A stretch of 64,000 nucleotides of DNA from an uncultured Thermoplasmata archaeon (GTDB taxonomy: Archaea > Thermoplasmatota > Thermoplasmata > UBA10834): assembly GCA_963719945.1 (NCBI GenBank), contig CAVRDX010000004.1, positions 181,959 through 245,958 of the forward strand, in the 5' to 3' direction. Shown here one piece after another: positions 1-64,000 of the stretch; the first letter of the stretch is position 1; each line of letters opens with the position of its first letter. The notes beneath the pieces were generated by a model that saw nothing but the letters and a program-made list of their open reading frames with translations, searched no databases and had not been told where the DNA came from. The position numbers were made by a program, and so were the translations under genes.

Positions 1-396
1 GTTTTCTGGCAGAGGCACGGATCTGTAGAACTTGGAGTATCTGCGTTCCCTTCGGATGTAGCCAGTCTCCTTGTCCTCCTCTTTCTCCTCGGCCTGTGTC
101 TCCCCAGATATCTCAAGACCACTTTCGGTGACCTCGATCTTGAGATCGTCTTTCTTGATGCCAGGGATCTCAGCCGTAACCAGGAACTCCTTCCCGTTGT
201 CCACTAGGTCGATCAACGGCTGCCTGACCATCTCTGTCGTCAGCGCCTTGGGCGTGACGAACATCGTCTCCCATTCTGATTTGAAATCATCGAATATTCG
301 GTCCATGTCACTGAGCAATGACCATGGGTTCACCATGCTGGGGCCCCAGTAGTCAGAGGGCACCAATCCTTCGCGTCTGTCCTTTCTTCTTATCAT
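1..396 (-). CDS. hsp20: Hsp20/alpha-crystallin small heat shock protein (3' end outside window)
   Basis: Manual translation: MIRRKD...PLIDLVDNGKEFLVTAEIPGIKKDDLKIEVTESGLEISGE...YIRRERRYSKFYRSVPLPEN; GAGGTGA RBS upstream; not in ORF track because truncated. Confidence 0.92.
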   Translation of the reverse strand, partial: MIRRKDRREGLVPSDYWGPSMVNPWSLLSDMDRIFDDFKSEWETMFVTPKALTTEMVRQPLIDLVDNGKEFLVTAEIPGIKKDDLKIEVTESGLEISGETQAEEKEEDKETGYIRRERRYSKFYRSVPLPEN

Positions 397-575
397 CTCA
401 TTCACCTCTGAATTTCGATGAGGTCTTGGACCTCCGAGTCAATTATGTTTGCACTTCTATATGAAACTTGTGACTTCTCTGTAAGGGCCCAGCGCATCGC
501 TCTTTTCCTCGGACGAAGCTTCGCACCCCCCTCTTCTGGAACACTAATAATACCTGGTCATGATATCCTCGCTGA

Positions 576-1631
576 ATGCCTGGAGTGCTCAAAGGTCGAG
601 AAGTCGTGGTGAATGACCAATCCGAGTCGAGTCAGGTCTACAACAAAGGATACTATGGTGTCCCTCAGTCTGGCGGAAGCCTCAAGATGGACATCATGGA
701 AGCCACCTACCTCGTCGAATGCGGGCGGTTGGAGGTCCTGTCCGAGGGAAAACCCGTTGGCGCTGGCGAACTTCTAAGGCTCGCCCACAAGACATCGGAA
801 GGTTTCGAGGTCAGGTATCTGGTGTACAGGGAGCTGAGGCAGAGAGGGTATATCGTGAAGCTCAGCAGCCCCCCACTGGATTTTAGAGTGTTCCCCAGAG
901 GTGGCTCGCCCAACAAGACCCCCAGCAAGTGGTGGGTCGCAGCCATATCCGAACGGTCCACATTCGACCTGGGCGACCTGTTGACCAATCTTGATCACAC
1001 ATCCGATGTCAGGAAGAAGTTGCTCCTGGCAGTCGTGGACGAGGAGAGCGATGTGACATACTATGATGTCAGGCGCATCACTCCAAAGGGCAGGCTGGGT
1101 GCTGTAGACGTCAGCGTTCCATCCGAAGGTTTGCTCATGGCGGACAGGGTCCTCGTGGATGATCAGGATTCGTTGAAGGCATTGCACGGAGGGCACTCCT
1201 TCGGCAAGATGATAGGTGCTGCGCTGCAACTGTCCCTGATCGAGGCGGTCTTCCTGACGGAGCTGGGCGCCCTGAAGCTCAGGGACGCGAAGACGAACCG
1301 TCCGCTCAGCCTCGCGACTCTCAAGAAACGTGCGCGAGCGGTGCAGCCGGATTTCGACCTGCGTCTCGATGCCTTCAAGGACCTGAAGGGGAAGGGATTG
1401 ATTGTCAAGACTGGGTTCAAGTACGGTTCCCATTTCCGCGCATATGAGGGCGACCCTGACAAGCAGCACGCGCGCTTCCTGATCCATGCCGTGCCAGAGA
1501 GCTATACCACCATGTGGCCGGAGGTCAGCAGGGCAGTGCGATTAGCACACGGTGTCAAGAAGGAGATACTCCTGGGACGCGTGAAGAAGGATACGGTCGA
1601 ATATGTCTGCCTTAACCGATTCAGACCGTGA
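576..1631 (+). CDS. endA: tRNA-splicing endonuclease, homodimeric alpha2 type
   Basis: Two tandem endonuclease units; C-terminal unit has KTGFKYGSHFRAY...QHARF...VRLAHGVKK (Tyr/His/Lys triad). Confidence 0.93.
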   Translation: MPGVLKGREVVVNDQSESSQVYNKGYYGVPQSGGSLKMDIMEATYLVECGRLEVLSEGKPVGAGELLRLAHKTSEGFEVRYLVYRELRQRGYIVKLSSPPLDFRVFPRGGSPNKTPSKWWVAAISERSTFDLGDLLTNLDHTSDVRKKLLLAVVDEESDVTYYDVRRITPKGRLGAVDVSVPSEGLLMADRVLVDDQDSLKALHGGHSFGKMIGAALQLSLIEAVFLTELGALKLRDAKTNRPLSLATLKKRARAVQPDFDLRLDAFKDLKGKGLIVKTGFKYGSHFRAYEGDPDKQHARFLIHAVPESYTTMWPEVSRAVRLAHGVKKEILLGRVKKDTVEYVCLNRFRP

Positions 1632-1790
1632 TCATATCCTGGGACTTCCACCTGATTTGTAGAGCTGGTCTCTCCATGGGACCTGTTTGTAGCGTTTACA
1701 GTATTCGTCGATCCTGTCTCTGTACTCCATCGACGGCAAGATTCCCTTGCACTCTATGCCGAAACGATCGCAGTCGTAGCAGGATACCAT
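1632..1790 (-). CDS. Small 52-aa Cys-containing protein, putative metal binding
   Basis: Manual translation MVSCYDCDRFGIECKGILPSMEYRDRIDEYCKRYKQVPWRDQLYKSGGSPRI*; fills the endA-gap interval; stop abuts the endA stop. Confidence 0.6.
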   Translation of the reverse strand: MVSCYDCDRFGIECKGILPSMEYRDRIDEYCKRYKQVPWRDQLYKSGGSPRI

Positions 1791-1846
1791 GGCAATACTG
1801 CTAGCTCGCGCGGACTAATAATCATTGGCACGGCATCCCGGAAGTA

Positions 1847-2857
1847 TCACAGGAGCTTGCCAGTGAGTTCCACGAGTCTGTTCGCGTATCCCCACTCGTT
1901 GTCGTACCACGACATTATCTTCGCGGCATGGCCCTTGCCGCCTATGACCATCGTGGAGAGCGAGTCTATGACGCTCGAGTGCGGGTTGCCCACGACGTCC
2001 ATGGAGACGATCGGTTCCTCGCAGAACTCCATCACGCCCTTCATCGGTCCCTCGGCCGCCTGCTTCAACGCTACGTTGATCTCCTCGGCCGTGACCTCCG
2101 CCTTCGTAGTGAAGCTCAGGTCGGTCACTGAGCCGACTGGTGTCGGTACCCTGAGCGCCAGACCGTTCATCTTGCCCTTCAGCGCGGGAACCACCAATCC
2201 GATCGCCTTCGCGGCTCCGGTCGATGTCGGTATGATGGAGAGTGCGGCGGCCCTGCCCCTTCTCAGATCCTTGTGCGGCAGATCGATGAGCTTCTGGTCA
2301 CCGGTGTATGCGTGTATCGTCGTCATCATGCCATGCTCGATGCCGAACGTGTCATTGATTATCTTCGCCGGAGGCGCCAGACTTCCCGTTGTGCAGGATG
2401 CCATGCTCACGACGTTGTGTATCGTCCTGTCATAGGTGTCCATATTCACGCCGATGACCAGGGTCGCGTCCGCATCCTTGGATGGAGCGGATATTATGAC
2501 CTTCCTCGCGCCGCCGACCATGTGCTTGGCCGCCTTCTCCTTGTCAGTGAACAATCCAGTGGATTCTATTACGACATCGACGCCGAACTTCTTCCACGGG
2601 ATCTCCGAAGGCTCCTTGATCTGGGTGATCTCGAACCTGCTGCCTCCCACGGTGACTCCGGATGCATCCTTCTTTACCTCTTTGCCTATCTTGCCATAGA
2701 CCGAGTCCCACTTGAGCAGGTATGCCAGCGAGTCTAGGGGTGCGATGTCGTTGACCGCGACGATCTCGAAGTCCTTGCCATAGCCTTCCTTCTCGACCGC
2801 AGCCCTGTAAACGTTCCTTCCGATTCTTCCGAATCCGTTGATCCCTATCTTGATCAA
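1847..2857 (-). CDS. gap: Glyceraldehyde-3-phosphate dehydrogenase, class I (bacterial type)
   Basis: IGINGFGRIGR, ASCTT, IIPTSTGAAKA, WYDNEWGY; TTG start at 2857 after GGGGAG. Confidence 0.95.
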   Translation of the reverse strand: MIKIGINGFGRIGRNVYRAAVEKEGYGKDFEIVAVNDIAPLDSLAYLLKWDSVYGKIGKEVKKDASGVTVGGSRFEITQIKEPSEIPWKKFGVDVVIESTGLFTDKEKAAKHMVGGARKVIISAPSKDADATLVIGVNMDTYDRTIHNVVSMASCTTGSLAPPAKIINDTFGIEHGMMTTIHAYTGDQKLIDLPHKDLRRGRAAALSIIPTSTGAAKAIGLVVPALKGKMNGLALRVPTPVGSVTDLSFTTKAEVTAEEINVALKQAAEGPMKGVMEFCEEPIVSMDVVGNPHSSVIDSLSTMVIGGKGHAAKIMSWYDNEWGYANRLVELTGKLL

Positions 2858-3036
2858 GGTGTTCTCCCCGTCATGCCTAAGGTCAGGACTGCATAAAAAG
2901 TTGTCCGTTTCACCACTCGGACAAAGCTCAGAAAGGCGCCACAATGATTGGATCCTCTGACCTATGATGCCTCCTTGGTTCACAGTGAAATCCCTTGTCC
3001 GAAGGATTGGATCGAGAGTTGAGACGCACTCCCTTA

Positions 3037-3780
3037 TCACCAGGTATGGAACGTGGCCATGGCATACGGACCATCATCATCGAGCACTTCGATCGAGAGG
3101 ATGCCTGGGGGAGCATCAAGGGCCATGTCCCCTTCCATGATCCAAGTCAGTAGATTCCCTGTATTATTCCCCCATGCGTTGTAGATCGAATATCCTGTTT
3201 CATTGGAGACCCAGACCTGTGCCCGATCACCATCCTGATCCGGGTCCTCGATCGTTATGGCATAGTGCCAGCAATCATCAGGTTCACTGTAAGTCAACAT
3301 GATTCCAAGCACCTGAGGAAAGATCGGTCTATCCATTGGCAGACTGATATTTGCACCTTCGAGATGCGCAGATCCAAAGGTTGTTGGAAGTTCAGTACCT
3401 CCAAATGTGCAATTCAGGTAGATCTCGATTCTATAATCGCCGGGTTCCATATTCTGCAGGTTCAGCTTCTCCTGCATCGAACTACCATAGATAATTGGCG
3501 AACGTCCCTGAGCGAATGCGCATTCGCCAGTTTCTTCGTAATAGCCCTTCACCAATAGGGCAGAATATATCGGTGTCGAGGGCAAATCATCCGTGAGGTT
3601 GATCCATAACCACGGATAGTATGATCCAGATTCGATGCTCCATGATTCTACGCTGATTACATTCTCCGAATCATCATTCACGTTTCTGCCTATGTCATAA
3701 TTATAAGCGATTGCCACTGATAGCAAGATGGCCGTGACCGTCACAATGGCGATAAACTGTTTGCGATTGATAGGTGCCAT
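3037..3780 (-). CDS. Hypothetical secreted or membrane-anchored protein
   Basis: 247-aa ORF; basic N-terminus plus hydrophobic helix; acidic beta-rich body; visibly AT-richer than neighbours. Confidence 0.7.
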   Translation of the reverse strand: MAPINRKQFIAIVTVTAILLSVAIAYNYDIGRNVNDDSENVISVESWSIESGSYYPWLWINLTDDLPSTPIYSALLVKGYYEETGECAFAQGRSPIIYGSSMQEKLNLQNMEPGDYRIEIYLNCTFGGTELPTTFGSAHLEGANISLPMDRPIFPQVLGIMLTYSEPDDCWHYAITIEDPDQDGDRAQVWVSNETGYSIYNAWGNNTGNLLTWIMEGDMALDAPPGILSIEVLDDDGPYAMATFHTW

Positions 3781-3943
3781 AATCGAATGCCCCGAATCTC
3801 GAATGGACCTCGTAGCCGTGAATCACGATATCAAACTATTCTCGGCTACTTGTCAGATATTGAAAAACGCCGAATGACTGTCCGTATCTCGCGAAATTGA
3901 TGATGTTTGAGTTTGGGGAAAAGGTTTGATCCTTCGCAGAATA

Positions 3944-4876
3944 TCAGAGCTGGACTTCGATACCGAGCTTCTCAGTGAGCTCCTTGTACCTGTTCCTGAT
4001 GGTGACCTCAGTGACACCGGCTATGTCCGCCACCTCTCTCTGCGTCCTGCGCTCGTTGCACAGGATAGACGAGATGTAGATCGCGGCCGCGGCCACTCCA
4101 GTCGGTCCCCTTCCGGAGGTGAGTTCCTTCTTCGCAGCGTCCTTGAGTATCTCCGCTGCCTTCGCCTGGACCTCTCCGGAGAGTTTCAGCTCCGAGCAGA
4201 ATCTGGACACATAGTCCTGAGGCTTGGTCGGCATGAGCTTCAGCTTGAGCTCCCTCGTCATGAACCTGTATGTCCTGCCGATCTCCTTGCGACCGACCCT
4301 GGACGAGTTAGCGACTTCATCTAGGGTCCTGGGCACATTGCACTGCCTGCAGGCTGCGTACAACGATGCCGCAACGACTCCCTCGATGCTCCTGCCACGT
4401 ATGAGGTTCTTGTTGACCGCCTTTCTGTAAGTCATCGCGGCGGTCTCCCTCACATTCCTCGGCAATCCCATCGACGAGGCCATGCGATCGAGTTCGCTCA
4501 GTGCGAACGCGAGGTTCCTCTCGGTAGCGTTCGATACACGTATCCTGCGCTGCCACTTTCTCAATCTGTACAACTGGGCCCTGTTCCTCGTTGGGATGCT
4601 CTTCCCGTACGAGTCCTTGTTCTTCCAAGATATCTCCGTGGAGAGACCCTTGTCGTGGATGGTGTATGTCATCGGCGCGCCCGTCCTCGCCCTCTTCTCT
4701 CCCTGCTCCACATCGAAGGCCCTCCATTCGGGCCCTTGGTCTATCAGCTGGTCGTCCAGGACTATTCCGCAGTCCTCGCAGACGAGTTCTCCACGCTCGT
4801 AGTCTCTCACAAGATGAGCGCTGTTGCATTCAGGGCATCTCTCGACCTGCTCAGTCTCTTCTCTTACCTTTGCCAT
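3944..4876 (-). CDS. tfb: Transcription initiation factor IIB
   Basis: CPEC...VCEDCG zinc ribbon, GPEWRAF, two cyclin repeats, [11 protein letters not shown]. Confidence 0.97.
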
Positions 4877-5111
4877 GGTCCCACTCCTGTTGAACGTAGA
4901 CTTCCTTGCCGAGCACAGCAAGTGTCCTGAGTTCTCTTCGCGGTTCTATTGCCACATAAGGCGACCGGGTCGGACCAAAAACCTTCACCACTCTTCCGAC
5001 CTCCCCCTTCAAGTTATCCCTCACGATGGTTCTTACATTCGGCGCGAACCGAGCTTTGACAATGAGCCTCCCGTCGTGGGAAATATCCTGAACCACTCCG
5101 AGAAGCTGCAA
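4851..5111 (-). CDS. gar1: H/ACA RNP component Gar1/Naf1
   Basis: [18 protein letters not shown] motif; conserved position upstream of tfb. Confidence 0.85.
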
Positions 5112-5265
5112 AGTCTCACCGAATTGTATATATAATTTGTGCTGAGCGCCCTATGTGTATAGTTATATATAATGTTTTTCTCAATGTATATAAGGTTTGA
5201 GCATATATCTGGATCATCCTGGAGCCGGTCCCGTTCACGAGGGAGCGGCCTTGAGAAGGTTTACC

Positions 5266-6012
5266 ATGACGAATATTCCCAAGAGTCATCCTCGATACGA
5301 TTCCCTGATGCTCAGGGAGCGGCTAGTGGCAGGCTTTAACGATGGTATAGTGGCCGCACAAGGGCTGATAGCACATGGACGGGGAGAGATGTTCTACTAC
5401 CTCCTCGGGGAGAGGACGACAAAGGATGCAAGGGTCGCAGAACGCGTCGCGGCCGCGCTCCTTCTGCGGTCGAAAAAAGCCGTCATATCCGTCAACGGGA
5501 ATGTCGCTGCGCTTTGCCCCGACGAGGTCGTTCGCTTGGCAGAAGTGACCGGCGCGAGGATCGAGGTCGGCCTCTTCCATCGGTCGGATCAACGGGTCGC
5601 GAAGATACAGAAGGTTTTGGAGGATCATGGTGCAAAGGACGTTCTCGGCATGCTACCCGACGCCCATCTCGAAGGTGTCGATAGCATGCGGGGACTATGC
5701 TGCAGCGACGGCATCCACGCAGCGGACGTGGTGCTCATACCGCTCGAGGACGGGGACCGTGCCGAAGCCCTGTCGAGGATGGGAAAGAAGACAGTGGTGA
5801 TCGACTTGAATCCATTGTCGCGGACTTCCCGGTCCGGAACGGTCACGATTGTCGATGAGGTCACGAAGGCGCTTCCAGAGATATCACTGTTCGCGGAGGA
5901 ACTGGAGGACGATGAATCCGAACAGGAACGTATACTCGCGGCATATGACCGCGACGCAAACCTCCGAGCAGTCATTAAAGCGATTCAGGGCAACCTTGAC
6001 AAGCTAGGGTGA
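5266..6012 (+). CDS. pps: 4-phosphopantoate--beta-alanine ligase (archaeal phosphopantothenate synthetase)
   Basis: IPKSHPRYDSL, GLIAHGRGE, ISVNGN, PLEDGDR, IDLNPLSRT. Confidence 0.92.
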   Translation: MTNIPKSHPRYDSLMLRERLVAGFNDGIVAAQGLIAHGRGEMFYYLLGERTTKDARVAERVAAALLLRSKKAVISVNGNVAALCPDEVVRLAEVTGARIEVGLFHRSDQRVAKIQKVLEDHGAKDVLGMLPDAHLEGVDSMRGLCCSDGIHAADVVLIPLEDGDRAEALSRMGKKTVVIDLNPLSRTSRSGTVTIVDEVTKALPEISLFAEELEDDESEQERILAAYDRDANLRAVIKAIQGNLDKLG

Positions 6013-6074
6013 CTCCCACACCTAGTGATTCAACAACAGTTATCTACCAAACAACCGATGCGATTCATGATATC

Positions 6075-7319
6075 ATGGCCAAGAACGAGCTGGTCGAAAA
6101 GGGCGTACGCAGGATAGAATGGGCACGGACGCATATGCCGGTGCTCGCGAAGATACGCGATAGGATGGTCAAGGAGCAGATCTTCGAAGGACTCAAGGTC
6201 GGCATGGCCCTTCACACGGAGGCTAAGACGGCCGTGCTCGCATTGACGATCCAAGAGGCGGGAGCGGAGGTCCGCCTGTCCAGCTGCAACCCACTTTCGA
6301 CCGACGATTCCGTCGCCGTCGCACTGAACGAGAAGTACGGACTCGAGACATATGCCAAGAAGGGGCAGAACAACAAGGACTACTACGCCTCTCTCAACGC
6401 AGTGTTGGATATGAAGCCGGATTATGTTATCGATGATGGAGCCGACCTCATATTCCTGCTCCATACCAAGCGCAAAGAGCTTCTTTCGAGGATCAAGGGC
6501 GCGAACGAGGAGACCACTACCGGAGTGCTCCGCCTGAGGGCAATGGCACAGCAGGGCGCGCTCAAGTTCCCAGTGATGTCCGTCAATGATGCTTATATGA
6601 AGTATCTGTTCGACAACCGTTATGGCACAGGCCAGTCGACTATGGACGGCTTCATGGCCGCGACGAACCTGGTGATCGCTGGCAAGAACTTCGTGATTGC
6701 TGGCTATGGATGGTGCGGCCGGGGCATAGCCATGCGCGCGAAGGGCATGGGTGCAGACGTCACCATCTGTGAGGTGGACCCGATCCGGGCAATAGAGGCG
6801 AAATTGGACGGCTTCGCAGTCATGCCGATGAGGGATGCAGTGAAGAATGCCGATATACTGGTCTCGGCCACTGGCTGCAAGGACGTCGTGACGACTCAGG
6901 ATATGAAGGCCATGAAGAATGGCTGCATCCTCGCGAATTCCGGGCATTTCGACAACGAGATCTCGAAGACCGATCTGATGAAACTGGCCAAATCGAAGAA
7001 GAAGGTCAGAGATTCGGTGGACGAGTATGTGCTGAAGAACGGTAAGCGACTCTACCTCCTTGCAGATGGCCGCCTGGTCAACCTCGCAGCGGGGCAGGGT
7101 CATCCCGCGGAGATCATGGACATGAGCTTCGCCATCCAGGCGCTGTGTCTGGAGTATCTGGACTTCAGCGCTCAGACATTGGAACCCGCGGTCTACGATG
7201 TGCCTGACCACCTCGATGAGCTCGTCGCCCGACTGAAACTTCAGACGATGGGCATCAAGATCGACAAGCTGTCGAAGGAACAACAGCAATATGTCCGAAG
7301 CTGGAAGGAAGGTACATAA
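6075..7319 (+). CDS. ahcY: Adenosylhomocysteinase
   Basis: SCNPLST, EETTTGV, FDNRYGTGQS, GYGWCGRG, GRLVNL..GHP. Confidence 0.97.
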   Translation: MAKNELVEKGVRRIEWARTHMPVLAKIRDRMVKEQIFEGLKVGMALHTEAKTAVLALTIQEAGAEVRLSSCNPLSTDDSVAVALNEKYGLETYAKKGQNNKDYYASLNAVLDMKPDYVIDDGADLIFLLHTKRKELLSRIKGANEETTTGVLRLRAMAQQGALKFPVMSVNDAYMKYLFDNRYGTGQSTMDGFMAATNLVIAGKNFVIAGYGWCGRGIAMRAKGMGADVTICEVDPIRAIEAKLDGFAVMPMRDAVKNADILVSATGCKDVVTTQDMKAMKNGCILANSGHFDNEISKTDLMKLAKSKKKVRDSVDEYVLKNGKRLYLLADGRLVNLAAGQGHPAEIMDMSFAIQALCLEYLDFSAQTLEPAVYDVPDHLDELVARLKLQTMGIKIDKLSKEQQQYVRSWKEGT

Positions 7320-7439
7320 TAGTACACCGAACCGATCCGCGCGGGCATTATCAGGGCACTTTTCGCCGTTAATCGGGCCCGTCCTATCCGATTTTTCAAG
7401 TATCAAGGACCCGATACAGGAAACTCGGAGGGGCGAATC

Positions 7440-8363
7440 TTGCGGAAGAACAACTTCCTTGGAGTCTACGGACACACCGCTATCGACATCATCTACTCCT
7501 CAGACGAATTTCCTCAGCCGAACACCTGTGTGGAACTGAAAGGCCGCAAGGAGTTGTACGGTGGTACTGGCGCGAATGTCGCCAGAATCGCAGCATCTCT
7601 GGGGGTCCCGACCGCACTCGCGAGTCACGTGGGAGCTGATTTTCCGAAAGAGTTTATGGAGTCGCTCCGAGCAGAAGGCGTCGACACAGTGGATGTCGTC
7701 AAGGTCCGAGGCCAGAGGACTCCGTTTGTGATCATGATCTCTGACAAGGAGCACAACCAGATCGGTTTCGTCGAACAAGGGGCCGTGCTCGAGTCGGAGA
7801 AGCTGCCGCTGCGGACGCATACAGTAGACACGTCGCGGTTCGTTCATGTGGGCACGGGCCGTCCAAACTATATGCTCAAAGTGGCAAAACGGGCGAAGCG
7901 TAAGAAACGGACCGTCTGCTTCGATCCGGCTCAAGAACTTCATTACGTCTACAATCCAGAGACATTCAAGCTGGTGCTGGAGCAGAGCGACATCTTCTTC
8001 GCGAACTCCTCCGAATTGGAGCGGGCGAAGGAATATCTGAATCTCAAAGAAGATCCGGAGCTCCTGTCATACGTCAAGATGGTCATCCATACGAAGGGTG
8101 CCGACGGTAGCAGGATACTCTCAGCCGACGACGATCTTATCGTGGGTGCGATACAGCCAGATAAAGTGATCGATACGACCGGTGCGGGAGATGCCTTCCG
8201 CGCAGGATTCTATGCAGGTCTCTTCAAATCTCTGCCTATCGAAGAATGTGCCTGGATCGGCGCATCCGTGGCTTCTTTTGTCGTCGAGAGCGTCGGTGCT
8301 CAGAGCGCGCTCCCCTCCTGGGATATGGTACAGAGAAGGGCTGCGCGGAGGAAGTACGTTTGA
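7440..8363 (+). CDS. PfkB-family carbohydrate/nucleoside kinase
   Basis: GGTGANVA and DTTGAGDAF signatures. Confidence 0.9.
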   Translation: MRKNNFLGVYGHTAIDIIYSSDEFPQPNTCVELKGRKELYGGTGANVARIAASLGVPTALASHVGADFPKEFMESLRAEGVDTVDVVKVRGQRTPFVIMISDKEHNQIGFVEQGAVLESEKLPLRTHTVDTSRFVHVGTGRPNYMLKVAKRAKRKKRTVCFDPAQELHYVYNPETFKLVLEQSDIFFANSSELERAKEYLNLKEDPELLSYVKMVIHTKGADGSRILSADDDLIVGAIQPDKVIDTTGAGDAFRAGFYAGLFKSLPIEECAWIGASVASFVVESVGAQSALPSWDMVQRRAARRKYV

Positions 8364-8395
8364 GTGACGGGCCTGAGACAAGCACTGCCTCACAG

Positions 8396-9136
8396 ATGGG
8401 CGAAGGTATCCTCGAACTTCTGCGTACAGCGAAGAGAGTGAGTGTTCTCACCGGAGCGGGCGTTTCAGCGGAGAGTGGAATACCGACTTTCAGGGGTGCC
8501 GATGGCATCTGGGAGAAGTATGACTATAGAAAACTGGCGACTCCTGCGGGATTCGCCGAGGATCCAGAATTGGTGTGGGAATGGTACCAGCTTCGCCAGC
8601 GCGAGATAATGAAAGCGCATCCAAACCGCGCGCATGAGACGATCTCGCTGATGGAACGATACTACTCCGAATTCACCCTGATCACTCAGAACATAGATGG
8701 TCTTCATCATCGTGCGGGGAATTCAACTGTCTTGGAGCTCCATGGCAACATATGGCGGATGAGGTGTGATCGCGATCATACCATCATGGACCTCTCGGAG
8801 CCTCTGGATCATATCCCGCCTCTCTGTCAATGCGGCAACATACTCCGACCGGATGTGGTATGGTTCGGCGAACAGTTGCCGACAGATGTCCTGGATGCCG
8901 CATCGAGGGCCGCATCCGAATGTGAAGTCATTTTCGTCGTGGGAACATCAGCTATGGTCTACCCGGCCGCAGCGCTTCCGATACTCACCAAGAATTCGGG
9001 AGGGTGCGTGATCGAGGTTAATCTTGAACCGACAGACGTGACTACCTACGCGGACACGTCGTTACGCGGGCGCGCGGGTGATGTCTTGCCAGAAATCTGG
9101 ACAGCGGTCACAAACCCCGAAAGCTTTATCAAATGA
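8396..9136 (+). CDS. cobB: NAD-dependent protein deacylase (Sir2/CobB)
   Basis: TGAGVSAESGIPTFRG, TQNIDGLH, HGN, RPDVVWFGE; alternative TTG start at 8360. Confidence 0.94.
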   Translation: MGEGILELLRTAKRVSVLTGAGVSAESGIPTFRGADGIWEKYDYRKLATPAGFAEDPELVWEWYQLRQREIMKAHPNRAHETISLMERYYSEFTLITQNIDGLHHRAGNSTVLELHGNIWRMRCDRDHTIMDLSEPLDHIPPLCQCGNILRPDVVWFGEQLPTDVLDAASRAASECEVIFVVGTSAMVYPAAALPILTKNSGGCVIEVNLEPTDVTTYADTSLRGRAGDVLPEIWTAVTNPESFIK

Positions 9137-9167
9137 CAGCCCATTATACCGCATTGGTGAGCACCAG

Positions 9168-9401
9168 ATGGCTGTGGGTTTTATACTGATAAGCACCGCG
9201 CCAGCAAAGGAGCACGAGGTTTACAACGAACTACTGAAGGTCAAGGAAGTGGTCGAGCTGCACCCTCTCTTCGGAGAGTACGACCTGATTGCCAAGATCG
9301 AGGCCGAGGATTTCAACCTGCTAGGGCAGGTTGTGGTCGATAAGGTCCGTTCGATCCCTGGCGTCATAGACACCAAGACCCTGACAGGTATTAAGTTCTG
9401 A
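9168..9401 (+). CDS. Stand-alone Lrp/AsnC ligand-binding (RAM) domain protein
   Basis: VELHPLFGEYDLIAKIEA...IPGVIDTKTL. Confidence 0.88.
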   Translation: MAVGFILISTAPAKEHEVYNELLKVKEVVELHPLFGEYDLIAKIEAEDFNLLGQVVVDKVRSIPGVIDTKTLTGIKF

Positions 9402-9431
9402 ACTTCGATGCGGAATTCAAAGGTGAGCTAG

Positions 9432-9735
9432 ATGGAAAATGTACTACTCGAGTTCTTGACGGTACTCATAATGATATTCAGCCTATTCATGCTGCTAGCG
9501 GGCGTGTTCACAGCATACTTCGGTAGCGGTAAGAGCAGGATCATCGGTGTGGTGCTCCTCGTCATAGGTCTGATCGTCGGAGTATTGTGGGCGGTCATGT
9601 GCATCGACTCAATCGCAGTGATAGCCTGTCAACCTCAGCAGGGTCCTCGGGGACGCATTCTTGTATATCCTCGCGGCGTTGATTGGAGCCCTTGCAGCGG
9701 TTGGAGTGTTCCTTCTCGCGATAATGAAGTCGTAA
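9432..9735 (+). pseudogene. Small membrane protein gene with an apparent frameshift at about 9627 (true pseudogene or sequence error)
   Basis: Two TM helices, then the +1 frame continues VNLSRVLGDAFLYILAALIGALAAVGVFLLAIMKS* (stop 9733-9735); the unshifted frame reads as an unstructured linker into purE. Confidence 0.7.
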
Positions 9736-9776
9736 GAACGCAAACCTTTTTCTACAAACCATTCTTCTACCTTTTG

Positions 9777-10241
9777 ATGAGTGTCCAGATAGTTCTTGGT
9801 AGCAAGAGCGATATGAAAGTGGCCGAAAAGGCGGTCTCAGTCCTCAAGGAACTGGGAATACCCTATCGGATCGCTGTGGCCAGCGCGCACAGGACTCCAG
9901 AGCTGGTGGACCAGCTCGTGAACGAAGCAGATGCGGAAGTGTTTATCGCGATCGCGGGTCTGTCCGCGGCGCTGCCAGGTGTCATCGCATCGAAGACGGT
10001 GAGGCCAGTCATAGGCGTCCCCGTCAGCGGGGCGATCAACCTCGATGCCATACTCTCCGTCGTTCAGATGCCTCCAGGCATACCAGTGGCCGGTGTCGGT
10101 CTGGATAGGGGAGAGAACGCCGCATTGCTGGCAGCATCCATACTCGCGCTGAAGGACGACAGGATTTTGACCGCGTTGAAGGCGTATCGTCAGAAGCTCA
10201 AGGACAAGGTCATCCAGGATTCCAAGGAAGTTGAGATCTAG
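9777..10241 (+). CDS. purE: N5-CAIR mutase / AIR carboxylase PurE
   Basis: VLGSKSD, ASAHRTPE, AGLSAALPGV, QMPPGIPVA. Confidence 0.93.
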   Translation: MSVQIVLGSKSDMKVAEKAVSVLKELGIPYRIAVASAHRTPELVDQLVNEADAEVFIAIAGLSAALPGVIASKTVRPVIGVPVSGAINLDAILSVVQMPPGIPVAGVGLDRGENAALLAASILALKDDRILTALKAYRQKLKDKVIQDSKEVEI

Positions 10242-11189
10242 ATGTTCGACTCACAGAAGTTCATCGATCAGCAGATCGCCAAATTGAAAGAGGAAGTGAA
10301 AGGCACAGCGATAATCGCAGCCTCCGGTGGAGTGGACAGCACGGTATGTGCAGGCATCGTCGGCAAGGCGATTGGCGACAGGCTGCTCGCAGTCTATGTC
10401 GACACCGGGTTCATGCGCAAGGGTGAGAACGATTCGGTCGACAAGATGCTCTCCCGCCTGGGTGTCAATCACATCATCGTGGATGCCAGTGACGAGTTCT
10501 ATGAGGCGTTGAAAGGCGTCACGGACCCAGAGCGGAAGAGGAAGATCATCGGTGAGAAGTTCATACGTGTCTTCGAGCGCGAGGCGAAGAAGTTCGACGC
10601 GGAGTACCTCGTGCAGGGAACAATCGCACCTGACTGGATCGAGAGCGGTGGCGGTCTCAGGGACACCATCAAGTCTCATCATAATGTGGGTGGTCTCCCA
10701 GTCGATATGAACCTGAAATTGGTGGAGCCGCTCAGGGACCTCTACAAGGACGAGGTCAGGAAGGTCGCACGCGCACTCAAGATCGAGGTCGCGGAGAAGC
10801 AGCCTTTCCCGGGTCCAGCACTGGCGATAAGGGTTCTCGGCGAACCTACGCGCGAGTCCGTGGAGATCGTGCGCGAGGCATGCGCCATCACCGAGGAGGA
10901 GATCGAGAAAGCTGCGGCCGCTGGCAAGATGAAGTTGCCATGGCAGTACTTCGCGGTCCTCCTCCCGATCAGGAGTGTCGGAGTCCAGGGCGACATACGA
11001 GCATATGGGTACACGATAGCCGTACGCGCTGTGGATTCCGTGGATGCCATGTCTGCCGTCTACTGCAAGATACCGCACGAAGTCCTCGAGACGATATCCA
11101 CCAGGATATCGAACAAGATGAAGGATAAGGTCAACAGGGTCGTCTATGATATAACGGACAAGCCACCAGGCACAATTGAATGGGAGTGA
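10242..11189 (+). CDS. guaA: GMP synthase, ATP-pyrophosphatase subunit B
   Basis: [36 protein letters not shown]. Confidence 0.96.
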
Positions 11190-11339
11190 TTGTCCCAAAA
11201 GAGGTCGGCAAGTCCAGTACCCTCCCCTTCGTTCTTTAAATACTCTTCATGATCCTTCTACAGCACTGGCTGCGGCCTAGTGAGCACATTCTCTCGTTCC
11301 TCAGCAGAGGCTATATATCCACTCCATGTTCCCTCCTTC

Positions 11340-11915
11340 ATGCGCATATTGGTCGTTGATAATGGCGGTCAATGGACACACCGGGAGTGGAGGGTGCTCA
11401 GGGATCTGGGCACAGAGTGCGAGATTATACCGAACACGACCCCGGTCGAGAACATCAATGCAGACGGCTTGGTCCTATCTGGTGGATCGCCTCGCGTCGG
11501 CCTGAATCAGGAGAGCATGGGGAAGTGCGGGGATTACATAGAGAAGGCAGGCATACCCGTGCTCGGAATATGCGCTGGTCATCAATTCATGGCGTGGTTC
11601 CTTGGAGGCAAGGCTGGACCATCCAAGGTCCCTGAGTTCGGCAAGACCATGGTCTCCATAGATGACGAGGACGACCTATTCAAGGGACTGCCCGACACCT
11701 TGGTCGCATGGGAGTCTCACAACGATGAGGTGACGGAACTTCCTCCTGACTTCATCGCGCTCGCTCACTCGGACAATTGCCAGATCCAGGCCATGAGGCA
11801 CAAGACGAAGCCGCTGTTCGGCGTGCAGTTCCACCCCGAAGTGGAGCACACAGACAACGGATACGACATCTTCCAGGCTTTCGTGGATGTCTGTCAGGCA
11901 CACAAGAAGGATTGA
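11340..11915 (+). CDS. guaAA: GMP synthase, glutamine amidotransferase subunit A
   Basis: VVDNGGQW, LGICAGHQ, GVQFHPEV. Confidence 0.94.
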   Translation: MRILVVDNGGQWTHREWRVLRDLGTECEIIPNTTPVENINADGLVLSGGSPRVGLNQESMGKCGDYIEKAGIPVLGICAGHQFMAWFLGGKAGPSKVPEFGKTMVSIDDEDDLFKGLPDTLVAWESHNDEVTELPPDFIALAHSDNCQIQAMRHKTKPLFGVQFHPEVEHTDNGYDIFQAFVDVCQAHKKD

Positions 11916-11918
11916 GCG

Positions 11919-12143
11919 ATGGATGAAGAGGCTCTCGATATTTTGAAGGAAGCCATCGAAACGAAGTTGAGGAGCGAATCGGTCGATCGTTCGATCGGTC
12001 GCACCGTCCGCAGGCGAGGCCTCGATTTTTCCGTATATATCGGAATGATGAGCGATATCAGAGACTTTGCAGGGTCCAGAAAACTCTCTCTGGATGACGC
12101 CGCCGAAACCTTACTGGAAGAAGAATATCAGGGTCGCGAGTAG
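11919..12143 (+). CDS. Hypothetical protein
   Basis: 74-aa ORF starting 3 nt after the guaAA stop. Confidence 0.6.
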   Translation: MDEEALDILKEAIETKLRSESVDRSIGRTVRRRGLDFSVYIGMMSDIRDFAGSRKLSLDDAAETLLEEEYQGRE

Positions 12144-12518
12144 GCAGCAGACTGCCAGGATCAAACCGATCAAGAACATCGCGAATGCCGTCTTTTTGTC
12201 AGATCCGAAGGCGATCGGAACTGGACCGATCATGACGACCCCTCCAAACTTCGTCTCCGCTGGGCGCGACGCGTTTTCCTCAACAGGATAGACACCTGGC
12301 TGCATGGTCTCCATCTGACTCCTTACCATCACGAAGAATCCAGTCATGAAGCTCATCACTATCAGCGCGGTTCCCAGCATGAACAGGCCACTGGAACCGG
12401 AGAATACCGGGAATATAAGGACGAGCGAGACCTCTCCTTCCCCAGACGCCACGGCTATGCCAATGACCACCAATCCCGTGACGAACATGAGCACAGGAAT
12501 CATAATGCTCGTTCGCAT
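12111..12518 (-). CDS. DUF131/TIGR00304-family membrane protein
   Basis: KFGGVVMIGPVPIAFGSD motif; TM helices. Confidence 0.85.
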   Translation of the reverse strand: MRTSIMIPVLMFVTGLVVIGIAVASGEGEVSLVLIFPVFSGSSGLFMLGTALIVMSFMTGFFVMVRSQMETMQPGVYPVEENASRPAETKFGGVVMIGPVPIAFGSDKKTAFAMFLIGLILAVCCLLATLIFFFQ

Positions 12519-12638
12519 CGTCGCTCCCTCGTCATTCTCTGGATGGTCAAAGGTCCGCCCTGGACTATTTAACTTGCGTGAAGCCAGTCACGCAGAAGCC
12601 TTTTATTGACCCCTTGCGTTCCGGATTCGGGAACAGCA

Positions 12639-13586
12639 GTGGTCACACTAAGGGATCATCTCGTTGACATACTCAAATCGAAGGATTTCTCGGTCAGCGA
12701 GAAAGACGGATATCTCTACGGTTCGAGGGATGATATCTCGGTCGTGGTCCTCGCCGCCAGTGACATGTTGATGGAGGATGTCGAGGATTTCATCAATAAT
12801 GTCTCAGATTTCCACGGTCGTAAGATAGTTGCATCTTTGTCGAAAGCGGATGACGGCGTTCAGGGATTCCTGCAGAAGAGAGGGGTCCATTATTGGGGGC
12901 GCGAGGAGCTCGAGCACGAGATAGGCAACCTGCAGCTCCAGACAGTCAGTGGCGGTATCGGCAAGAGTCTCTTGGATGACATAATATCAGACGACTTCCC
13001 TCAGAGACTATCGGAACCGCCTGAGCAATCCGTCCCGATCATTGTCGAGAGCGCCGGTGACCATGCAGAGCGGATTGTCAAACCGAACTTCATGCTAGAA
13101 GATATCAAACATCTGGCTCGACACGAGGTTCAGGGTTACAGGTTCGACCTGGACCTGGTTCCTCATTATCTGTTTCATTTTGTCCTGAACCTAGATGACG
13201 GTAAACAGCGCGCGGGTATCATCGCAGTCAACGCGTTGACGAGTCAGCTGGAGACCTGGCGTTGGGGCTTCGAACTCGTGGATTCGATCGATATACAGCA
13301 CACGAAGCGGGAGCCCAAGATCGACCAGGAAATGGCAAATGAGCTGGCCCGAGAGGCGATTGCGAAGGAGTTCAGGTCGTTCACGGAAACGGTGAAGGAT
13401 TACGGGCATTCTGAGATAATAGAACGCAAGAAATCCTCTAAGGACCCGATGATGATAGACCCCAAAGGACTCGTGTATCTTCCGGTCTGGTGCGTCGAAG
13501 GCAAGAACGGCGCGATGATCGTGAATTCGTCTAGTGGGAAGATCATCAGCGAGCACTTGCACGGTGCGGAAACTAAGCAAGGTTGA
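12639..13586 (+). CDS. Conserved hypothetical protein with a possible degenerate restriction-endonuclease-like N-terminal domain
   Basis: Long ORF; N-terminal alpha/beta region ending FLQKRGVHYWGREELE; C-terminal LVYLPVWCVEG...IVNSSSG; start uncertain (12606 or 12639). Confidence 0.65.
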   Translation: MVTLRDHLVDILKSKDFSVSEKDGYLYGSRDDISVVVLAASDMLMEDVEDFINNVSDFHGRKIVASLSKADDGVQGFLQKRGVHYWGREELEHEIGNLQLQTVSGGIGKSLLDDIISDDFPQRLSEPPEQSVPIIVESAGDHAERIVKPNFMLEDIKHLARHEVQGYRFDLDLVPHYLFHFVLNLDDGKQRAGIIAVNALTSQLETWRWGFELVDSIDIQHTKREPKIDQEMANELAREAIAKEFRSFTETVKDYGHSEIIERKKSSKDPMMIDPKGLVYLPVWCVEGKNGAMIVNSSSGKIISEHLHGAETKQG

Positions 13587-14037
13587 GCTTTCGGAATCGC
13601 TCCATTATGCCGAGCCAGTGGGACCCGCGCCAATACACCTTACCGCAACCTCCGCACTTCCAGAACTTGTCGTTGCTCGCAAACGCCCCTTCGGGTACGG
13701 AATCCTTCGCCTCCTCCTTGGGGAGGCTGACCAGCTCTCCGTTGCACTGTGTGCACCTGATGGTATCTTCGCTGAACTTCAAACCGAACTTCTCGCGGAC
13801 CGCTGTCAATTGCGCCTCGAGATCCTCGGTTTCTATCAGCATGGCTCCAGGTTCCTTGGATAGTTCCTTGTCCCTGGTCAGGACGAATCGGTTATCAGCT
13901 TTCGCGGCTGCTGCAATCTGTTTATCATCCATCGTCTTGTCGTAAACTGTATCGTATCCTAACATCCGGAGCCATTTCGCCAGGGATCCAAGCATTTGAT
14001 CCACAGCGAACATCGGCTTCGGCGCATCTTCGCTCAT
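13573..14037 (-). CDS. Mut7-C RNase (PIN plus zinc ribbon) domain protein
   Basis: DQMLGSLAKWLRMLGYDT, LTRD, RCTQCNG, CGGCGKVYWRGSH. Confidence 0.92.
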   Translation of the reverse strand: MSEDAPKPMFAVDQMLGSLAKWLRMLGYDTVYDKTMDDKQIAAAAKADNRFVLTRDKELSKEPGAMLIETEDLEAQLTAVREKFGLKFSEDTIRCTQCNGELVSLPKEEAKDSVPEGAFASNDKFWKCGGCGKVYWRGSHWLGIMERFRKLNLA

Positions 14038-14675
14038 TTGACCACCTCATATCTCACGAGGACCCCGCTCCCGAGGACCTCTGCCCCCTTCAGTCTGAGC
14101 GGCACCATTTCCAATGTCTGAGAAGCGCCATCTCCTCCAGCGGGAGTCGGCGCCTGCTCACCTCCAATGACCATGCTTCCTATGAATATGTTTACCTCAT
14201 CGGCTAGCTTACTTCTCAGGAATGACCATATGATGGTGGAGCCCCCCTCTACGAGCAGCTTCTCGATGCCCATCCTCTCCAGAATCGGAATAAGGCTTTG
14301 TATGTCCACTTCGTCTCTTCCGCATCGAATGATCTTTGCGTTGGGGAATGTCTTGGAGCAATTCTCATTCGTGACGATGATTGTCTCCGCCTTCCCGTCT
14401 AGGACCAACGAATCAGACGGCGTTCTCCCGTTGGAATCTAACACGATCCTGATCGGATGTCTGGGGTTCCTGACATACTTCTCCTTCACAGTCAGTTTAG
14501 GATCGTCCGAGATGACAGTCTCTACTCCGACGAGTATCGCGTCCGAGGAATTCCTCAACACGTGCACCCTCTTCTTGTCTTCCTCGTTGGAGATAGGGGT
14601 CTGCCTTCTGGTCTTCAATGCTATCTTGCCATCTGCAGACATTGCGCAATTTATTGTTATCCGCAAGCGTACCAT
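14034..14675 (-). CDS. arfC: 2,5-diamino-6-(ribosylamino)-4(3H)-pyrimidinone 5'-phosphate reductase (RibD C-terminal type)
   Basis: AMSADGKIA, DAILVGVETVISDDPKL, LLVEGG. Confidence 0.9.
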   Translation of the reverse strand: MVRLRITINCAMSADGKIALKTRRQTPISNEEDKKRVHVLRNSSDAILVGVETVISDDPKLTVKEKYVRNPRHPIRIVLDSNGRTPSDSLVLDGKAETIIVTNENCSKTFPNAKIIRCGRDEVDIQSLIPILERMGIEKLLVEGGSTIIWSFLRSKLADEVNIFIGSMVIGGEQAPTPAGGDGASQTLEMVPLRLKGAEVLGSGVLVRYEVVK

Positions 14676-14841
14676 CCAGAAGAACCGTTCGCACTGCTAA
14701 TAACCTTTCGGAGCAGAGAGCCAGTGATCCCGAAGGCTATTCGTCGGGAAGCCATCAGTCTATCGGGTCAGTGCATGCATGGTTTCTGCCCAAGGCGATA
14801 TTTCCCAACGCTTATATGCGGACTATCTCATCTGGGCACTG

Positions 14842-15612
14842 ATGGACGGAGACGATATCAAGATCTACGAGATCATGAAGAAGGACTTGCGAGGCGCAAC
14901 CATCATAGATGGTTTTCCAAGCGTCGGCTTGGTGAGTTCCATATCTGCGAATTACCTGATCAAGGTGCTGAAGATGGAACATATCGGAATCATGGATTCA
15001 CCTCAGTTCCCGACAGTCTCCCTGATACGCGACGCGCAACCGTTGAGCCCCGTCAGGATATATGCTGGCGATAAGGGCCCGCGCGGCGATCAGCTGGTGG
15101 CGTTCATCTCCGAGTTCCAGGCTCCCGCGAACCTCGTCCGACCGATCTCAAGAGCGCTGGTGAATTGGGCCATCGAGCAACGATGCAAGATGATCGTGTC
15201 CCCTGAAGGGCTCGTGGTAGACCCCGAGATCCGGGACAGTGCGGATATCTCAGATGTCGTGTTTGGGATTGCCAGCACGTTGCGCTCGCGCGAAATGCTG
15301 AAAGAGCATGGCATACGCCCGTTCGAAGAAGGAGTCATATCCGGAGTCGCTGGAGTGCTCCTGAACGAAGGGAGGAAGAGGGATTTCGACGTAGTCACTC
15401 TTCTTGCAGAGGCTCATCCAGACTTTCCAGATGCAAAGGCAGCGGCACTCGTACTCGAAGCGATCGATGATATTCTCCTGGGCATTGATTTCGATGCAAA
15501 GCCGCTCTTCGAGGAAGCGCAGAGGATCGAAGCACATATACGGGAGATACAGAAGCAGGCTGTGGTCAAGAAGAGCGATAAGCCAGCTGCGAGACCGCCC
15601 ATGTATGGCTAG
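14842..15612 (+). CDS. PAC2-family proteasome assembly chaperone
   Basis: IIDGFPSVGLVSSI, PVRIY, PDAKAAA, C-terminal MYG (HbYX-type tail). Confidence 0.9.
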   Translation: MDGDDIKIYEIMKKDLRGATIIDGFPSVGLVSSISANYLIKVLKMEHIGIMDSPQFPTVSLIRDAQPLSPVRIYAGDKGPRGDQLVAFISEFQAPANLVRPISRALVNWAIEQRCKMIVSPEGLVVDPEIRDSADISDVVFGIASTLRSREMLKEHGIRPFEEGVISGVAGVLLNEGRKRDFDVVTLLAEAHPDFPDAKAAALVLEAIDDILLGIDFDAKPLFEEAQRIEAHIREIQKQAVVKKSDKPAARPPMYG

Positions 15613-16625
15613 GCCGTAGCGATCCTGACGAGCCCACCATCCTCGGAAGTGACGAACCTCCTTCCCAGGAATTTCTCTATGACCCAGATGTTGGTCTTCG
15701 CGTGCTCCGTCAATTCCTCAGCCAATACGGTCGACTTCCCCTCAGCAAGAGCCATGTATGGTAGCAGCTGATCAAGGCAATGCTCATCTACCGTAGCTCC
15801 AGAATCGATGGTTTCCATCAGATCGATCGCGCAGGATTCGCCGATCGTCTCGGCCCGCACACCCTTCTCCCCGAGAGACGATTCCCCTAATATCGAGTGT
15901 TCATATCTTGCAGCGAGGACTATCCCTGCACCGGTACTACTGCCAGAAGTGATCTGCGATTCAACCTTGACTCGATTGAAATTCACGAGGAACTTGAGGG
16001 CGGAGTGCTTCATCCTCGTGACCACATGTTCTGGGAGATTCTGCGCGAAAGCGATTCCAACGATATCCTTCAACTCTCCTCTCGTGCCGAGGTCGACTGC
16101 GTGCAAGCCTCCAGATGGGGCGCAGGTGGCAATGATCGTTCCTCCACCTTCTGGGTAGAACCCTCTCGATTCAACATCGAGCTCGCAGGTGATTCCAATT
16201 TTCTCCAGTAGTGGGATATGGACTCGGGTAATGTACTCTATGGGTGGAGACCATCGGACATCCGTGCCACCTTTGATTTTCATCCTGACGTCAGATTTAG
16301 ACATGGATGCTGGCAACAGGCATGTTTGAAGGACAAGGGATACGCTACCTGCTGTGCCGACATCGAATTCGAAATCCCCTCCGGTCAGCTGACCTGGCTC
16401 GAACGCGATCTCCTTCGAACCTACGTATAATCCTTCCACCTCGGCATCGCAGAGTTCGGCGACTGCTTCTATGCTGGTGAGATGTTGTGGTGATAGACCC
16501 GGGCTTGGACGACCCGCTCGGATATTCGAGACATGAACGCTCTGGTGTAGGACTGAAGCGAGCGAGACGGCCGTCCGCAGAATCTGTCCTCCACCCTCTC
16601 CATACGATCCATCGATCTCGATCAT
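15609..16625 (-). CDS. rtcA: RNA 3'-terminal phosphate cyclase
   Basis: IDGSYGEGGGQILRT, RGFYPEGGG, DQLLPY, HAKTN. Confidence 0.95.
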   Translation of the reverse strand: MIEIDGSYGEGGGQILRTAVSLASVLHQSVHVSNIRAGRPSPGLSPQHLTSIEAVAELCDAEVEGLYVGSKEIAFEPGQLTGGDFEFDVGTAGSVSLVLQTCLLPASMSKSDVRMKIKGGTDVRWSPPIEYITRVHIPLLEKIGITCELDVESRGFYPEGGGTIIATCAPSGGLHAVDLGTRGELKDIVGIAFAQNLPEHVVTRMKHSALKFLVNFNRVKVESQITSGSSTGAGIVLAARYEHSILGESSLGEKGVRAETIGESCAIDLMETIDSGATVDEHCLDQLLPYMALAEGKSTVLAEELTEHAKTNIWVIEKFLGRRFVTSEDGGLVRIATA

Positions 16626-17896
16626 GAGATCTCAGCCTTCTTCTTCGAGAACCTCTTGACGATCAAGTTCACGAGGAAGAACCAAGTCATCATGACGACT
16701 GCCAACCCAATGAGGCCCGCTGCGAAATACAGTAACCACGCAGGAGCGGTCTCATCCCCGCTAGCCACGATGATTGCAAGGCCCAACCCCTCGGCTATGA
16801 ATGCACCGAATCCAAGCGCGAAGGAATACAACCCCATCGTTGCTCCATAGCATGTGTCCTTGGACGAATCGGCCATCAATGCGAGAGCTGCAGGTACGAA
16901 CGCGCCGACTCCAAGGCCCATGATACCTAAAGGAATCATGCCGAGCAACTTGAATTCGATCTGCCCATCGACCATTTCATAGGCGTAGTCTGAGAAGAAC
17001 AACATCATCACGACGATTCCGAATATGCTGAAGACGCCGTAGGCCATGACGGGTATCCTCCCGATTTTATCGGAAACCCTGCCCCAGAATGGTTGCAGGA
17101 GACAGAGCGCGACGCCGGCAGCCGCGAACATTATGCCTATGGTCGCTCCGGAGACATCCTCACTCAGCATGATTCTCGGTAGGTAGGTGATTGCGAGACC
17201 TAGCAGAACAGCTATTATCAACCAGATCGGAAACATCAGCCGGATCTCACGAATCTTGAAGACGATCTTCAGGCTCTGGAAACCTCCCAAGTGATCGGTC
17301 TTCTTTATCGCTCGTTCCTTCTTGACAAGTGATTGTAGAAGAATAGCTGAAGAGGCAAGTAGCAGTGCGACGATAATGAATCCTGGAATCGGTCCCGCAT
17401 AATCGATCATGAATCCGCCGATCACTGCACCGACTATGTATCCGCTGAAAGTGGCGTAATCAAACCACCCCATCTGTCTACCGCGATCACAACTTTCCGC
17501 ATGGTCCGCGATCATCGCAATTGCGGGTGCTACTGTGGCAGCAGCTCCGATCCCGTGGATCCCGTGCAAGGTCGCAAGGTACCAGACGTTGTTCGACAGA
17601 GTGTATAGGGTTACTATGATGGCTGCAAGCGCGGTCCCGAGGACGATTATCTTCTTGCGTCCAGTCCTATCACTCAAAATGCCGAAGTAGTTGGCAGTCA
17701 GCATCTCTGCCAATGGATATGGGACTGCGATGATCGCCACATTGAGAAGCGCTTCGTAATCATTCTGGTACGGGACGTAACTCGCGATCAGCAGAAGGAG
17801 GGCTCCGAAAGCCGTCCGAAGGAAGAAAGTGGATAGGTAGAGCACCCTCAGATGCCAGGGCGTTCGTATCCCCTTTCCATTGAATATGCCGAACAT
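16622..17896 (-). CDS. MFS transporter
   Basis: About 12 TM helices; GILSDRTGRK and GRVSDKIGR motif A repeats. Confidence 0.9.
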   Translation of the reverse strand: MFGIFNGKGIRTPWHLRVLYLSTFFLRTAFGALLLLIASYVPYQNDYEALLNVAIIAVPYPLAEMLTANYFGILSDRTGRKKIIVLGTALAAIIVTLYTLSNNVWYLATLHGIHGIGAAATVAPAIAMIADHAESCDRGRQMGWFDYATFSGYIVGAVIGGFMIDYAGPIPGFIIVALLLASSAILLQSLVKKERAIKKTDHLGGFQSLKIVFKIREIRLMFPIWLIIAVLLGLAITYLPRIMLSEDVSGATIGIMFAAAGVALCLLQPFWGRVSDKIGRIPVMAYGVFSIFGIVVMMLFFSDYAYEMVDGQIEFKLLGMIPLGIMGLGVGAFVPAALALMADSSKDTCYGATMGLYSFALGFGAFIAEGLGLAIIVASGDETAPAWLLYFAAGLIGLAVVMMTWFFLVNLIVKRFSKKKAEIS

Positions 17897-18026
17897 CTGA
17901 ACTGAGGTCAGCTGATGTAATTACTTAACACTTATGCAGAACGATTGATGCAATATCCTTGTCGAAAGGGTTACCTCAGAATGGTTTAAGTAAACGCTGG
18001 ACATAATCCTGCGTCGGGTCCAATAC

Positions 18027-19082
18027 ATGGCGGTCGAGGCAATCGGCGTCCTGATACTCATAGCCTCTCTGATCGTGATTCTGATCAGCTGCGAGGTCTT
18101 CGTGAATGGCATCGAATGGCTCGGATGTCGGCTTGGACTCGCGGAGACCGCCACCGGTAGTGTTCTAGCTGCAATCGGAACCGCAATGCCCGAGACGATA
18201 ATACCGATCATCGCAATCTTCTTTGGAAGTGAGGCGGCCGGCGAGGAGATCGGCGAAGGTGCGATTCTCGGGGCACCATTCATGCTCGGAACGCTCGCCA
18301 TGTTCATTGGCGGAGTGACGATATGGTATGCCTGCAGACGAGGAAAACGTGACCGGTGCCTCGTTCTGAAGAAGGGACATGCAGAGCGAGACCTCAAATT
18401 CTTCATGTCGATGTACATGATCGCGCTTCTAACCGGTATCCTTGGCATGCAGGATTCCTTCGATACTAAATACATCAATTGGTGTGCCGCCGCAGCTCTT
18501 CTGCTCGCCTATGTGCTGTATCTTCAGCGCACATTGAAAGATGAGGCGGACATGAGCGAATCATCGTGCCCTGCGCTTTACCTGGGGCGCGCAATACGAA
18601 AGACCCCTCCCTCCGGAATCGCCGGCATGTCGATGATCCTATTTCAGGTCGTGGCTGCACTTCTCGGAATAATCGTTGGCGCCAAATTCTTTGTGGGTGA
18701 GGTGGACATGATCTCCGAATCGATAGGAATCTCACCGATAATCCTCGCCTTCCTCATTGCACCTATCGCCACAGAATTGCCTGAGAAATTCAATAGCATC
18801 ATATGGTATTGGCGCGAGAAGGACACGCTCGCCCTTGGGAACATAACTGGCGCCATGGTGTTCCAGAGCAGCATCCCCGTAAGCATCGGCCTTCTCTTCA
18901 CCAAGTGGTCTCTCGAACCGATCAACATAGCGAGCATGGTCATCGCTCTCGTGGCGGCGGGTTGGATATTCTATTCGGTGACGGTCAAGAAGCGCGTGGA
19001 GTACAGGACCCTGATCGCATCGGGGTCCCTTTACATTCTGTACATCATACTCCTGCTGATGTTTCCCATTCATTCGTCTTAG
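18027..19082 (+). CDS. Sodium:calcium antiporter family protein
   Basis: Alpha repeats GTAMPE and ATELPE..NS, LGNITGA. Confidence 0.9.
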   Translation: MAVEAIGVLILIASLIVILISCEVFVNGIEWLGCRLGLAETATGSVLAAIGTAMPETIIPIIAIFFGSEAAGEEIGEGAILGAPFMLGTLAMFIGGVTIWYACRRGKRDRCLVLKKGHAERDLKFFMSMYMIALLTGILGMQDSFDTKYINWCAAAALLLAYVLYLQRTLKDEADMSESSCPALYLGRAIRKTPPSGIAGMSMILFQVVAALLGIIVGAKFFVGEVDMISESIGISPIILAFLIAPIATELPEKFNSIIWYWREKDTLALGNITGAMVFQSSIPVSIGLLFTKWSLEPINIASMVIALVAAGWIFYSVTVKKRVEYRTLIASGSLYILYIILLLMFPIHSS

Positions 19083-19235
19083 TAGCTAGGCTACTAAACG
19101 TTTGAACATCTGGCCATTCTGCGTTCCGGATAAGTTATAAGTACGCACCAGGCATATCCACGCCCGGATGGGATGCAGACCGATTCACTATGAGTTAGTT
19201 GGCATCTTCTTCTCAAGACGAGAAGGGAAGACGGG

Positions 19236-21041
19236 ATGAGTGCGGAGTCCGAGCTGCTGTTCCAGATGGGCGCCATCATGCTGCTTGCGTTCGTGGCTGC
19301 CACGCTCGCTGGCAAGCTGAACCAGTCGGTCATGATCGGATACATAGTGATAGGTATCCTAATCGGTCCGAAGATGAGCTTCGAAATCTTCGGGTTCGAA
19401 TACCGCGGTTTCATAAGTGACACGAGCCTGATCGAGATACTGTCTTTCGTCGGCCTCGTAATGCTGATGTTCTTCGTAGGTCTGGAATTTTCATTCTCTA
19501 AATTAAAGAAGACGCGCACGCCTGCGATAATCCTGGCCATCATCGACGTTAGCGTGGGGTTGTTTGTGGGGTTCATCTTCGCGTCCTACCTCGGGTGGCC
19601 ATTGATCGATTCGATCTTTCTCGCTGGCGTCATAGCGATGAGCAGTTCGAGCATAGCCATGAAGGTGCTGTTCGATCTAAAGCGGATGTCCAGCCCGGAG
19701 GTGGAGTTCCTCATAGGCTTGGTCATAGTCGAGACTTTCATAGCGATGCTAATACTCGCTGTAGCGAGCGGGATGGTCGTCAGACCAGACAGCAACCCGA
19801 TGGAATATGGACAGTTGCTCCTCGGCATGGCCGCGTTCTATGCCTTCTTCATATGGGTCGCTATGTGGGCCGTTCCCAAGGTCGTTTCGTTCTTCAACAG
19901 CATAGAGAATGACGAACTCTTCATTCTGTTCGCGCTCGGAATAGTCTTCCTCACGGCTGGGTTCGCTGCTGCGATGAACGTGCCCCCCATCATAGGCGCA
20001 TTCTTCATCGGGATGATACTCGCGGAGACGAATGTGTCCGTGCGTATTCGCTCGAAACTGGAATCATTCAAGGACGCGTTTGTGGCGATATTCTTCACTT
20101 CCTTCGGGATGATGATCGACCCTGCGATGTTCTCCGATGTGATCTGGATGGTGGCCATCGCCATCCCGCTCGTGCTGTTCTACGAGATATTCGTCATATC
20201 TTCGGTCACATATTTCCTCGGATTCTCGGCGAAGGCTGCCACAACGATCGGTACCAGTGCTACTGGAAGAGGCGTCGAGTCCATTCTGTTCGCTAGTGTG
20301 GGTAGCAATGTCCAAGGTGCGACCATGGGCTCTCTGCTCAATCCGTTCGCGGGCGCCTTCTGCTTCGGCATGAGCGCGGTCACTTCAGTATTCGTCAAGC
20401 ACTCGACGACTCTGGCAAACGCGCTCTCGAAGGTGATTCCGGCCCCATTGAAATTCTCAGGCTCAGTCATATCCAGAACGCTGGGAAAGGCTGTGATGCC
20501 ATCATCTATTCGGATATTCAAGGGCGCGAAGATGACGGGAGCACTACTGCTGTCATTCGTGATACTCTCCACAATAATCCTGATGGTGAAGCCACCGCTG
20601 CACCTGCTGTTCGTGGGCTGTGGCATCATAATGACGTTCGTGATATACTTCGTGATAAGGTTCGAAGTGACAGAGATTGTAAAGCATGTGAACTACTCCA
20701 ATCTCGGCGTGAGATCAGAGCGCAAGAGCGCTATCGTGGATTTGGTGACTTGGCTGATATTCGGCTCAGTTCTCTCAGTCCTCATAGTGGTCTCGATATG
20801 GACATACCTGTGGCAACTGTCTCTGATAGTGGCTATCTCTTATCTGGTCGGTCTATGCTACCTCATGTTTGCGACGCACAAGCACCTGTATGCCGAACAG
20901 GCCGCCTTCGTCCCACCCATATACACGATGCCTCGACCCGAGGCCAATGAAGAAGATGATGGCGGCAATGGCCATGCAAAACCTTTGCCGAAAGCAGTGT
21001 ATGGCGTCGTGAAGACGCTTCCAAAGAACATGCGACTGTAG
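19236..21041 (+). CDS. Cation:proton antiporter (CPA2 family) with extra C-terminal TM helices
   Basis: GYIVIGILIGP, MFFVGLEFS, SSSSIAMK, IGAFFIG, FFTSFG. Confidence 0.88.
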   Translation: MSAESELLFQMGAIMLLAFVAATLAGKLNQSVMIGYIVIGILIGPKMSFEIFGFEYRGFISDTSLIEILSFVGLVMLMFFVGLEFSFSKLKKTRTPAIILAIIDVSVGLFVGFIFASYLGWPLIDSIFLAGVIAMSSSSIAMKVLFDLKRMSSPEVEFLIGLVIVETFIAMLILAVASGMVVRPDSNPMEYGQLLLGMAAFYAFFIWVAMWAVPKVVSFFNSIENDELFILFALGIVFLTAGFAAAMNVPPIIGAFFIGMILAETNVSVRIRSKLESFKDAFVAIFFTSFGMMIDPAMFSDVIWMVAIAIPLVLFYEIFVISSVTYFLGFSAKAATTIGTSATGRGVESILFASVGSNVQGATMGSLLNPFAGAFCFGMSAVTSVFVKHSTTLANALSKVIPAPLKFSGSVISRTLGKAVMPSSIRIFKGAKMTGALLLSFVILSTIILMVKPPLHLLFVGCGIIMTFVIYFVIRFEVTEIVKHVNYSNLGVRSERKSAIVDLVTWLIFGSVLSVLIVVSIWTYLWQLSLIVAISYLVGLCYLMFATHKHLYAEQAAFVPPIYTMPRPEANEEDDGGNGHAKPLPKAVYGVVKTLPKNMRL

Positions 21042-21173
21042 CGCTCGGAGCGATACGTGGATCGCTGTTCATCCATGATGAAAAGAGCCCTCCCAGGTTC
21101 GCACTTGACCATCAAGGGACGATTGGGTCGAGTATGATAATCATCATATCATCTACTGACCAATCGCCCTTCA

Positions 21174-21785
21174 ATGACCGAGAAGCCAAAGGGCAGTTAT
21201 GTCGTAGGGTTGTACAGCGGCGTTCTCGCAATCATCACTTTCTGCGTGCTGTATCCAATTGCAGCTTACCAGGATCCAAACTATAGATTTCTCGACGACT
21301 ATCTGAGCGACCTGGGTGTGGGCCCAGGTGCGTGGGCTTTCAACTCTGCACTTATCGTGACCGGTTCTCTCTTGACAGTGTTCGCAATATTTGGGGTGTA
21401 TCAAGCAATCGGAATTGGCATATGGTCTAGGCTGAGCTCGTCTGCGCTAGCACTATCTGGAGCATTCCTGGTGTGCATTGGAATATTCACCGAGGATTTC
21501 GACGAGATACACACATTCTTCTCGTTCGCCTTTTTCATCACATTATTGATCACACTTGGGCTGATGTCCATCGCTATGTTCAGGACCAAGGCACTCGGCT
21601 CAATTGGCACTGGAGTTTCGATAAGTGCCTTCGTAGCAGGAGCGGCGTTGATCCCGCTGGGAGCGAATCCATTCACAGAGACCATTGCTGTCTTGACCAT
21701 ACTGGCATGGGGCTCTGCGATTACGATTCTTATGCTTCTGAAGAACCGTGTCCGGGGCTCAAATGAATCACATCTACGCCGTTAA
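21174..21785 (+). CDS. DUF998-family membrane protein
   Basis: YLSDLG...FN, IGIFTED...H; multiple TM helices. Confidence 0.8.
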   Translation: MTEKPKGSYVVGLYSGVLAIITFCVLYPIAAYQDPNYRFLDDYLSDLGVGPGAWAFNSALIVTGSLLTVFAIFGVYQAIGIGIWSRLSSSALALSGAFLVCIGIFTEDFDEIHTFFSFAFFITLLITLGLMSIAMFRTKALGSIGTGVSISAFVAGAALIPLGANPFTETIAVLTILAWGSAITILMLLKNRVRGSNESHLRR

Positions 21786-21873
21786 GTGTGCCCTACAATC
21801 ATTTTAAAACCGTAGAGCAATCAGCATCGCTAAGCAGGCCTGCATTCGCAGGCTGGAATAGAGGTCGAACGAA

Positions 21874-23079
21874 ATGAAAGCCAACGAGTACAGGGAACTT
21901 GAGGGGAAATACGGGGCGCACAACTACCACCCGTTGCCAGTTGTACTGTCCAAGGCCAAGGGCGTTTGGGTCTGGGATGTCGACGGCAACAAGTACATCG
22001 ACATGCTGAGCTCATACTCCGCAATCAACCAGGGGCATCTTCACCCTAAGATTGTCGCTGCGGCAATCGAACAGCTCAACAGGATTTCCCTTTCATCGAG
22101 AGCGTTCTCGAACGACAGGATGGGACCGTACCTGAAGAAGCTCTGCGACATCAGCGGTATGGAGATGGCTCTGCCAATGAACACTGGTGCAGAGGCTGTG
22201 GAGACTGCGCTGAAGCTAGCTCGCAGGTGGGCGTACCAGAAGAAAGGCGTTCCTGAGAACAAGGGCGAGCTGATAGTCTGCGAGAACAACTTCCATGGGA
22301 GGACTACGACTATCATCAGCTTCTCATCGGACCCGGATTCCAAGAAGGGCTTCGGTCCATACACGCCGGGCTTCGTAACCATTCCATACAACGATATCAA
22401 GAGCTTCGAGAATGCTATCACCCCGAACACGATCGGTATCATGGTCGAGCCGATCCAAGGTGAGGCCGGTATTAACGTGCCATCTCCTGGCTACTTGAAG
22501 GAACTCAGAAGGATATGCACTGAGAAAGGTATTCTGCTCATAATCGATGAGATCCAGACAGGGTTCGCCAGAACCGGCAAGATGTTCGCCTTCGAGCACG
22601 ACGGAATCAAGCCGGATATCCTCTGTGTCGGAAAGGCACTCGGCGGAGGGTTGTATCCAGTATCGGCAGCACTCTCGACCAGGGAGATCATGAGTGTGTT
22701 CACACCTGGCTCGCACGGCAGCACATTCGGTGGTAACCCCCTCGCATGCGCTATCGCAGAGGCCGCTCTGGACGTGCTGATTGATGAGGAACTGACTGAG
22801 AGGTCCACTGAAATGGGTGCATACTTCGTCAAGAGGTTGAAGGAAATCAAGACCCCTAAGATCAAGGAGATCAGGGCGAAGGGATTGCTCATCGGTGTCG
22901 AGTTCCACCTCGGTCCAAAGGAGACGGTCAGACCGATATGCGAGAAGCTCATGCAGAACGGAGTTCTTGCGAAGGACACCCATGAGAAGACCATCAGGTT
23001 CGCACCTCCGCTCACAATCACAACGGATGAGATCGACTGGGCGATGGAGCGGGTCAAGAAGGTCTTTGAAGACTATTGA
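21874..23079 (+). CDS. rocD: Ornithine--oxo-acid transaminase
   Basis: GAHNYHPLPVV, EPIQGEAG, DEIQTG, GKALGGG, HGSTFGGNP. Confidence 0.94.
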   Translation: MKANEYRELEGKYGAHNYHPLPVVLSKAKGVWVWDVDGNKYIDMLSSYSAINQGHLHPKIVAAAIEQLNRISLSSRAFSNDRMGPYLKKLCDISGMEMALPMNTGAEAVETALKLARRWAYQKKGVPENKGELIVCENNFHGRTTTIISFSSDPDSKKGFGPYTPGFVTIPYNDIKSFENAITPNTIGIMVEPIQGEAGINVPSPGYLKELRRICTEKGILLIIDEIQTGFARTGKMFAFEHDGIKPDILCVGKALGGGLYPVSAALSTREIMSVFTPGSHGSTFGGNPLACAIAEAALDVLIDEELTERSTEMGAYFVKRLKEIKTPKIKEIRAKGLLIGVEFHLGPKETVRPICEKLMQNGVLAKDTHEKTIRFAPPLTITTDEIDWAMERVKKVFEDY

Positions 23080-23160
23080 TAAACATCACTGCACGGGGTT
23101 TTGAATCCCCGTGGCAATCTTATTTTTCTGAGTTGCATCATATCCCTACTTGGAGTTTGT

Positions 23161-23577
23161 ATGGAAGTTGCGCGAAACGGCAACCTGATCTTTCTGCGTC
23201 TCGATCACGACGATGATATTCTGGCCAAGGTTCATGAAATCATCGCATCTGAAAAGTCGACGATGGTCTTTACTACTGGACTGGGGATGATTCACGATTT
23301 CGAGTTGGGGTACTTCGATAAAGGACAATACCTGAAGAAACACTACATTGAGCCACACGAGCTTCTCTCGGTCCAGGGTTCAGTGTCCTCCGATGGCGAA
23401 TCGAGAATCCATATCCACATCACAGTAGCGGACAAGACACATCAGGCCTTCGGAGGTCATCTGCTATCCGGACGGGTCTGGATGAGCAATGAGTTGGTGT
23501 TGTTGACGGTCGATGGTGTGCGGTCAAAGCGAGAAATCGATCCGGTCAAGAAAGTCGCAATCCTTCACTTCCAATGA
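23161..23577 (+). CDS. PPC/DUF296 domain protein
   Basis: ELLSVQGSV, HIHITV, FGGHL. Confidence 0.88.
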   Translation: MEVARNGNLIFLRLDHDDDILAKVHEIIASEKSTMVFTTGLGMIHDFELGYFDKGQYLKKHYIEPHELLSVQGSVSSDGESRIHIHITVADKTHQAFGGHLLSGRVWMSNELVLLTVDGVRSKREIDPVKKVAILHFQ

Positions 23578-23589
23578 CCTGGATCTTCG

Positions 23590-24543
23590 TTAGGGCAGAT
23601 CCTTGACCATCAATACTTCCACCGATTCGACCTTGAATCCGGCTGACTTGTACATGCCAAGAGCCTTCTCGTTCTCAGCATCGACCATTAGCAGAATCCG
23701 TTCGGCTCCTTGAGACTTCAGCCAATTCACACTATCGAGAAGGAGATTCCTACCCAACCCAAGCCTGCGATGTGATTTGACGACTCCCAGGATGGCCACC
23801 CATCCTTCCCTCACACCTTCGCCTTCGACCTTGGGAGGTCTATCCTCACTCATTACGAACCCAACCGTTTTCCCATCGTCCACCGCGAATGTGACTGCAA
23901 ACACATCGTTTGTAGCCTCGAAAAAATTCTTGAACCTGTCCATTGTGACGGGCGCGTAGTTGAAATGATCTACAAACGATTCGTTTCGAACATCAACGAT
24001 TCTCGACGACAGGTTTTCGATGTCATCCTCGATGAGTATGCGCTCGACCCGGATGTCTTTCAGGAACGCAGCTTCCTCTGATTCGCAATTCTCGTTTCGA
24101 ACCATTTCGTAATACTTGCGAACTTCATGGAAACCCGCACTCTCCAACAATCTCTTCTTCCAGGTGTCAATCTGGTAGCACGGGATCTGTGTCGCAGATA
24201 CGCCGCGACCTGCGAGATACTCGAGGGACTTCTCCAGAAGTATTTCTTCGATTCCGTCACATCTATGGTTCCGCATGACCTCGATGTCGAAATAAGAATC
24301 TCTCAATCCATAGGCCAGTCTTGCTCGATCAACAAGTCCATTTGCATAACCGACAGCTTCTCCATCGATGATTGCCAGCCAGGCACCTTTCGGATCGTAA
24401 TCGCTATCGAGAAAAGTCTCTGCCCTCATCTCATCCGGGTTGACTGTTCTTTGTGAGGGTAGACCTGCTCTTGAATCGTTTGAAACCTTCGCCATCGATT
24501 CGACATCATTCTCAGTTGGATGTCGGTACTCTATTCCAGGCAT
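23590..24543 (-). CDS. Tandem-domain GNAT acetyltransferase
   Basis: Two GNAT folds; LGVVKSHRRLGLGRNL, NEKALGMYKSAGF. Confidence 0.85.
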   Translation of the reverse strand: MPGIEYRHPTENDVESMAKVSNDSRAGLPSQRTVNPDEMRAETFLDSDYDPKGAWLAIIDGEAVGYANGLVDRARLAYGLRDSYFDIEVMRNHRCDGIEEILLEKSLEYLAGRGVSATQIPCYQIDTWKKRLLESAGFHEVRKYYEMVRNENCESEEAAFLKDIRVERILIEDDIENLSSRIVDVRNESFVDHFNYAPVTMDRFKNFFEATNDVFAVTFAVDDGKTVGFVMSEDRPPKVEGEGVREGWVAILGVVKSHRRLGLGRNLLLDSVNWLKSQGAERILLMVDAENEKALGMYKSAGFKVESVEVLMVKDLP

Positions 24544-24674
24544 TATTCTCAACACGGATATGCTGGATCTTTTGGATATAGTCTTTGCAGGCATCTTGTT
24601 TGAATGATTAGGGATCCAATCTCGAAATCGGACTCTGTATCAACAGCCATCGGTCCAGGCATCGTTATCATGGT

Positions 24675-25064
24675 TCATCTCTTGTTTCCGCATTTCAAAC
24701 AAGTATCTCTATGAGCGCAAAGGATTCCTTCGCATTTGGGACATTTCCATCTTATTTTTTCATTCGCAACGAATTTTCTTATCCCATATTCTTGAATATT
24801 CTCAAGGTTCTCGATCATGCTCATCCCATATCTGGTCCTATATCTCTTATCCAATTGTCTCATCCTTTTGCATGGGAACTCGTCGCATGAGAAACAGAAT
24901 CTTGGGGTCTTCAGGTTCATGCACCTTCTAATAATGCATCTGGAATGATGAGGGGTTTTGTTCAGATTTTCATAGTTGCATCCCGGACATCTGTTTTTCA
25001 CTCTCTGATGACCTAGGCAGATTGCACAATTCATTCCGCACGGAGCGATCAATTTCAGATTCAT
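24675..25064 (-). CDS. DUF3795-family Cys-rich protein
   Basis: IAPCGMNCAIC, CPGC, CFSCDEFPC, YGMSMIENL, CPKC; GAGGAG RBS. Confidence 0.85.
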   Translation of the reverse strand: MNLKLIAPCGMNCAICLGHQRVKNRCPGCNYENLNKTPHHSRCIIRRCMNLKTPRFCFSCDEFPCKRMRQLDKRYRTRYGMSMIENLENIQEYGIRKFVANEKIRWKCPKCEGILCAHRDTCLKCGNKR

Positions 25065-25358
25065 GGTAACTCCTCTAGAAATCTGGTCTGTCATTCCCCG
25101 CCCCTTTGACAGAGATATTCTCCTCATTGCTTGACTATTTACTGGATATAATCGCTTTTCGATATGGCCGGCACCAGAAGTCATTCTTCCCGTTCAAGTT
25201 CTTGGCCAAGCCCGCATTGTCTTGTCGTGATGGCATTCAGGAGACGTGCGCGAATGGAATTCGGGCCAGTTCGAGAATCTGAAGGCTATCTGGAATGATA
25301 TATGCAGAAGTCGTCAATAGCCTCGTCCTAGTGCAACTACTCCTCTGATAATTGAGAG

Positions 25359-25430
25359 TGCGGCTGCCGGGATTCGAACCCGGGCTTGAAGCTTGGGAAG
25401 CTTCAGTCCTAACCACTAGACTACAGCCGC
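25359..25430 (-). tRNA. tRNA-Gly(CCC), intronless
   Basis: GCGGCTG/CAGCCGC acceptor stem, GAAGC-TTCCCAA-GCTTC anticodon arm, GGTTCGAATCC T arm; TTTAAA box about 28 nt upstream. Confidence 0.96.
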
Positions 25431-25484
25431 TTGTCAAGCACGAATGTGGCATTTTGATTTAAACATATCCGAATCGGAGACAAC

Positions 25485-26189
25485 CTATGGCGTCTCGATC
25501 ACTGACAGGAAATGGTAACCGTCCCTCGAGACAATCTCCTTCGAATCCAATATTATGGGGTGTGCGAGCATCGGCCCGTCCGTCACCACTGTATGATACT
25601 CTCCGTTCTCTCCTGCCGCATCTATGCCCAAGGTTTCCATCTCTCTGACGATATCAGGTGTCAGAGTCTTCCCGAGATAACTCTTATCCAATACGCCGTC
25701 CTTGACGGATACGATCATGGCCTTGAAACCCCTTTCGAAGAACTCGGCCATCAGCTCTCGTCTTCCCGTCTTCCAGAGTGGAAGAGCCGCCTTCATCCCC
25801 ATCTCCGAACTGACCCTCTCGACCCATTCCCTGTGACCTTCGAGGTCTATGTCACCGAAGACTCCATGGGTTATCCCTTGCTTCTTCAGTTCCTCCAGCG
25901 CATCTTTGAATTGCTCTTCATACCCTTCCCAGGAGGCGTTCCTGGTCATCAGTGGGATCCCCATCGCTCTGGCCTGGCTATCGATCACAGAGACGGGCAA
26001 TCCATGTCCTCGCGATCTATCGCCAGTCTCGATCAACATGGTCAGAAGATTTCTCGGCGATGCTCCAAGCTCGATTGCATGGAACAATGCGAGTGCGGAG
26101 TCCTTACCTCCGCTCCAAGAACAAAAGAATGGTGTTTCGGGAACCAGCGTCTCTACTTCACATTTTCGAGCTGGCTTATGATGTTCCAT
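25485..26189 (-). CDS. Diphthine--ammonia ligase-like ATP pyrophosphatase (DUF71)
   Basis: SWSGGKDS PP-loop, GDIDL..H, GENGEYHT; start uncertain. Confidence 0.88.
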   Translation of the reverse strand: MEHHKPARKCEVETLVPETPFFCSWSGGKDSALALFHAIELGASPRNLLTMLIETGDRSRGHGLPVSVIDSQARAMGIPLMTRNASWEGYEEQFKDALEELKKQGITHGVFGDIDLEGHREWVERVSSEMGMKAALPLWKTGRRELMAEFFERGFKAMIVSVKDGVLDKSYLGKTLTPDIVREMETLGIDAAGENGEYHTVVTDGPMLAHPIILDSKEIVSRDGYHFLSVIETP

Positions 26190-26407
26190 ATGAGCGTCCG
26201 CCCGTGGAGTGGTATGTTCGGATCATTGGCTAGTTCGTCGAGGATCATGATAGCGCTCGCGCTCCTGATGTCCAAAGCCTCCTCTTTGTGCGACAGTCTC
26301 TCCTTTGCTTGTGTCGCACCGCGCCGGATGTTCCTAGGGACCGAGTTGTCCTCGGCCAGCTGGTCCAACACCTCCATGATCTGTCTAAGCTTTGTTTCCA
26401 TATCCAT
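26153..26407 (-). CDS. UPF0147-family protein
   Basis: DNSVPRNIRR, DPNIPLHGRTLIW. Confidence 0.92.
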   Translation of the reverse strand: MDMETKLRQIMEVLDQLAEDNSVPRNIRRGATQAKERLSHKEEALDIRSASAIMILDELANDPNIPLHGRTLIWNIISQLENVK

Positions 26408-26453
26408 AACGCTCACCTTCGAAAGTGATTTTTAATGAGGAAAGCGGAGAAAA

Positions 26454-26798
26454 CTATTCCTTCGGCTCTTCCTCAACTTCGACCTTGATCTTGCCTCTTT
26501 CCTTGAACGTCGTGACGACCATGAAAGTCTTGGTCTCCTTCACGCCGTTTATGTCTGCGACATTGTCGACTATGAACCTCTTGAGGGCTCCATAATTAGG
26601 GAACCTTGCTTTTGCGAAGATATCCGTGTCCCCGGTGACCAGGAACACATCCTCGATATGGTCGTAGGATGCGATCTTCTCCGCGACCTCGTCGGACCCC
26701 TTCGTATCAATCTTGAAGCTGATTAGGGCCGTGACTTGTTCCTCACCATAGTACGTCGAGATGATCTCCTCGTACTCCTTCTTGTCCTTATCTTCCAT
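26454..26798 (-). CDS. Lrp/AsnC ligand-binding domain protein
   Basis: VFLVTGDTDIFAK, GVKETKTFMV. Confidence 0.85.
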   Translation of the reverse strand: MEDKDKKEYEEIISTYYGEEQVTALISFKIDTKGSDEVAEKIASYDHIEDVFLVTGDTDIFAKARFPNYGALKRFIVDNVADINGVKETKTFMVVTTFKERGKIKVEVEEEPKE

Positions 26799-26936
26799 GT
26801 CTTCGCCCCCTGATTGAGGATGCCTCTATCCGCGTCGCGCGGTTATCCAAGCTCAGGCGCCCCTAGGGTCAACAAGAGCCTTATCCTATGCATTCCCGGA
26901 AGGGACTGCTTGATAAGGTTCGGTACGAGCCCGATG

Positions 26937-27107
26937 TTACAGGCGTGCGCCTTCGAATTCTTCTTGGAGGTCTATGATCACTTGTTCAAGGATCTCCTCC
27001 AAGCTGGCGCTCCTGTACTCTCGCATTCCACCAAGGTCACTCTGAACTCTTGCAACATACGATGCGTTGCTCTTCAGAAACTCAACGTTGCACAAGGGCT
27101 CTTCCAT
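26937..27107 (-). CDS. Small 56-aa acidic hypothetical protein
   Basis: Manual translation MEEPLCNVEFLKSNASYVARVQSDLGGMREYRSASLEEILEQVIIDLQEEFEGARL*; GGGGTGA RBS; BRE/TATA-like GAAAGGTCTAAATA upstream. Confidence 0.75.
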   Translation of the reverse strand: MEEPLCNVEFLKSNASYVARVQSDLGGMREYRSASLEEILEQVIIDLQEEFEGARL

Positions 27108-27478
27108 CCGTGTTCACCCCATCTGGCCCAGGCACCACCCGAGGCCATGGTTAGCGCGCTGGTGCGCCATATATCCTCTATTATTTAGACCTTTCTTAAA
27201 TTCCTTCCGGTGACCGGACGGGCCAGAATGCCGTCTGGCACGGGTCTGGGTCTGATGATGGGTGCCTTCAGGTCTGATCCATGCCCTCTAGCATACTCTA
27301 CCTGACGGGTTTACAATGTTCAAGTTCGGCCAATGCCAGCGACCAAGTATTATATATCGCAGCAACAGTAATCCCAGATCGATGAACTCGGCAGCCAATA
27401 GCCTTATCATAATTATAGGCTGATTCTTGCCCCCATTGCCGAGTTTGTATTAGAGGCCTTTTGGAGGGATTTGTTGTT

Positions 27479-30400
27479 ATGAAGAAGTACTACCGAGAAC
27501 CTGCCGGCGAGACCTTCTCCGGCATAGAAGAGGAGGTTCTCTCTCTCTGGGGACAGGAGAGCATGCTGCTCAAGGTCAAGGAGCGGATGCGCGACGGTGC
27601 CCCTCTGTACTTCTGCGAAGGTCCCCCGACCGCTAAGAGCCCGCCCCATTTCGGTGACGCCCTCACGCGCGCGGTCAAGGATGCGTTCCTCAGGTTCCAC
27701 ATAATGAACGGTAGGCAGGTCCTGCCCTACATAGGCGGCTGGGACTGTCATGGGCTCCCAGTCGAGCTGGAGGTCGAGCGGTCTCTGGGACTGGGGAGCA
27801 AGGCCGATATCGAGCGATACGGGATCGAACCCTTCAATTCTCGATGCCGCGAGAGCGTCCTCCGCTACAAGGGAGATTGGGAGGAGATGAGCCGGAGGGT
27901 CGGCTACTGGATCGATTTCGAGAATGCCTACATGACCATGTCCAACGAGTACATCGAGAGCGTATGGTGGTCAGTCAAGCAATTGCATTCGAAGGGCTTG
28001 CTGGTAAAGGACAAGCAGGTCGTCCCTTACTGCCCAAGGTGTGGAACCACCCTGAGCACTCACGAAGTGGCATTAGGTTTCGGCGAGGTCGAGACCAGAT
28101 ACGTCGTCGCCCGTTTCCGGATCGACGAGCTGGATGCCAGCGCCCTGGTCTACACCGAGACGCCATGGACCCTGGTGGCGAACGCCCTGCTCGCGGTCGA
28201 CGGAAACCAACGCTATGTGCTCATGGAATCATCCGGTGAGAGGTTGCTTCTCAGCGAACCTAGCTCGAAGGTATGGTTGCCTTCGTGCAAGGTGCTTCGC
28301 ACCTTCTCCGGAACAGAGCTGGTCGGTCTATCTTATGTTCCACCGTTCAATTACTCGGGACGGCCAGGCGATTCGTTCAAGATTGTTCATTCTGACGAGG
28401 TAACCAAGGAGGAAGGCACCGGGATAATGCACGTGTGCCCCGCATGCAGCTCGATAGATTTCGAGATAGCAGCGGCCGAGGGTCTCGAATTGTTCGATCC
28501 GATCGACGAGACCGCGAGTTTCACGCAGGAAATCCCCGAACTCGCCGGCAAGCTGGTCACAGACTCAAGCACTGATGTTATACGGATGCTAGAGGGCTCA
28601 GGGTCTTTGTTCAAATGGGGTCTGATGAAACGGTCATCACCATTTTGCTGGAGGTGTCAAACCCCGCTCATCTACAAGCTAAGAGACGCCTGGCTCATAA
28701 AGGCTTCAGATGTGAAGGACGAGATGTCCAGATTGAACCAGAAGATCCGATGGGTGCCTGAGACCTTCCGGGACCTGAGGTTCGGAAACTTCATCGCGGA
28801 CGCTAAGGATTGGGCAGTCAGCCGGAGTCGATACTGGGGGACGCCGCTACCTATCTGGAGATGCACGGAGGGCCACGAATACTGTGTGGGTTCGGTCCAG
28901 GAGCTAAGGGATTCGTCCGAGTCCCCGGTTCCAGATGGATCGGACCTGCACCGTCCTTTCGTGGATGCCGTCACCCTCAGATGCCCACAATGTGGTAGGA
29001 GCATGAAGCGTGAGGAATTCGTCCTCGACTGCTGGTACGATTCCGGGTGCGCGCCATTCGCCCAATACCACTACCCGTTCGAGAACAAGGATGTGTTCGA
29101 TTCACACAGGTCATTGGATTTCATATCGGAATCAGTGGAGCAGACTCGCGGATGGTTCTACACACAGCATGTGTTGAGCACCCTGCTATTCGATGCTCCA
29201 GCGTTCACTTCCGTCCTTGTGATGGGTAACGTGCTCGGTGCCGATGGGAAGAAGATGAGGAACGTGCACAAGAACACGGTTTCACCGTCCGAGGTGTTCT
29301 CGTCCGTCGGTGCGGATGCATCAAGACTCTATCTCCTTGGAAGCCCGACGTGGGAGTCTGTTCAATTCTCGGAGGAGGATGTGAGGAAGACGATGGTCGG
29401 CACGCTCAAGACGCTCCTCAATGTCTACGCATTCTACGCATCCAATGCCAACGCTTACGGTTATACTGGCCAGGAGGCTGGAACCAAGACTCACGACCTG
29501 GACACCTGGATCCTATCCCGATTGAACACGACCATCGTTGAGGCCAGGAACGGATTCGACGACCTCGAGGTCCACCGGGCAGTGAACTCGGTAAGGGAGT
29601 TCGTGGAGGATTTGAGCAACTGGTATGTTCGCAGGTCCAGGCGCAGGTTCTGGGTCGAGAGCGATCCACTCGACCGCTTCTCCGCACATTCCACGCTCCA
29701 TGAATGCCTCACGATATTGTCCAGAATAATGGCTCCGATCACACCTTTCTTCGCGGACTGGCTCTATAGAAACCTGAAAGGGGCCAAGGGAAGCGTGCAT
29801 CTCGAGGACTATCCAATCGCTAACGAGGAACATTCCAACAAACCGCTTGAGCTGCAGATGGCCATTGTTCGGAGGGCAGTCGAAGCCGGCCGTCTGGCCC
29901 GTCAGAACGCAAACATAAAGTTGAGACAGCCGCTCGAAGAGGTAGTGATAGCCGCCAGCAATGACGATGTATGGACGCTTCGCAGATATGAGAAGATGAT
30001 CTCCGAGGAGCTGAATGTCCGATCAGTGAAGTGCATCGAATCCAGGGAGAGCATGGTGGAGTATACCATATCGGCGAACCTCAGGACCCTCGGTCCGAGG
30101 TTCAAGGAAGGGGCCGAGGAGGTCTCGAAACTGCTCGAGATGGTCGATGGTAGCGAACTGGTTAGACACCTGAAGACGAAGGGAAGGCTGCGTCTGGGAG
30201 GCTACGACCTCTACGAGGAGGATGTCATCATCAGCGAGACGCAGAAATCAGGATACACCCACGCATCGATGGATGACATGCATGTCTACTTCTCGACCAA
30301 GATGAATGCGAAGCTCAAGATGGATGGCCTCGCTAGAGAAGTCATCAGACGAGTACAGCACATGCGAAAGGAGCAGGGTCTGGCTTTCGATGACCTCGTC

Positions 30401-30571
30401 GTCGTGGAGTATTCGGCCCATCCGGACATCGAGGCGGCCATCGTCGCCCATAAGTCCCGTCTGGAGACGGAAACGCATGCGAAAACCTACTCGAAGTCCA
30501 CCTCGCTCCAAGATGCCAAGAAGTGGACGGTCAACAAGATGCCGCTCGAGCTTGTGGTCAGGAGACTCTGA
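27479..30571 (+). CDS. ileS: Isoleucyl-tRNA synthetase-family protein with degenerate HIGH/KMSKS motifs
   Basis: GWDCHGLPVE, SRSRYWGTPLP, DCWYDSG, QTRGWFY, SNWYVRRSRRRFW and an IleRS2-type C-terminus; HIGH reads HFGD and KMSKS reads KMRNV. Confidence 0.9.
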   Translation: MKKYYREPAGETFSGIEEEVLSLWGQESMLLKVKERMRDGAPLYFCEGPPTAKSPPHFGDALTRAVKDAFLRFHIMNGRQVLPYIGGWDCHGLPVELEVERSLGLGSKADIERYGIEPFNSRCRESVLRYKGDWEEMSRRVGYWIDFENAYMTMSNEYIESVWWSVKQLHSKGLLVKDKQVVPYCPRCGTTLSTHEVALGFGEVETRYVVARFRIDELDASALVYTETPWTLVANALLAVDGNQRYVLMESSGERLLLSEPSSKVWLPSCKVLRTFSGTELVGLSYVPPFNYSGRPGDSFKIVHSDEVTKEEGTGIMHVCPACSSIDFEIAAAEGLELFDPIDETASFTQEIPELAGKLVTDSSTDVIRMLEGSGSLFKWGLMKRSSPFCWRCQTPLIYKLRDAWLIKASDVKDEMSRLNQKIRWVPETFRDLRFGNFIADAKDWAVSRSRYWGTPLPIWRCTEGHEYCVGSVQELRDSSESPVPDGSDLHRPFVDAVTLRCPQCGRSMKREEFVLDCWYDSGCAPFAQYHYPFENKDVFDSHRSLDFISESVEQTRGWFYTQHVLSTLLFDAPAFTSVLVMGNVLGADGKKMRNVHKNTVSPSEVFSSVGADASRLYLLGSPTWESVQFSEEDVRKTMVGTLKTLLNVYAFYASNANAYGYTGQEAGTKTHDLDTWILSRLNTTIVEARNGFDDLEVHRAVNSVREFVEDLSNWYVRRSRRRFWVESDPLDRFSAHSTLHECLTILSRIMAPITPFFADWLYRNLKGAKGSVHLEDYPIANEEHSNKPLELQMAIVRRAVEAGRLARQNANIKLRQPLEEVVIAASNDDVWTLRRYEKMISEELNVRSVKCIESRESMVEYTISANLRTLGPRFKEGAEEVSKLLEMVDGSELVRHLKTKGRLRLGGYDLYEEDVIISETQKSGYTHASMDDMHVYFSTKMNAKLKMDGLAREVIRRVQHMRKEQGLAFDDLVVVEYSAHPDIEAAIVAHKSRLETETHAKTYSKSTSLQDAKKWTVNKMPLELVVRRL

Positions 30572-31040
30572 CCTTCTTCTTCGGTCCCTTGGATATCGAT
30601 TTCTCCATCAGGTATGCGTGCTTCTTGGCGCCGTAATAATCCTTCACCATGGTCTTCAGGACATACCCGTGTTTGAGGTATAGGTTGATGGCTGCGGTAT
30701 TCTCTATGCCGACCTCGAGGCCACTCTTCCGAACCCCTAGGATCGCCATCCTCTTCTCGCATTCAATCAAGAGGCGCGAACCAAGCCCCTTCTCGCGTCT
30801 GCCATCCATGACTGCTACGGAAGCTATGCGTCCTTCCCCGCACCTCTTCGAGAACATGCACATGGCCGCCCCTATGATCGCCCGTTCGTCGACAGCGACC
30901 AACGCTATGGTATCGTTCCTGACGACGAATGCGGTGACGGTCTCCTGCTCGAACCGTCTCTCATCGAAACATTCCGCCTCCAAGCGCATGATGCCTGGCA
31001 GGTCCTTCATGGTGGCGACCCTAACCTTCACAGACGGCAT
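30558..31040 (-). CDS. RimI-like GNAT N-acetyltransferase
   Basis: SVAV...RREKGLGSRLL, LEV..ENTAAINLY.KHGY, KDYY. Confidence 0.88.
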   Translation of the reverse strand: MPSVKVRVATMKDLPGIMRLEAECFDERRFEQETVTAFVVRNDTIALVAVDERAIIGAAMCMFSKRCGEGRIASVAVMDGRREKGLGSRLLIECEKRMAILGVRKSGLEVGIENTAAINLYLKHGYVLKTMVKDYYGAKKHAYLMEKSISKGPKKKVRVS

Positions 31041-31113
31041 ACGACGCCGCCATGATATGTTCGTTGCGCTTCATCCGAAGGGCTTATATTCGCCATGAGA
31101 CTTCAGCATCTGG

Positions 31114-32403
31114 ATGGTCCCGATAAAGAACGCCGTCTCAAAAGAAATGGTGGGCAAGAACGTCCAGGTACGTGGATGGATCTACCGCACCAGGAGCAGC
31201 GGCGGAATAGCGTTCATAGTCATGCGCGATTCGACAGGCATAGTCCAGGTTACCGTCAAGAAGGGTTCTGTCCCGGACGAGGACTTCGTCTCAGCCACCG
31301 ATAGCGGTATCGAATCCTCGGCAGTAGTCGAGGGCACAGTCGCGGAGGACAAGCGCGCACCAGGTGGTTACGAGATACGCGCGAGCCGATTCATTCTAGT
31401 GGGCAAGGCTGAACCATTCCCGATCACGGAATATCAAAGCACCGAGCTTCTTCTGGATCTGAGACACCTATGGATAAGATCCAGGGAACAGACCGCGATC
31501 ATGAGGATCAAGGATTCACTTCTAAGAGGGGCACGCAACTGGTTCCATGAGAACGATTACACTGAAGTAACGCCCCCTATCATCACAGGGGTCGCTCCGG
31601 AAGATAGTACCACCCTGTTCCAGATGAAATACTTCGACAGGATAGCATATCTATCACAGAGTGCACAGTTCTACCTGGAATCGCTCATATTCTCGTGCGA
31701 CAAGGTCTGGGCTCTCACTCCATCTTTCAGGGCGGAGAAGTCGAGGACTCCCAGACATCTGGCGGAATTTTGGCACCTTGAGATGGAAGCGGCCTGGCTT
31801 ACAAACGAAGAGAACATGCAGGTGCAGGAGCAGATGGTGACCGCCATGCTGCACAATGCGGCTGATGAATGTCCCAGCGAGCTCGCGATGTTCAAGCGTG
31901 ACCCCGCAGCCCTGAAGAAGATCGTGCCACCGTTCGAAAGAATGCCCTATGGAGAGGCTATGCAGTACCTGCAGGGCAAAGGGTTCGACATGTCATGGGG
32001 AGACGACCTAGGCGCAGTCGAGGAGCGCGAGCTTACAAAGGACCGCACCATCCCGATGTTCGTGGTGAACTATCCGAAGGAGCTCAAGCCGTTCTACATG
32101 AAGGAGAACCCGGACGACCCGCGCACATACAAGAATAGCGACTTGCTGGCGCCGGAAGGCTTCGGCGAGATAATCGGCGGCAGCGAGAGGGAGACGGACA
32201 ACGCACTCATTCTCGAGAGACTGCGCGAGAAGGGCGAGCCCTTGGAGAACTACAGTTGGTATCTGGATCTCAGAAGGTATGGGTCGGTCCCACACTCTGG
32301 GTTCGGTCTGGGAACGGAGAGGATCGTGACATGGATATGCGGTCTGGACCATATCCGCGACGCGATACCATTCCCGCGCACGGTCTCTAGGGTGTTCCCC
32401 TAG
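31114..32403 (+). CDS. asnS: Asparagine--tRNA ligase
   Basis: N-terminal OB fold, YLSQSAQFY, FRAEKSRTPRHLAEFWHLE, GEIIGGSERE, PHSGFGLG. Confidence 0.93.
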   Translation: MVPIKNAVSKEMVGKNVQVRGWIYRTRSSGGIAFIVMRDSTGIVQVTVKKGSVPDEDFVSATDSGIESSAVVEGTVAEDKRAPGGYEIRASRFILVGKAEPFPITEYQSTELLLDLRHLWIRSREQTAIMRIKDSLLRGARNWFHENDYTEVTPPIITGVAPEDSTTLFQMKYFDRIAYLSQSAQFYLESLIFSCDKVWALTPSFRAEKSRTPRHLAEFWHLEMEAAWLTNEENMQVQEQMVTAMLHNAADECPSELAMFKRDPAALKKIVPPFERMPYGEAMQYLQGKGFDMSWGDDLGAVEERELTKDRTIPMFVVNYPKELKPFYMKENPDDPRTYKNSDLLAPEGFGEIIGGSERETDNALILERLREKGEPLENYSWYLDLRRYGSVPHSGFGLGTERIVTWICGLDHIRDAIPFPRTVSRVFP

Positions 32404-32415
32404 GACACCCTCAGG

Positions 32416-33480
32416 TCAGAGTCCGGCCATCTTGGCACAGTAATCTACATAGATCCTTGCAGCTTTCGCAACATCCTCGACCTTGATCCATTCATCCGGG
32501 ATATGACACGATGTCGGGTCGCCGGGTCCACATATCATGAGCTTGTCATTCGCTGACTTGAACATCACCATCTCAGTGGCGTAGGGCACCGCGAGCACCT
32601 TCGTATCCGGCCCTATGATCTCCTTGAGGATCGTGACAGCTTCTATCGAGGGATCAGTTCCGACAGGGTCGAGTTCGTGAAGTATCTTGATCTGGTATCC
32701 GTCATCGCCTATCCTCTTACGTACCTCGCTGAGCACTGCCGATGTGTTCATTTCCGGTGGATATCTGACATCCACCTCGACGGTGCACTCTGCCGGTATC
32801 ACGTTCGTCGCCGTGCCTCCTCTTATGACGTCCACGGTGAGGGTCATGTGCTCGACCGGGTCCTCAGGGGGCACCTGGAGGTCCTTCATCTTGTGCAGCA
32901 GGTCAACCATCTTCACGATCGCATTCTCACCAAGAGCTGGCATGCTCGCATGGGCAGACTTGCCAAGCGTGCTGATCTCGAACTGCACGAGCCCTTTCTC
33001 CCGGATTACGATGTCGAAGTCAGTGGCCTCGGTGACCACAACCGCCGGAGCGTTCTTCACCGCGGGGTCGACCGAAGCAGCCGCCGCACCAGCCATCGAA
33101 GATTCCTCGTCCGTCGTAAAACACAGCGAGAACGGTATCTTCGCCTTGACCATCTCCTCTGCTGCTAGCAGCATGGCAACACAGCCACCCTTCATGTCTC
33201 CTGTGCCGCGACCGTAGAGGATGCCGTCGATCATCTCTCCCTGCTTCTTCGTCCATCCAGTGCCTATGGGGACGGTATCGAGATGTCCTGACAACATCAC
33301 ACCGTCCTCCATGAACTGGCCTATCATCGCAGGGGTGTCTTTGGAACCGTAGTTCCTGATATGCATCCCCAGCTCCTTCATCACCTTCGTCACATAGTCC
33401 GCGACGGGCTGTAGGGGCTCGTTCTCCGCTGATCTGATCAGTACTAGTTCTGTGAGCATCTTCTCCGCTTTGCTTATCAA
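32416..33480 (-). CDS. M20/ArgE/DapE-family metallo-amidohydrolase
   Basis: SGHLDTVP, YGRGTGDMKGG, DEE, GKSAHAS, H.PDE. Confidence 0.9.
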   Translation of the reverse strand: MISKAEKMLTELVLIRSAENEPLQPVADYVTKVMKELGMHIRNYGSKDTPAMIGQFMEDGVMLSGHLDTVPIGTGWTKKQGEMIDGILYGRGTGDMKGGCVAMLLAAEEMVKAKIPFSLCFTTDEESSMAGAAAASVDPAVKNAPAVVVTEATDFDIVIREKGLVQFEISTLGKSAHASMPALGENAIVKMVDLLHKMKDLQVPPEDPVEHMTLTVDVIRGGTATNVIPAECTVEVDVRYPPEMNTSAVLSEVRKRIGDDGYQIKILHELDPVGTDPSIEAVTILKEIIGPDTKVLAVPYATEMVMFKSANDKLMICGPGDPTSCHIPDEWIKVEDVAKAARIYVDYCAKMAGL

Positions 33481-33484
33481 AGTA

Positions 33485-34522
33485 TCACCGTGTCTTCTTG
33501 CCCGCAATCCGTTCGGATATCGCGACGATGAGTTTGGACAGGTTCTGCAGGTCCTTCAGGCTGGCGCACTCGGTCGGAGAATGCGTGTACCTCATCGGTA
33601 TCCCCAGTGGCATCATGAGCGCGCCGAAATCCTGCATGACCGCACCATCCGTGGCCCCTCCACCCGTGCCGTATTGCAGGGGTATCTTCTTCTCCTTGGC
33701 GATCCCCTCTATCATCTTGCGCAACTTGGGGGATGCGATGGCCGCGTGGTCGAGCATCCTCAGCGCAGGTCCGCTTCCGAGCAATATCCTCTCATAGGCG
33801 TCGCCCTGCATCGGCCCGTCCGTGGTCGTCATCGTGTCGACGGCGAAGACATAGTCGGGCCTCATGGAGAAACCGACGACCTTGGCTCCCTTGAGCCCTA
33901 TCTCCTCTTGCACGCTCCAGACGAATATGAGCTTGACTGGCAGCTTCCTCTTCCTGAGGATTTCTATCGCATCCAAGAGGACGGCGCAACCGGCGCGGTT
34001 GTCTATGCCGCGCGCGCAGACGATGTCGTTTCCGATATACGAGACGTCTTTCTTGAATACCATCGGGTCCAGGACCCTTATCCCGAGCTTCTCGGTCTCT
34101 TTCCTGCTCCTAGTGCCGACATCTACCCTTACCTCCTCCCAGCTGACGACCTTCTTCTTGTCGTCGCTCTCGGTCATCAGATGGGGCGGTTTCAGGCCCA
34201 GCACTCCGTTGACGGTCCCTTTCTCCGTCTTGATTTCGACTACCCTGCCTACGAGCGTGCGGTCGTCTATCCCGCCCAGCTTGCGTATCCTGAGGGATCC
34301 GTCGTTCTCCAATTTGCTGACGATTAGCCCAAGTTCGTCCATGTGCGCAATGAGCACTACCTTGGGACCGGTGTCCCCGACCGTGCAGATCAGGTTCCCT
34401 ATGTTGTCCTCTTCGGTCTTCAGCCCCATAGCCTCGACCTTGGACCTGATGAACTCCCTTATCTCGTCCTCGAACCCGGACACTCCGGGCACATGGATCA
34501 TCTCTTCCAGTAGCTCCTTCAT
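33485..34522 (-). CDS. M42-family (TET-like) aminopeptidase
   Basis: AHMDELG, DNRAG, QEEIGLKGA, RYTHSPTE. Confidence 0.92.
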   Translation of the reverse strand: MKELLEEMIHVPGVSGFEDEIREFIRSKVEAMGLKTEEDNIGNLICTVGDTGPKVVLIAHMDELGLIVSKLENDGSLRIRKLGGIDDRTLVGRVVEIKTEKGTVNGVLGLKPPHLMTESDDKKKVVSWEEVRVDVGTRSRKETEKLGIRVLDPMVFKKDVSYIGNDIVCARGIDNRAGCAVLLDAIEILRKRKLPVKLIFVWSVQEEIGLKGAKVVGFSMRPDYVFAVDTMTTTDGPMQGDAYERILLGSGPALRMLDHAAIASPKLRKMIEGIAKEKKIPLQYGTGGGATDGAVMQDFGALMMPLGIPMRYTHSPTECASLKDLQNLSKLIVAISERIAGKKTR

Positions 34523-34523
34523 T

Positions 34524-35675
34524 CTAAACCCCCTTGACGAACGGTGGTCTGACCACCTCTGCGGGGACGAACGTGTCCCGCACCTTTATCTCGACCTTAG
34601 TGCCAATCTTGGACATTCCGACGGGCACATATCCCATGGCGATGCCCTTCCTGAGCACCGGGGACATCGTGCCGCTCGTGACCTTGCCTACCTTGCTCCC
34701 ATCAATCATGATGTCGTAACCGTGTCTGGGTATACCCTTGTCCGTGACCATCATGCAGACCAGCTTGTCATACTCCTTGGACGCTCGCTGCTCCTCCAGC
34801 ACGTTCTTGCCAAGGAAATCGTGCTTCCAATCGACTACCCAGGATGGTCCAGTCTGGAGGCTCGTCTGAGTCCCCTCGAAATCAGTGCCAGACAACAACA
34901 GCGCCTTCTCGAGTCTGAGCGTGTCCCTCGCGCCCAGACCGATCGGCTCGATGCCGAACGCCTTGCCCTTTTCGAGCACCGCTTTCCAGACATCGACGGC
35001 GTCCGCATTCTCGCATATTATCTCGAATCCGTCCTCTCCAGTGTAACCGGTCCTTGAGACGAGCGCCTTTATCCCGTCCCCTGGACCGTTGCGATAGACC
35101 CTCCCCTTCAGGAGTTCCGTCTTTGGCTCCGAGCCACGAGCCTTGATGCGGTCCAGCCGCGCGAAGGCCGCCCAGAAGAAGCCGACCTTCGACAGGTCGA
35201 CAGTGGTCAAGCTCGCGAGCACATCCTTAGCAGTCGGTCCCTGGACGGCGATGGCTGCCAGGTCCATTGACATGTCGACGAGCTCCTGATTCCGGAGATG
35301 GCTCTCGACCCACTTCCTCATCTTCGAGGTCGTCGCAGCGTTCGGTACCATGAAATATTCATCAGGCCCCAGAGGCGAGGCGATCGTGTCGTCCAGGATG
35401 TGGCCATGTTCGTCCAGCAGATGTGAGTAGACGCATTTGCCCTGAGGCGCCCTTCGGACATCGTTCGTCATGAGGGTGTCGATGAGATCTCCGGCACCCT
35501 CACCTCTGATTATGAAATCCCCCATGTGGGACACATCGAATGCACCACATGCTTTTCGGACGGTCAAGTGCTCCTCGATGATCGACCTGTACTGGATGGG
35601 CATCTCCCATCCCGCGAACCAGACCATCTTCCCTCCGAGCGCGACATGTTCTCCGTGAAGAGGCGTCCTGTTCAT
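34524..35675 (-). CDS. gcvT: Glycine cleavage system aminomethyltransferase T
   Basis: FAGWEMPIQY, FDVSHMG, RTGYTGEDGFE, GLGARDTLRLE. Confidence 0.95.
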   Translation of the reverse strand: MNRTPLHGEHVALGGKMVWFAGWEMPIQYRSIIEEHLTVRKACGAFDVSHMGDFIIRGEGAGDLIDTLMTNDVRRAPQGKCVYSHLLDEHGHILDDTIASPLGPDEYFMVPNAATTSKMRKWVESHLRNQELVDMSMDLAAIAVQGPTAKDVLASLTTVDLSKVGFFWAAFARLDRIKARGSEPKTELLKGRVYRNGPGDGIKALVSRTGYTGEDGFEIICENADAVDVWKAVLEKGKAFGIEPIGLGARDTLRLEKALLLSGTDFEGTQTSLQTGPSWVVDWKHDFLGKNVLEEQRASKEYDKLVCMMVTDKGIPRHGYDIMIDGSKVGKVTSGTMSPVLRKGIAMGYVPVGMSKIGTKVEIKVRDTFVPAEVVRPPFVKGV

Positions 35676-35743
35676 GCAACGGAATCGGACTAGTTATGCA
35701 AAAGCTTTGGGAACATAAGCAAAAGAATCGCCAGATAAACGGC

Positions 35744-36313
35744 TCAACGATACTGGTCGATCAGCTTCATCATATCCTTCTCGAGGCCGACGCTCATGGC
35801 TGGAGCCTCGATCACTTCCACGTTCCTCTCAAGAAGTGCCAGCTCCTTCTCGCTGAAGGCGTCTGGGCTTATCGGTATCAGGACCACTGACTTGCTCTGC
35901 ATGACCTGCTCGTTTATGTGCTCGGCGAACCTGAGCACCTGCTGGAATCCGTTGTTGATCACCAGGTACTCGAGCCCGTCGATGATGACGACGCACTTCT
36001 CGTACCTCTCGATGAACGAGGAGATCATGGTCGCGAGCGTGCCTATGCTGGTCGGGTTGTGATGGTCCTTTCCCGGGGTGTGGCTCAACCACAGGATGCG
36101 CGTATCGCCCAGATCGAAAGCCTCTTTGACCTTCTCAGGGTACTGACGGGTGACGCATAATCCCGGAATGCTGTCAGAAATCGCGTTCTCAAACAGTTTG
36201 TAGGATAGGAAAGGCTTCCGCTCCCTGACTACGTAACACATTCCCGCTTCGGGACGGATCAGCTCCATCTGGTTCGAGATCTTCTCTTCCGAACCGATGT
36301 CCTTATCCTCCAC
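35744..36313 (-). CDS. DUF835-domain (inactive KaiC/RecA-like) protein
   Basis: GLCVTR, ILWLS, VIIDGLEYLVINNGF, EKELALLER. Confidence 0.85.
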   Translation of the reverse strand: MEDKDIGSEEKISNQMELIRPEAGMCYVVRERKPFLSYKLFENAISDSIPGLCVTRQYPEKVKEAFDLGDTRILWLSHTPGKDHHNPTSIGTLATMISSFIERYEKCVVIIDGLEYLVINNGFQQVLRFAEHINEQVMQSKSVVLIPISPDAFSEKELALLERNVEVIEAPAMSVGLEKDMMKLIDQYR

Positions 36314-36390
36314 GATGTCTGTGACTGAAACGGCCCTATTTATATATTGCCATTTCCCGTAATATAACTGTCCAGTAATCGTCAGATAGA

Positions 36391-37551
36391 TTAATCTAGC
36401 ATTTGTGTGACTTTCTGCTGAAGAACCTTGGCCGGGATGTCTAGAAGTGTTATGACCGTGGTCTTTCCCGATATTCCTGGGCCGCTCTTCTTGGCGCTTA
36501 CGATGCCTAGCGTATCAAGGTCCTTCATCAATGTCCAGAACGCGGTGTGTGCTCGCGGCTTCTCGTCGTACTCCTCGCACGCGACGCTGTAGGCGGATTC
36601 CGCATCCTTGGTGGTTATGTACGCTTTGCCCTTGGACGCCCTGGCTATCCCCAGGAGTGCGAGTTTCTGATGCTTCTCGAGGACGCTCAGCTTCGATTCT
36701 GTTATGGAGCTGTAAGCCTCGGCCTTCGCGCCTCTCACGTGCTCCACGTTGATCATGCCCTGCCCTTCCTCATCCGCCAGCATGCCAGCTTTCTCCAGGA
36801 TCTCGATGGCGAATCTGGCATCACCCCATTCGGAGGACACCTCCGCCATGAGGTCAATGGAATCATCGTCCACCGAGCCTTCGTGCAGCGCGAGTTCGGT
36901 CCTCTGGGCTATTATGTCCCTCAGTTCCTCGCAGGAGTATTTCCCGAACTCGACCACATTGGTCCGCTTGAATGTGCTGGCAGATGCCGAATCGATCATA
37001 TCGAAGATGTTCTTCTGCGATATCAGTATGACCGACACGAGCGGTCTCGAGTCGACCTTCTCCTCTCCGAACCGCGTGAGTTTGTAGATTATGTCTGGGC
37101 CAGCCTTCTTCAGAAGCACGTCCGCCTCATCGAGTGCCACGACCAGGTGTACCTTGCGCTTCTCGAGGTCCTTCCTCAGGATCCTGAGCATCTCAGTTAT
37201 GCTGAAACCTCTGTCGGGGAAGTTGGGCTGGAAGTGGTTGACTATCTGTAGGACCACCGCGGATTCGCTGTTCCTCTGCCTGCAGTTGACGATGGTCCAA
37301 TCGATCGCCACCTGCTTCTTCTCGCCATGCTCCTTGAGGTCCATGCAGAATCTCTTGGCAGTGGCCGTCTTGCCAGTGCCAACGCTGCCCGTCAGCACGG
37401 CGTTCTGCGAGGAATTCTCCTCGATCACGGGCCTGAAGAGCATGACCAGCTTCCGCATTTGCGTCTCTCTGTGCACGAGTTTGGGCGGGACGTAGTCGAA
37501 CGACAGAGTACGTTGATCCTTGAAGACGCTCTTACCAATAGATTCCCACAT
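36391..37551 (-). CDS. cdc6: Orc1/Cdc6 replication initiator
   Basis: DYVPPKLVHRE, GSVGTGKT, LDEAD, GDAR, C-terminal winged helix. Confidence 0.93.
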   Translation of the reverse strand: MWESIGKSVFKDQRTLSFDYVPPKLVHRETQMRKLVMLFRPVIEENSSQNAVLTGSVGTGKTATAKRFCMDLKEHGEKKQVAIDWTIVNCRQRNSESAVVLQIVNHFQPNFPDRGFSITEMLRILRKDLEKRKVHLVVALDEADVLLKKAGPDIIYKLTRFGEEKVDSRPLVSVILISQKNIFDMIDSASASTFKRTNVVEFGKYSCEELRDIIAQRTELALHEGSVDDDSIDLMAEVSSEWGDARFAIEILEKAGMLADEEGQGMINVEHVRGAKAEAYSSITESKLSVLEKHQKLALLGIARASKGKAYITTKDAESAYSVACEEYDEKPRAHTAFWTLMKDLDTLGIVSAKKSGPGISGKTTVITLLDIPAKVLQQKVTQMLD

Positions 37552-37669
37552 CTGACTCAGCCTGAGGACTTGGCTGGCTATCTACTTCGCCGTATTTTAA
37601 AGGATTCGCGTCCATGTCGCCCGGGGAAATGATTTTATGTCATTACGCCGGTCGAAGGGCGGTGTGAGG

Positions 37670-38017
37670 ATGGCTTCGGAAGAGGATATCATCAGTTCGG
37701 TGTTGAAGAGCACGAAATCCCTGTTGCAGTCGGAGACGCTCATCGTCGATGCTGTCCAGGAGCTCGTGAAGGACGAGATCAAGAGGCACATGAGGGAGAG
37801 GCTCGACGCGGACCCTGCCTTGAGGGCGGAGCTGAAGAAAGCCATCGAGGAGATGCTCGAGGCGAAGCTCCACGAGGCATACGCCCTGCTGAAGATCGGC
37901 AAGTGCGGTGCCAAGCTCGGCATCTCCATGGTGCCTCCCGAGATGCGGAAGGAGATAGGGCACGAGCTGGCGTCGATATTCGAGAAGGAAATGTCGAAGA
38001 TTCTCGAACAGGATTGA
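37670..38017 (+). CDS. Conserved helical hypothetical protein
   Basis: 115-aa all-helical ORF with GGTGTGAGG RBS-like sequence. Confidence 0.75.
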   Translation: MASEEDIISSVLKSTKSLLQSETLIVDAVQELVKDEIKRHMRERLDADPALRAELKKAIEEMLEAKLHEAYALLKIGKCGAKLGISMVPPEMRKEIGHELASIFEKEMSKILEQD

Positions 38018-38135
38018 GAAAATCAGACGTTCGCACAGCTGTGACTCTGCCTGATATAGGATAATGACCCATCCAAATTGGATGGATTAAGGGATTCAAA
38101 TAAGAGGTTTGAAAGAACAGTGGTGAAGGGGGGTT

Positions 38136-38441
38136 TCAGCCGAAGAGCGCGCTAAGACCAGCTGCTGCCTCTTCCTCAGAGACTCCCTTTTCCTCTTTCT
38201 CTTCTTTCTTTTCTTCCTTCTTGTCGGCGGGTCCAGCAGCTGGTGCCGCAGCGGCCATTGGTGCAGCGACTGCAGTTGCGATCGCTTCGTCTATGTTGAC
38301 ACCATCGAGGGCCGCGGTCAATGCCTTGACGCGTGTCGCGTCTGGCGTGACACCGGCGGCCTTCAGGACGCTTGTTATGTTCTCTTCGGTCACCGGCTTC
38401 TTCGCCGCGTGCAGGACCATCGCGCTGTACACATACTCCAT
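38136..38441 (-). CDS. rpl12: 50S ribosomal stalk protein P1 (L12)
   Basis: [11 protein letters not shown], Ala-rich hinge, [10 protein letters not shown]. Confidence 0.97.
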
Positions 38442-38462
38442 TCTTCTGCCTCCTTACATCGA

Positions 38463-39470
38463 TTATCCGAATAGTGCCCCGAGGCCGGCCGCAGCCTCAT
38501 CCTCAGAGACCTTCTCTTCCTTCTTGTCCTCTTTCTTCTCCTTCTTGCCATCATCGGACTTCGGCTCTGATGGCTTAGGGGCTGCGCTCAGTATGCCCTT
38601 GAGCTCGTCGTCCAACCCCTCAGTGGGGACCTTGGACGCGAGGGACAACATCTGGGCGTTCGCCTTCGACAACATGAGCTTGATAGTCTCCTCATTCGCT
38701 ATGTTCGCGTTGACTGCGAGGTTCAACGCGTTCATATGTGCCTTCGAAAGCATCGGTCTGATAGATACCGTAGTCGGGAAGGATACGAAGACTGCCAGGT
38801 TGAGGGCGCCGGCCGCAGCCTGCTTCACCATTGAAAGGTATGCCTCATCATCGATCGCGAGGACGTCCTTGCCGTATACAATACCGTTCTCGAATGCTGC
38901 GTGGAGATCGAGGCCCACAGTCATTGGGTATATCTCCAGCTTCGAGAGGACGAGTGCGACATCCCTGGATATCGTCTCGCCCTTCTTCACCAGTACCTTG
39001 TCCTTCTTGATGACCACTTTCCCCTGCTCGATTGCCGCAGGAAGTCCTGCCTTCTGCAGGTCTCCCACGATCGGGCCGGGCTTGAATGGCGTGTCGCCAG
39101 CCTTGATCTCGATGTCCTCTGGGGATATCTCCCCTCCCTTCGCGGGCATCTTGGTCTTGGTGGCGTCCAACTGCTTGAACAATTTGAATGGATTGAGTGA
39201 GGATATGACTACCGCGCACTGTCCGTCGACAGCATCGGTGAGCTTTTCGACCCCCTTGATCTGCTTCCCCACATCCTGCAGGGCCAGCTTCATCAAGGAG
39301 TTCTTGAGCATCATTATCTCGGCCGAGTCACGCAGGTTCGCCCTGATCGTCTGGAAAGCAGGCGCGGGAACCCCGTGTATGTCGACCACGCCGATGACCT
39401 TGCCCTTTGCTATCCTGGCGGATAGTTCGGCGACGGCCTGCTTCTTCTGACCTGCAACGTGCGCCGTCAT
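38463..39470 (-). CDS. rpl10: 50S ribosomal protein uL10 (P0)
   Basis: AGDTPFKPGP, C-terminal AAAGLGALFG. Confidence 0.96.
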   Translation of the reverse strand: MTAHVAGQKKQAVAELSARIAKGKVIGVVDIHGVPAPAFQTIRANLRDSAEIMMLKNSLMKLALQDVGKQIKGVEKLTDAVDGQCAVVISSLNPFKLFKQLDATKTKMPAKGGEISPEDIEIKAGDTPFKPGPIVGDLQKAGLPAAIEQGKVVIKKDKVLVKKGETISRDVALVLSKLEIYPMTVGLDLHAAFENGIVYGKDVLAIDDEAYLSMVKQAAAGALNLAVFVSFPTTVSIRPMLSKAHMNALNLAVNANIANEETIKLMLSKANAQMLSLASKVPTEGLDDELKGILSAAPKPSEPKSDDGKKEKKEDKKEEKVSEDEAAAGLGALFG

Positions 39471-39471
39471 C

Positions 39472-40110
39472 TCATATCACCTTGAATGAAGGGCCCATGG
39501 TCGTTTTGACATAGGCCGATCGGATGTTCATCTTGCCTCTCTCCAGCTTGGATGTCAGCCTCTTGATCACCGCATCGAGGTTCTCAGCGAGCTGTTCTGG
39601 AGTCATCTCCTTCGTTCCGATTGGCAGGTGAAAGGTCTTCTTGTCCCTCGTCCTGACGGTGACGCTCACCTTCAGCTTCTCTATGACCGTCTTCGGGTCC
39701 GAGCCTGGCGGGATCGGCTTCGGCATCTTGCCCCTGGGGGCGAGGATTATACCTAGCCTCTTACCGATCGTGGGCATCAGAGGTGCTTCGGCTACGAAGA
39801 AATCGTTCGCCCTGGCGAACTTCTTCGCCTTCGTCTTGTCCTTGGCTATCTCCTCGATCTCCTCTGGTTGTACGATTGCATCGGCGACGCCTTTGGCCTT
39901 CACTGCCATCTCAGAACCGCCGAATACGCCGACCTTGACCTCTCTCCCACGTCCGTGCGGGAGCATGACCTCCTCTTGTATCCTGTTCTTCGGATTGCTG
40001 AGGTCAATGTCCTTCAGGTTTATCGCGAGCTCGACCGATTCTACAAAATTCCTTTTCTTGGACTCGGCCTGAAGCTTCTTCATGATTTCAATCAGATGTT
40101 GGTCTACCAC
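39472..40110 (-). CDS. rpl1: 50S ribosomal protein uL1
   Basis: RNFVESVELAINL, LAPRGKMP, YVKTTMGP. Confidence 0.97.
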   Translation of the reverse strand: MVDQHLIEIMKKLQAESKKRNFVESVELAINLKDIDLSNPKNRIQEEVMLPHGRGREVKVGVFGGSEMAVKAKGVADAIVQPEEIEEIAKDKTKAKKFARANDFFVAEAPLMPTIGKRLGIILAPRGKMPKPIPPGSDPKTVIEKLKVSVTVRTRDKKTFHLPIGTKEMTPEQLAENLDAVIKRLTSKLERGKMNIRSAYVKTTMGPSFKVI

Positions 40111-40124
40111 TGTGAACCCTCCGC

Positions 40125-40157
40125 TGTAGTCCCTGCGAGCACGAAAGCTCTCCTACA
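40125..40157 (-). promoter_or_regulatory. Putative uL1-binding autoregulatory mRNA leader
   Basis: Minus-strand hairpin TGTAG-GA-GAGC-TTTCGT-GCTC-GCAGGGA-CTACA directly 5' of the rpl1 RBS; asymmetric internal loop resembles L1 binding sites. Confidence 0.6.
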
Positions 40158-40323
40158 TGCCTAGGGAAATGAGCGAATGACGAATTGGTTTATAAGCCTT
40201 TCGTGTCCCCAATGTCGCCATCTGGCGACTGGCTAGAATCAGTCGGGGCTCTTCATGGCATCATCAGGCAAATGATTTAACGCTGCCGAGGCAATGCATA
40301 GCATGCCTTGGAGGGCGAGCAGG

Positions 40324-41727
40324 TTGGTTCGGAGGATAGTGATAGTCGGCGCTGGTTGCGGCGGGGGTACGGCTGCCCAATTCGCGAGGAAGACGGACCG
40401 TGTGGCCGAGATTACAATGATAGAGCGAGAGAACTATCCACAGTATTCTCGTTGCGGTCTACCCTATGGCATATCCGGGGTCATACCGGAGCTTACGAAC
40501 CTGATCGAGGCACCCGAGGAGCGATTGAAGAAGAACAGGATAGGTCTCATGCTCGGCACCGAGGTCACTTCCGTTGATCCAGGATCAAAAGTGGTCCACG
40601 CTAGGAAGTCCGATGGTGAGGGGGTCGAACTCCCTTACGACAGCCTGATCTTGGCGACGGGCGCGATGGCTTGGGTGCCAAACATCAAGGGCGCGTTCAA
40701 GGAAGGCAGCGAGGAGTTGAAGCAGGGCGTCTTCGTACTTCGGACGATCGAGGATGCCAGGGGGATACAATCCCTGGCGTCCAAAGGCAAGCGAGCAGTG
40801 GTCGTGGGTGCGGGCCTGGTCGGGTTGGAGGTGGCAGAGGCCCTCATGGTCCGCGGATGCAAGGTGACCATAATCGAGTACCTGTCAAACTGCATACTCG
40901 CGATGGTCGATGATGACATGGCCCAGATGATGGCCGATGCCATCAGGCGACATGATGTGAAGATGTTCAACGAGTTCGAGGTCACCGAGATACTTGGCGA
41001 TGACCACGCGAACTGTGTGGTCGCAGTCGACCGTAAGACCAAGGAGGAGCGGACGTTCTACGCCGATGTGATAGTCATAGCCACCGGCCAGAGGGGAGAG
41101 ACCAAACTGGCCAAGCAGGTCGGGTGCGATGTCGGGGACACCAAGCAGATCGTCGTTGATGACAGGTGCGAGACATGCATGAAAGGCGTCTTCTCCGTTG
41201 GTGATTGCACGGAGTATCCTGATCTGATAACTGGAAAGCCGACCGTGAGCGGATTGGGCACGATAGCCGTCAAGATGGCCATGGTGGCCGGCATCAACGC
41301 CGCGGGAGGGGACGAGAGGCTGCCGAAAGGTTTCCTGCAGACTAGGGCAACGGAACCTTTCGGATGTCAGGTGGCTGCAGTTGGGCCAACATCCGCGCAG
41401 CTGGAGCAGCACGGCATCAAGCCGATCATCGGCAAGGTCCGAGGGTTCACGTTGCCAGACTACTATCCTGGCCGGAAGGAAATATACGTCAAAGTCCTCG
41501 CACACCCGGACGATGGGAAGATACTGGGCGCTCAGATAGTCGGGGAGGACAGGGTTCACATGCGGGTTAACGCGTACGCAGTCGCCCTACAGGCGGGCAT
41601 GACGGTGCACGAGTTCGCGCAGCTGGAGACCGCATATTGTCCTCCCGCAGCGCCAACCATGGACGTGATCACGATCGCATGCGAGGCTGTCAGACTTAAG
41701 CTCGCCAGAGGCGCAGCTAAGAGTTGA
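40324..41727 (+). CDS. FAD-dependent NADH oxidase / CoA-disulfide reductase family protein
   Basis: GAGCGGG, YSRCGLPY redox Cys, GAGLVGLE, GDC, ETAYCPP. Confidence 0.9.
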   Translation: MVRRIVIVGAGCGGGTAAQFARKTDRVAEITMIERENYPQYSRCGLPYGISGVIPELTNLIEAPEERLKKNRIGLMLGTEVTSVDPGSKVVHARKSDGEGVELPYDSLILATGAMAWVPNIKGAFKEGSEELKQGVFVLRTIEDARGIQSLASKGKRAVVVGAGLVGLEVAEALMVRGCKVTIIEYLSNCILAMVDDDMAQMMADAIRRHDVKMFNEFEVTEILGDDHANCVVAVDRKTKEERTFYADVIVIATGQRGETKLAKQVGCDVGDTKQIVVDDRCETCMKGVFSVGDCTEYPDLITGKPTVSGLGTIAVKMAMVAGINAAGGDERLPKGFLQTRATEPFGCQVAAVGPTSAQLEQHGIKPIIGKVRGFTLPDYYPGRKEIYVKVLAHPDDGKILGAQIVGEDRVHMRVNAYAVALQAGMTVHEFAQLETAYCPPAAPTMDVITIACEAVRLKLARGAAKS

Positions 41728-41752
41728 CACTCCCTACATGAGCCAGGTGGTC

Positions 41753-42226
41753 TTAGAAAACGCCCGCGTAGCCGCCAGCGTCCATTTCCTTAATGAGGTC
41801 CTTGGGGTCCTTGCCATCCACGGTCACTCCCATGGACACGCATGTTCCGACGACCTCTCTGAACCTGGACTTCTTGTCCTTGCCCAGCATCGAGTCCTTC
41901 TTCATCTCTGCGATCTTCAGAGCCTGCTGGATGCTCAGGTTGCCGACCTTGGTCGACTTGGGGCTGCCGCTCCCCTTCTCGATCTTGATCTCCTTCAAGA
42001 TCAGCGCGGTCGTGGGCGGCGTACCAACCTTGATCTCAAAACCCTTCGTCTTGGGATCGACGGTGAGTGTGATTGGCACTTTCATGCCTGCGAAAGCCTT
42101 CGTCTTCTCGTTGATTGCGTTTACTACCTGTATCACGTTGACTCCCATTGGACCGAGCGCCGGACCAAGTGGTGGTCCAGGTGTTGCTTTTCCCCCGTCC
42201 ACTAGGACTTCGAGTTTCTCTGCCAT
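41753..42226 (-). CDS. rpl11: 50S ribosomal protein uL11
   Basis: [24 protein letters not shown]. Confidence 0.97.
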
Positions 42227-42231
42227 TGAGC

Positions 42232-43149
42232 TCACTTCTCCTTTTCAAGAACTCGGACGTGGTCTCCCCGTATCGTCACCGGGATCGGGACCATCGCCTC
42301 GAATAGTTCGACTGTTATCTCTTCCTTGTTCTGATCGATCTGCTGGACCCTGGCCTTCTCACCCTTGAACGGTCCAGCTATGAGTTCGACTATGTCTCCC
42401 TCGACTATGCCGGCCACGATCGGCTTCGGCGTCAGGAAGTGCTCGATCTCGGCGAAGGTGGTCTCTCCCTTGACCATGCCTCTCGTACGCCTTACTCCCT
42501 TCACCACTTCCCTGAGGGCGTCCGTGTTCATCGCCTCGACGAAGACGTAGCCCCGGATAGTCGCCGGCGACAGGATCGCGAACACTCCCATCGGCTTCGG
42601 TTTCGCTCTGCTGGCGATGGAGTCTGCGACCGTCTTCTCGTGACCTATGGATGTCTTGACTGCCAGGATCGACTGTCTGGCCGTGGCCTGAATCGTGACG
42701 ACGTCGTTGACGCCAGGATCGTCCTTCAGAGCCGCGCTGATCAGCACGGTCACCTTGTCTCCGAACCTAGCACCAGAAGGCGAGTTGATCCTCAGGGTGA
42801 AGTTCTTCTCCTCGCCAGGCATGATGTCGAAAGAGGCTTCGTTGGTCTGATCGGCCGTTGGCGTGTTCTCCCAGACAACACCCACCGCGTCGTAGAGTTT
42901 GACGAACCATTCCGGTGAGCCTTCCTCGGTCGCGGAGAAGACAGTATCGATCTTCAAAGAAACCGAATGAGTCTGCCCGTCGTCCATGATTTTCAGGTTC
43001 ATCTCGCACTCGGTCGAATCGCCCGATGGGACCGACCTCTTGGTCTCCCCTTGGATGACGAACTGCAGATTCTTCGAGCCAGATGGTGCAGGGCGGTGCT
43101 CCTCCTTCTTCGGCTCCTGCTTTTTTGGATTTACATCAAACAATCCCAA
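42232..43149 (-). CDS. spt5: Transcription elongation factor Spt5 (NGN+KOW) with a roughly 155-aa N-terminal extra domain
   Basis: [32 protein letters not shown]; start inferred at TTG 43149 after GAGGG. Confidence 0.9.
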
Positions 43150-43183
43150 AATAATCCCTCGTATCTCATAGTGTGCTGAAACC

Positions 43184-43423
43184 TCAGCTGAACGCCTTGA
43201 CAATCATATCGGAACCGTATTCGAATATCCAATAGATCAGGAACCCCAGCCCTCCGATCAGTACCAGTCCTATGGCGACTGTCTGAGTGACCTTGATGTA
43301 CTCCTCACCTGTCGGCTTGCGCGCCATCTTCAGCACTCTGCCGTACTTGCCCTTTCCGACATGCTTGGTCTTCTCCTCGATCTTCCTCTGAAGATCCCAG
43401 GATTTGTCAACTATGTCTGCCAT
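43184..43423 (-). CDS. secE: Protein translocase SecE/Sec61-gamma
   Basis: YGRVLKMARKPT.EEY followed by one TM helix. Confidence 0.93.
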   Translation of the reverse strand: MADIVDKSWDLQRKIEEKTKHVGKGKYGRVLKMARKPTGEEYIKVTQTVAIGLVLIGGLGFLIYWIFEYGSDMIVKAFS

Positions 43424-43445
43424 CTTGTTCCTATCCTATTCACAT

Positions 43446-44549
43446 CTACTTGATGAAATCCAGCCCCATCGCCTCGTTCTTCCTGTTCTTCTTGGGGCCC
43501 AGGATGTGCCTGGATTTCACTCCGGTTATGACGACCATGACCCTCACAGTCCTTTCGAGGGTCTCATCGATGGCCGCACCCCAGATGATCCTCGCACCCG
43601 GGCTGATCTTAGATTGGATGACTTCGGCGACCTGTTCGGCCTCGCTCACGGTCATGTCGGAGCCTCCCGTGACATTGACGAGCGCTGCGGTCGCTTCTGA
43701 TATGTCCAGCTCTATCAACGGTGAGTTGATTGCTTCGGTGACCGCTGCCACAGCCCTGTCGTCGTCGTCCGACTCGCCCAGTCCTATCATGGCGACTCCG
43801 CCAGCCTTCATGACGGTCTTGATATCGTTGAAATCCAGGTTTACCAGTCCGGGTTTTGTGACTATTTCCGTGATGCCCTTTATGGACCTCATCAGGACCT
43901 CGTCCGCTACCTTGAACGCCGCGTTGAGGGATAGCTTGGGGACGATCTCCAGTAGCTTGTCGTTAGGTATCACAATGACTGTGTCCGCGACGCTCCTGAG
44001 CCTGTCCAATCCCCATTCCGCATTCTCGGCCCTTATCGAGCCTTCCGCCTGGAACGGGTATGTGCATATTGCGATCGTGAGCGCTCCGCACTCCTTCGCC
44101 ACCTGAGCGACGAACGGTGCAGAACCGGTCCCGGTACCGCCACCGAGTCCGCATGTGATGAATACTATATCAGCTCCGACGACGGATTTCTTGATCTCTT
44201 CCTCCGCCTCCCTGGCAGCCTCCTCGCCGACCTGCGGCAAGGCGCCCGCCCCGAGCCCTCTGGTGACACGCCTTCCGAGGAGTATCTTGTGTGGTGCGCG
44301 CGTCATCAGGAGGTGCTGAGCGTCTGTGTTAGCAGCGTACAGTTCAGCTCCGATGATGCCCGCCTCGGCAAGCCTGTTTATCGTGTTGGAGCCGCCGCCA
44401 CCGCAGCCGAAGATCCTGATTGTGGTCTTCAGACCTTGCAGTATCTTCTGCAACTCCTCATCTTCCGCCGTGAAGGATTGGAAACCTTCCGGTCTCTTCA
44501 TCTGATTTTCTTCAATTGCTATGAGGGCACTGTCGACGAGGGACTTCAT
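43446..44549 (-). CDS. ftsZ: Cell division protein FtsZ (FtsZ1-type, copy b)
   Basis: [27 protein letters not shown]. Confidence 0.96.
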
Positions 44550-44676
44550 CTCGGGCCTCCGTGGCATTGTACACGTATAGTGAACGTGACAAAGTGGCAA
44601 CGGCGAGCCAAGCTCACCGGTTGAGTGGACCGTAGCTGATTGGGTATCTTAAACGTTTCGGAGATATTTTGGGGCG

Positions 44677-45798
44677 TCAGCGGACCAAATCCACCTCGCC
44701 GATGCCCTTGTATCTCTTCTCCGTCGGCTTCCCGAGTATCTGAGCCGACTTGACTCCCGTAGCAACTATCATGACCCGGACGGTCTTGTCCAAGGCAGGG
44801 TCCACCGCCGCTCCCCATATTATGCGGGCGTTCGGTCCCACACGCGCCTGTATCTCTTCCGCGGCGCGCTCCGCCTCTGATATCGTCATGTCCGTTCCAC
44901 CTATGACATCGATTAGCACGCCATTGGCCTCGCTTATGTCGACATCGAGGAGCGGTGAGTTGATCGCTTGTTCTATCGCTTCCATGATCCTATCGTCGCC
45001 GGGGGCATCCGATTCTCCGAGCCCGATCATTGCGACTCCGGCACCCTTCATTATGGTCTTGACATCGTTGAAGTCGAGGTTCACCAGACCCGGTCTCGTT
45101 ATGACCTCGGTGAGTCCCTTTATGGATCTCATCAAAACCTCATCTGCTACCTTGAACGCCGCGTTGAGTGAGAGTCTCGGGACGACCTCGAGCAGTTTGT
45201 CGTTGGGTATTACAATGACGGTGTCAGCGGCATCCCTGAGCTTGTCCAGCCCCCATTCCGCGTTCTCCATCCTCATCTTGCCTTCTCCCTTGAACGGGAG
45301 CGTGGCGACAGCGATGGTGAGTGCACCCATCTCCTTGGCCATGCGCGCGACGACGGATGCCGCGCCCGTCCCGGTACCGCCACCGAGACCGCAGGTGATG
45401 AAGCAGATGTGAGTGTCGGTGAGGATCTTCTTGAGCTCGTCCTCCGCCTCTCTCGCAGCCTCTTCACCTATCTGTGGGAGTGCACCTGCACCCAAGCCCC
45501 TCGTGACCCTGCGGCCCAAGAGGATCTTATGAGGTACCCTGAGAACGAGGAGATGTTGAGCATCCGTGTTGGCTGCGTACAGCTCCGCACCTATGATACC
45601 TTCATCATGAATCCTTGCAACAGTGTTGGTTCCACCTCCACCAACACCTATGATCTTGATGTTTGTCTTGAGACTCCGCAATATCTGCTCGAGCTCTGCG
45701 TCCACTCTTTGATCCTGACCCAGCATCCCCGCTTCGGCGATACCAGTCCCAGGGCTTGCCTCTCTTGCGATTGCGTCTTCGACGAGTGATCTCATCAT
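44677..45798 (-). CDS. ftsZ: Cell division protein FtsZ (FtsZ1-type, copy a)
   Basis: [22 protein letters not shown]. Confidence 0.96.
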
Positions 45799-46005
45799 GT
45801 TGTTTCACCCCTATCAGAGGCGACAGCGTCTGTCTCGCTACGCCACTGGCTAGTGCATCCCACGCGCGCGTCGCGTACGTGATAAAATCGCGATGTGAGT
45901 ATAAAAAATGTTCGCAAACTGATAGATGACCACAAGTGCCGACGATTCTCTCGCGGAGGTATATCGCGCGCAATCTTTTTCCAGAGATACATAGATTTGA
46001 TTTAA

Positions 46006-46281
46006 GTGAAGATACGCGCACACGTCGTTTTCGAAGGGCTCGTGCAGGGAGTGTTCTTCCGAGCGAACGCTCAGATATGCGCTCGACGCCACGGATTGAC
46101 TGGATGGGTCAGGAACTTGTCCGATGGGAGGGTGGAGGCAGTGTTCGAGGGCGATGAGGGATCGGTCGATTCGGCGATAGAGTGGTGCTCCAACAGGCAG
46201 CCGCACGCGAAGGTTGAGCGGAGCACGGTCGACAAGTCAGAACCGACCGGTGAGTACGGTGATTTCTCGATCACGCATTGA
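46006..46281 (+). CDS. acyP: Acylphosphatase
   Basis: GLVQGVFFR, GWVRNLSDGRVE. Confidence 0.94.
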   Translation: MKIRAHVVFEGLVQGVFFRANAQICARRHGLTGWVRNLSDGRVEAVFEGDEGSVDSAIEWCSNRQPHAKVERSTVDKSEPTGEYGDFSITH

Positions 46282-46287
46282 ACCGGA

Positions 46288-47475
46288 TCACTTGACGATG
46301 ATTATCGATGCGAGCGCGACCGCGGCGACGGTCATGCAGATCGAGGGGTCGGCCCCGACCAATAGCACTGCGATCAGGATCGCAATCCCGACACATTTGC
46401 CCGCGCTCAGATAGAATTCCCGGAGGAGCACACCCTTCTTCTTGAAACGCTCCAGCTTGTCGACCAGCATCGTGAATAGGAACGATGGTATCATGGCGAT
46501 CCAGAAGTACGCCAAGCTCATGGCTGACAGGTACTCTCCGGGCCCGTTCGAGTAAGCAGCGTACAATGTGCTTATGGCTCCGAATGCCGCTCCTATCCTG
46601 ACGATCGAAGTCCTGTCCTTCAGACGGTCCGACAGATAACCTAGCACTACGGTGGTCACCGCTCCCCAGAATGCAAACAGGGCGAGATAGCCGCTGAGAG
46701 TCACCTCGGATTTCGCGAACTCGAAGCTGATGAGCGGTACAAGCACCCAGAATATCCCGTCCTGTATCCCCTCGGCGAAGAGGGATGATTTGAGCCTCCA
46801 GCTCACCCCTTTCATGTCAAGGTCCACGTGCAGTTTCCCCACCAAGTTGACCTTCATCGACTGGAGCAGTTCAGGTATGATGATCCGTTGCCTCAGCTCT
46901 GTGAATACGCCGAAGCCGGATATGTAGACCAAGTTGCAGATTACGATGACCGCGGCAATGGCGAAGAGGACCTGGTACGAGCTGATCCCTATGATGAGTC
47001 CACCCGCGAGCGGAGCCGTGGTCGACACCAGCGGGAATATGAGGAAATATGCGCCCACTCCCGCACCTCTCTTCTTCCTCGAAGTTATGTGCATTATGAG
47101 CGCGTTGTAGGGTACCCAGAATGTGGCCATGTATGTCCCGAAGAAGATCGGTGGTATGAGTATCAGGTACCATCCTTCCAGGAACATTAGTAATATGTAG
47201 TATACGACGAGACAAACGAGCGCGGTCTCGATGGATGCAGGGAAACTGCGCATTATCGGTCTTGCCGCGAACGCTATCAAAGCGGTCGTCATGACCACGC
47301 TGACGAGGATGAACAGGGCGCATTGCTGATAGTCTGCCCCGCTCTTGTAGAGGTATATCAGGGCGAAGGCATTCGCCATCGTGTTGGATATGGCCACGAG
47401 AGTCTGCAGGATGATGAGCGAGCCATGCCTGTGAGACATCTCCAGGATGTAGTGTTTGAATTGAGAGCCCTGCAT
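46288..47475 (-). CDS. MFS-like transporter
   Basis: About 12 TM helices; GYLSDRLKDR. Confidence 0.8.
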   Translation of the reverse strand: MQGSQFKHYILEMSHRHGSLIILQTLVAISNTMANAFALIYLYKSGADYQQCALFILVSVVMTTALIAFAARPIMRSFPASIETALVCLVVYYILLMFLEGWYLILIPPIFFGTYMATFWVPYNALIMHITSRKKRGAGVGAYFLIFPLVSTTAPLAGGLIIGISSYQVLFAIAAVIVICNLVYISGFGVFTELRQRIIIPELLQSMKVNLVGKLHVDLDMKGVSWRLKSSLFAEGIQDGIFWVLVPLISFEFAKSEVTLSGYLALFAFWGAVTTVVLGYLSDRLKDRTSIVRIGAAFGAISTLYAAYSNGPGEYLSAMSLAYFWIAMIPSFLFTMLVDKLERFKKKGVLLREFYLSAGKCVGIAILIAVLLVGADPSICMTVAAVALASIIIVK

Positions 47476-47553
47476 GATATCACCTATCTCTCCGCCGACT
47501 GCCAATCGGTATCTGCCGCATGCTCAAATCAGTCTTTCTATCGCGACCCAACA

Positions 47554-48396
47554 TCACGCGAACGCTTTGCCATATACCTTGCGAGGGACATCGTTGTGTA
47601 TCCGATGGGCCGCCTCCTCGCTCATGATCCCCTTATCCATGAGAGCCTTCGTCCGCTTGGGCACCGTTCCGATCGCAAGGACTGCGCCTGGTCGTGACGA
47701 GTCGTCCAAGAAGTCCGTCTCGAGCATGAACCGATCTCCCTTTGACAACGCCACCTGGACCGCAGATTTCCCTGCAAGCACCGAGGGTACGAGTCCGAAG
47801 TTCTCGTCCTCCTGGATCAGGGGAGGCGAATAGTGCTTCACGACTCTGCCTGGTTCAAGGCCGACCGATTCCGCCATCTGGGCCAGCTCCTTCATGGATT
47901 CCGGGGTCGCTCCTTCCGTATGGAGTACGATCGCGCAGCCTGTGCGCCTAGCCAGCTGCATCCCATGGCGCAGGATATCGTTCGAGGCGTTCCAGACATC
48001 CGTGTCAACCGGGAAATGTGGTCGTCCAACCTCGCCTATCGCGAGGGCTTTTCCGTCGGCCACATATTCAGCGGCTATCTCCATGCCTTCCATCATGATC
48101 TGCTTGGCCGTCTCAAGCCCATATCTCCTCTGGAAACCAAGAAGCTCCACGGGATAGGGTCCGACCGTAGCGTACGCATGCAGCGAAGTCTCTTTGTTGA
48201 CCCTGTCCTTGACGTTCACGGTCACATCGAAGGCGGTCCTGAAATCATCCGCCTTTGACACCTTGATGTGATCGTATGGAAGATGCGAGATTATCAGATG
48301 AGTGCCGCCGAGCTTCTCGAACTCCTTTGCCGAATCCACATTCCTTCCTTTGATAGGCTCCAAATGGACGTGGTTATCGAGTATTGGTATGGCCAT
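47554..48396 (-). CDS. TatD-family metal-dependent hydrolase
   Basis: DNHVH, IGEVGRPHF, LHTE, ETDF.DD. Confidence 0.9.
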   Translation of the reverse strand: MAIPILDNHVHLEPIKGRNVDSAKEFEKLGGTHLIISHLPYDHIKVSKADDFRTAFDVTVNVKDRVNKETSLHAYATVGPYPVELLGFQRRYGLETAKQIMMEGMEIAAEYVADGKALAIGEVGRPHFPVDTDVWNASNDILRHGMQLARRTGCAIVLHTEGATPESMKELAQMAESVGLEPGRVVKHYSPPLIQEDENFGLVPSVLAGKSAVQVALSKGDRFMLETDFLDDSSRPGAVLAIGTVPKRTKALMDKGIMSEEAAHRIHNDVPRKVYGKAFA

Positions 48397-48411
48397 AGTG
48401 TCTGCTCTCGG

Positions 48412-48537
48412 TCACTTGAAGAGTCCCGCAGATTTCAATTCTTCTGTTATCTTTTCGACAGCGGCTTCGACACCCTCAGGCTTCCTTGCCCCAGTGCAGA
48501 TGAACTTGCCGCTTATGAAACGGGGTGTAGCTGTCTT
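48412..48537 (-). pseudogene. tbp: TATA-binding protein gene remnant (3' fragment)
   Basis: KTATPRFISGKFICTGARKPEGVEAAVEKITEELKSAGLFK* matches the end of a TBP repeat (F.SGK..CTGA); upstream sequence does not continue as TBP. Confidence 0.75.
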
Positions 48538-48766
48538 TCGCGACGATATCTGGCCTTCGTATCGTCTTTTGTCGGACCATGGGTCAGTTTGCGCACCCCA
48601 TCGTGCCATGCTCAAGCCTTTTTGTTGGTGGTCCATCTTCGACCGCGACGGGATCGCTGCTCATAGTCCTCGGGTCCATGCAACTTATTTATCAGCACAC
48701 TCCGTTCCCATTCCCTGCAGTTGGCCAGTCTAGCCTGCTGCGTTCGGGCATCAGAGGTGTTCGTGG

Positions 48767-50419
48767 ATGGGAGATATCGATGCATCGCCAAGTGGTCCGG
48801 GTGTATTCCTCAGAGCGACCACTGGCATGGTCAGGGAGATGAAATGGCACGATGCCCTTTTCATCAACCTGCTCAACATGAGTCTAGGGGTTGGCGCAGC
48901 GTTTGTCATATTCCTAGGTCCAGGAATATTCCCGGGAGCTAATGTCACACTTGGCCTGGTTCTGTGCGCGATTGGCTGCTTCTTCGGGATGTACTGTTTC
49001 TCGGCACTCACGGCTGCAATGCCACGTAGTGGAGGCGACTATGTCTTCGTCAGCAGAGTCCTCCATCCATCAATCGGGTTCGGCTCCAGCTGGATGTGGG
49101 TCTTCTGGAACGTCGTCTGGTGCGCCATCCTCGGAACTTGGGTCGTGACTTGGGGCCTCAGGGACCTCTTCGGGATGCTGGGGGTCGTGAACAACGACCC
49201 GAATCTGCTCGACTGGGCCGACCGGTTGAGCCAGCCGGACCATCCGATCACCTTCACGCTCACAGCCATGGTCGTCATACTATCCGGCGTGATGTTGGCG
49301 CTGGGGACCAAGTTATACCTGAGGGTGCAGGCAGTCTGTGCGATAATCGGCCTCATCATGCTGGTCGTGGTCGCGGCCATCTTCCTCACGACCTCAAATC
49401 AGGAATTCTCATCGACCTGGGACCAATACGCGACCGGTCAGGGCGCTGCGGACTACAGTGAGACAGTGGCGGATGCCGCCTATGATTCCCCGTGGTACAA
49501 TTACAGCGACTGGCAATTGACACTTGCCATCCTGCCAATAGGGTTATGGTCCCTCGCATATCCGTACTTCACGTCGTTCGTGGGCGGCGAGCTGAAGACT
49601 CCGAGAAGGACCGCATTGATCGGCAACATGGGCGCGTTGGTCATCGGCGCGGCGTTCATCATCGGACTATGGTCGATAGTCACGAATACTCTGGGAGATA
49701 CTTTCATACAGGGCACCTATGTACAGTTCTACGAATATGGCGCGACGAGCTATGGGATGCCCAGCGTATGGTTCGACTTCCATGCCGGCATCGCTTCGAA
49801 GAGCAGCGCAGCGGTCTATGTCATAGGTGTAGGTATGGTCGCATGGCTGCTCATGTACCCGGCTCTGGCCTGTATCGGCCAGACAAGGGCCGCATTGGCA
49901 TGGTCCATGGATAGGATAGTGCCGTCGTGGTTCGGGAAGGTTAGCGATAGATGGAATTCGCCCGTGAACGCGATCGTCTTCTTCACGATAATCAACATGA
50001 TATACCTGGCATTCTACGCGAGATTCTCCGACTACCAGAGCGGCTTCACGGCAGTTCTCGGCCAAGCGCTCGCGACATTCACGCTCGTCGGTTTCGCTGC
50101 CATTCTCCTGCCATACAGGAAGAAGACAAAGAAGATCTACGAATCCTCAGGGATGAATCACAAGATATTCGGAGTGCCGTTGATCACAATCTCTGGCATA
50201 ATCTGGGTCGCATTCCTTTCGGTGAGCATCTGGTACTTCATGGTCGACCCCAACCTCGGAGCGACGGATTATTGGAGTCCAGTGACCAGATATTTCTCGC
50301 TCTATCTCACAGTGGCGATATTCTGTGCGGGGTTCGCGCTGTACTGGGTGTCGAGATGGTATCGGAAGAAACATGGCGTGAACATCGACCTCGCCTTCGA
50401 ACAGCTCCCGCCGGAGTGA
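48767..50419 (+). CDS. APC-family amino acid permease
   Basis: FLRATTGMVRE, AMPRSGGDYVFVSR, GGELKT, C-terminal FEQLPPE. Confidence 0.9.
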   Translation: MGDIDASPSGPGVFLRATTGMVREMKWHDALFINLLNMSLGVGAAFVIFLGPGIFPGANVTLGLVLCAIGCFFGMYCFSALTAAMPRSGGDYVFVSRVLHPSIGFGSSWMWVFWNVVWCAILGTWVVTWGLRDLFGMLGVVNNDPNLLDWADRLSQPDHPITFTLTAMVVILSGVMLALGTKLYLRVQAVCAIIGLIMLVVVAAIFLTTSNQEFSSTWDQYATGQGAADYSETVADAAYDSPWYNYSDWQLTLAILPIGLWSLAYPYFTSFVGGELKTPRRTALIGNMGALVIGAAFIIGLWSIVTNTLGDTFIQGTYVQFYEYGATSYGMPSVWFDFHAGIASKSSAAVYVIGVGMVAWLLMYPALACIGQTRAALAWSMDRIVPSWFGKVSDRWNSPVNAIVFFTIINMIYLAFYARFSDYQSGFTAVLGQALATFTLVGFAAILLPYRKKTKKIYESSGMNHKIFGVPLITISGIIWVAFLSVSIWYFMVDPNLGATDYWSPVTRYFSLYLTVAIFCAGFALYWVSRWYRKKHGVNIDLAFEQLPPE

Positions 50420-50451
50420 GGCTCGCTCCTCATTCGATCGCGACGAACGGT

Positions 50452-51504
50452 CTAGTATAGTCTGGCGTATCGTTTCAGGATGGCCACCGCTATGATGGTT
50501 ATCCACTGGTCCTTCTCGGGGTTCGGTCTATCGGACACATGCCAGAAGCCGTCCTTGGATCTTGCCGAAATGAGCCATTTCATGGGTCTTTCGAGGCGTT
50601 CATCCTCGGGACCGTAGCCTATCCAGGTCAGCATGTTCAGGACCGAAAGCCCGCTCCCGAGGTATGTGGGATATTTCAGTATGGTCCAGTTCTTTTCGGA
50701 CTGGTAGAACGATGGGTGATGGTTCCGTTTGAAGAATCGGTCGAGTATGAAATCCACCCCCTTCTGCACAGCAGCTGTCTTATGTGTCGTGGCGCTGTAT
50801 GTGAGTCCTCTGATGGCCATCACCGTGCTCCACACACAGCTAGGGATGTCGCTGTATTCCTTTGGATCATATGGCGGTGCATCTTCCCCCTCGATAAGGT
50901 CCAGGAACTTGCGTTTCTTCATGTGACTGTACTTCGGGAGGTTCCAGACGTCTTGGATGTATGGGATGTTCCAGCCGCCATCCGGACGCTGCACTTTCAG
51001 GATCCATCGCATCAATTTTCTGGCTCTCGGATCATCATCCAGGCCGAACTGCTGCATATTCCTTAGCGCGAAACCGTTGTAATACGGGAGCGGGAAAGCC
51101 TTCGTCCACGGTCCCGGGATGTACCCTTCCTTGGCTTGCCACCCGAATATCTTCTCGAAAGATTCGCGCACATGCCCTTCCTCGATGACGGTCTTGTAGT
51201 CTCCGAGCATGTACTGATTCCTGAGGATCGTCACATAGGTCCAACCGATCGGAGGTCCAGGCCCTTTCTCCTCCTCGAGCCTCCTCTGTCTGGATATCGG
51301 CCAGGTGCCATCATCGTTCTGCGCGTTCAGAAGGCGCAGCTTCGGCACATACTCGTCGCACTCCCTCCTCGTCTGTCTCAGTATCGAATCATCTTTCGCC
51401 TTCTCCATGATCGAGTCGAGAAGCCAGTATTTGACCGGCGGAGACGATATCTGAAGCAGTTTCCTGGACGAATCTTCGATGATCCCGTTTATCTCAGCGA
51501 GCAT
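50452..51504 (-). CDS. Prenyltransferase/squalene-oxidase-repeat (alpha/alpha barrel) protein, copy 1
   Basis: QW-like repeats QNDDGTW, QAKEGY, QRPDGGW, RSKDGFW. Confidence 0.75.
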   Translation of the reverse strand: MLAEINGIIEDSSRKLLQISSPPVKYWLLDSIMEKAKDDSILRQTRRECDEYVPKLRLLNAQNDDGTWPISRQRRLEEEKGPGPPIGWTYVTILRNQYMLGDYKTVIEEGHVRESFEKIFGWQAKEGYIPGPWTKAFPLPYYNGFALRNMQQFGLDDDPRARKLMRWILKVQRPDGGWNIPYIQDVWNLPKYSHMKKRKFLDLIEGEDAPPYDPKEYSDIPSCVWSTVMAIRGLTYSATTHKTAAVQKGVDFILDRFFKRNHHPSFYQSEKNWTILKYPTYLGSGLSVLNMLTWIGYGPEDERLERPMKWLISARSKDGFWHVSDRPNPEKDQWITIIAVAILKRYARLY

Positions 51505-51576
51505 TTCCTTTGAGCCATGAACATCATACCATCTGATATCTTTTCGGTCGGTGGTTGACCAGCACGAACTGCCCGC

Positions 51577-52629
51577 TCAGTACATGTTCGCGTATCTGGA
51601 GAGCGTGCTGATGGCTATCTCCGTGATCCATTGATTCTTCTCAGGGTCCGGCCTCTCGGACCTGTACCAGAAGCCATCCTTGGACCTCATCTTCAGAAGC
51701 CACCTCGCTGCCTTCTCCATGCGCTCATCCTCAGGACCGTATCCCAATATGGCCAGGATTTCCAGAGCAGAGAGCCCGCTGCCGAGATACGTCGGATACT
51801 TCAAAGTCGTCCAGTTCTTCTCAGACTGCAGGAATGTCGAGTGATAGTTCCTTTTGAAGAAGCCGTCAATGAGAAAATCGGCGCCTCTCAGGATCTCCCT
51901 CCTCTTTATCATGCCTGGGTCCCAGACTGCCCCTCTTATGACCGCGAGTGTGCTCCACAGGCAGCTCGGGATATGCTCGTACTCATCGGGGTCGTAAGCT
52001 GGCAGGTCCTCGCTCTCGATCAGTTTCATGAAATTCTTCATCTTCATGTGGGCATACTCTGGTCGGTAGCGCATATCCTGCAGATACGGAATGTTCCAAC
52101 CGCCATCATGCCGTTGCATGCTCAACAGCCATTTCATGAGCTTTTTCACTCTCGGATCGTCCCGCAATCCGAACTCGAGCGAGTTCCTGAGGGCCAATCC
52201 GTTGTAGTGTGGTATCGGGAATGCGGCAGTGGTGGGGCCAGGAATGTACCCATCCTTGACCTGCCAGCCAAGCATCTTATCGAAGGAAGCTCGCACGTTG
52301 CCCTCGTCGATCTTGGTTGCGTACTCTCCGAGCATCAACTGGTTCCTCAACATGGTCGTGTACGTCCACCCGATCGGCGACCCAGACCCACGCTCTTCCT
52401 CCATCCTTCTCAATTTCGATATCGGCCATGTGCCGTCTTCGCGCAACGAACCCAGTAGGCGCAATCGAGGAGGATATATCTCGCACTCTTTGATTGCCTG
52501 CTTGAGGATCGGATCGTCAGTGTCCTTCTTCATCACGTCTGAAAGAAGCCAAAATCTCACAGGAGGGATCGATATCTGAAGGAGCTTCCTTGCAGATTCG
52601 TCAACTGCTCTTCGAATCTCTGTCAACAT
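51577..52629 (-). CDS. Prenyltransferase/squalene-oxidase-repeat protein, copy 2 (paralog of copy 1)
   Basis: LREDGTW, QVKDGY, QRHDGGW, RSKDGFW; same 350-aa length and colinear with copy 1. Confidence 0.75.
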   Translation of the reverse strand: MLTEIRRAVDESARKLLQISIPPVRFWLLSDVMKKDTDDPILKQAIKECEIYPPRLRLLGSLREDGTWPISKLRRMEEERGSGSPIGWTYTTMLRNQLMLGEYATKIDEGNVRASFDKMLGWQVKDGYIPGPTTAAFPIPHYNGLALRNSLEFGLRDDPRVKKLMKWLLSMQRHDGGWNIPYLQDMRYRPEYAHMKMKNFMKLIESEDLPAYDPDEYEHIPSCLWSTLAVIRGAVWDPGMIKRREILRGADFLIDGFFKRNYHSTFLQSEKNWTTLKYPTYLGSGLSALEILAILGYGPEDERMEKAARWLLKMRSKDGFWYRSERPDPEKNQWITEIAISTLSRYANMY

Positions 52630-52718
52630 GGCTGTGCCGGATGGTCAATGTCCTCGTGGGAAATCTCTTTTTCGTAGGTCGAATCCGAAGTTTTGATCAT
52701 CCAAATTCAGCTCCATGA

Positions 52719-53015
52719 TCATGATCGAAGCCCGCATTCAACCGCGAACTTGAAGTCCTTACCCTCTTCTTCTTGAACCTTCTTGTAGAAGTCGCAGTTC
52801 ATGCAGATGATCACTTTGGGCACGAACGAACCAGTGGGTTCTCCTCCACAGAGTGTGCCAGCGATTGCCCAGCAGATCCGTCCGCCATTTTTTCCATGAT
52901 TCATCCCGTCCGTTTGAGAGTACGTATATGCAGGGCATACTCCGCATTCGGATATCTTGATTCCATCGGGAAGTCGTTCGCAACCTTTGAACTCCCAGCA
53001 GTTCTGCACCCCCAT
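52719..53015 (-). CDS. Two-CW-domain small Cys-rich protein
   Basis: NCWEFKGC...CPA...GKNGGRICWAIAGTLCGG...CMNCDFY; GGTGAGG RBS. Confidence 0.8.
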   Translation of the reverse strand: MGVQNCWEFKGCERLPDGIKISECGVCPAYTYSQTDGMNHGKNGGRICWAIAGTLCGGEPTGSFVPKVIICMNCDFYKKVQEEEGKDFKFAVECGLRS

Positions 53016-53192
53016 TTCCTCACCGCTCCTCACGCGCATCAGATCGAGCACGATCTGGAGCACGGGATGACGGTACATTTCTGATAAGTCTTGCCATGAC
53101 TTGGACCGGATTATTCGCTGAGATGTGCACGTGCAGATTCAATGTGCTGGCATACCCAGATTCATCCTACTTAATGCAACAATACCGGGACC

Positions 53193-53262
53193 AAGAAAGG
53201 TATAAATACTCACGAGTTTATACTGACATTTGTCTGACAATTCGAACAATATCGTCCGACGA
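53193..53262 (+). promoter_or_regulatory. BRE/TATA promoter of the RHH-ftsZ2 unit with two 11-bp palindromes
   Basis: AAGAAAGG-TATAAATA at 53193-53208; TTGTC-T-GACAA at 53230-53240 and TCGTC-C-GACGA at 53252-53262. Confidence 0.6.
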
Positions 53263-53276
53263 CGGGAGACTTCCAA

Positions 53277-53591
53277 ATGGTCGAGTCAGAGCGGGTCACG
53301 ATAAGACTACCGAATGAGCGCGTCCAGGCGCTCCAATCTCTAGTGGATCAGGGGAAGTTCTCCACGATATCCGATGCAATCAGAGCCGCTATCGACAAGT
53401 TCGTCGAGGGCGAGTTCACTCCGGAATATATAGAGAAGGTGACGGTTGAGCTGCCTAAGGGCAACGTCGTGAACCTGAAGCAGCTGGTTCAGGACGGCGA
53501 CTCCGTTTCTGTAGATGACGCCATCAGAAACGCTGTGCGCGAATACATACGCAAGAGATTGTCACAAGCGATGCAAGAACTCGAAAGGTGA
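53277..53591 (+). CDS. Ribbon-helix-helix regulator with two tandem RHH units (CdrS-like)
   Basis: ERVTIRLP...SDAIRAAI and EKVTVELP...DDAIRNAV; directly upstream of ftsZ2. Confidence 0.85.
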   Translation: MVESERVTIRLPNERVQALQSLVDQGKFSTISDAIRAAIDKFVEGEFTPEYIEKVTVELPKGNVVNLKQLVQDGDSVSVDDAIRNAVREYIRKRLSQAMQELER

Positions 53592-53686
53592 CGATCCCCA
53601 AAACGAGCGCAAAGGATGGGAATCAGATGGCCACGCACGCATGTACGCATGAGCGAACGCCCTCTTCAGGGAGGTGCAATTAGCGC

Positions 53687-54736
53687 ATGCTCAACAAGTT
53701 GATCCAGGATGCCCTCGAGACGGAGCGTGACTTCGAGGCACATCTTGCTCCGAAGATATGCGTCGTGGGCTGCGGTGGCGGCGGCTCTAACAGTGTGCAC
53801 AGGATCAACAGGGTTGGACTAGAAGGCGTGGACACCATCGCCATCAACACGGACAAGTTCCACTTGGCCAGAACCGATGCGATGAAGAGGATGCTCATTG
53901 GAGAGCATGCGACCTCCGGATATGGCACGGGCGGCGACCCGGAGATAGGCGAGAAGGTAGCGTATGACGCGATGGACAAGATAGAGGCGCTCGTGCGTGA
54001 ATACGATATCGTGTTCGTCACAGCCGGCATGGGCGGCGGAACGGGCACGGGAGTCGCTCCAGTCGTTGCGGAAGCAGCGCGCAGGCATGGCGCGATATCA
54101 GTCGCGCTCGTGACGATGCCCTTCGATATCGAGAAGGGAAGGTTGCGCGTAGCGTTCAACGGGATTGCGAAACTGAGAGAGAGAGCTCACAGCACGATCA
54201 TACTCGACAACAACCGCCTGTTGAAGATCGTGCCCAAGTTGCCGGTCGAGCAGGCGTTCATGGTGATGGACCAGCTAATAGTCGAGGTCATCAAAGGCGT
54301 GACCGAGACGGTCTGCGAGACCAGCATGATCAATCTGGACTTCGCAGATTTCAGGAGCGTGATGCTCAAGGGTGGCGCGTCCACAGTGCTCTATGGTGAG
54401 AGCGAGGACGCCCAGAAGGTTGTCGCGGAGGCGATCAGCAACCCGCTGCTGGATATCGACTTCGAAGGCGCAACAGGCGCGATGATCCACCTCACCGGTG
54501 GGCCATCGCTGTCCCTGCGGAAGGCGTACGAAGTCTTCAACGGAATCACGAACAAACTCGGTGATTGCGCTCACATCAAACTGGGTGCAAGAATAGATCC
54601 TGACATCGGCAACAGCATCAAGCTGATGGCGATAGTCACAGGCGTGCGGACGCCGGAAGATGCGGACGCGCTCAGACTCACAGGAATTGATGGGCTGAGC
54701 AGCACCCGGATCGCAATGGCAAACGTGTTAGGATGA
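53687..54736 (+). CDS. ftsZ: Cell division protein FtsZ (FtsZ2-type)
   Basis: [34 protein letters not shown]. Confidence 0.93.
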   Translation: MLNKLIQDALETERDFEAHLAPKICVVGCGGGGSNSVHRINRVGLEGVDTIAINTDKFHLARTDAMKRMLIGEHATSGYGTGGDPEIGEKVAYDAMDKIEALVREYDIVFVTAGMGGGTGTGVAPVVAEAARRHGAISVALVTMPFDIEKGRLRVAFNGIAKLRERAHSTIILDNNRLLKIVPKLPVEQAFMVMDQLIVEVIKGVTETVCETSMINLDFADFRSVMLKGGASTVLYGESEDAQKVVAEAISNPLLDIDFEGATGAMIHLTGGPSLSLRKAYEVFNGITNKLGDCAHIKLGARIDPDIGNSIKLMAIVTGVRTPEDADALRLTGIDGLSSTRIAMANVLG

Positions 54737-54767
54737 TATCCTCCCCCACATAAATAACACCAAAAAT

Positions 54768-54796
54768 GCGCCCCCTACCGTAACTTCGGGGGGCGC
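54768..54796. terminator. GC hairpin between the convergent ftsZ2 and trmJ genes
   Basis: GCGCCCCC...GGGGGCGC stem; T-run follows on the minus strand. Confidence 0.5.
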
Positions 54797-54813
54797 CACA
54801 GACTTTTCCGATA

Positions 54814-55593
54814 TCACGGTTCAAGCTCAGTCTTCACATCGTCCTTCTTGGTCTTGGACGAGGTCTTCTTCGGTCTCTTCTTCTTTGGTAGCTCTCCCTG
54901 TGTCGCCTTCTTTATGGCGTTGTCCAGGACCCCCATGAGCGAATGGAATTCCCAGGTCGATGGAACCGATCTCGACACGATCCGTCTGAACATGACCTTC
55001 GTCTTCGCCTTCTTGTGTTTGGGCCAATCGATGCAGTCGAGGAGCATGGCGAAGTACTCGTGCAGTTTCTCAGTCTCCATCTCCGAGGCCAGCTGCGGTT
55101 CCCATCTCTCCACACCTGTTGCGAAGAGCTCGTAGAACACTATCGCTGCGGCATGGCTGATATTGAGTATTGTGTATTCTGGATTGGCCGGGATAGTGAC
55201 GAGGAAGTCGCAACGCCTGAGGAGTTCCTTGTCGAGTCCGAAATCCTCTCGGCCGAAAAGGATCGCGACGGTGCCATCGAACTCCTTGATCTTCGCAGAG
55301 AATTCCTTCGGCGTCATCGATATCCTTGCGAAGTGCTTCTCGTTGCAGGTGTCTATTCCCGAGGTGGCAACCACGAAGTCCACTCCCTGGAGAGCCTCCT
55401 CGTCGGTGAACACTCTCTTCGCGTTCTTCAGGATATCCGTGGCGTGCATCGCACGCTTGGTCGCCTCCTCGCCGATTGCACACGGTCTGACGAGCACCAA
55501 TTCCTCGAGCCCGAAGTTCTTCATGGACCGCGCGATCGCCCCGACATTGCCGTCGTGCAACGGTTCCACCAGTACTACCCTGAAATGAGGCAC
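54814..55593 (-). CDS. trmJ: TrmJ/TrmH-family SPOUT RNA methyltransferase
   Basis: VLVEP..DGNVGAIARSMKNFG, LFGREDFGL, IPANPEYTILNISHA. Confidence 0.9.
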   Translation of the reverse strand: MPHFRVVLVEPLHDGNVGAIARSMKNFGLEELVLVRPCAIGEEATKRAMHATDILKNAKRVFTDEEALQGVDFVVATSGIDTCNEKHFARISMTPKEFSAKIKEFDGTVAILFGREDFGLDKELLRRCDFLVTIPANPEYTILNISHAAAIVFYELFATGVERWEPQLASEMETEKLHEYFAMLLDCIDWPKHKKAKTKVMFRRIVSRSVPSTWEFHSLMGVLDNAIKKATQGELPKKKRPKKTSSKTKKDDVKTELEP

Positions 55594-55646
55594 GGCACCA
55601 CGACAGATGCCCTAGGTATATAACTCTGTAGCAGATAATCTGGGGC

Positions 55647-56465
55647 GTGAGCAGCGAAGGGGAAATACGGGTCGCGCTTAAGGTCGCATACGATGGTACG
55701 AACTACTTCGGTTTCCAGAGACAGCCGGGCAGAGTGACAGTCGAAGGGGCACTCGTGACAGCGCTCGACAAGGTCGGTGCCATCAGCTCTCCGAGGGAGT
55801 GCGGGTACAGAAGTTCCAGCCGCACGGACCGAGGTGTGAGCGCCCTGGGAAACGTGATATCATTCCGCACATCATTCCCGCCGCGGTCCATATGCTCAGC
55901 GATCAACTCGGAGATGGAGGACATATGGGCGTATTCCATCGCTCGCGTCCCCGATGATTTCAATCCGCGGGCGGCAAGGCAACGATGGTATCGATATTAT
56001 CTCCCCAAGGATGGGCAGAACCTTACAACAATGAAAGATCTGGCTGATAGATTCATCGGGATACATGATTTCTCGGCATATGCCACGAAGGCCGATAGGA
56101 ATCCGATGAGGAAGATCGATTCGATCGACATCTCCGATGAGGGGATGTTCCATGCCATCGATTTCAGGGCGGAGAGTTTCCTTTGGAACATGATACGTCG
56201 GATCGTCTGGGTGATGAACGAGGGAAGCTCCGGCAGATTGGACCTGGAGTCGATAGGGCCGGAGGCGAAGAAGAAGCTCATAAGGATCGGTCTTTCCCCA
56301 CCCGAGTACCTCCTGTTAATGGATGTCGACTGTGGTGTGGAGTTCGAGCCGGACGAGCGCGCAAGGATACGCATAAGACGGATGGCAGAGCGGATGATGA
56401 AGAGCCATTCCATGAACCTGATATTCTCGAAGCATGTCCGCGACCTATCTCTTCGCGGCTTGTGA
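55647..56465 (+). CDS. truA: tRNA pseudouridine(38-40) synthase
   Basis: AYDG..YFGFQRQP, SRTDRGVSA, HDFS, FLWNMIR. Confidence 0.93.
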   Translation: MSSEGEIRVALKVAYDGTNYFGFQRQPGRVTVEGALVTALDKVGAISSPRECGYRSSSRTDRGVSALGNVISFRTSFPPRSICSAINSEMEDIWAYSIARVPDDFNPRAARQRWYRYYLPKDGQNLTTMKDLADRFIGIHDFSAYATKADRNPMRKIDSIDISDEGMFHAIDFRAESFLWNMIRRIVWVMNEGSSGRLDLESIGPEAKKKLIRIGLSPPEYLLLMDVDCGVEFEPDERARIRIRRMAERMMKSHSMNLIFSKHVRDLSLRGL

Positions 56466-56501
56466 AGGTTGATATGTGCGGAGACTCGTACGCACGTTAA
56501 G

Positions 56502-57017
56502 ATGAAAGTGGCAGTGACCGGGACTCCGGGAGTCGGGAAGACCTCCGCGACCGCCCTCGTCCGCTCCATTCGCGTGATTCGGGTCAATGATCTAGTCGAA
56601 GAGTTCGACGCGGTCACGGGCATTGACGAGGAACGCGGTTCGAAGGAGGTGGATATCGATAAGCTCAAAGCCGCCGTATCGAAGATGGATGGGGATATGC
56701 TGCTTGAGGGACATCTCTCACACCTACTAGGGGTCGATATCGCCATCGTCCTGCGCTGCTCCCCGACAGTTCTATGCGAGCGCCTGGGAAGTCGAGGGTG
56801 GAGCGAAGACAAGGTACGAGAGAACATGGAAGCCGAAGCCGTCGATATCATCCTTGTCGAGGCGTTGGAGATCGTGCCGAAGGTATGCGAAATAGACGTC
56901 ACCGACATGCCTTCCGAGGCTGTTGCCAAAGCAATCGAGGAAATCATTGCCGGAGAAAGTGAAAAATATCCAGTTGGCAATGTTGATTGGAGCCAGGAGG
57001 TTCTTAGCTGGTTTTAG
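56502..57017 (+). CDS. Adenylate kinase 6 / Fap7-like NMP kinase
   Basis: TGTPGVGKT, EGHLSH, KVRENMEAE. Confidence 0.9.
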   Translation: MKVAVTGTPGVGKTSATALVRSIRVIRVNDLVEEFDAVTGIDEERGSKEVDIDKLKAAVSKMDGDMLLEGHLSHLLGVDIAIVLRCSPTVLCERLGSRGWSEDKVRENMEAEAVDIILVEALEIVPKVCEIDVTDMPSEAVAKAIEEIIAGESEKYPVGNVDWSQEVLSWF

Positions 57018-57631
57018 AAAAGTATCGCACAGAGGCCGACAGAGTGCTGGCACCTGCCGCCCAACAGCTTACCTCAGTCAACCCCAACCACATATCTGTA
57101 GCATCTCTGGTCTGCGCGCTGTTCGCAGGAATATTCTTCGCGCAGCAGAGGCCGGAGCTGTTCCTCCTGCTCGCATCAGCGTTCGTCGCGTTGAACGGAT
57201 TGCTCGATGCTCTTGATGGAAAGGTCGCCAGGCTGATGGCCAAGGAATCGAAACGAGGCGACTTCGTCGACCACATCATCGACCGATACGCGGACATGTT
57301 CATACTTGCCGGTATCGCCCTCGGCGCATACTGTTCGTTGTTCGTCGGATTGTTCGCGGTCATAGGTGTGATGCTGGCCAGCTACATGGGCACGCAGGCC
57401 CAGGCGCTAGGCCTACGTCGAGAGTACAGAGGCGTGCTCGGACGGGCAGACCGACTGGTGCTTCTGATCCTGATCCCAATACTCCAATACATCCTGTTGT
57501 GGCTTGGCGGGGACTTCAGCAACGATATCATGGGATTGACCGTCATCGGATGGATGATGGTATACTTCGGCATCGCAGGCAACATCACAGCCATTCAGAG
57601 AGCCTGGATGATCTGGAAGTCACTTCCGTGA
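57008..57631 (+). CDS. CDP-alcohol phosphatidyltransferase (archaetidyl head-group synthase)
   Basis: DALDGKVAR...GDFVDHIIDRYAD; start either CTG 57008 or GTG 57044. Confidence 0.9.
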   Translation: MVLEKYRTEADRVLAPAAQQLTSVNPNHISVASLVCALFAGIFFAQQRPELFLLLASAFVALNGLLDALDGKVARLMAKESKRGDFVDHIIDRYADMFILAGIALGAYCSLFVGLFAVIGVMLASYMGTQAQALGLRREYRGVLGRADRLVLLILIPILQYILLWLGGDFSNDIMGLTVIGWMMVYFGIAGNITAIQRAWMIWKSLP

Positions 57632-58651
57632 CCGAGGTTTGAACCTCTTCCCTTTCAGTTTGTAGTAAGTCAATGGATGATTCATCCAATCCTTCTTGCA
57701 CAGCGAATCAGGGTCGAAGCAGATGCCATAGCTCTTCATGGTGCTGCATTCGGGTGGAGTGTACTCCGTCCCTGAGATCTCCCCAGTGATGTGCTGTATC
57801 TGGTACCGGGACTTGCTCTCGTCGAAGTCAGGGGCCGATGAGAACGTCTCCAGGACCTCGTCCGAGTTCATTCCCAACGTGTGCAGGAACGACACCAATG
57901 CGAACCTCCCGGTGTGCGGGACGTTCTCTCCGCCCTGTATCATGCTGAGGAGCTTCTTCATGCATGGTGGGAATCTTATGATGCTCACCTTCCCCATGCT
58001 CCTCGCCTTGAACTCTGCCCGTTTCTCCTCCATGATCTTGCTTATGATCGCGATATCCTGGGAGAATGCGTTCATGATGTCATCGTTGACTGCGAGCGGA
58101 AGCTCGGACGAGATCTTCTCCGTGAGCATCTGCTGGATGAGTCTTACCAGTCGCTGCTTTGTGACGATGACCCTACCTTCGTGCAGCCGCTGATTGATCA
58201 GCTTCCAATCCTTGCTCCTCATCGCTGCCGAGAACCTCAGGAAGTCGGTGAAATCGACGGAGATGACATCCTCATCCACCGAGACATTCAGTCCGAGCTC
58301 CTCAGCGACAGATTTGATGAATGTCAGCTCTTCTGTCCTCAGATGCTTGTCCGCCTTCTTCGCCTCGGCGATTGCGTACCTGTTCACAAGCATCTGATCG
58401 GTCACGGCCGATACTATCATCCTCGCGACGGGATAGCTCAATAATTCGTTGTTCGCATCTACTGCCGACGCCATCGGATGGTCCTCGATCATGCCATTCT
58501 CCAGCGCTTCCATGACCCGCTCCTTACCCATGAACCGGGCCCTTTCATATGCCACGCTGGTCGTGAGCTTATTGAGATCGACTCCAGTCTCCTTAAGGTA
58601 TGCAGATGCACCCTTCAGGAACGGATACTTCGCCGCCAGCTTGACATCCAC
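57620..58651 (-). CDS. priL: DNA primase large subunit
   Basis: AKYPFL, FPPCM, PDFDE..SRYQI.HI, YTPPEC..MKSYGIC, HPL.YY. Confidence 0.94.
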   Translation of the reverse strand: MDVKLAAKYPFLKGASAYLKETGVDLNKLTTSVAYERARFMGKERVMEALENGMIEDHPMASAVDANNELLSYPVARMIVSAVTDQMLVNRYAIAEAKKADKHLRTEELTFIKSVAEELGLNVSVDEDVISVDFTDFLRFSAAMRSKDWKLINQRLHEGRVIVTKQRLVRLIQQMLTEKISSELPLAVNDDIMNAFSQDIAIISKIMEEKRAEFKARSMGKVSIIRFPPCMKKLLSMIQGGENVPHTGRFALVSFLHTLGMNSDEVLETFSSAPDFDESKSRYQIQHITGEISGTEYTPPECSTMKSYGICFDPDSLCKKDWMNHPLTYYKLKGKRFKPRSRK

Positions 58652-58706
58652 GCCGTCCTCTCTCCTCTCTACTCGAATCGCTGCTCTGATTACAATAACT
58701 TGACTG

Positions 58707-60344
58707 CTACGTTCTCTCTACATCTCCGCACACCAGATATGATCGTGCCGATGCGAGGGCGGTCTCCTCATCGAATATCTGCCAGAGGTCCTGGGGATCA
58801 TCGAAGGGCCGCTTCCTCATTATCGTCATGGCCCTCTTCCTGCCTATCCCAGGGATCGCTTCGAGCATCGCCATCGATGCGGTGTTCGCATTCGTCGGAT
58901 ATGCTATCCCTGTCACGCTCCTTGGGCCGCTTCCGATGATCGCGACATCGATGTCCGCTCCTATCTCGAATGCATATGGCAGACCGACCAAGAGCGGGTA
59001 TGTGCCGATCTGTCTCCCGAAGGTCCTTCCACCCTCCCTCAGTTCCGTATGTACACTCCTGAGAACGGAACCACTCGGCAGGAGTCTCTCCAGCATGGGC
59101 TGGTCGATCTGTTCCCTCACATCTCTCTTGAACTTCTCGAACTCCTTGCGATGCCTGACGCCGGGTGAATCTGCACGGTAGGGTACCACCTGCCGTATGT
59201 TTATGCGTCTGAGGAGGAGCCCTTCGTCCACGACTCTCCTCAGGAATTGGAAATTGAGTGCATAGGTCTGCTTGGATTCCCCGTCGAGGCCACATACGAA
59301 ATTGATGCCTGGCAGAACATGAGGCAGACCGGACGGACCGATCGCCCTTCCCAATTCGTTGACGATCCTTATCGCTTCGATCGCCTGTTCCGCGGATGCG
59401 TTCAGATTGTTCGCCTCCGCGACCTTCGGGTCCGCTGATTCCAATCCGAAGGCAAGGACATTGCCGCTCGTGCAGTTCTCCACGATCGCCCTCAAGATCT
59501 TTCGCGACTCATCTGGATGCGATGCTATCACTGCGGGGTTCGCATTATCGAGATGGAACACCCTCGGGCACATCGTCTCCTTGACCCCTTTCAATAGGGA
59601 TTCGATCGCCGACACGTTCGGCTTCGGCGTCTCGCTCTTGCCGACTTCTTCTGATTTGTAACAGAATACGCAGGACTGTGCGCCCAGTCTGATGTTCCTG
59701 ACGCCCGCATCGGACAGAGCCGCGACCTCTCTCAAGATGTCCTTCGGTTCGCGAAAGACGACTTCCCCAGACAATGGCTCGATGCAGAACTTGCACCCGC
59801 CGCTGATGTACCTTACGCAACCACGATACATCTGTACCTCGGCGATAAGTGGCCCTCCCGCATCCGGATGGATCGATGAGACCACCGCTCCAGCCTCAAG
59901 CCAGGAATTCCATTCCTTCTGGTCTCTGCGTCTATCCTCGAAAGCCCCACTCGTGGCAAGATCGAAGAGTGCGGCATCGAGGTCCCCTGTCACGATCCGA
60001 TCGAAGGAATCCCTCAGTGCATCTGGTAGCCTGCGCTCGTCAACCCCAAGACTAGCCACTTTCAGGCCCTTGAACGATCCGCAAATCGTGACGAGTTCCT
60101 TATCGCTCGCTGGCATGCCCCTGAGATACTTGCCAGGGACTGCCACCCTTCTGATCACAGCGAGCAGGTCGAAGCCACTGAGATCGTCCTCTCCATTCCT
60201 CCACTGGTCGACTGTCCTGTAGTGGGCCTGCGCTCCCGCCTTCGCGAGCGCGCCGAAAGCCAGTCTGGCATAGGGAGAGATGTACGGCGGGACACCAAGG
60301 CACGCAGGCTCATCGGTGTACCCGTCGAGGACGAGGGCTCTCAT
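58707..60344 (-). CDS. Archaeal radical SAM protein with C-terminal helix-hairpin-helix
   Basis: LDGYTDEPACLGVPPYISPY, RGCVRYISGGCKFC, FGLESAD, RRINIRQV, IPGIGRKRA. Confidence 0.88.
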   Translation of the reverse strand: MRALVLDGYTDEPACLGVPPYISPYARLAFGALAKAGAQAHYRTVDQWRNGEDDLSGFDLLAVIRRVAVPGKYLRGMPASDKELVTICGSFKGLKVASLGVDERRLPDALRDSFDRIVTGDLDAALFDLATSGAFEDRRRDQKEWNSWLEAGAVVSSIHPDAGGPLIAEVQMYRGCVRYISGGCKFCIEPLSGEVVFREPKDILREVAALSDAGVRNIRLGAQSCVFCYKSEEVGKSETPKPNVSAIESLLKGVKETMCPRVFHLDNANPAVIASHPDESRKILRAIVENCTSGNVLAFGLESADPKVAEANNLNASAEQAIEAIRIVNELGRAIGPSGLPHVLPGINFVCGLDGESKQTYALNFQFLRRVVDEGLLLRRINIRQVVPYRADSPGVRHRKEFEKFKRDVREQIDQPMLERLLPSGSVLRSVHTELREGGRTFGRQIGTYPLLVGLPYAFEIGADIDVAIIGSGPRSVTGIAYPTNANTASMAMLEAIPGIGRKRAMTIMRKRPFDDPQDLWQIFDEETALASARSYLVCGDVERT

Positions 60345-60567
60345 CGTCGCTGTGAACGATTCCGTCCACATAATATGTTCCTATTTCGTCGGCCATGTCT
60401 GACCCGTTCCACCAAGCGCCCTCGTGTAACATGATAATCTATTAATCCGTCGAAATAATCATGTCTTCATAGCAATAACCGTAACAAACGACCATATCGG
60501 TTGTTCGAAATCGGAAAGTCAACCAACGAGTTTCGACATTAACACAGACATAAAGGGGTAGAATCGA

Positions 60568-62004
60568 ATGGCAAAGAAATCCAAACCGGCCAGTAGGAAG
60601 GCCGTGAAGAAGGCGCCCGCCAAGAAGAAGGCGGTCAAGTCCAAGGCGAAGGCAAAGCCCGCGAAACCGGTATCCGTTGAAGACATGCTGAAGAAGGCAT
60701 ACGAACCGGCCAGACTCGCGATGATCTACCACCCGTTCTACGAGGGTAAGATCGAGATCACGCCCAAGTGTTGCGTGAGAGACTTCAACGACTTCGCCAT
60801 CTGGTACACGCCAGGTGTGGCAGAGCCATGCAAGGCGATCAACAAGGACAAGGAACTGTCGTACGTCCACACGAACAGATGGAACACGGTCGCTGTCGTA
60901 TCCGACGGCACGAGGGTTCTGGGTCTCGGCGACATCGGCCCCGAGGCTGGAATGCCAGTCATGGAGGGCAAGTCTCTCCTGTTCAAGTACCTCGGCGGCG
61001 TCGACGCATATCCGCTATGCCTCGGTACGAAGGATCCAGAGGAGATCATAAACACGGTCAAGCTGCTGCAGCCATCCCTCGGTGGAGTCAACCTCGAGGA
61101 TATCTCACAGCCAAAGTGCTTCTACATACTCGAGCGCTTGAGGAAGGAGTGCGAAATCCCAGTCTGGCACGATGACCAGCAGGGTACCGGCACGATCGTC
61201 GCTGCCGGTGCAGTGAACGCCGCGAAGATGGTGGGCAAGAAGCCATCCCAGATGAAGGCGGTCTTCATCGGCGCGGGTGCTGCGAACATCGCCATATCCA
61301 GGATCATGCAGGTCTCCGGATTCAAGTGGGAGAACATGATCATGTGTGATTCGAAGGGAACCCTCCACCTCGGCAGAGAGGAAGTCAAGGCCGAGTTCAA
61401 GGAGAAGTGGTTCATGTGCGAGAACTCCAACAAGGAAGGAGTCGTCGGTACGCCACAGGATGCGATGAAGGGTGCCGATATCGTCGTCGCAGCTTCGAAG
61501 CCAGGCCCCGGCACAGTCAAGCCGGAGTGGATCAAGGGCATGGCAGACGACTCGATCGTGTTCGCCACAGCCAACCCGATACCTGAGATATGGCCATGGG
61601 AGGCGAAGGAGGCCGGCGCGAAGATCGTCGCGACTGGCAGGTCAGACTTCCCGAACCAGGTCAACAACTCTCTAGGGTTCCCAGGCATATTCAGAGGAAC
61701 TCTCGATGTCAGGGCCAAGACCATCTCCGACACGATGTGTCTGGCAGCCGTCCTTGAGATCGCGAAGACCGCGGAGGACAAAGGCCTCACCGAGGAATAC
61801 ATCGTCCCGACCATGGACGAATGGGAAGTGTTCCCGAGAGAGGCGGCGGCCGTCGGTAGGGCAGCCATCAAGGAAGGCATCGCGAGGGTCAAGCTCAGCA
61901 GACAGGAACTCTACGAAAAGGCGGAGAATATCATCAGACGCGCAAGGAACCAGACCAAGTACCTGATGAAGGGCGGATACATCCTCCCGCCACCTAAGGC
62001 GTAG
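60568..62004 (+). CDS. NAD(P)-dependent malic enzyme
   Basis: YTPGVA, DGTRVLGLGDIG, VMEGK, HDDQQGT, TGRSDFPNQVNN. Confidence 0.95.
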   Translation: MAKKSKPASRKAVKKAPAKKKAVKSKAKAKPAKPVSVEDMLKKAYEPARLAMIYHPFYEGKIEITPKCCVRDFNDFAIWYTPGVAEPCKAINKDKELSYVHTNRWNTVAVVSDGTRVLGLGDIGPEAGMPVMEGKSLLFKYLGGVDAYPLCLGTKDPEEIINTVKLLQPSLGGVNLEDISQPKCFYILERLRKECEIPVWHDDQQGTGTIVAAGAVNAAKMVGKKPSQMKAVFIGAGAANIAISRIMQVSGFKWENMIMCDSKGTLHLGREEVKAEFKEKWFMCENSNKEGVVGTPQDAMKGADIVVAASKPGPGTVKPEWIKGMADDSIVFATANPIPEIWPWEAKEAGAKIVATGRSDFPNQVNNSLGFPGIFRGTLDVRAKTISDTMCLAAVLEIAKTAEDKGLTEEYIVPTMDEWEVFPREAAAVGRAAIKEGIARVKLSRQELYEKAENIIRRARNQTKYLMKGGYILPPPKA

Positions 62005-62121
62005 GATCCTGGCCAACGGGCCCTTAAACCCTTTCAGAAAACCCTTATTCTTTCAATTTCTGAACCGATAGATCTTCTGCAGAGCATCCGCTATCTTCTA
62101 AACTGCGCAAGAATCTGATCT

Positions 62122-62388
62122 TCAGAGCAGTCCCATCTGGACGATCTCCACGCTCTGGACGCCGTCGACTTCGGATATAGCTGCTTCCACCTGGTCGGCG
62201 CCGCCCTTCTTGTCGTCCAGGACGATGAGCACGTGCAACGCCTTCAGGCCGAATGCGACAGGTTTCGCTTCAGAAGTCTTGAAGATAGCTCCTTCTGGAA
62301 GTACCTTCTGGATCTCCTTCACCAGATTGTCCAGGTCGACCTCGACACTCTCCGGAAGGATCCTGTACTGTAGACCTACTTCTCCCAT
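62122..62388 (-). CDS. ef1b: Translation elongation factor 1-beta
   Basis: PVAFGLKAL, GVQSVE. Confidence 0.93.
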   Translation of the reverse strand: MGEVGLQYRILPESVEVDLDNLVKEIQKVLPEGAIFKTSEAKPVAFGLKALHVLIVLDDKKGGADQVEAAISEVDGVQSVEIVQMGLL

Positions 62389-62398
62389 GAAAGGCACC

Positions 62399-62569
62399 TC
62401 AAGGTCCGGTGAATCCACATTCGGGACACTTGTACTTGACACTCTGGTCCCTGCAGTTCATGCATCTGCCGATGACAGCGTTCCCGCACTTCGGGCATGG
62501 GAAAGTGGTCTCGGTCTTCCTAACGAGGCGGATGCCGCAAGAGGAGCATTTCTTTTCCTGGTCGCTCAA
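62399..62569 (-). CDS. Small zinc-finger protein (DUF1610/HVO_2753 type)
   Basis: CSSCG, FPCPKCG, RCMNCR, YKCPECGFTGP; conserved position upstream of EF-1beta. Confidence 0.9.
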   Translation of the reverse strand: MSDQEKKCSSCGIRLVRKTETTFPCPKCGNAVIGRCMNCRDQSVKYKCPECGFTGP

Positions 62570-62677
62570 AATTTTCGACCTCGGCGCTGAGGTATAAGCT
62601 ATCTGTATATAACCCTTAGTGAGCTGGACAATGGTGTTAAATCTCTTGGATACCATTTATGCCAGGGGCCGACGACT

Positions 62678-63145
62678 ATGAAGGGATTGGTCGTTTACGA
62701 TAGCTACTACGGGAATACGAAGGCGGTGGCCGAAGCGATTGCCGAGGAGATCCGTGCGATGGGGCACGAGGCGGTGATGCAATCCGCAAGGGATGGCTTT
62801 CCGAAGGAGATGGATTTTGGTTTCGTGTTCATCGGATCGCCAACGCGCATGACCAAGATGACGGGCCGCACGAAGAAGTTCGTGACGAAGCTCGGAAAGA
62901 GCTCTTGGGGATCCAAACCCGTGTACACATATGATACTATAATGGCCGGAGTGATGGATAACAAAGGCCGTTGGGGTGGAACGGCAGCTCAGAAGCTGCA
63001 CGATCTAGCCAGGGATGTCGGCCTCAATCCAGAGTCACCAGTCCTGCACACAGATGTGACCGAAATGAGGGGGCCGTTGGCAAAGGACGCTCTAGACAAG
63101 GCGAGAGCATATGTACGCGATAGGTTGTCGAAGCTCGACAAATGA
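62678..63145 (+). CDS. Flavodoxin-domain protein
   Basis: VYDSYYGNTKAVAEAIA, IGSPT. Confidence 0.88.
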   Translation: MKGLVVYDSYYGNTKAVAEAIAEEIRAMGHEAVMQSARDGFPKEMDFGFVFIGSPTRMTKMTGRTKKFVTKLGKSSWGSKPVYTYDTIMAGVMDNKGRWGGTAAQKLHDLARDVGLNPESPVLHTDVTEMRGPLAKDALDKARAYVRDRLSKLDK

Positions 63146-63405
63146 CGATGCACCCACAATCTGATCATCTGGCTATGTGTAGAGTCGATGTCAGTCTTGT
63201 CAGCATGTCAAGTCGTGACAATGGTGCAGTTAATAATGTTTGCCCAAGAACACGATTATTATATTCCTATTATTATAGGGCGATACATCAAATATATGCC
63301 GTTCGGTGGAGGAGTCGGCTCAAACCAGTTGATGGGTGAAAGTCATTAAATACTTGAACGAACTACACGGCCTGCTAACGCAGCCTAGGGTATCTACGCC
63401 GCCCA

Positions 63406-63549
63406 GGGCCCGTAGCTCAGCTAGGTAGGAATCTCATGCATTCTCGATGTTATGGTTTCCCTAGAAAGAGCATCTGCCTTTTAAGCAGGTGGCCCGGGGT
63501 TCGAATGACTAAGCCATACAGACTAGTCTCGGAAATCCCCGCGGGCCCG
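63406..63549 (+). tRNA. tRNA-Lys(TTT) with two non-canonical introns (63427-63466 at 20/21; 63506-63535 at 59/60)
   Basis: Removing both inserts gives GGGCCCG TA GCTC AGCTAGGTA GAGC A TCTGC CTTTTAA GCAGG TGGCC CGGGG TTCGAAT CCCCG CGGGCCC G, a complete cloverleaf; both junctions fold as bulge-helix-bulge or bulge-helix-loop. Confidence 0.92.
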
Positions 63550-63635
63550 CCGGGCGTCGAATGCGGACCGATGGAGAAACGGAACGAATCCCACGGTTTC
63601 CATGTGGAATACCCTTCGCCAGTATGGTGATTTGG

Positions 63636-63893
63636 ATGGCCGGAGAATTTAACGTCTTGGAGCATGAGCTCGTACCCGAGCATCATCTTCTGTCGGAGAA
63701 GGAGGCCGAGAAGGTCCTTAAGCAGCTGAAGCTTACGAAGGACCAGCTTCCGAAGACAAGGATAACTGACCCATGCATCCGCACGCTCGATGCGATTGCT
63801 GGGCCAGTCGAAGAGGGAATGGTAGTCAAGATCGTTAGGCGCAGCTCAACGAGCGGCGTGTCGATCTGTTATAGACTTGTAGTGCGGGGGTGA
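63636..63893 (+). CDS. rpoH: RNA polymerase subunit H (Rpo5)
   Basis: HELVPEH.LL, QLPK...DP, VVKIVRRS, YRLV. Confidence 0.95.
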   Translation: MAGEFNVLEHELVPEHHLLSEKEAEKVLKQLKLTKDQLPKTRITDPCIRTLDAIAGPVEEGMVVKIVRRSSTSGVSICYRLVVRG

Positions 63894-63897
63894 ACCC

Positions 63898-64000
63898 TTG
63901 AGGGAACTTGTTGAAACCTATTTCAGGGAAAGAAGTATAGTCAACCATCACACAGCGTCGTACAATGATTTCCTGCCGACGATAGACCATCCGAACAGCA
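63898..64000 (+). CDS. rpoB: RNA polymerase subunit B (5' fragment; continues beyond window)
   Basis: TTG start; MRELVETYFRERSIVNHHTASYNDFL; directly after rpoH. Confidence 0.85.
   Translation, partial: MRELVETYFRERSIVNHHTASYNDFLPTIDHPNS

What the first reader, a model, noticed from the sequence alone, without database searches (positions are those of the whole stretch)
27479..30571. Full-length IleRS-family protein that has selectively lost its ATP-activation motifs: candidate pseudo-synthetase
Seen: an intact 1030-aa ORF with RBS. GPPTAKSPPHFGD (HFGD at 27647-27658) replaces GPPxANGxPHxGH. DGKKMRNVHKN (KMRNV at 29252-29266) replaces DGxKMSKSxGN. ESVEQ replaces E(G/A)xDQ, and MGNVL replaces xGHVL. 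Retained: GWDCHGLP, RYWGTP, WYDSG, QTRGWFY, the zinc knuckles, the anticodon-domain SNWYVRRSRRR, the IleRS2 C-terminal domain and a CP1 domain with its Asp (GTGIMHVCPACSSID), although the Thr-rich motif reads YTETPWT. Established: the second His of HIGH and the second Lys of KMSKS contact ATP during adenylate formation in class I synthetases; mupirocin-resistant variants alter HIGH to GxHH but keep KMSKS. Inference: coordinated multi-base loss at ATP contacts in an otherwise preserved gene suggests selection for a non-aminoacylating role, such as trans-editing, a tRNA(Ile) or aminoacyl-tRNA sensor or chaperone, or an inhibitor sink. A canonical ileS should then exist elsewhere in the genome.
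Basis: partly seen in the sequence, partly recalled or inferred. Interest (0 to 1): 0.85.

Follow-up and report, generated by a model that had tools for sequence, protein, structure and literature searches.

The report
Conserved motif-less IleRS paralog in archaea
This gene is a full-length copy of isoleucyl-tRNA synthetase that has lost its ATP-activation loop and its proofreading site, yet is kept under strong selection beside a normal copy throughout one archaeal family, so it probably does something other than charge tRNA.

Summary
The ORF and the motif changes are real. ORF 27479-30571 (+) encodes 1030 aa and scores 746.9 bits on the ileS model (cut-off 621.4). It reads HFGD for HIGH and KMRNV for KMSKS.
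- The genome has a second, canonical ileS on another contig (957.9 bits).
- Motif-less copies form one clade (100* support, stem 0.5-0.6). It was found in 30 of 30 sampled relatives of the same family and in no other family of the class.
- dN/dS is 0.08-0.13, close to the working enzyme's 0.06-0.15.

Across 111 clade members, KMSK is kept in 0 (canonical 96 of 114) and WTTTPWT in 0 (canonical 106 of 114). The isoleucine pocket and the tRNA-binding residues are kept in 111 of 111. So the loss is not limited to the ATP contacts. The CP1 editing site is eroded too, which argues against trans-editing.

Best reading: a type-2-IleRS-derived pseudo-synthetase that still binds isoleucine (or an isoleucyl group) and tRNA(Ile) but performs no ATP-driven activation. 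Its actual role is not shown.

Other families of the class show the mirror image, with type 2 working and the archaeal type degenerate. The paper searches run here found no description.

The parts
27479..30571 (+). IleRS-like paralog, 1030 aa, derived from type-2 IleRS ('type B')
   Evidence: intact ORF. TIGR00392 746.9 bits against a cut-off of 621.4; best solved relatives 8c8v/8c8u (784 bits) and 1ile; dN/dS 0.078-0.087 against its three closest relatives.
27463..27467 (+). Shine-Dalgarno-like GGAGG, 11 nt before the ATG
   Evidence: read from the sequence; function inferred.
27614..27616 (+). Cys46 in FCEGPP, a clade-specific invariant next to the amino-acid pocket strand
   Evidence: C in 111 of 111 paralogs; canonical enzymes have Y 57, L 24, F 13, V 5 of 114.
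27647..27658 (+). HFGD in place of HIGH
   Evidence: In the clade H57 is kept in 95 of 111; position 60 is H in 77 and D in 28.
27737..27760 (+). GWDCHGLP, retained synthetic-site motif
   Evidence: G87, W88, D89, H91, G92, L93 and P94 are each kept in 111 of 111.
28151..28171 (+). YTETPWT, a degenerate form of the Thr-rich editing motif WTTTPWT
   Evidence: WTTTPWT in 0 of 111 paralogs against 106 of 114 canonical enzymes.
28415..28459 (+). GTGIMHVCPACSSID, second editing-site motif: Asp kept, His/Ala context eroded across the clade
   Evidence: H318 kept in 19 of 111, A320 in 14 of 111, D327 in 109 of 111. The window copy itself has H318.
29033..29053 (+). WYDSGCA: retained WxDSG plus clade-specific Cys524
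   Evidence: W519 and S522 kept in 111 of 111; C524 in 111 of 111 against 7 of 114 canonical enzymes.
29129..29161 (+). ESVEQTRGWFY, retained ExxDQTRGWFY active-site helix (D->E private to this genome)
   Evidence: E551, Q555, T556, R557, G558, W559, F560 and Y561 kept in 111 of 111; D554 in 104 of 111.
29252..29266 (+). KMRNV in place of KMSKS
   Evidence: KMSK in 0 of 111; second Lys in 14 of 111 against 112 of 114 canonical enzymes.
29615..29647 (+). SNWYVRRSRRR, retained anticodon-binding helix
   Evidence: W715, R718, R721 and R723 kept in 111 of 111; this domain diverges only 1.09 times as fast as in the working IleRS.
29993..30565 (+). C-terminal DUF5915 domain of type-2 IleRS
   Evidence: PF19302, aa 839-1029, E 2.3e-32; many clade-specific invariant residues at positions 832-935.

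Best explanation
The gene is a pseudo-synthetase. It descends from the type-2 IleRS that serves as the only or main IleRS in other families of the same archaeal class. In this family a second, archaeal-type IleRS does the charging. After a burst of change, the type-2 copy was fixed in a new form.

The new form has no KMSKS catalytic loop. Its HIGH motif decays in several sublineages, and its CP1 hydrolytic editing site is eroded. The isoleucine pocket, the adenosine-side active-site helix, the acceptor-end arginines, the anticodon-binding helix and the C-terminal domain are all untouched.

The mechanism I commit to is as follows. The protein docks tRNA(Ile) like a normal IleRS. It takes isoleucine, or the isoleucyl-A76 end, into the preserved pocket and cannot drive ATP-dependent activation or proofreading. 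It therefore acts as a binder of Ile/tRNA(Ile) or Ile-tRNA(Ile), either reading out or buffering the charging state.

Shown: motif states, clade-wide conservation, co-occurrence with a canonical copy, and purifying selection. Inferred: loss of activity, ligand and tRNA binding, and the cellular role.
For: 1. A canonical partner is present.
- The own genome holds two ileS-family genes over the model's cut-off.
- In the first sample, 23 of 24 family relatives show two matches. Some of the second matches are cut at contig ends.
- G004 and, from the later sample, G138 show only the paralog. Both have type-A fragments at contig ends.

2. It is one clade restricted to one family.
- Matches of >=57% identity occur in 30 of 30 family relatives plus the own genome. 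No other family reaches that level among the 251 genomes of the class searched, of which 245 gave a match and 6 did not.
- The clade is monophyletic with 100* support and a stem of 0.5-0.6.
- At 50% clustering the whole clade collapses to one representative, and the next hit is 41% identical.

3. Selection is purifying.
- NG86 dN/dS for the paralog against the working IleRS in the same genome pairs: 0.084/0.056, 0.087/0.058, 0.078/0.059, 0.100/0.081, 0.132/0.105, 0.132/0.150.

4. The erosion is site-specific.
- Of 134 canonical-invariant columns, 112 are kept at >=80% in the clade, most of them at 111 of 111.
- Of the 22 eroded columns, 8 lie in the HIGH/KMSKS loops and 12 in CP1. Two lie elsewhere.
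- KMSK is kept in 0 of 111. Both HxxH and the second Lys are absent in 40 of 111.
- Many different replacements occur (KITRD, KMTRG, VIRSS, AAGSA and others). That is the pattern of relaxed constraint, not of a new conserved motif.

5. The anticodon-binding domain is as constrained as in the working enzyme (divergence ratio 1.09, against 1.59-1.77 for the other domains).

6. There is precedent. Passages of the review PMC9437257 describe LeuRS-I of Sulfolobaceae. It is a second class Ia copy with a disrupted CP1 that binds tRNA but does not aminoacylate.
Against: - No biochemical or expression data exist.
- The KMSKS loop remains basic. K/R sits at position 591 or 592 in 105 of 111 members and at 594-596 in 78 of 111.
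- Ten of 111 members keep both HxxH and the second Lys, so early-branching members may still activate isoleucine.
- The window copy keeps the first His of HIGH and two Lys residues at the start of the loop.
- Complete conservation of the pocket fits a slow enzyme or a new catalyst as well as it fits a binder.
- No conserved partner gene points to a pathway. The gene appears monocistronic, and its neighbours look like ordinary synteny.
Confidence: 0.55

Rival explanations
1. It is a divergent but still active IleRS, for example a slow back-up or inhibitor-insensitive enzyme. Other basic residues of the loop would replace the canonical second Lys.
For: - It scores above the curated ileS cut-off.
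- The pocket and the tRNA determinants are intact.
- The loop stays basic.
- Ten of 111 members keep HxxH plus the second Lys.
- Two of 114 'canonical' comparison sequences also lack the second Lys.
- SbzA, with a modified motif, keeps weak charging (passages of PMC6331615).
Against: - No replacement residue is conserved across the clade. The loop reads differently in almost every subclade.
- Forty of 111 members lack both HxxH and the second Lys. Some members have no His at all in the HIGH motif (PDMSD, PSIAD, NVEN).
- An active enzyme that had lost editing would mischarge valine.
- The scores on the mupirocin-resistance models are 720-724 against cut-offs of 1900.
Confidence: 0.2
2. It is an Ile-tRNA(Ile)-dependent aminoacyl transferase, like SbzA or, by analogy, the cyclodipeptide synthases. 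It would take the isoleucyl group from tRNA charged by the type-A enzyme and pass it to another acceptor, perhaps through one of the new invariant cysteines.
For: - What such an enzyme needs is kept (Ile pocket, tRNA binding). What it does not need is lost (PPi-handling loop, editing).
- Two clade-specific cysteines, each 111 of 111, flank pocket motifs.
- SbzA shows that the IleRS2 scaffold can do this.
Against: - SbzA keeps 61-HYGH-64 and 605-AMSKA-609. In an AlphaFold 3 model they bind the acceptor (passages of PMC12945691).
- In the paralog clade these positions vary, so no conserved acceptor site is evident.
- No biosynthetic genes lie nearby.
- Whether C46 and C524 are close in space could not be computed here.
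Confidence: 0.15
3. It is a decoy or sink for isoleucyl-adenylate-like inhibitors, or for Ile-AMP itself.
For: The adenosine and isoleucine side of the site is intact while the triphosphate-handling loop is lost.
Against: - Stoichiometric sequestration by a 1030-aa protein is costly.
- It would not explain why the anticodon-binding domain is as constrained as in the working enzyme.
- No inhibitor gene cluster lies nearby.
Confidence: 0.05
4. It is a free-standing trans-editing factor for Val-tRNA(Ile).
For: The CP1 domain and its Asp are present (D327 in 109 of 111).
Against: - WTTTPWT is kept in 0 of 111. H318 is kept in 19 of 111, A320 in 14 of 111 and T227 in 9 of 111.
- CP1 has the lowest pairwise identity of the five domains (0.553) and the highest entropy relative to canonical enzymes (0.73).
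- The type-A enzyme keeps its own editing motifs.
Confidence: 0.03
5. It is a decaying pseudogene or an annotation artefact.
For: Catalytic motifs are lost.
Against: - Frames are intact or end only at contig ends in the 24 genomes inspected.
- dN/dS is 0.08-0.13.
- 112 of 134 invariant columns are kept.
Confidence: 0.01

Closest known systems
Type-2 IleRS (IleRS2), e.g. PDB 8C8U/8C8V (named Priestia megaterium IleRS2 in PMC12945691) and 1ILE/1JZQ (Thermus thermophilus per PMC6331615)
   Same: Full-length architecture and the best sequence match (784 and 702 bits). 112 of 134 invariant columns are kept at >=80%. The paralog clade branches next to the class's own type-2 enzymes.
   Different: It has no KMSKS, its HIGH is eroded and it has no Thr-rich editing motif. 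It is not the cell's only IleRS. A long stem branch (0.5-0.6) separates it from the working enzymes.
LeuRS-I of Sulfolobaceae (Weitzel et al. 2020, known here only through passages of the review PMC9437257; the paper itself is not held)
   Same: Archaeal; a second full-length class Ia synthetase beside a canonical one; disrupted CP1; reported to bind its tRNA without aminoacylating.
   Different: LeuRS-I is reported to form the adenylate still. Here it is the adenylate-forming loop that is lost. The amino acid and the lineage also differ.
SbzA, an IleRS-like Ile-tRNA(Ile)-dependent aminoacyl transferase of Streptomyces (PMC6331615 and PMC12945691, passages)
   Same: An extra copy derived from IleRS2, beside a housekeeping IleRS, with a non-canonical use of the synthetic site.
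   Different: SbzA keeps HYGH and AMSKA, charges tRNA weakly and sits in a biosynthetic gene cluster. The paralog here has lost KMSKS and lies among housekeeping genes. Supplementary Fig. 34 of PMC6331615 (the SbzA alignment) could not be seen.
HisZ, and the HisRS-like domain of GCN2 (recalled; HisZ is also listed in Table 1 of PMC9437257)
   Same: Synthetase-derived proteins that keep ligand or tRNA binding, lack aminoacylation and serve as regulators or sensors.
   Different: They are class II, truncated or embedded in larger proteins, and have known partners. No partner is known here.

Membership tests
Isoleucine--tRNA ligase (TIGR00392 equivalog) | Profile score above the curated cut-off | tested here: met
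   746.9 bits against 621.4.
Isoleucine--tRNA ligase (TIGR00392 equivalog) | Class I HIGH signature | tested here: not met
   HFGD in the window. HxxH is kept in 67 of 111 clade members.
Isoleucine--tRNA ligase (TIGR00392 equivalog) | Class I KMSKS signature with the second Lys | tested here: not met
   KMRNV in the window. KMSK in 0 of 111 and the second Lys in 14 of 111, against 96 and 112 of 114 canonical enzymes.
Isoleucine--tRNA ligase (TIGR00392 equivalog) | CP1 editing site (WTTTPWT, GxVHxAP, Asp) | tested here: not met
   WTTTPWT in 0 of 111; H318 in 19 of 111; A320 in 14 of 111; only D327 is kept (109 of 111).
Isoleucine--tRNA ligase (TIGR00392 equivalog) | Domain architecture: Rossmann fold, CP1, anticodon-binding domain, C-terminal domain | tested here: met
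   PF00133, PF08264 and PF19302 cover aa 20-1029.
Isoleucine--tRNA ligase (TIGR00392 equivalog) | Charges tRNA(Ile) with isoleucine | not testable with these tools
   Needs ATP-PPi exchange and aminoacylation assays.
Type-2 IleRS lineage (by descent) | Groups with type-2 enzymes in trees and by best structural relatives | tested here: met
   (8c8v, 784 bits); sister to 9 class-level type-2 rows, SH-aLRT 87, not starred.
Mupirocin-resistant IleRS (MupA/MupB models) | Score above the curated cut-off of 1900 | tested here: not met
   719.7 and 723.7 bits.
SbzA-like Ile-tRNA-dependent transferase | Retained HYGH/AMSKA-type motifs, which bind the acceptor in the published AlphaFold 3 model | tested here: not met
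   These positions vary in the clade.
SbzA-like Ile-tRNA-dependent transferase | Location in a biosynthetic gene cluster | tested here: not met
   The neighbours are UPF0147, a RAM-domain protein, a GNAT, asnS, M20 and M42 peptidases, GcvT and DUF835.
SbzA-like Ile-tRNA-dependent transferase | Transfers isoleucine from Ile-tRNA(Ile) to an acceptor | not testable with these tools
   Needs a biochemical assay.
LeuRS-I-like non-aminoacylating class Ia paralog | Second full-length copy beside a canonical enzyme, with a disrupted CP1 | tested here: met
LeuRS-I-like non-aminoacylating class Ia paralog | Still forms the aminoacyl-adenylate | not testable with these tools
   The motif states (no KMSKS) suggest it does not. 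An assay is needed.
Free-standing trans-editing factor | Intact hydrolytic editing pocket | tested here: not met

The most novel reading that the evidence does not exclude
This archaeal class carries two old IleRS lineages: an archaeal type with an HhH-DUF835 tail, and type 2. Whichever one is not the working synthetase is repeatedly kept as a full-length, motif-less protein under selection. It is type 2 in this family, and the archaeal type in genomes of at least five other families. That would mean a conserved, so far unknown, tRNA(Ile)-linked function that either scaffold can supply. Examples are sensing or buffering of Ile-tRNA(Ile), or isoleucyl transfer from tRNA to a new acceptor.
Probability: 0.3. 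Interest if true: 0.8.

Novelty: new variant of a known kind. Interest (0 to 1): 0.66.

Why it matters
Synthetase-derived proteins with new roles (HisZ, PoxA, SbzA, LeuRS-I) have each revealed unexpected biology. The searches run here found no report of a full-length IleRS with these properties. It has lost both the activation loop and the editing site. It keeps the amino-acid pocket and every tRNA determinant, and it is held under selection nearly as strong as the working enzyme across a whole archaeal family.

It also matters for annotation. These proteins pass the curated ileS threshold and sources name them 'isoleucine--tRNA ligase'. Genome-based inferences about IleRS type, copy number or antibiotic sensitivity in these archaea would therefore be wrong.

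The mirror-image cases in other families give a natural comparative system for asking what a class I synthetase scaffold does once it stops charging tRNA.

Tried and rejected
Operon or partner search: no specific partner was found.
- The gene is flanked by divergent genes upstream and a convergent GNAT downstream.
- The whole neighbourhood is syntenic across the family (19-23 of 23 loci).
- The GNAT-asnS pair also occurs in G040 (another family), which has no paralog.
- The 56-aa ORF upstream is 89-100% identical in the family. It is present in 245 of 251 genomes of the class, so it is not paralog-specific.

Positional orthology with type-2 loci of other families: no shared neighbours, so uninformative.

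Sister group: FastTree placed the clade next to L043+P0130 with 99* support. IQ-TREE did not reproduce this, so I treat it as long-branch attraction.

tRNA partner: the own genome shows one tRNA-Ile(GAT) and two intron-bearing CAT tRNAs. Nothing unusual; not followed in relatives.

Expression: no RNA holder was listed for the gene.

Structure prediction, fold search, complex prediction and the protein atlas were not used. The sequence match to solved IleRS2 is full-length, and the tools give no coordinates with which to test Cys46-Cys524 proximity.

Literature.
- 8 papers, listing only.
- passages of PMC5388404, nothing on this paralog.
- 9 papers, listing only.
- 'IleRS' + 'Thermoplasmata', 0 papers.
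- 'LeuRS-I' + 'Sulfolobus islandicus', 0 papers.
- 513 papers held at least 2 of 5 terms. The 15 listed had 0 occurrences of 'isoleucyl-tRNA synthetase'.
- listings; passages read.


Full report
THE OBSERVATION

The window holds an intact ORF from the ATG at 27479 to the stop ending at 30571 (1030 aa; an in-frame TTG lies at 27461). GGAGG at 27463-27467 lies 11 nt before the ATG. Pfam finds tRNA-synt_1, Anticodon_1 and DUF5915 over aa 20-1029. The NCBIfam ileS equivalog scores 746.9 bits against a cut-off of 621.4. The MupA and MupB models score about 720 against cut-offs of 1900.

HFGD is at 27647-27658, KMRNV at 29252-29266, ESVEQ at 29129-29143, MGNVL at 29222-29236 and YTETPWT at 28151-28171. 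The best solved relatives are 8c8v/8c8u (784 bits, aligned over aa 17-999) and 1ile. These are type-2 IleRS according to passages read.

A SECOND, CANONICAL ileS EXISTS

The own assembly (1.78 Mb, 4 contigs, 87% complete) has two genes over the ileS cut-off. One is the window gene (747.6 bits). The other is at C1:499197-501722 (957.9 bits).

The second gene reads SIHIGT, AMSKS, EAHDQTRG, WTTTPWT and HIAPGHGPDD. From memory, HxGT is the usual archaeal IleRS form of HIGH. This gene continues into two helix-hairpin-helix repeats and a DUF835 domain. I call it type A, and the window gene's lineage type B.

IT IS A CLADE, NOT A SINGLE BROKEN GENE

The word-index search gave 8000 scored candidates. 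Of the 120 listed, P0002-P0115 are 57-93% identical to the query. Where a source names them, they are called isoleucine--tRNA ligase from Thermoplasmata or Methanomassiliicoccus-type assemblies. P0116-P0121 drop to 45-46% identity. None of the 114 closer proteins has KMSKS. All six at 45-46% have HIGH, KMSKS and WTTTPWT. In the library clustered at 50% identity the whole clade is one representative (P0094), and the next hit is 41% identical.

In whole genomes, 23 of 24 relatives of the same family show two ileS-family matches. The exception is G004. G004, and G138 from the later sample, carry type-A fragments that run off contig ends.

With P0001 as query over 251 genomes of the class, 245 gave a match. 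Matches of >=57% identity occur in the own genome and in 30 of 30 family relatives, and in no other family. Other families have best matches of 37-49% (type B, canonical) or about 33% (type A only). The three genomes of the sister family in the same order have type A only.

PHYLOGENY

A FastTree of 103 rows and an IQ-TREE (LG+G4, short search) of 46 rows both recover the paralogs as one group with 100* support. The stem is 0.5 and 0.6 changes per site respectively.

IQ-TREE places the clade as sister to nine canonical type-B enzymes of other families of the same class (SH-aLRT 87, not starred). FastTree's different sister (L043+P0130) was not reproduced. Type B is a working IleRS in this class: G039, a one-contig genome that is 99% complete, has it as its only ileS match. 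The G039 copy carries HIGH, KMSKS and WTTTPWT.

SELECTION

Nei-Gojobori dN/dS was computed for the paralog and for type A in the same genome pairs (16 genomes with both genes complete, plus G003, whose type-A copy is cut by a contig end). Only pairs with paralog dS below 2 were printed. For pairs with dS below 0.7 the values (paralog, type A) are:
- G000-G010: 0.084, 0.056
- G000-G006: 0.087, 0.058
- G000-G005: 0.078, 0.059
- G010-G006: 0.100, 0.081
- G010-G005: 0.101, 0.073
- G006-G005: 0.097, 0.067
- G018-G015: 0.132, 0.105
- G009-G011: 0.132, 0.150

The two remaining pairs below 0.7 involve G003 and are somewhat higher: 0.197 against 0.171 (G009-G003), and 0.206 against 0.184 (G011-G003, where only the type-A dS is below 0.7). 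Deeper pairs are saturated. This rules out random decay.

WHAT WAS LOST AND WHAT WAS KEPT

I aligned 111 clade members of at least 1000 aa (four shorter ones were dropped) with 114 canonical type-B enzymes of 950-1130 aa.

Of the 134 columns that are >=90% conserved in the canonical set, 112 are kept at >=80% in the clade. Most are kept at 111 of 111:
- GPP 48-50, P56, K67-D68
- GWDxHGLPxE 87-96
- R449 and R451
- W519 and S522
- E551 and QTRGWFY 555-561
- W715, R718, R721 and R723

The 22 eroded columns fall as follows:
- Eight are in the ATP loops: G54, H60, K592, M593, S594, K595, N599, P603.
- Twelve are in CP1: Y201, W225, T227, T228, T231, V308, V317, H318, A320, G324, H385, Y387.
- Two are elsewhere: V81, P545.

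Motif counts:
- KMSK is kept in 0 of 111 against 96 of 114.
- The second Lys is kept in 14 against 112.
- WTTTPWT is kept in 0 against 106.
- HxxH is kept in 67 of 111. The canonical set has 61 of 114, with further GxHH forms.
- Forty of 111 members have neither HxxH nor the second Lys, and ten have both.

The replacements differ from subclade to subclade. The genus of the window (HMGD or HFGD; VIRSS, AMRPS, KMRNV) is the most degenerate.

ESVEQ is a private D->E change. The His of 'xGHVL' is not conserved in canonical type B.

Against the main reading, the loop stays basic. K/R sits at 591 or 592 in 105 of 111, with a mean of 2.4 K/R in positions 591-597 against 3.1 in canonical enzymes.

DOMAINS

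In 16 genomes with both genes, the paralog diverges 1.59 times as fast as type A in the N-terminal Rossmann half, and 1.59 times in CP1. The ratio is 1.72 in the CP2/second Rossmann half and 1.77 in the C-terminal region, where homology between the two types is uncertain. In the anticodon-binding domain it is only 1.09.

Relative to canonical type B, CP1 is the least constrained domain (entropy ratio 0.73, against 0.40-0.61 for the others).

The clade also has its own invariant residues. These include C46 and C524 next to pocket motifs (111 of 111 each), THD 671-673, and many positions in the C-terminal domain.

CONTEXT

- Upstream, on the other strand: UPF0147 (26153-26416), a stand-alone Lrp/AsnC ligand-binding domain protein (26454-26798) and a 56-aa ORF (26937-27107).
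- Downstream: a convergent RimI-like GNAT (30558-31040) that overlaps the paralog's end by 14 nt. Then come asnS (31114-32403), M20 and M42 peptidases, GcvT and a DUF835 protein.

The arrangement is conserved across the family but looks like plain synteny. The GNAT-asnS pair exists without the paralog in another family. The 56-aa ORF is near-universal in the class. No biosynthetic or regulatory partner is evident.

MECHANISM

The pattern points to a protein that still docks tRNA(Ile) and still holds isoleucine or an isoleucyl-adenosine moiety. It no longer performs ATP-dependent activation or hydrolytic proofreading. I rate the readings as follows:
- Binder or sensor of Ile/tRNA(Ile): most likely (0.55).
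- Weakly active enzyme: 0.2.
- SbzA-like Ile-tRNA-dependent transferase: 0.15.
- Adenylate or inhibitor sink: 0.05.
- Trans-editing factor: 0.03.
- Pseudogene: 0.01.

Only the motif states, conservation, co-occurrence and selection are shown. Binding and role are inferred.

COMPARISON WITH KNOWN SYSTEMS

The passages I read describe two close cases:
- LeuRS-I of Sulfolobaceae has a disrupted CP1, binds tRNA, makes the adenylate and does not charge (review PMC9437257).
- SbzA is an IleRS2-like enzyme that moves isoleucine from Ile-tRNA(Ile) to altemicidin. It keeps HYGH/AMSKA, charges weakly and sits in a biosynthetic cluster.

The present protein resembles both in kind but matches neither in its defining features (see the membership table). 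Searches for IleRS paralogs in these archaea found nothing. Supplements were closed.

A WIDER PATTERN

Other families of the class also carry two ileS-family genes. In genomes of five families the canonical copy is type B, and a type-A-like ORF with the HhH and/or DUF835 tail has lost KMSKS and the Thr-rich motif. Most of these have also lost HIGH:
- G034: L050
- G035: L063
- G052: L079
- G084: L077
- G128: L078

. G075 has both copies near-canonical. G070 pairs type A with a third form (GVHH, AMHRS).

The degenerate type-A copies fall into at least two groups, one of which contains the near-canonical G075 copy (long branches, low trust). So the family of the window is the mirror image of several others. 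Only one genome per family was inspected at sequence level, so this is a lead, not a census.

VERDICT

The finding is a new variant of a known kind (synthetase-derived pseudo-enzymes). It has a credible chance of pointing to a recurrent, undescribed tRNA(Ile)-linked function.

Noticed in passing
L001 (G000:C1:497697-503222), minus strand: The genome's working (type A) IleRS is a fusion. The IleRS core and DUF5915 are followed by two helix-hairpin-helix repeats and a DUF835 domain. The ORF is at least 1346 aa. ORFs of similar length (about 1330-1500 aa) occur in most type-A copies of the class.
   Followed up: partly
L050, L063, L077, L078, L079 (genomes G034, G035, G084, G128, G052): These are type-A-like IleRS paralogs with HhH and/or DUF835 tails. 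They have lost KMSKS, the Thr-rich motif and mostly HIGH, and each sits beside a canonical type-B IleRS. This is the mirror image of the window's family.
   Followed up: partly
L076 (G070:C27:99323-104779): A third IleRS form of 982 aa reads GVHH for HIGH and AMHRS for KMSKS, and sits beside a type-A copy. From memory, GxHH recalls the mupirocin-hyper-resistant signature.
   Followed up: no
window 26937-27107 (-): A 56-aa ORF with no NCBIfam match (not scanned against Pfam). It is 89-100% identical across the family, far more conserved than its neighbours. It was found in 245 of 251 genomes of the class. It looks like an unnamed housekeeping small protein.
   Followed up: partly
window 27614-27616 and 29048-29050: Cys46 and Cys524 are invariant in all 111 paralogs and rare or absent in canonical type-2 IleRS. 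Both sit next to amino-acid-pocket motifs (FCEGPP, WYDSGCA). Whether they are close in space could not be tested.
   Followed up: partly
window 26454-26798 (-) and 26153-26416 (-): A stand-alone Lrp/AsnC ligand-binding (RAM) domain protein without an HTH, and a UPF0147 / stationary-phase-response family protein. Both are 76-97% identical across the family.
   Followed up: no
window 35744-36313 (-); G004 and G138 genome-wide: A free-standing DUF835 protein lies in the window. The DUF835 tail of type-A IleRS matches ten or more separate places in each of two relatives, so this is a large paralog family in these genomes.
   Followed up: no
window 30558-31040 (-) and 31114-32403 (+): A RimI-like GNAT overlaps the paralog's 3' end by 14 nt and is divergently paired with asnS. 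The same GNAT-asnS pairing occurs in another family without the paralog.
   Followed up: yes
window 25358-25430 (-): tRNA-Gly(CCC), the only tRNA and the only Rfam match in the window.
   Followed up: no

What the first reader, a model, noticed from the sequence alone, without database searches (positions are those of the whole stretch)
63406..63549. tRNA-Lys(UUU) interrupted by two non-canonical introns (D-loop 20/21 and T-loop 59/60)
Seen: intron 1 (63427-63466, 40 nt) has central helix CTAG/CTAG, bulges GT^A and AA^A, and intron helix GGAA/TTCC; its exon side is an internal loop (relaxed BHL type). Intron 2 (63506-63535, 30 nt) has central helix TTCG/CGGA, bulges AA^T and AA^T, exon helix GGGG/CCCC and intron helix GACTA/TAGTC. 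Cutting after the second base of each bulge restores a complete cloverleaf, and there is no 37/38 intron. Established: multi-intron, non-canonical tRNAs are typical of Thermoproteales and ARMAN/DPANN lineages with broad-specificity endonucleases and are uncommon in Euryarchaeota-type genomes. Inference: an easily missed tRNA pointing to extended splicing biology in this lineage. It lies just upstream of rpoH-rpoB, so its processing could shape that mRNA's 5' end.
Basis: partly seen in the sequence, partly recalled or inferred. Interest (0 to 1): 0.85.

Follow-up and report, generated by a model that had tools for sequence, protein, structure and literature searches.

The report
Two-intron lysine tRNA gene, Thermoplasmata
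This is a real lysine tRNA gene that standard gene finders miss because two short introns sit in unusual places, and the same split gene runs through a large group of uncultured Thermoplasmata archaea whose splicing enzyme is of a type usually said to handle only standard introns.

Summary
Removing 63427-63466 (40 nt) and 63506-63535 (30 nt) from 63406-63549 leaves a 74-nt cloverleaf that ARAGORN calls tRNA-Lys(UUU). ARAGORN and Rfam (even at E<=10) see nothing in the unspliced DNA. It is the only Lys(UUU) gene found in this 87%-complete genome and in three closed relatives. Across 19 full-length family homologues, 0 of 74 exon columns vary, against 25 of 71 intron columns, and some intron changes restore pairing. 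Intronless orthologues in other families carry exactly the predicted junction sequences. The unconstrained fold gives the cloverleaf with both introns extruded as bulge-helix-bulge modules. The organism is an uncultured Thermoplasmata. The D-loop intron motif occurs once per genome in 125 of 401 sampled class genomes. My own BHB scan found three more hidden tRNAs in this genome with introns at the same two positions: Arg(CCG), Arg(UCU) and Thr(CGU). The only splicing endonuclease is a single two-repeat (alpha'2) protein in this same window, and it lacks the specific-loop insert linked to broad specificity. RtcB is present. Splicing itself was not observed. The gene is a new member of a known kind in an unexpected lineage and enzyme context.

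The parts
63343..63352 (+). TATA-like box (ATTA[AT]ATA), the putative promoter of the tRNA-Lys(-rpoH) transcript, about 55-60 nt upstream of tRNA +1
   Evidence: It is conserved in all 19 aligned loci of families f1 and f2, while the sequence further upstream is not. Promoter function is inferred.
63406..63426 (+). Exon 1: acceptor 5' strand, U8 A9, D-stem 5' strand, and D-loop up to U20
   Evidence: 0 of 21 columns vary in 19 homologues
63427..63466 (+). Intron 1 (40 nt) at 20/21. It is an HBh'-like motif: central helix CTAG/CTAG, 3-nt bulges, and an in-register intron helix. The D-stem is offset by A14 and G15.
   Evidence: 17 of 41 columns vary and all lie in the intron interior. The same geometry is found in all 16 orthologues solved that carry I1, and the motif is present in 125 of 401 class genomes.
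63467..63505 (+). Exon 2: A21, D-stem 3' strand, anticodon arm (anticodon TTT at 63480-63482), variable loop, T-stem 5' strand, and T-loop up to A59
   Evidence: 0 of 39 columns vary
63506..63535 (+). Intron 2 (30 nt) at 59/60. The T-stem serves as the outer helix, the central helix is TTCG/CGGA, the bulges are 3 nt, and the intron helix is GACTA/TAGTC with one extra opposing base (T63529).
   Evidence: 8 of 30 columns vary. G63532->A turns a G.U pair into A-U in L023/L024, and 63511/63524 change together from A-U to G-C in L018.
63536..63549 (+). Exon 3: U60, T-stem 3' strand, acceptor 3' strand, and discriminator G. CCA is not encoded.
   Evidence: 0 of 14 columns vary
63636..63893 (+). rpoH (RNA polymerase subunit H/Rpb5 C-terminal domain, 85 aa), preceded by the SD-like GGTGA. 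rpoB follows from about 63898.
   Evidence: PF01191 at 6.6e-26. The next ORF matches Rpb2 domains 1-3. The spacer 63550-63635 is variable and has no conserved AT-rich box.
576..1631 (+). endA: the only tRNA-splicing endonuclease gene found in the genome. It is one 351-aa protein with two N+C repeats (alpha'2 architecture) and is the presumed enzyme that removes both introns.

Best explanation
63406-63549 is the functional, single-copy gene for tRNA-Lys(UUU) of an uncultured Thermoplasmata archaeon. It is interrupted by two protein-spliced (bulge-helix-bulge type) introns, one in the D-loop (20/21, 40 nt) and one in the T-loop (59/60, 30 nt). The proposed steps are as follows. Transcription starts from the conserved TATA-like box near 63343-63352, probably as one transcript with rpoH-rpoB (inferred). 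The precursor folds into the cloverleaf with both introns extruded as BHB-like modules (predicted). The genome's only splicing endonuclease, a loop-less alpha'2 homodimer encoded at window 576-1631, cuts after the second base of each 3-nt bulge (inferred from geometry and from the lack of any other EndA). RtcB joins the exons (gene present, role inferred). RNase P/Z-type end processing releases the tRNA from the leader and from the rpoH message (inferred). This two-intron arrangement is not peculiar to this genome. It is conserved through its family and order and is widespread in the class. The same two insertion sites are used in three other tRNAs of this genome.
For: The spliced product is called tRNA-Lys(ttt), and the unspliced DNA is invisible to ARAGORN and to Rfam. 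There is no other Lys(UUU) among the 41 ARAGORN tRNAs or the 42 Rfam tRNA hits of the genome. BLAST of the locus finds no second copy in G000 or in the closed relatives G017, G018 and G020; the only other hit is a 23-nt match to the Lys(CUU) 5' end. In 19 full-length homologues, exons vary at 0 of 74 columns, introns at 25 of 71 and flanks at 20 of 33. Two changes in I2 restore or improve pairing. The intronless Lys(UUU) genes of G031 and G039 show the predicted D-loop and T-loop junction sequences. Other families carry I1 only, I2 only, both, or both plus a strict canonical 37/38 intron. The I1 motif occurs once per genome in 125 of 401 class genomes (37 of 105 genera), with 0 hits to the reversed-pattern control. 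The intron-side helix differs in sequence between families but stays complementary. The MFE fold of the whole precursor keeps the acceptor, D, anticodon and T stems and extrudes both introns. My BHB scan found Arg(CCG) with a 59/60 intron, Arg(UCU) with 37/38 and 59/60 introns, and Thr(CGU) with a 20/21 intron. All three non-canonical introns are strict hBHBh' and each tRNA fills a gap in the isoacceptor set. EndA and RtcB are both present.
Against: No spliced molecule was seen. The four metatranscriptome contig sets I laid show only the unspliced gene of close relatives, which is uninformative for a mature tRNA. Both Lys introns deviate from the strict 3-4-3 hBHBh' motif. Published in-vitro work reports that the alpha'2 enzyme of A. 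fulgidus and the loop-less M. kandleri enzyme remove a D-loop HBh' intron inefficiently (PMC5829648, passages). The genome is 87% complete, so a second, intronless gene in the missing part cannot be formally excluded for this genome. tRNA-Asp(GUC) and a third CAU tRNA were not found, so my scan is not exhaustive or those genes are unassembled.
Confidence: 0.85

Rival explanations
1. The gene and its introns are real, but the plain alpha'2 EndA is not sufficient for the relaxed sites. Removal would then need an extra factor, an obligatory order of events, help from the mature tRNA body, or a nuclease not recognisable as EndA.
For: In I1 the 3' splice site lies in a 3x2 internal loop rather than a bulge, in all 16 I1-bearing orthologues solved. 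EndA lacks the CSL/L1-type insert. A. fulgidus alpha'2 and loop-less M. kandleri EndA process a D-loop HBh' intron poorly in vitro (PMC5829648, passages).
Against: Only one EndA homologue was found in G000 and in 39 of 41 relatives, including three closed genomes. The deviations are mild: one or two opposing unpaired bases, with all helices present. One paper states that homodimeric enzymes can cleave BHL-like motifs (PMC8707768, passage). No candidate cofactor was identified.
Confidence: 0.1
2. The locus is a decaying or inactive tRNA gene disrupted by two insertions, and Lys AAA/AAG decoding is covered by another gene.
For: Standard finders do not call it. The genome is incomplete.
Against: Exons are invariant across the family while introns and flanks drift. 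The BHB geometry is kept across families despite wholly different intron sequences. The same interrupted gene is the only Lys(UUU) locus found in closed relatives. A conserved promoter-like box lies upstream.
Confidence: 0.03
3. The inserts are not removed, and the RNA functions as a tRNA-like molecule with expanded D- and T-loops or as something other than a tRNA.
For: Only unspliced sequence is seen in the RNA-library contigs, which is weak evidence and may partly be DNA.
Against: The inserts would disrupt the D-loop/T-loop elbow (G18-G19 with U55-C56), according to established tRNA structure. The inserts carry splice-motif geometry. Their lengths and sequences vary freely between families, and some families lack them altogether with identical mature sequence.
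Confidence: 0.02

Closest known systems
Methanopyrus kandleri pre-tRNA-Glu(UUC), with a D-loop HBh' intron plus a canonical intron (Kaneta et al. 2018, PMC5829648; abstract, passages and section 16 read)
   Same: It is a euryarchaeal tRNA with an extra intron in the D-loop just before A21, forming a relaxed HBh'-type motif, and the host EndA lacks the specific loop. The fused M. kandleri EndA (PDB 5x89) is the best solved-structure match to this window's EndA (3.8e-36, nearly full length).
   Different: M. kandleri has separate alpha and beta genes, (alpha-beta)2, whereas here there is one two-repeat polypeptide (alpha'2). Here the second intron is in the T-loop, not the anticodon loop. The tRNA is Lys(UUU), and the arrangement is conserved across a large mesophilic-looking MAG clade.
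ARMAN-2 (Ca. Micrarchaeum) pre-tRNA-Cys(GCA) with a 59/60 intron and pre-tRNA-Pro(GGG) with two T-loop introns (Fujishima et al. 2011, PMC3239211; passages read)
   Same: The insertion site is the same (59/60) and the T-stem serves as the outer helix. Strict and relaxed forms both occur.
   Different: ARMAN-2 uses a three-unit epsilon2 EndA with its own specific loop. Here the enzyme is a loop-less alpha'2.
Multi-intron tRNAs of Thermoproteales and other TACK archaea (reviewed in PMC4033280 and PMC8450103; passages read)
   Same: There are up to three BHB introns per tRNA at non-canonical sites, the genes are missed by simple finders, and similar introns sit at the same site in different tRNAs.
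   Different: Those lineages have (alpha-beta)2 EndA with the CSL/L1 loop and far higher intron loads. Here 4 of 44 tRNA genes carry 5 non-canonical introns, at only two sites.
Korarchaeum cryptofilum alpha2 EndA with non-canonical introns (PMC4033280 and PMC3239211; passages read)
   Same: It is a single-polypeptide two-unit EndA in a genome with non-canonical and multiple tRNA introns.
   Different: The korarchaeal enzyme is described as a fusion that keeps the L1 specific loop. It was called the only archaeon with an alpha2 enzyme and non-canonical introns. The enzyme here aligns without that insert.

Membership tests
Archaeal tRNA gene with protein-spliced (BHB) introns | Joined exons form a canonical cloverleaf recognised as a tRNA | tested here: met
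   ARAGORN calls tRNA-Lys(ttt) over the whole 74 nt. Intronless orthologues share the same mature sequence pattern.
Archaeal tRNA gene with protein-spliced (BHB) introns | A bulge-helix-bulge motif (3-nt bulges, 4-bp central helix, flanking helices) at each exon-intron boundary | tested here: met
   It is met in relaxed form. Both introns have a 4/4 central helix and 3-nt bulges. In I1 the outer helix is offset by 2 nt, and in I2 the inner helix is offset by 1 nt. The unconstrained MFE shows both modules as 2-nt bulge / 5-bp helix / 3-nt bulge alternatives.
Archaeal tRNA gene with protein-spliced (BHB) introns | Exons are conserved and introns are free to vary except where pairing is needed | tested here: met
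   0 of 74 exon columns vary against 25 of 71 intron columns, and there are pairing-restoring changes. Helix sequences differ between families but stay paired.
Archaeal tRNA gene with protein-spliced (BHB) introns | Splicing endonuclease and RtcB ligase are encoded in the genome | tested here: met
   EndA. RtcB at G000:C1:636868-638175, 605 bits.
Archaeal tRNA gene with protein-spliced (BHB) introns | The introns are actually excised in vivo | tested here: inconclusive
   Only contigs of RNA libraries were available. No spliced joint was seen, and contigs cannot show absence.
alpha'2 (homodimeric two-repeat) EndA | One polypeptide holds two tandem EndA units, and there are no separate alpha/beta genes | tested here: met
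   The 351-aa ORF has 2x PF02778 and 2x PF01974. The same holds in 39 of 41 relatives, with the other two (84% and 69% complete) showing no hit, and in 10 of 10 further class genomes, two of which have a degenerate or absent first repeat.
alpha'2 (homodimeric two-repeat) EndA | The C-terminal unit is catalytic (Tyr/His/Lys) and the N-terminal unit is structural | tested here: met
   The C-terminal repeat aligns with M. jannaschii EndA and with the alpha part of 5x89, with matching Y, H and K positions in the printed alignments. The N-terminal repeat aligns with the EndA-like (beta) part of 5x89. Residue roles are inferred from alignment only.
Broad-specificity EndA ((alpha-beta)2 with CSL/L1, epsilon2 with ASL/L2, L3-bearing forms) | A specific-loop insert with a conserved Lys in the catalytic unit | tested here: not met
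   The catalytic repeat aligns without an insertion to M. jannaschii 1a79 over residues 10-164, with only a 2-residue gap in the query. A. pernix 3p1z_B has 10 extra residues in the loop region that this protein lacks. Which residues make up the CSL is taken from PMC5829648.
Broad-specificity EndA ((alpha-beta)2 with CSL/L1, epsilon2 with ASL/L2, L3-bearing forms) | Heterotetramer (two genes) or three-unit architecture | tested here: not met
   There is a single two-unit ORF, and no other PF01974 or PF02778 hit at E<=1 in the genome.

The most novel reading that the evidence does not exclude
A loop-less alpha'2 splicing endonuclease routinely removes a relaxed (HBh'-type) D-loop intron and a near-strict T-loop intron from an essential single-copy tRNA across a large part of the class Thermoplasmata. 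In this reading, the current rule that disrupted or multi-intron tRNA genes track specific-loop inserts or (alpha-beta)2/epsilon2 architectures does not hold for this class. Substrate breadth must then come from another determinant. One candidate is the full-length structural repeat, which all sampled intron-carrying families retain.
Probability: 0.5. Interest if true: 0.65.

Novelty: new member of a known kind. Interest (0 to 1): 0.5.

Why it matters
There are three reasons. First, annotation: the only tRNA reading AAA in this clade is invisible to ARAGORN and Rfam. Together with three other hidden tRNAs, it would make these MAGs look as if they lack tRNAs and so look less complete. Second, enzymology: reviews tie non-canonical and multiple tRNA introns to endonucleases with specific-loop inserts, and they describe Cluster II Euryarchaeota as having only alpha'2 enzymes restricted to canonical motifs. 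Here an alpha'2 lineage carries two to three introns in one tRNA, conserved at fixed sites, so the rule can be tested directly with one recombinant protein and one transcript. Third, evolution: the class contains every state of this gene (none, I1 only, I2 only, both, and three introns), which makes it a good natural series for studying intron gain and loss at fixed sites.

Tried and rejected
Expression and splicing evidence. One search listed 23 runs. 20 of them held part of the stretch, 18 of those on record as RNA, 19 with shares of 0.08-0.17 and one run of unrecorded kind with 0.35. I laid four of them, from four studies (X1, X2, X9, X19). Their contigs, 95-99% alike and so from relatives, cover the unspliced gene. 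No joint was reported at either intron. Contigs cannot show a mature tRNA or its absence, so this says nothing either way about splicing.

Other hidden tRNAs. The 13 orphan intact T-arms had no credible acceptor partner. The double-removal candidates 'Met(cat)' at C1:61524 and 'Leu(caa)' at C1:4768 have poor cloverleaves and were rejected. A 'Thr(cgt)' call at C3:341831 was judged implausible and was not inspected. tRNA-Asp(GUC) and a third CAU tRNA were not found by any scan. They may be unassembled or may carry motifs my rules miss.

Automated BHB solver. I gave it 25 loci. It solved 19, two of which are intronless. It returned 'no solution' for 4 (G030, G032, G029, G028) because a central helix had fewer than 4 pairs or did not fit my filters. 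I read the intron states of those four by eye only. It skipped the 2 Lys(CUU) genes (G037, G036).

EndA architecture against intron carriage. All 5 sampled carriers have two full repeats. Of the 5 non-carriers, 3 have two full repeats and 2 have a truncated or degenerate first repeat. G031 lacks the introns but has a full repeat. The sample is too small and too confounded by phylogeny to count as evidence.

Intron contents. By eye, I saw no C/D-box-like motifs in either intron.

Literature. Searches found no paper describing non-canonical or multiple tRNA introns in Thermoplasmata or Methanomassiliicoccales. Searches returned 0 papers. This covers only the held open-access library and my terms. 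Figure 7 of PMC5829648 and the supplementary tables of PMC8450103 (per-genome intron counts) could not be seen and may already list such cases. Marck & Grosjean 2003 (PMC1370505) is not held. PMC9071458 was opened and proved irrelevant.

Full report
WHAT IS THERE. The stretch 63406-63549 splits into exon 1 (63406-63426), intron 1 (63427-63466, 40 nt), exon 2 (63467-63505), intron 2 (63506-63535, 30 nt) and exon 3 (63536-63549). The joined exons are 74 nt, and ARAGORN calls them tRNA-Lys(ttt) over their whole length. The same program finds nothing in the unspliced DNA, with or without its anticodon-intron mode. On the window, ARAGORN and Rfam at gathering score report only tRNA-Gly(CCC) at 25358-25430. 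A permissive Rfam scan of 63250-63700 at E<=10 returns nothing. The whole-genome tRNA model search lists 42 hits at E<=10, none at this locus.

In standard numbering the introns lie between U20 and A21 and between A59 and U60. Two details should be added. In intron 1, the D-stem (GCTC/GAGC) is separated from the central CTAG/CTAG helix by the unpaired A14 and G15. The 3' cut site therefore lies in a 3x2 internal loop, which is an HBh'-like motif. In intron 2, one extra base (T63529) faces the 5' bulge. Sequence alone allows the cuts to slide, by +1 for I1 and by -2 to +1 for I2, without changing the product.

IS IT REAL? Five lines of evidence agree.

(1) Uniqueness. The window is G000:C4:181959-245958, in a 1.78-Mb genome of 4 contigs that is 87% complete. 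ARAGORN finds 41 tRNAs and no Lys(UUU); Lys(CUU) is present with a canonical intron. BLAST of the locus against G000 and 40 relatives finds, beyond the locus itself, only a 23-nt match to the 5' end of Lys(CUU). That includes the single-contig genomes G017, G018 and G020.

(2) Conservation pattern. In 19 full-length homologues from four genera of the family (one partial row left out), 0 of 74 exon columns vary. Against that, 17 of 41 columns vary in I1, 8 of 30 in I2, and 20 of 33 in the flanks. G63532->A changes the G.U pair of the I2 central helix to A-U in two loci. Positions 63511 and 63524 change together from A-U to G-C in another locus.

(3) Intronless orthologues. I extracted Lys genes from 20 further loci across 15 families of the class. 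G031 and G039 have uninterrupted Lys(UUU) genes whose D-loop and T-loop read exactly as the predicted junctions. G038 has only I1, while G035 and G028 have only I2. Families f1 and f2, plus G033 and G030, have both. G040, G034, G032 and G029 have both plus a 37/38 intron, making three in all. A Lys(CUU) gene in G037 also has a 59/60 intron.

My solver reproduced 19 of the 25 loci given to it. The other four Lys(UUU) loci were read by eye and the two Lys(CUU) genes were skipped. All 16 solved I1 copies share the same geometry: central helix 4/4, inner helix in register, and D-stem offset by 2. Of the 16 solved I2 copies, 4 are strict hBHBh' and 12 have the one-base offset or a similar one.

(4) Class-wide motif. 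A pattern for the I1 boundaries hits exactly once per genome in 125 of 401 sampled genomes (37 of 105 genera). Among genomes at least 90% complete it hits 54 of 259. The reversed-pattern control gives no hits. The printed matches show many different intron helices that remain complementary. Several large, high-completeness families have none among those searched (f6 0/48, f19 0/43).

(5) Folding. Without constraints, the 144-nt precursor folds into acceptor, D, anticodon and T stems with both introns extruded. The energy is -56.9 kcal/mol with z = -3.22, and 0 of 200 shuffles fold as well. In the MFE each 5' bulge is drawn as 2 nt next to a 5-bp helix, a near-isoenergetic alternative to the 3-4-3 form.

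GENOME CONTEXT OF THE PHENOMENON. I wrote a SPLITS-like scanner that requires a 4-bp central helix and 3-nt bulges, with one flanking helix in register and the other allowed a small offset. It produced 129,362 candidates on both strands, of which 16,297 were strict, and it recovered both Lys introns. I spliced candidates singly and in 314,287 pairs and re-ran ARAGORN. That revealed three more tRNAs that had been missing or mis-typed.
- Arg(CCG) at C1 has a 26-nt strict intron at 59/60.
- Arg(UCU) at C3 has a 24-nt canonical intron and a 22-nt strict 59/60 intron.
- Thr(CGU) at C4:108101-108204 has a 29-nt strict intron at 20/21. ARAGORN had called it Gly(gcc).

Leu(UAA) was also recovered. It has a canonical intron and had been mis-typed as Ser. 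By my count, the genome has 44 tRNA genes. 16 of them contain introns, with 13 canonical introns and 5 non-canonical ones, and all 5 non-canonical introns sit at just two sites. Asp(GUC) and a third CAU tRNA were not found.

THE ENZYME. The only hits to the EndA catalytic and N-terminal domains in the genome lie in one 351-aa ORF inside this same window (576-1631). It contains two N+C repeats. Of the 41 genomes in the relatives search (G000 and 40 relatives), 39 show the same single two-repeat ORF, including the three closed genomes. The two without a hit are 84% and 69% complete. Ten further class genomes also have a single ORF. The best solved-structure match is the fused M. kandleri enzyme 5x89, followed by M. 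jannaschii, A. pernix alpha and A. fulgidus.

The C-terminal repeat aligns with M. jannaschii EndA over residues 10-164 with no insertion. A. pernix alpha has 10 extra residues at the position of the Crenarchaea-specific loop that this protein lacks. The enzyme is therefore an alpha'2 type without the L1/L2-type insert, and there is no sign of a C-terminal (L3) insert relative to M. jannaschii. RtcB is present. Record titles of the 29 closest EndA loci all name uncultured Thermoplasmata, Thermoplasmatota or euryarchaeal MAGs.

WHAT THE LITERATURE SAYS. All papers below were read as passages unless stated otherwise.
[quoted passage not shown] It says Cluster II Euryarchaeota exclusively encode alpha'2. 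It reports that species with EndA inserts show increased tRNA gene disruption. It also reports that A. fulgidus alpha'2 and loop-less M. kandleri EndA remove a D-loop HBh' intron inefficiently.
- Fujishima & Kanai 2014 (PMC4033280) list multi-intron tRNAs in Euryarchaeota only for M. kandleri and M. thermautotrophicus. They call K. cryptofilum the only archaeon with an alpha2 enzyme and non-canonical introns.
- Fujishima 2011 (PMC3239211) documents 59/60 introns in ARMAN-2.
- Tocchini-Valentini 2021 (PMC8707768) states instead that homodimeric as well as heterotetrameric forms can cleave BHL-like motifs, so the field is not unanimous.
- tRNAscan-SE 2.0 (PMC8450103) searches for such introns, mostly found in Crenarchaeota and Thaumarchaeota. 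Its per-genome tables are supplements I could not see.

Seven word searches found no description of this in Thermoplasmata.

NEIGHBOURHOOD. Downstream lie rpoH (PF01191, 63636-63893) and rpoB (Rpb2 domains), confirmed. Upstream are a flavodoxin-like ORF and a 65-aa ORF. A TATA-like box at about 63343-63352 and the roughly 30-nt leader are conserved in all 19 f1 and f2 loci aligned. The 86-nt tRNA-rpoH spacer is variable, with no conserved AT-rich box and no T-run of 4 or more, only the SD-like GGTGA. RNA-library contigs of relatives join the unspliced tRNA to rpoH in two studies: X9 with a 986-nt contig and X1 with a 270-nt contig. A contig does not prove a single transcript, and DNA carry-over is possible. 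Co-transcription is therefore plausible but inferred.

VERDICT. Mechanistically it belongs to a known kind, the BHB-intron tRNAs. What is new is the setting: a euryarchaeal class with a loop-less alpha'2 endonuclease, in which a two- to three-intron Lys(UUU) gene with fixed insertion sites is widespread. Splicing itself, and the competence of this enzyme on the relaxed D-loop site, remain to be shown.

Noticed in passing
G000:C1:~495528-495620 (+); G000:C3 minus strand, intron at + coordinates 13658-13679; G000:C4:108101-108204 (-): There are three more hidden or mis-typed tRNAs with non-canonical strict-BHB introns. Arg(CCG) has a 59/60 intron of 26 nt. Arg(UCU) has a 37/38 intron of 24 nt and a 59/60 intron of 22 nt. 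Thr(CGU) has a 20/21 intron of 29 nt, and ARAGORN calls it Gly(gcc). The two Arg 59/60 introns resemble each other at both ends, which suggests common descent or copying between paralogues.
   Followed up: partly
G000:C1:832711-832818 (+): ARAGORN's intron mode types this gene as Ser(tga). After removal of a 22-nt BHB intron it is Leu(taa), which fills another isoacceptor gap.
   Followed up: partly
whole genome G000: No tRNA-Asp(GUC) was found by any scan, and only two CAU tRNAs were found where initiator, elongator Met and Ile2 would need three. They may be unassembled (the genome is 87% complete) or disrupted in a way my rules miss.
   Followed up: partly
window 63397-63403 and 63553-63559: The leader CGCCGCC is complementary to the trailer GGCG[T/G]CG, which would extend the acceptor stem of the precursor. 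In L023/L024 the trailer reads GGCGGCG, giving perfect pairing. This may be a processing stem.
   Followed up: no
window 63375-63405: The roughly 30-nt 5' leader of the tRNA is almost as conserved across the family as the exons, much more so than the 3' spacer. The reason is unknown.
   Followed up: no
window 63467: A 270-nt contig from RNA library X1 begins exactly at the first base of exon 2, which is the predicted 3' cut of intron 1. It then runs through intron 2 into rpoH. Contig ends are not RNA ends, so this is only a curiosity.
   Followed up: no
window 63427-63445: The 5' half of intron 1 (AGGAATCTCATGCATT...) is nearly invariant within the family, while the 3' half varies. That is more conservation than the BHB motif alone requires.
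   Followed up: no
G000:C3:13268-13443 (-): tRNA-Trp(CCA) has a 102-nt anticodon-loop intron and lies about 200 nt from the Arg(UCU) gene. Long tRNA-Trp introns in other Euryarchaeota encode a C/D-box guide RNA (recalled, not tested here).
   Followed up: no
class genomes G050, G060, G039, G035 versus the D-loop-intron carriers: The first (structural) EndA repeat is truncated or degenerate in some families that lack the D-loop intron. It is full-length in all sampled carriers. The pattern is confounded by phylogeny and has counter-examples: G031, G044 and G079 have a full repeat but no intron.
   Followed up: partly
window 25358-25430 (-): This is an ordinary intronless tRNA-Gly(CCC), the only tRNA that standard tools report in the window.
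   Followed up: yes
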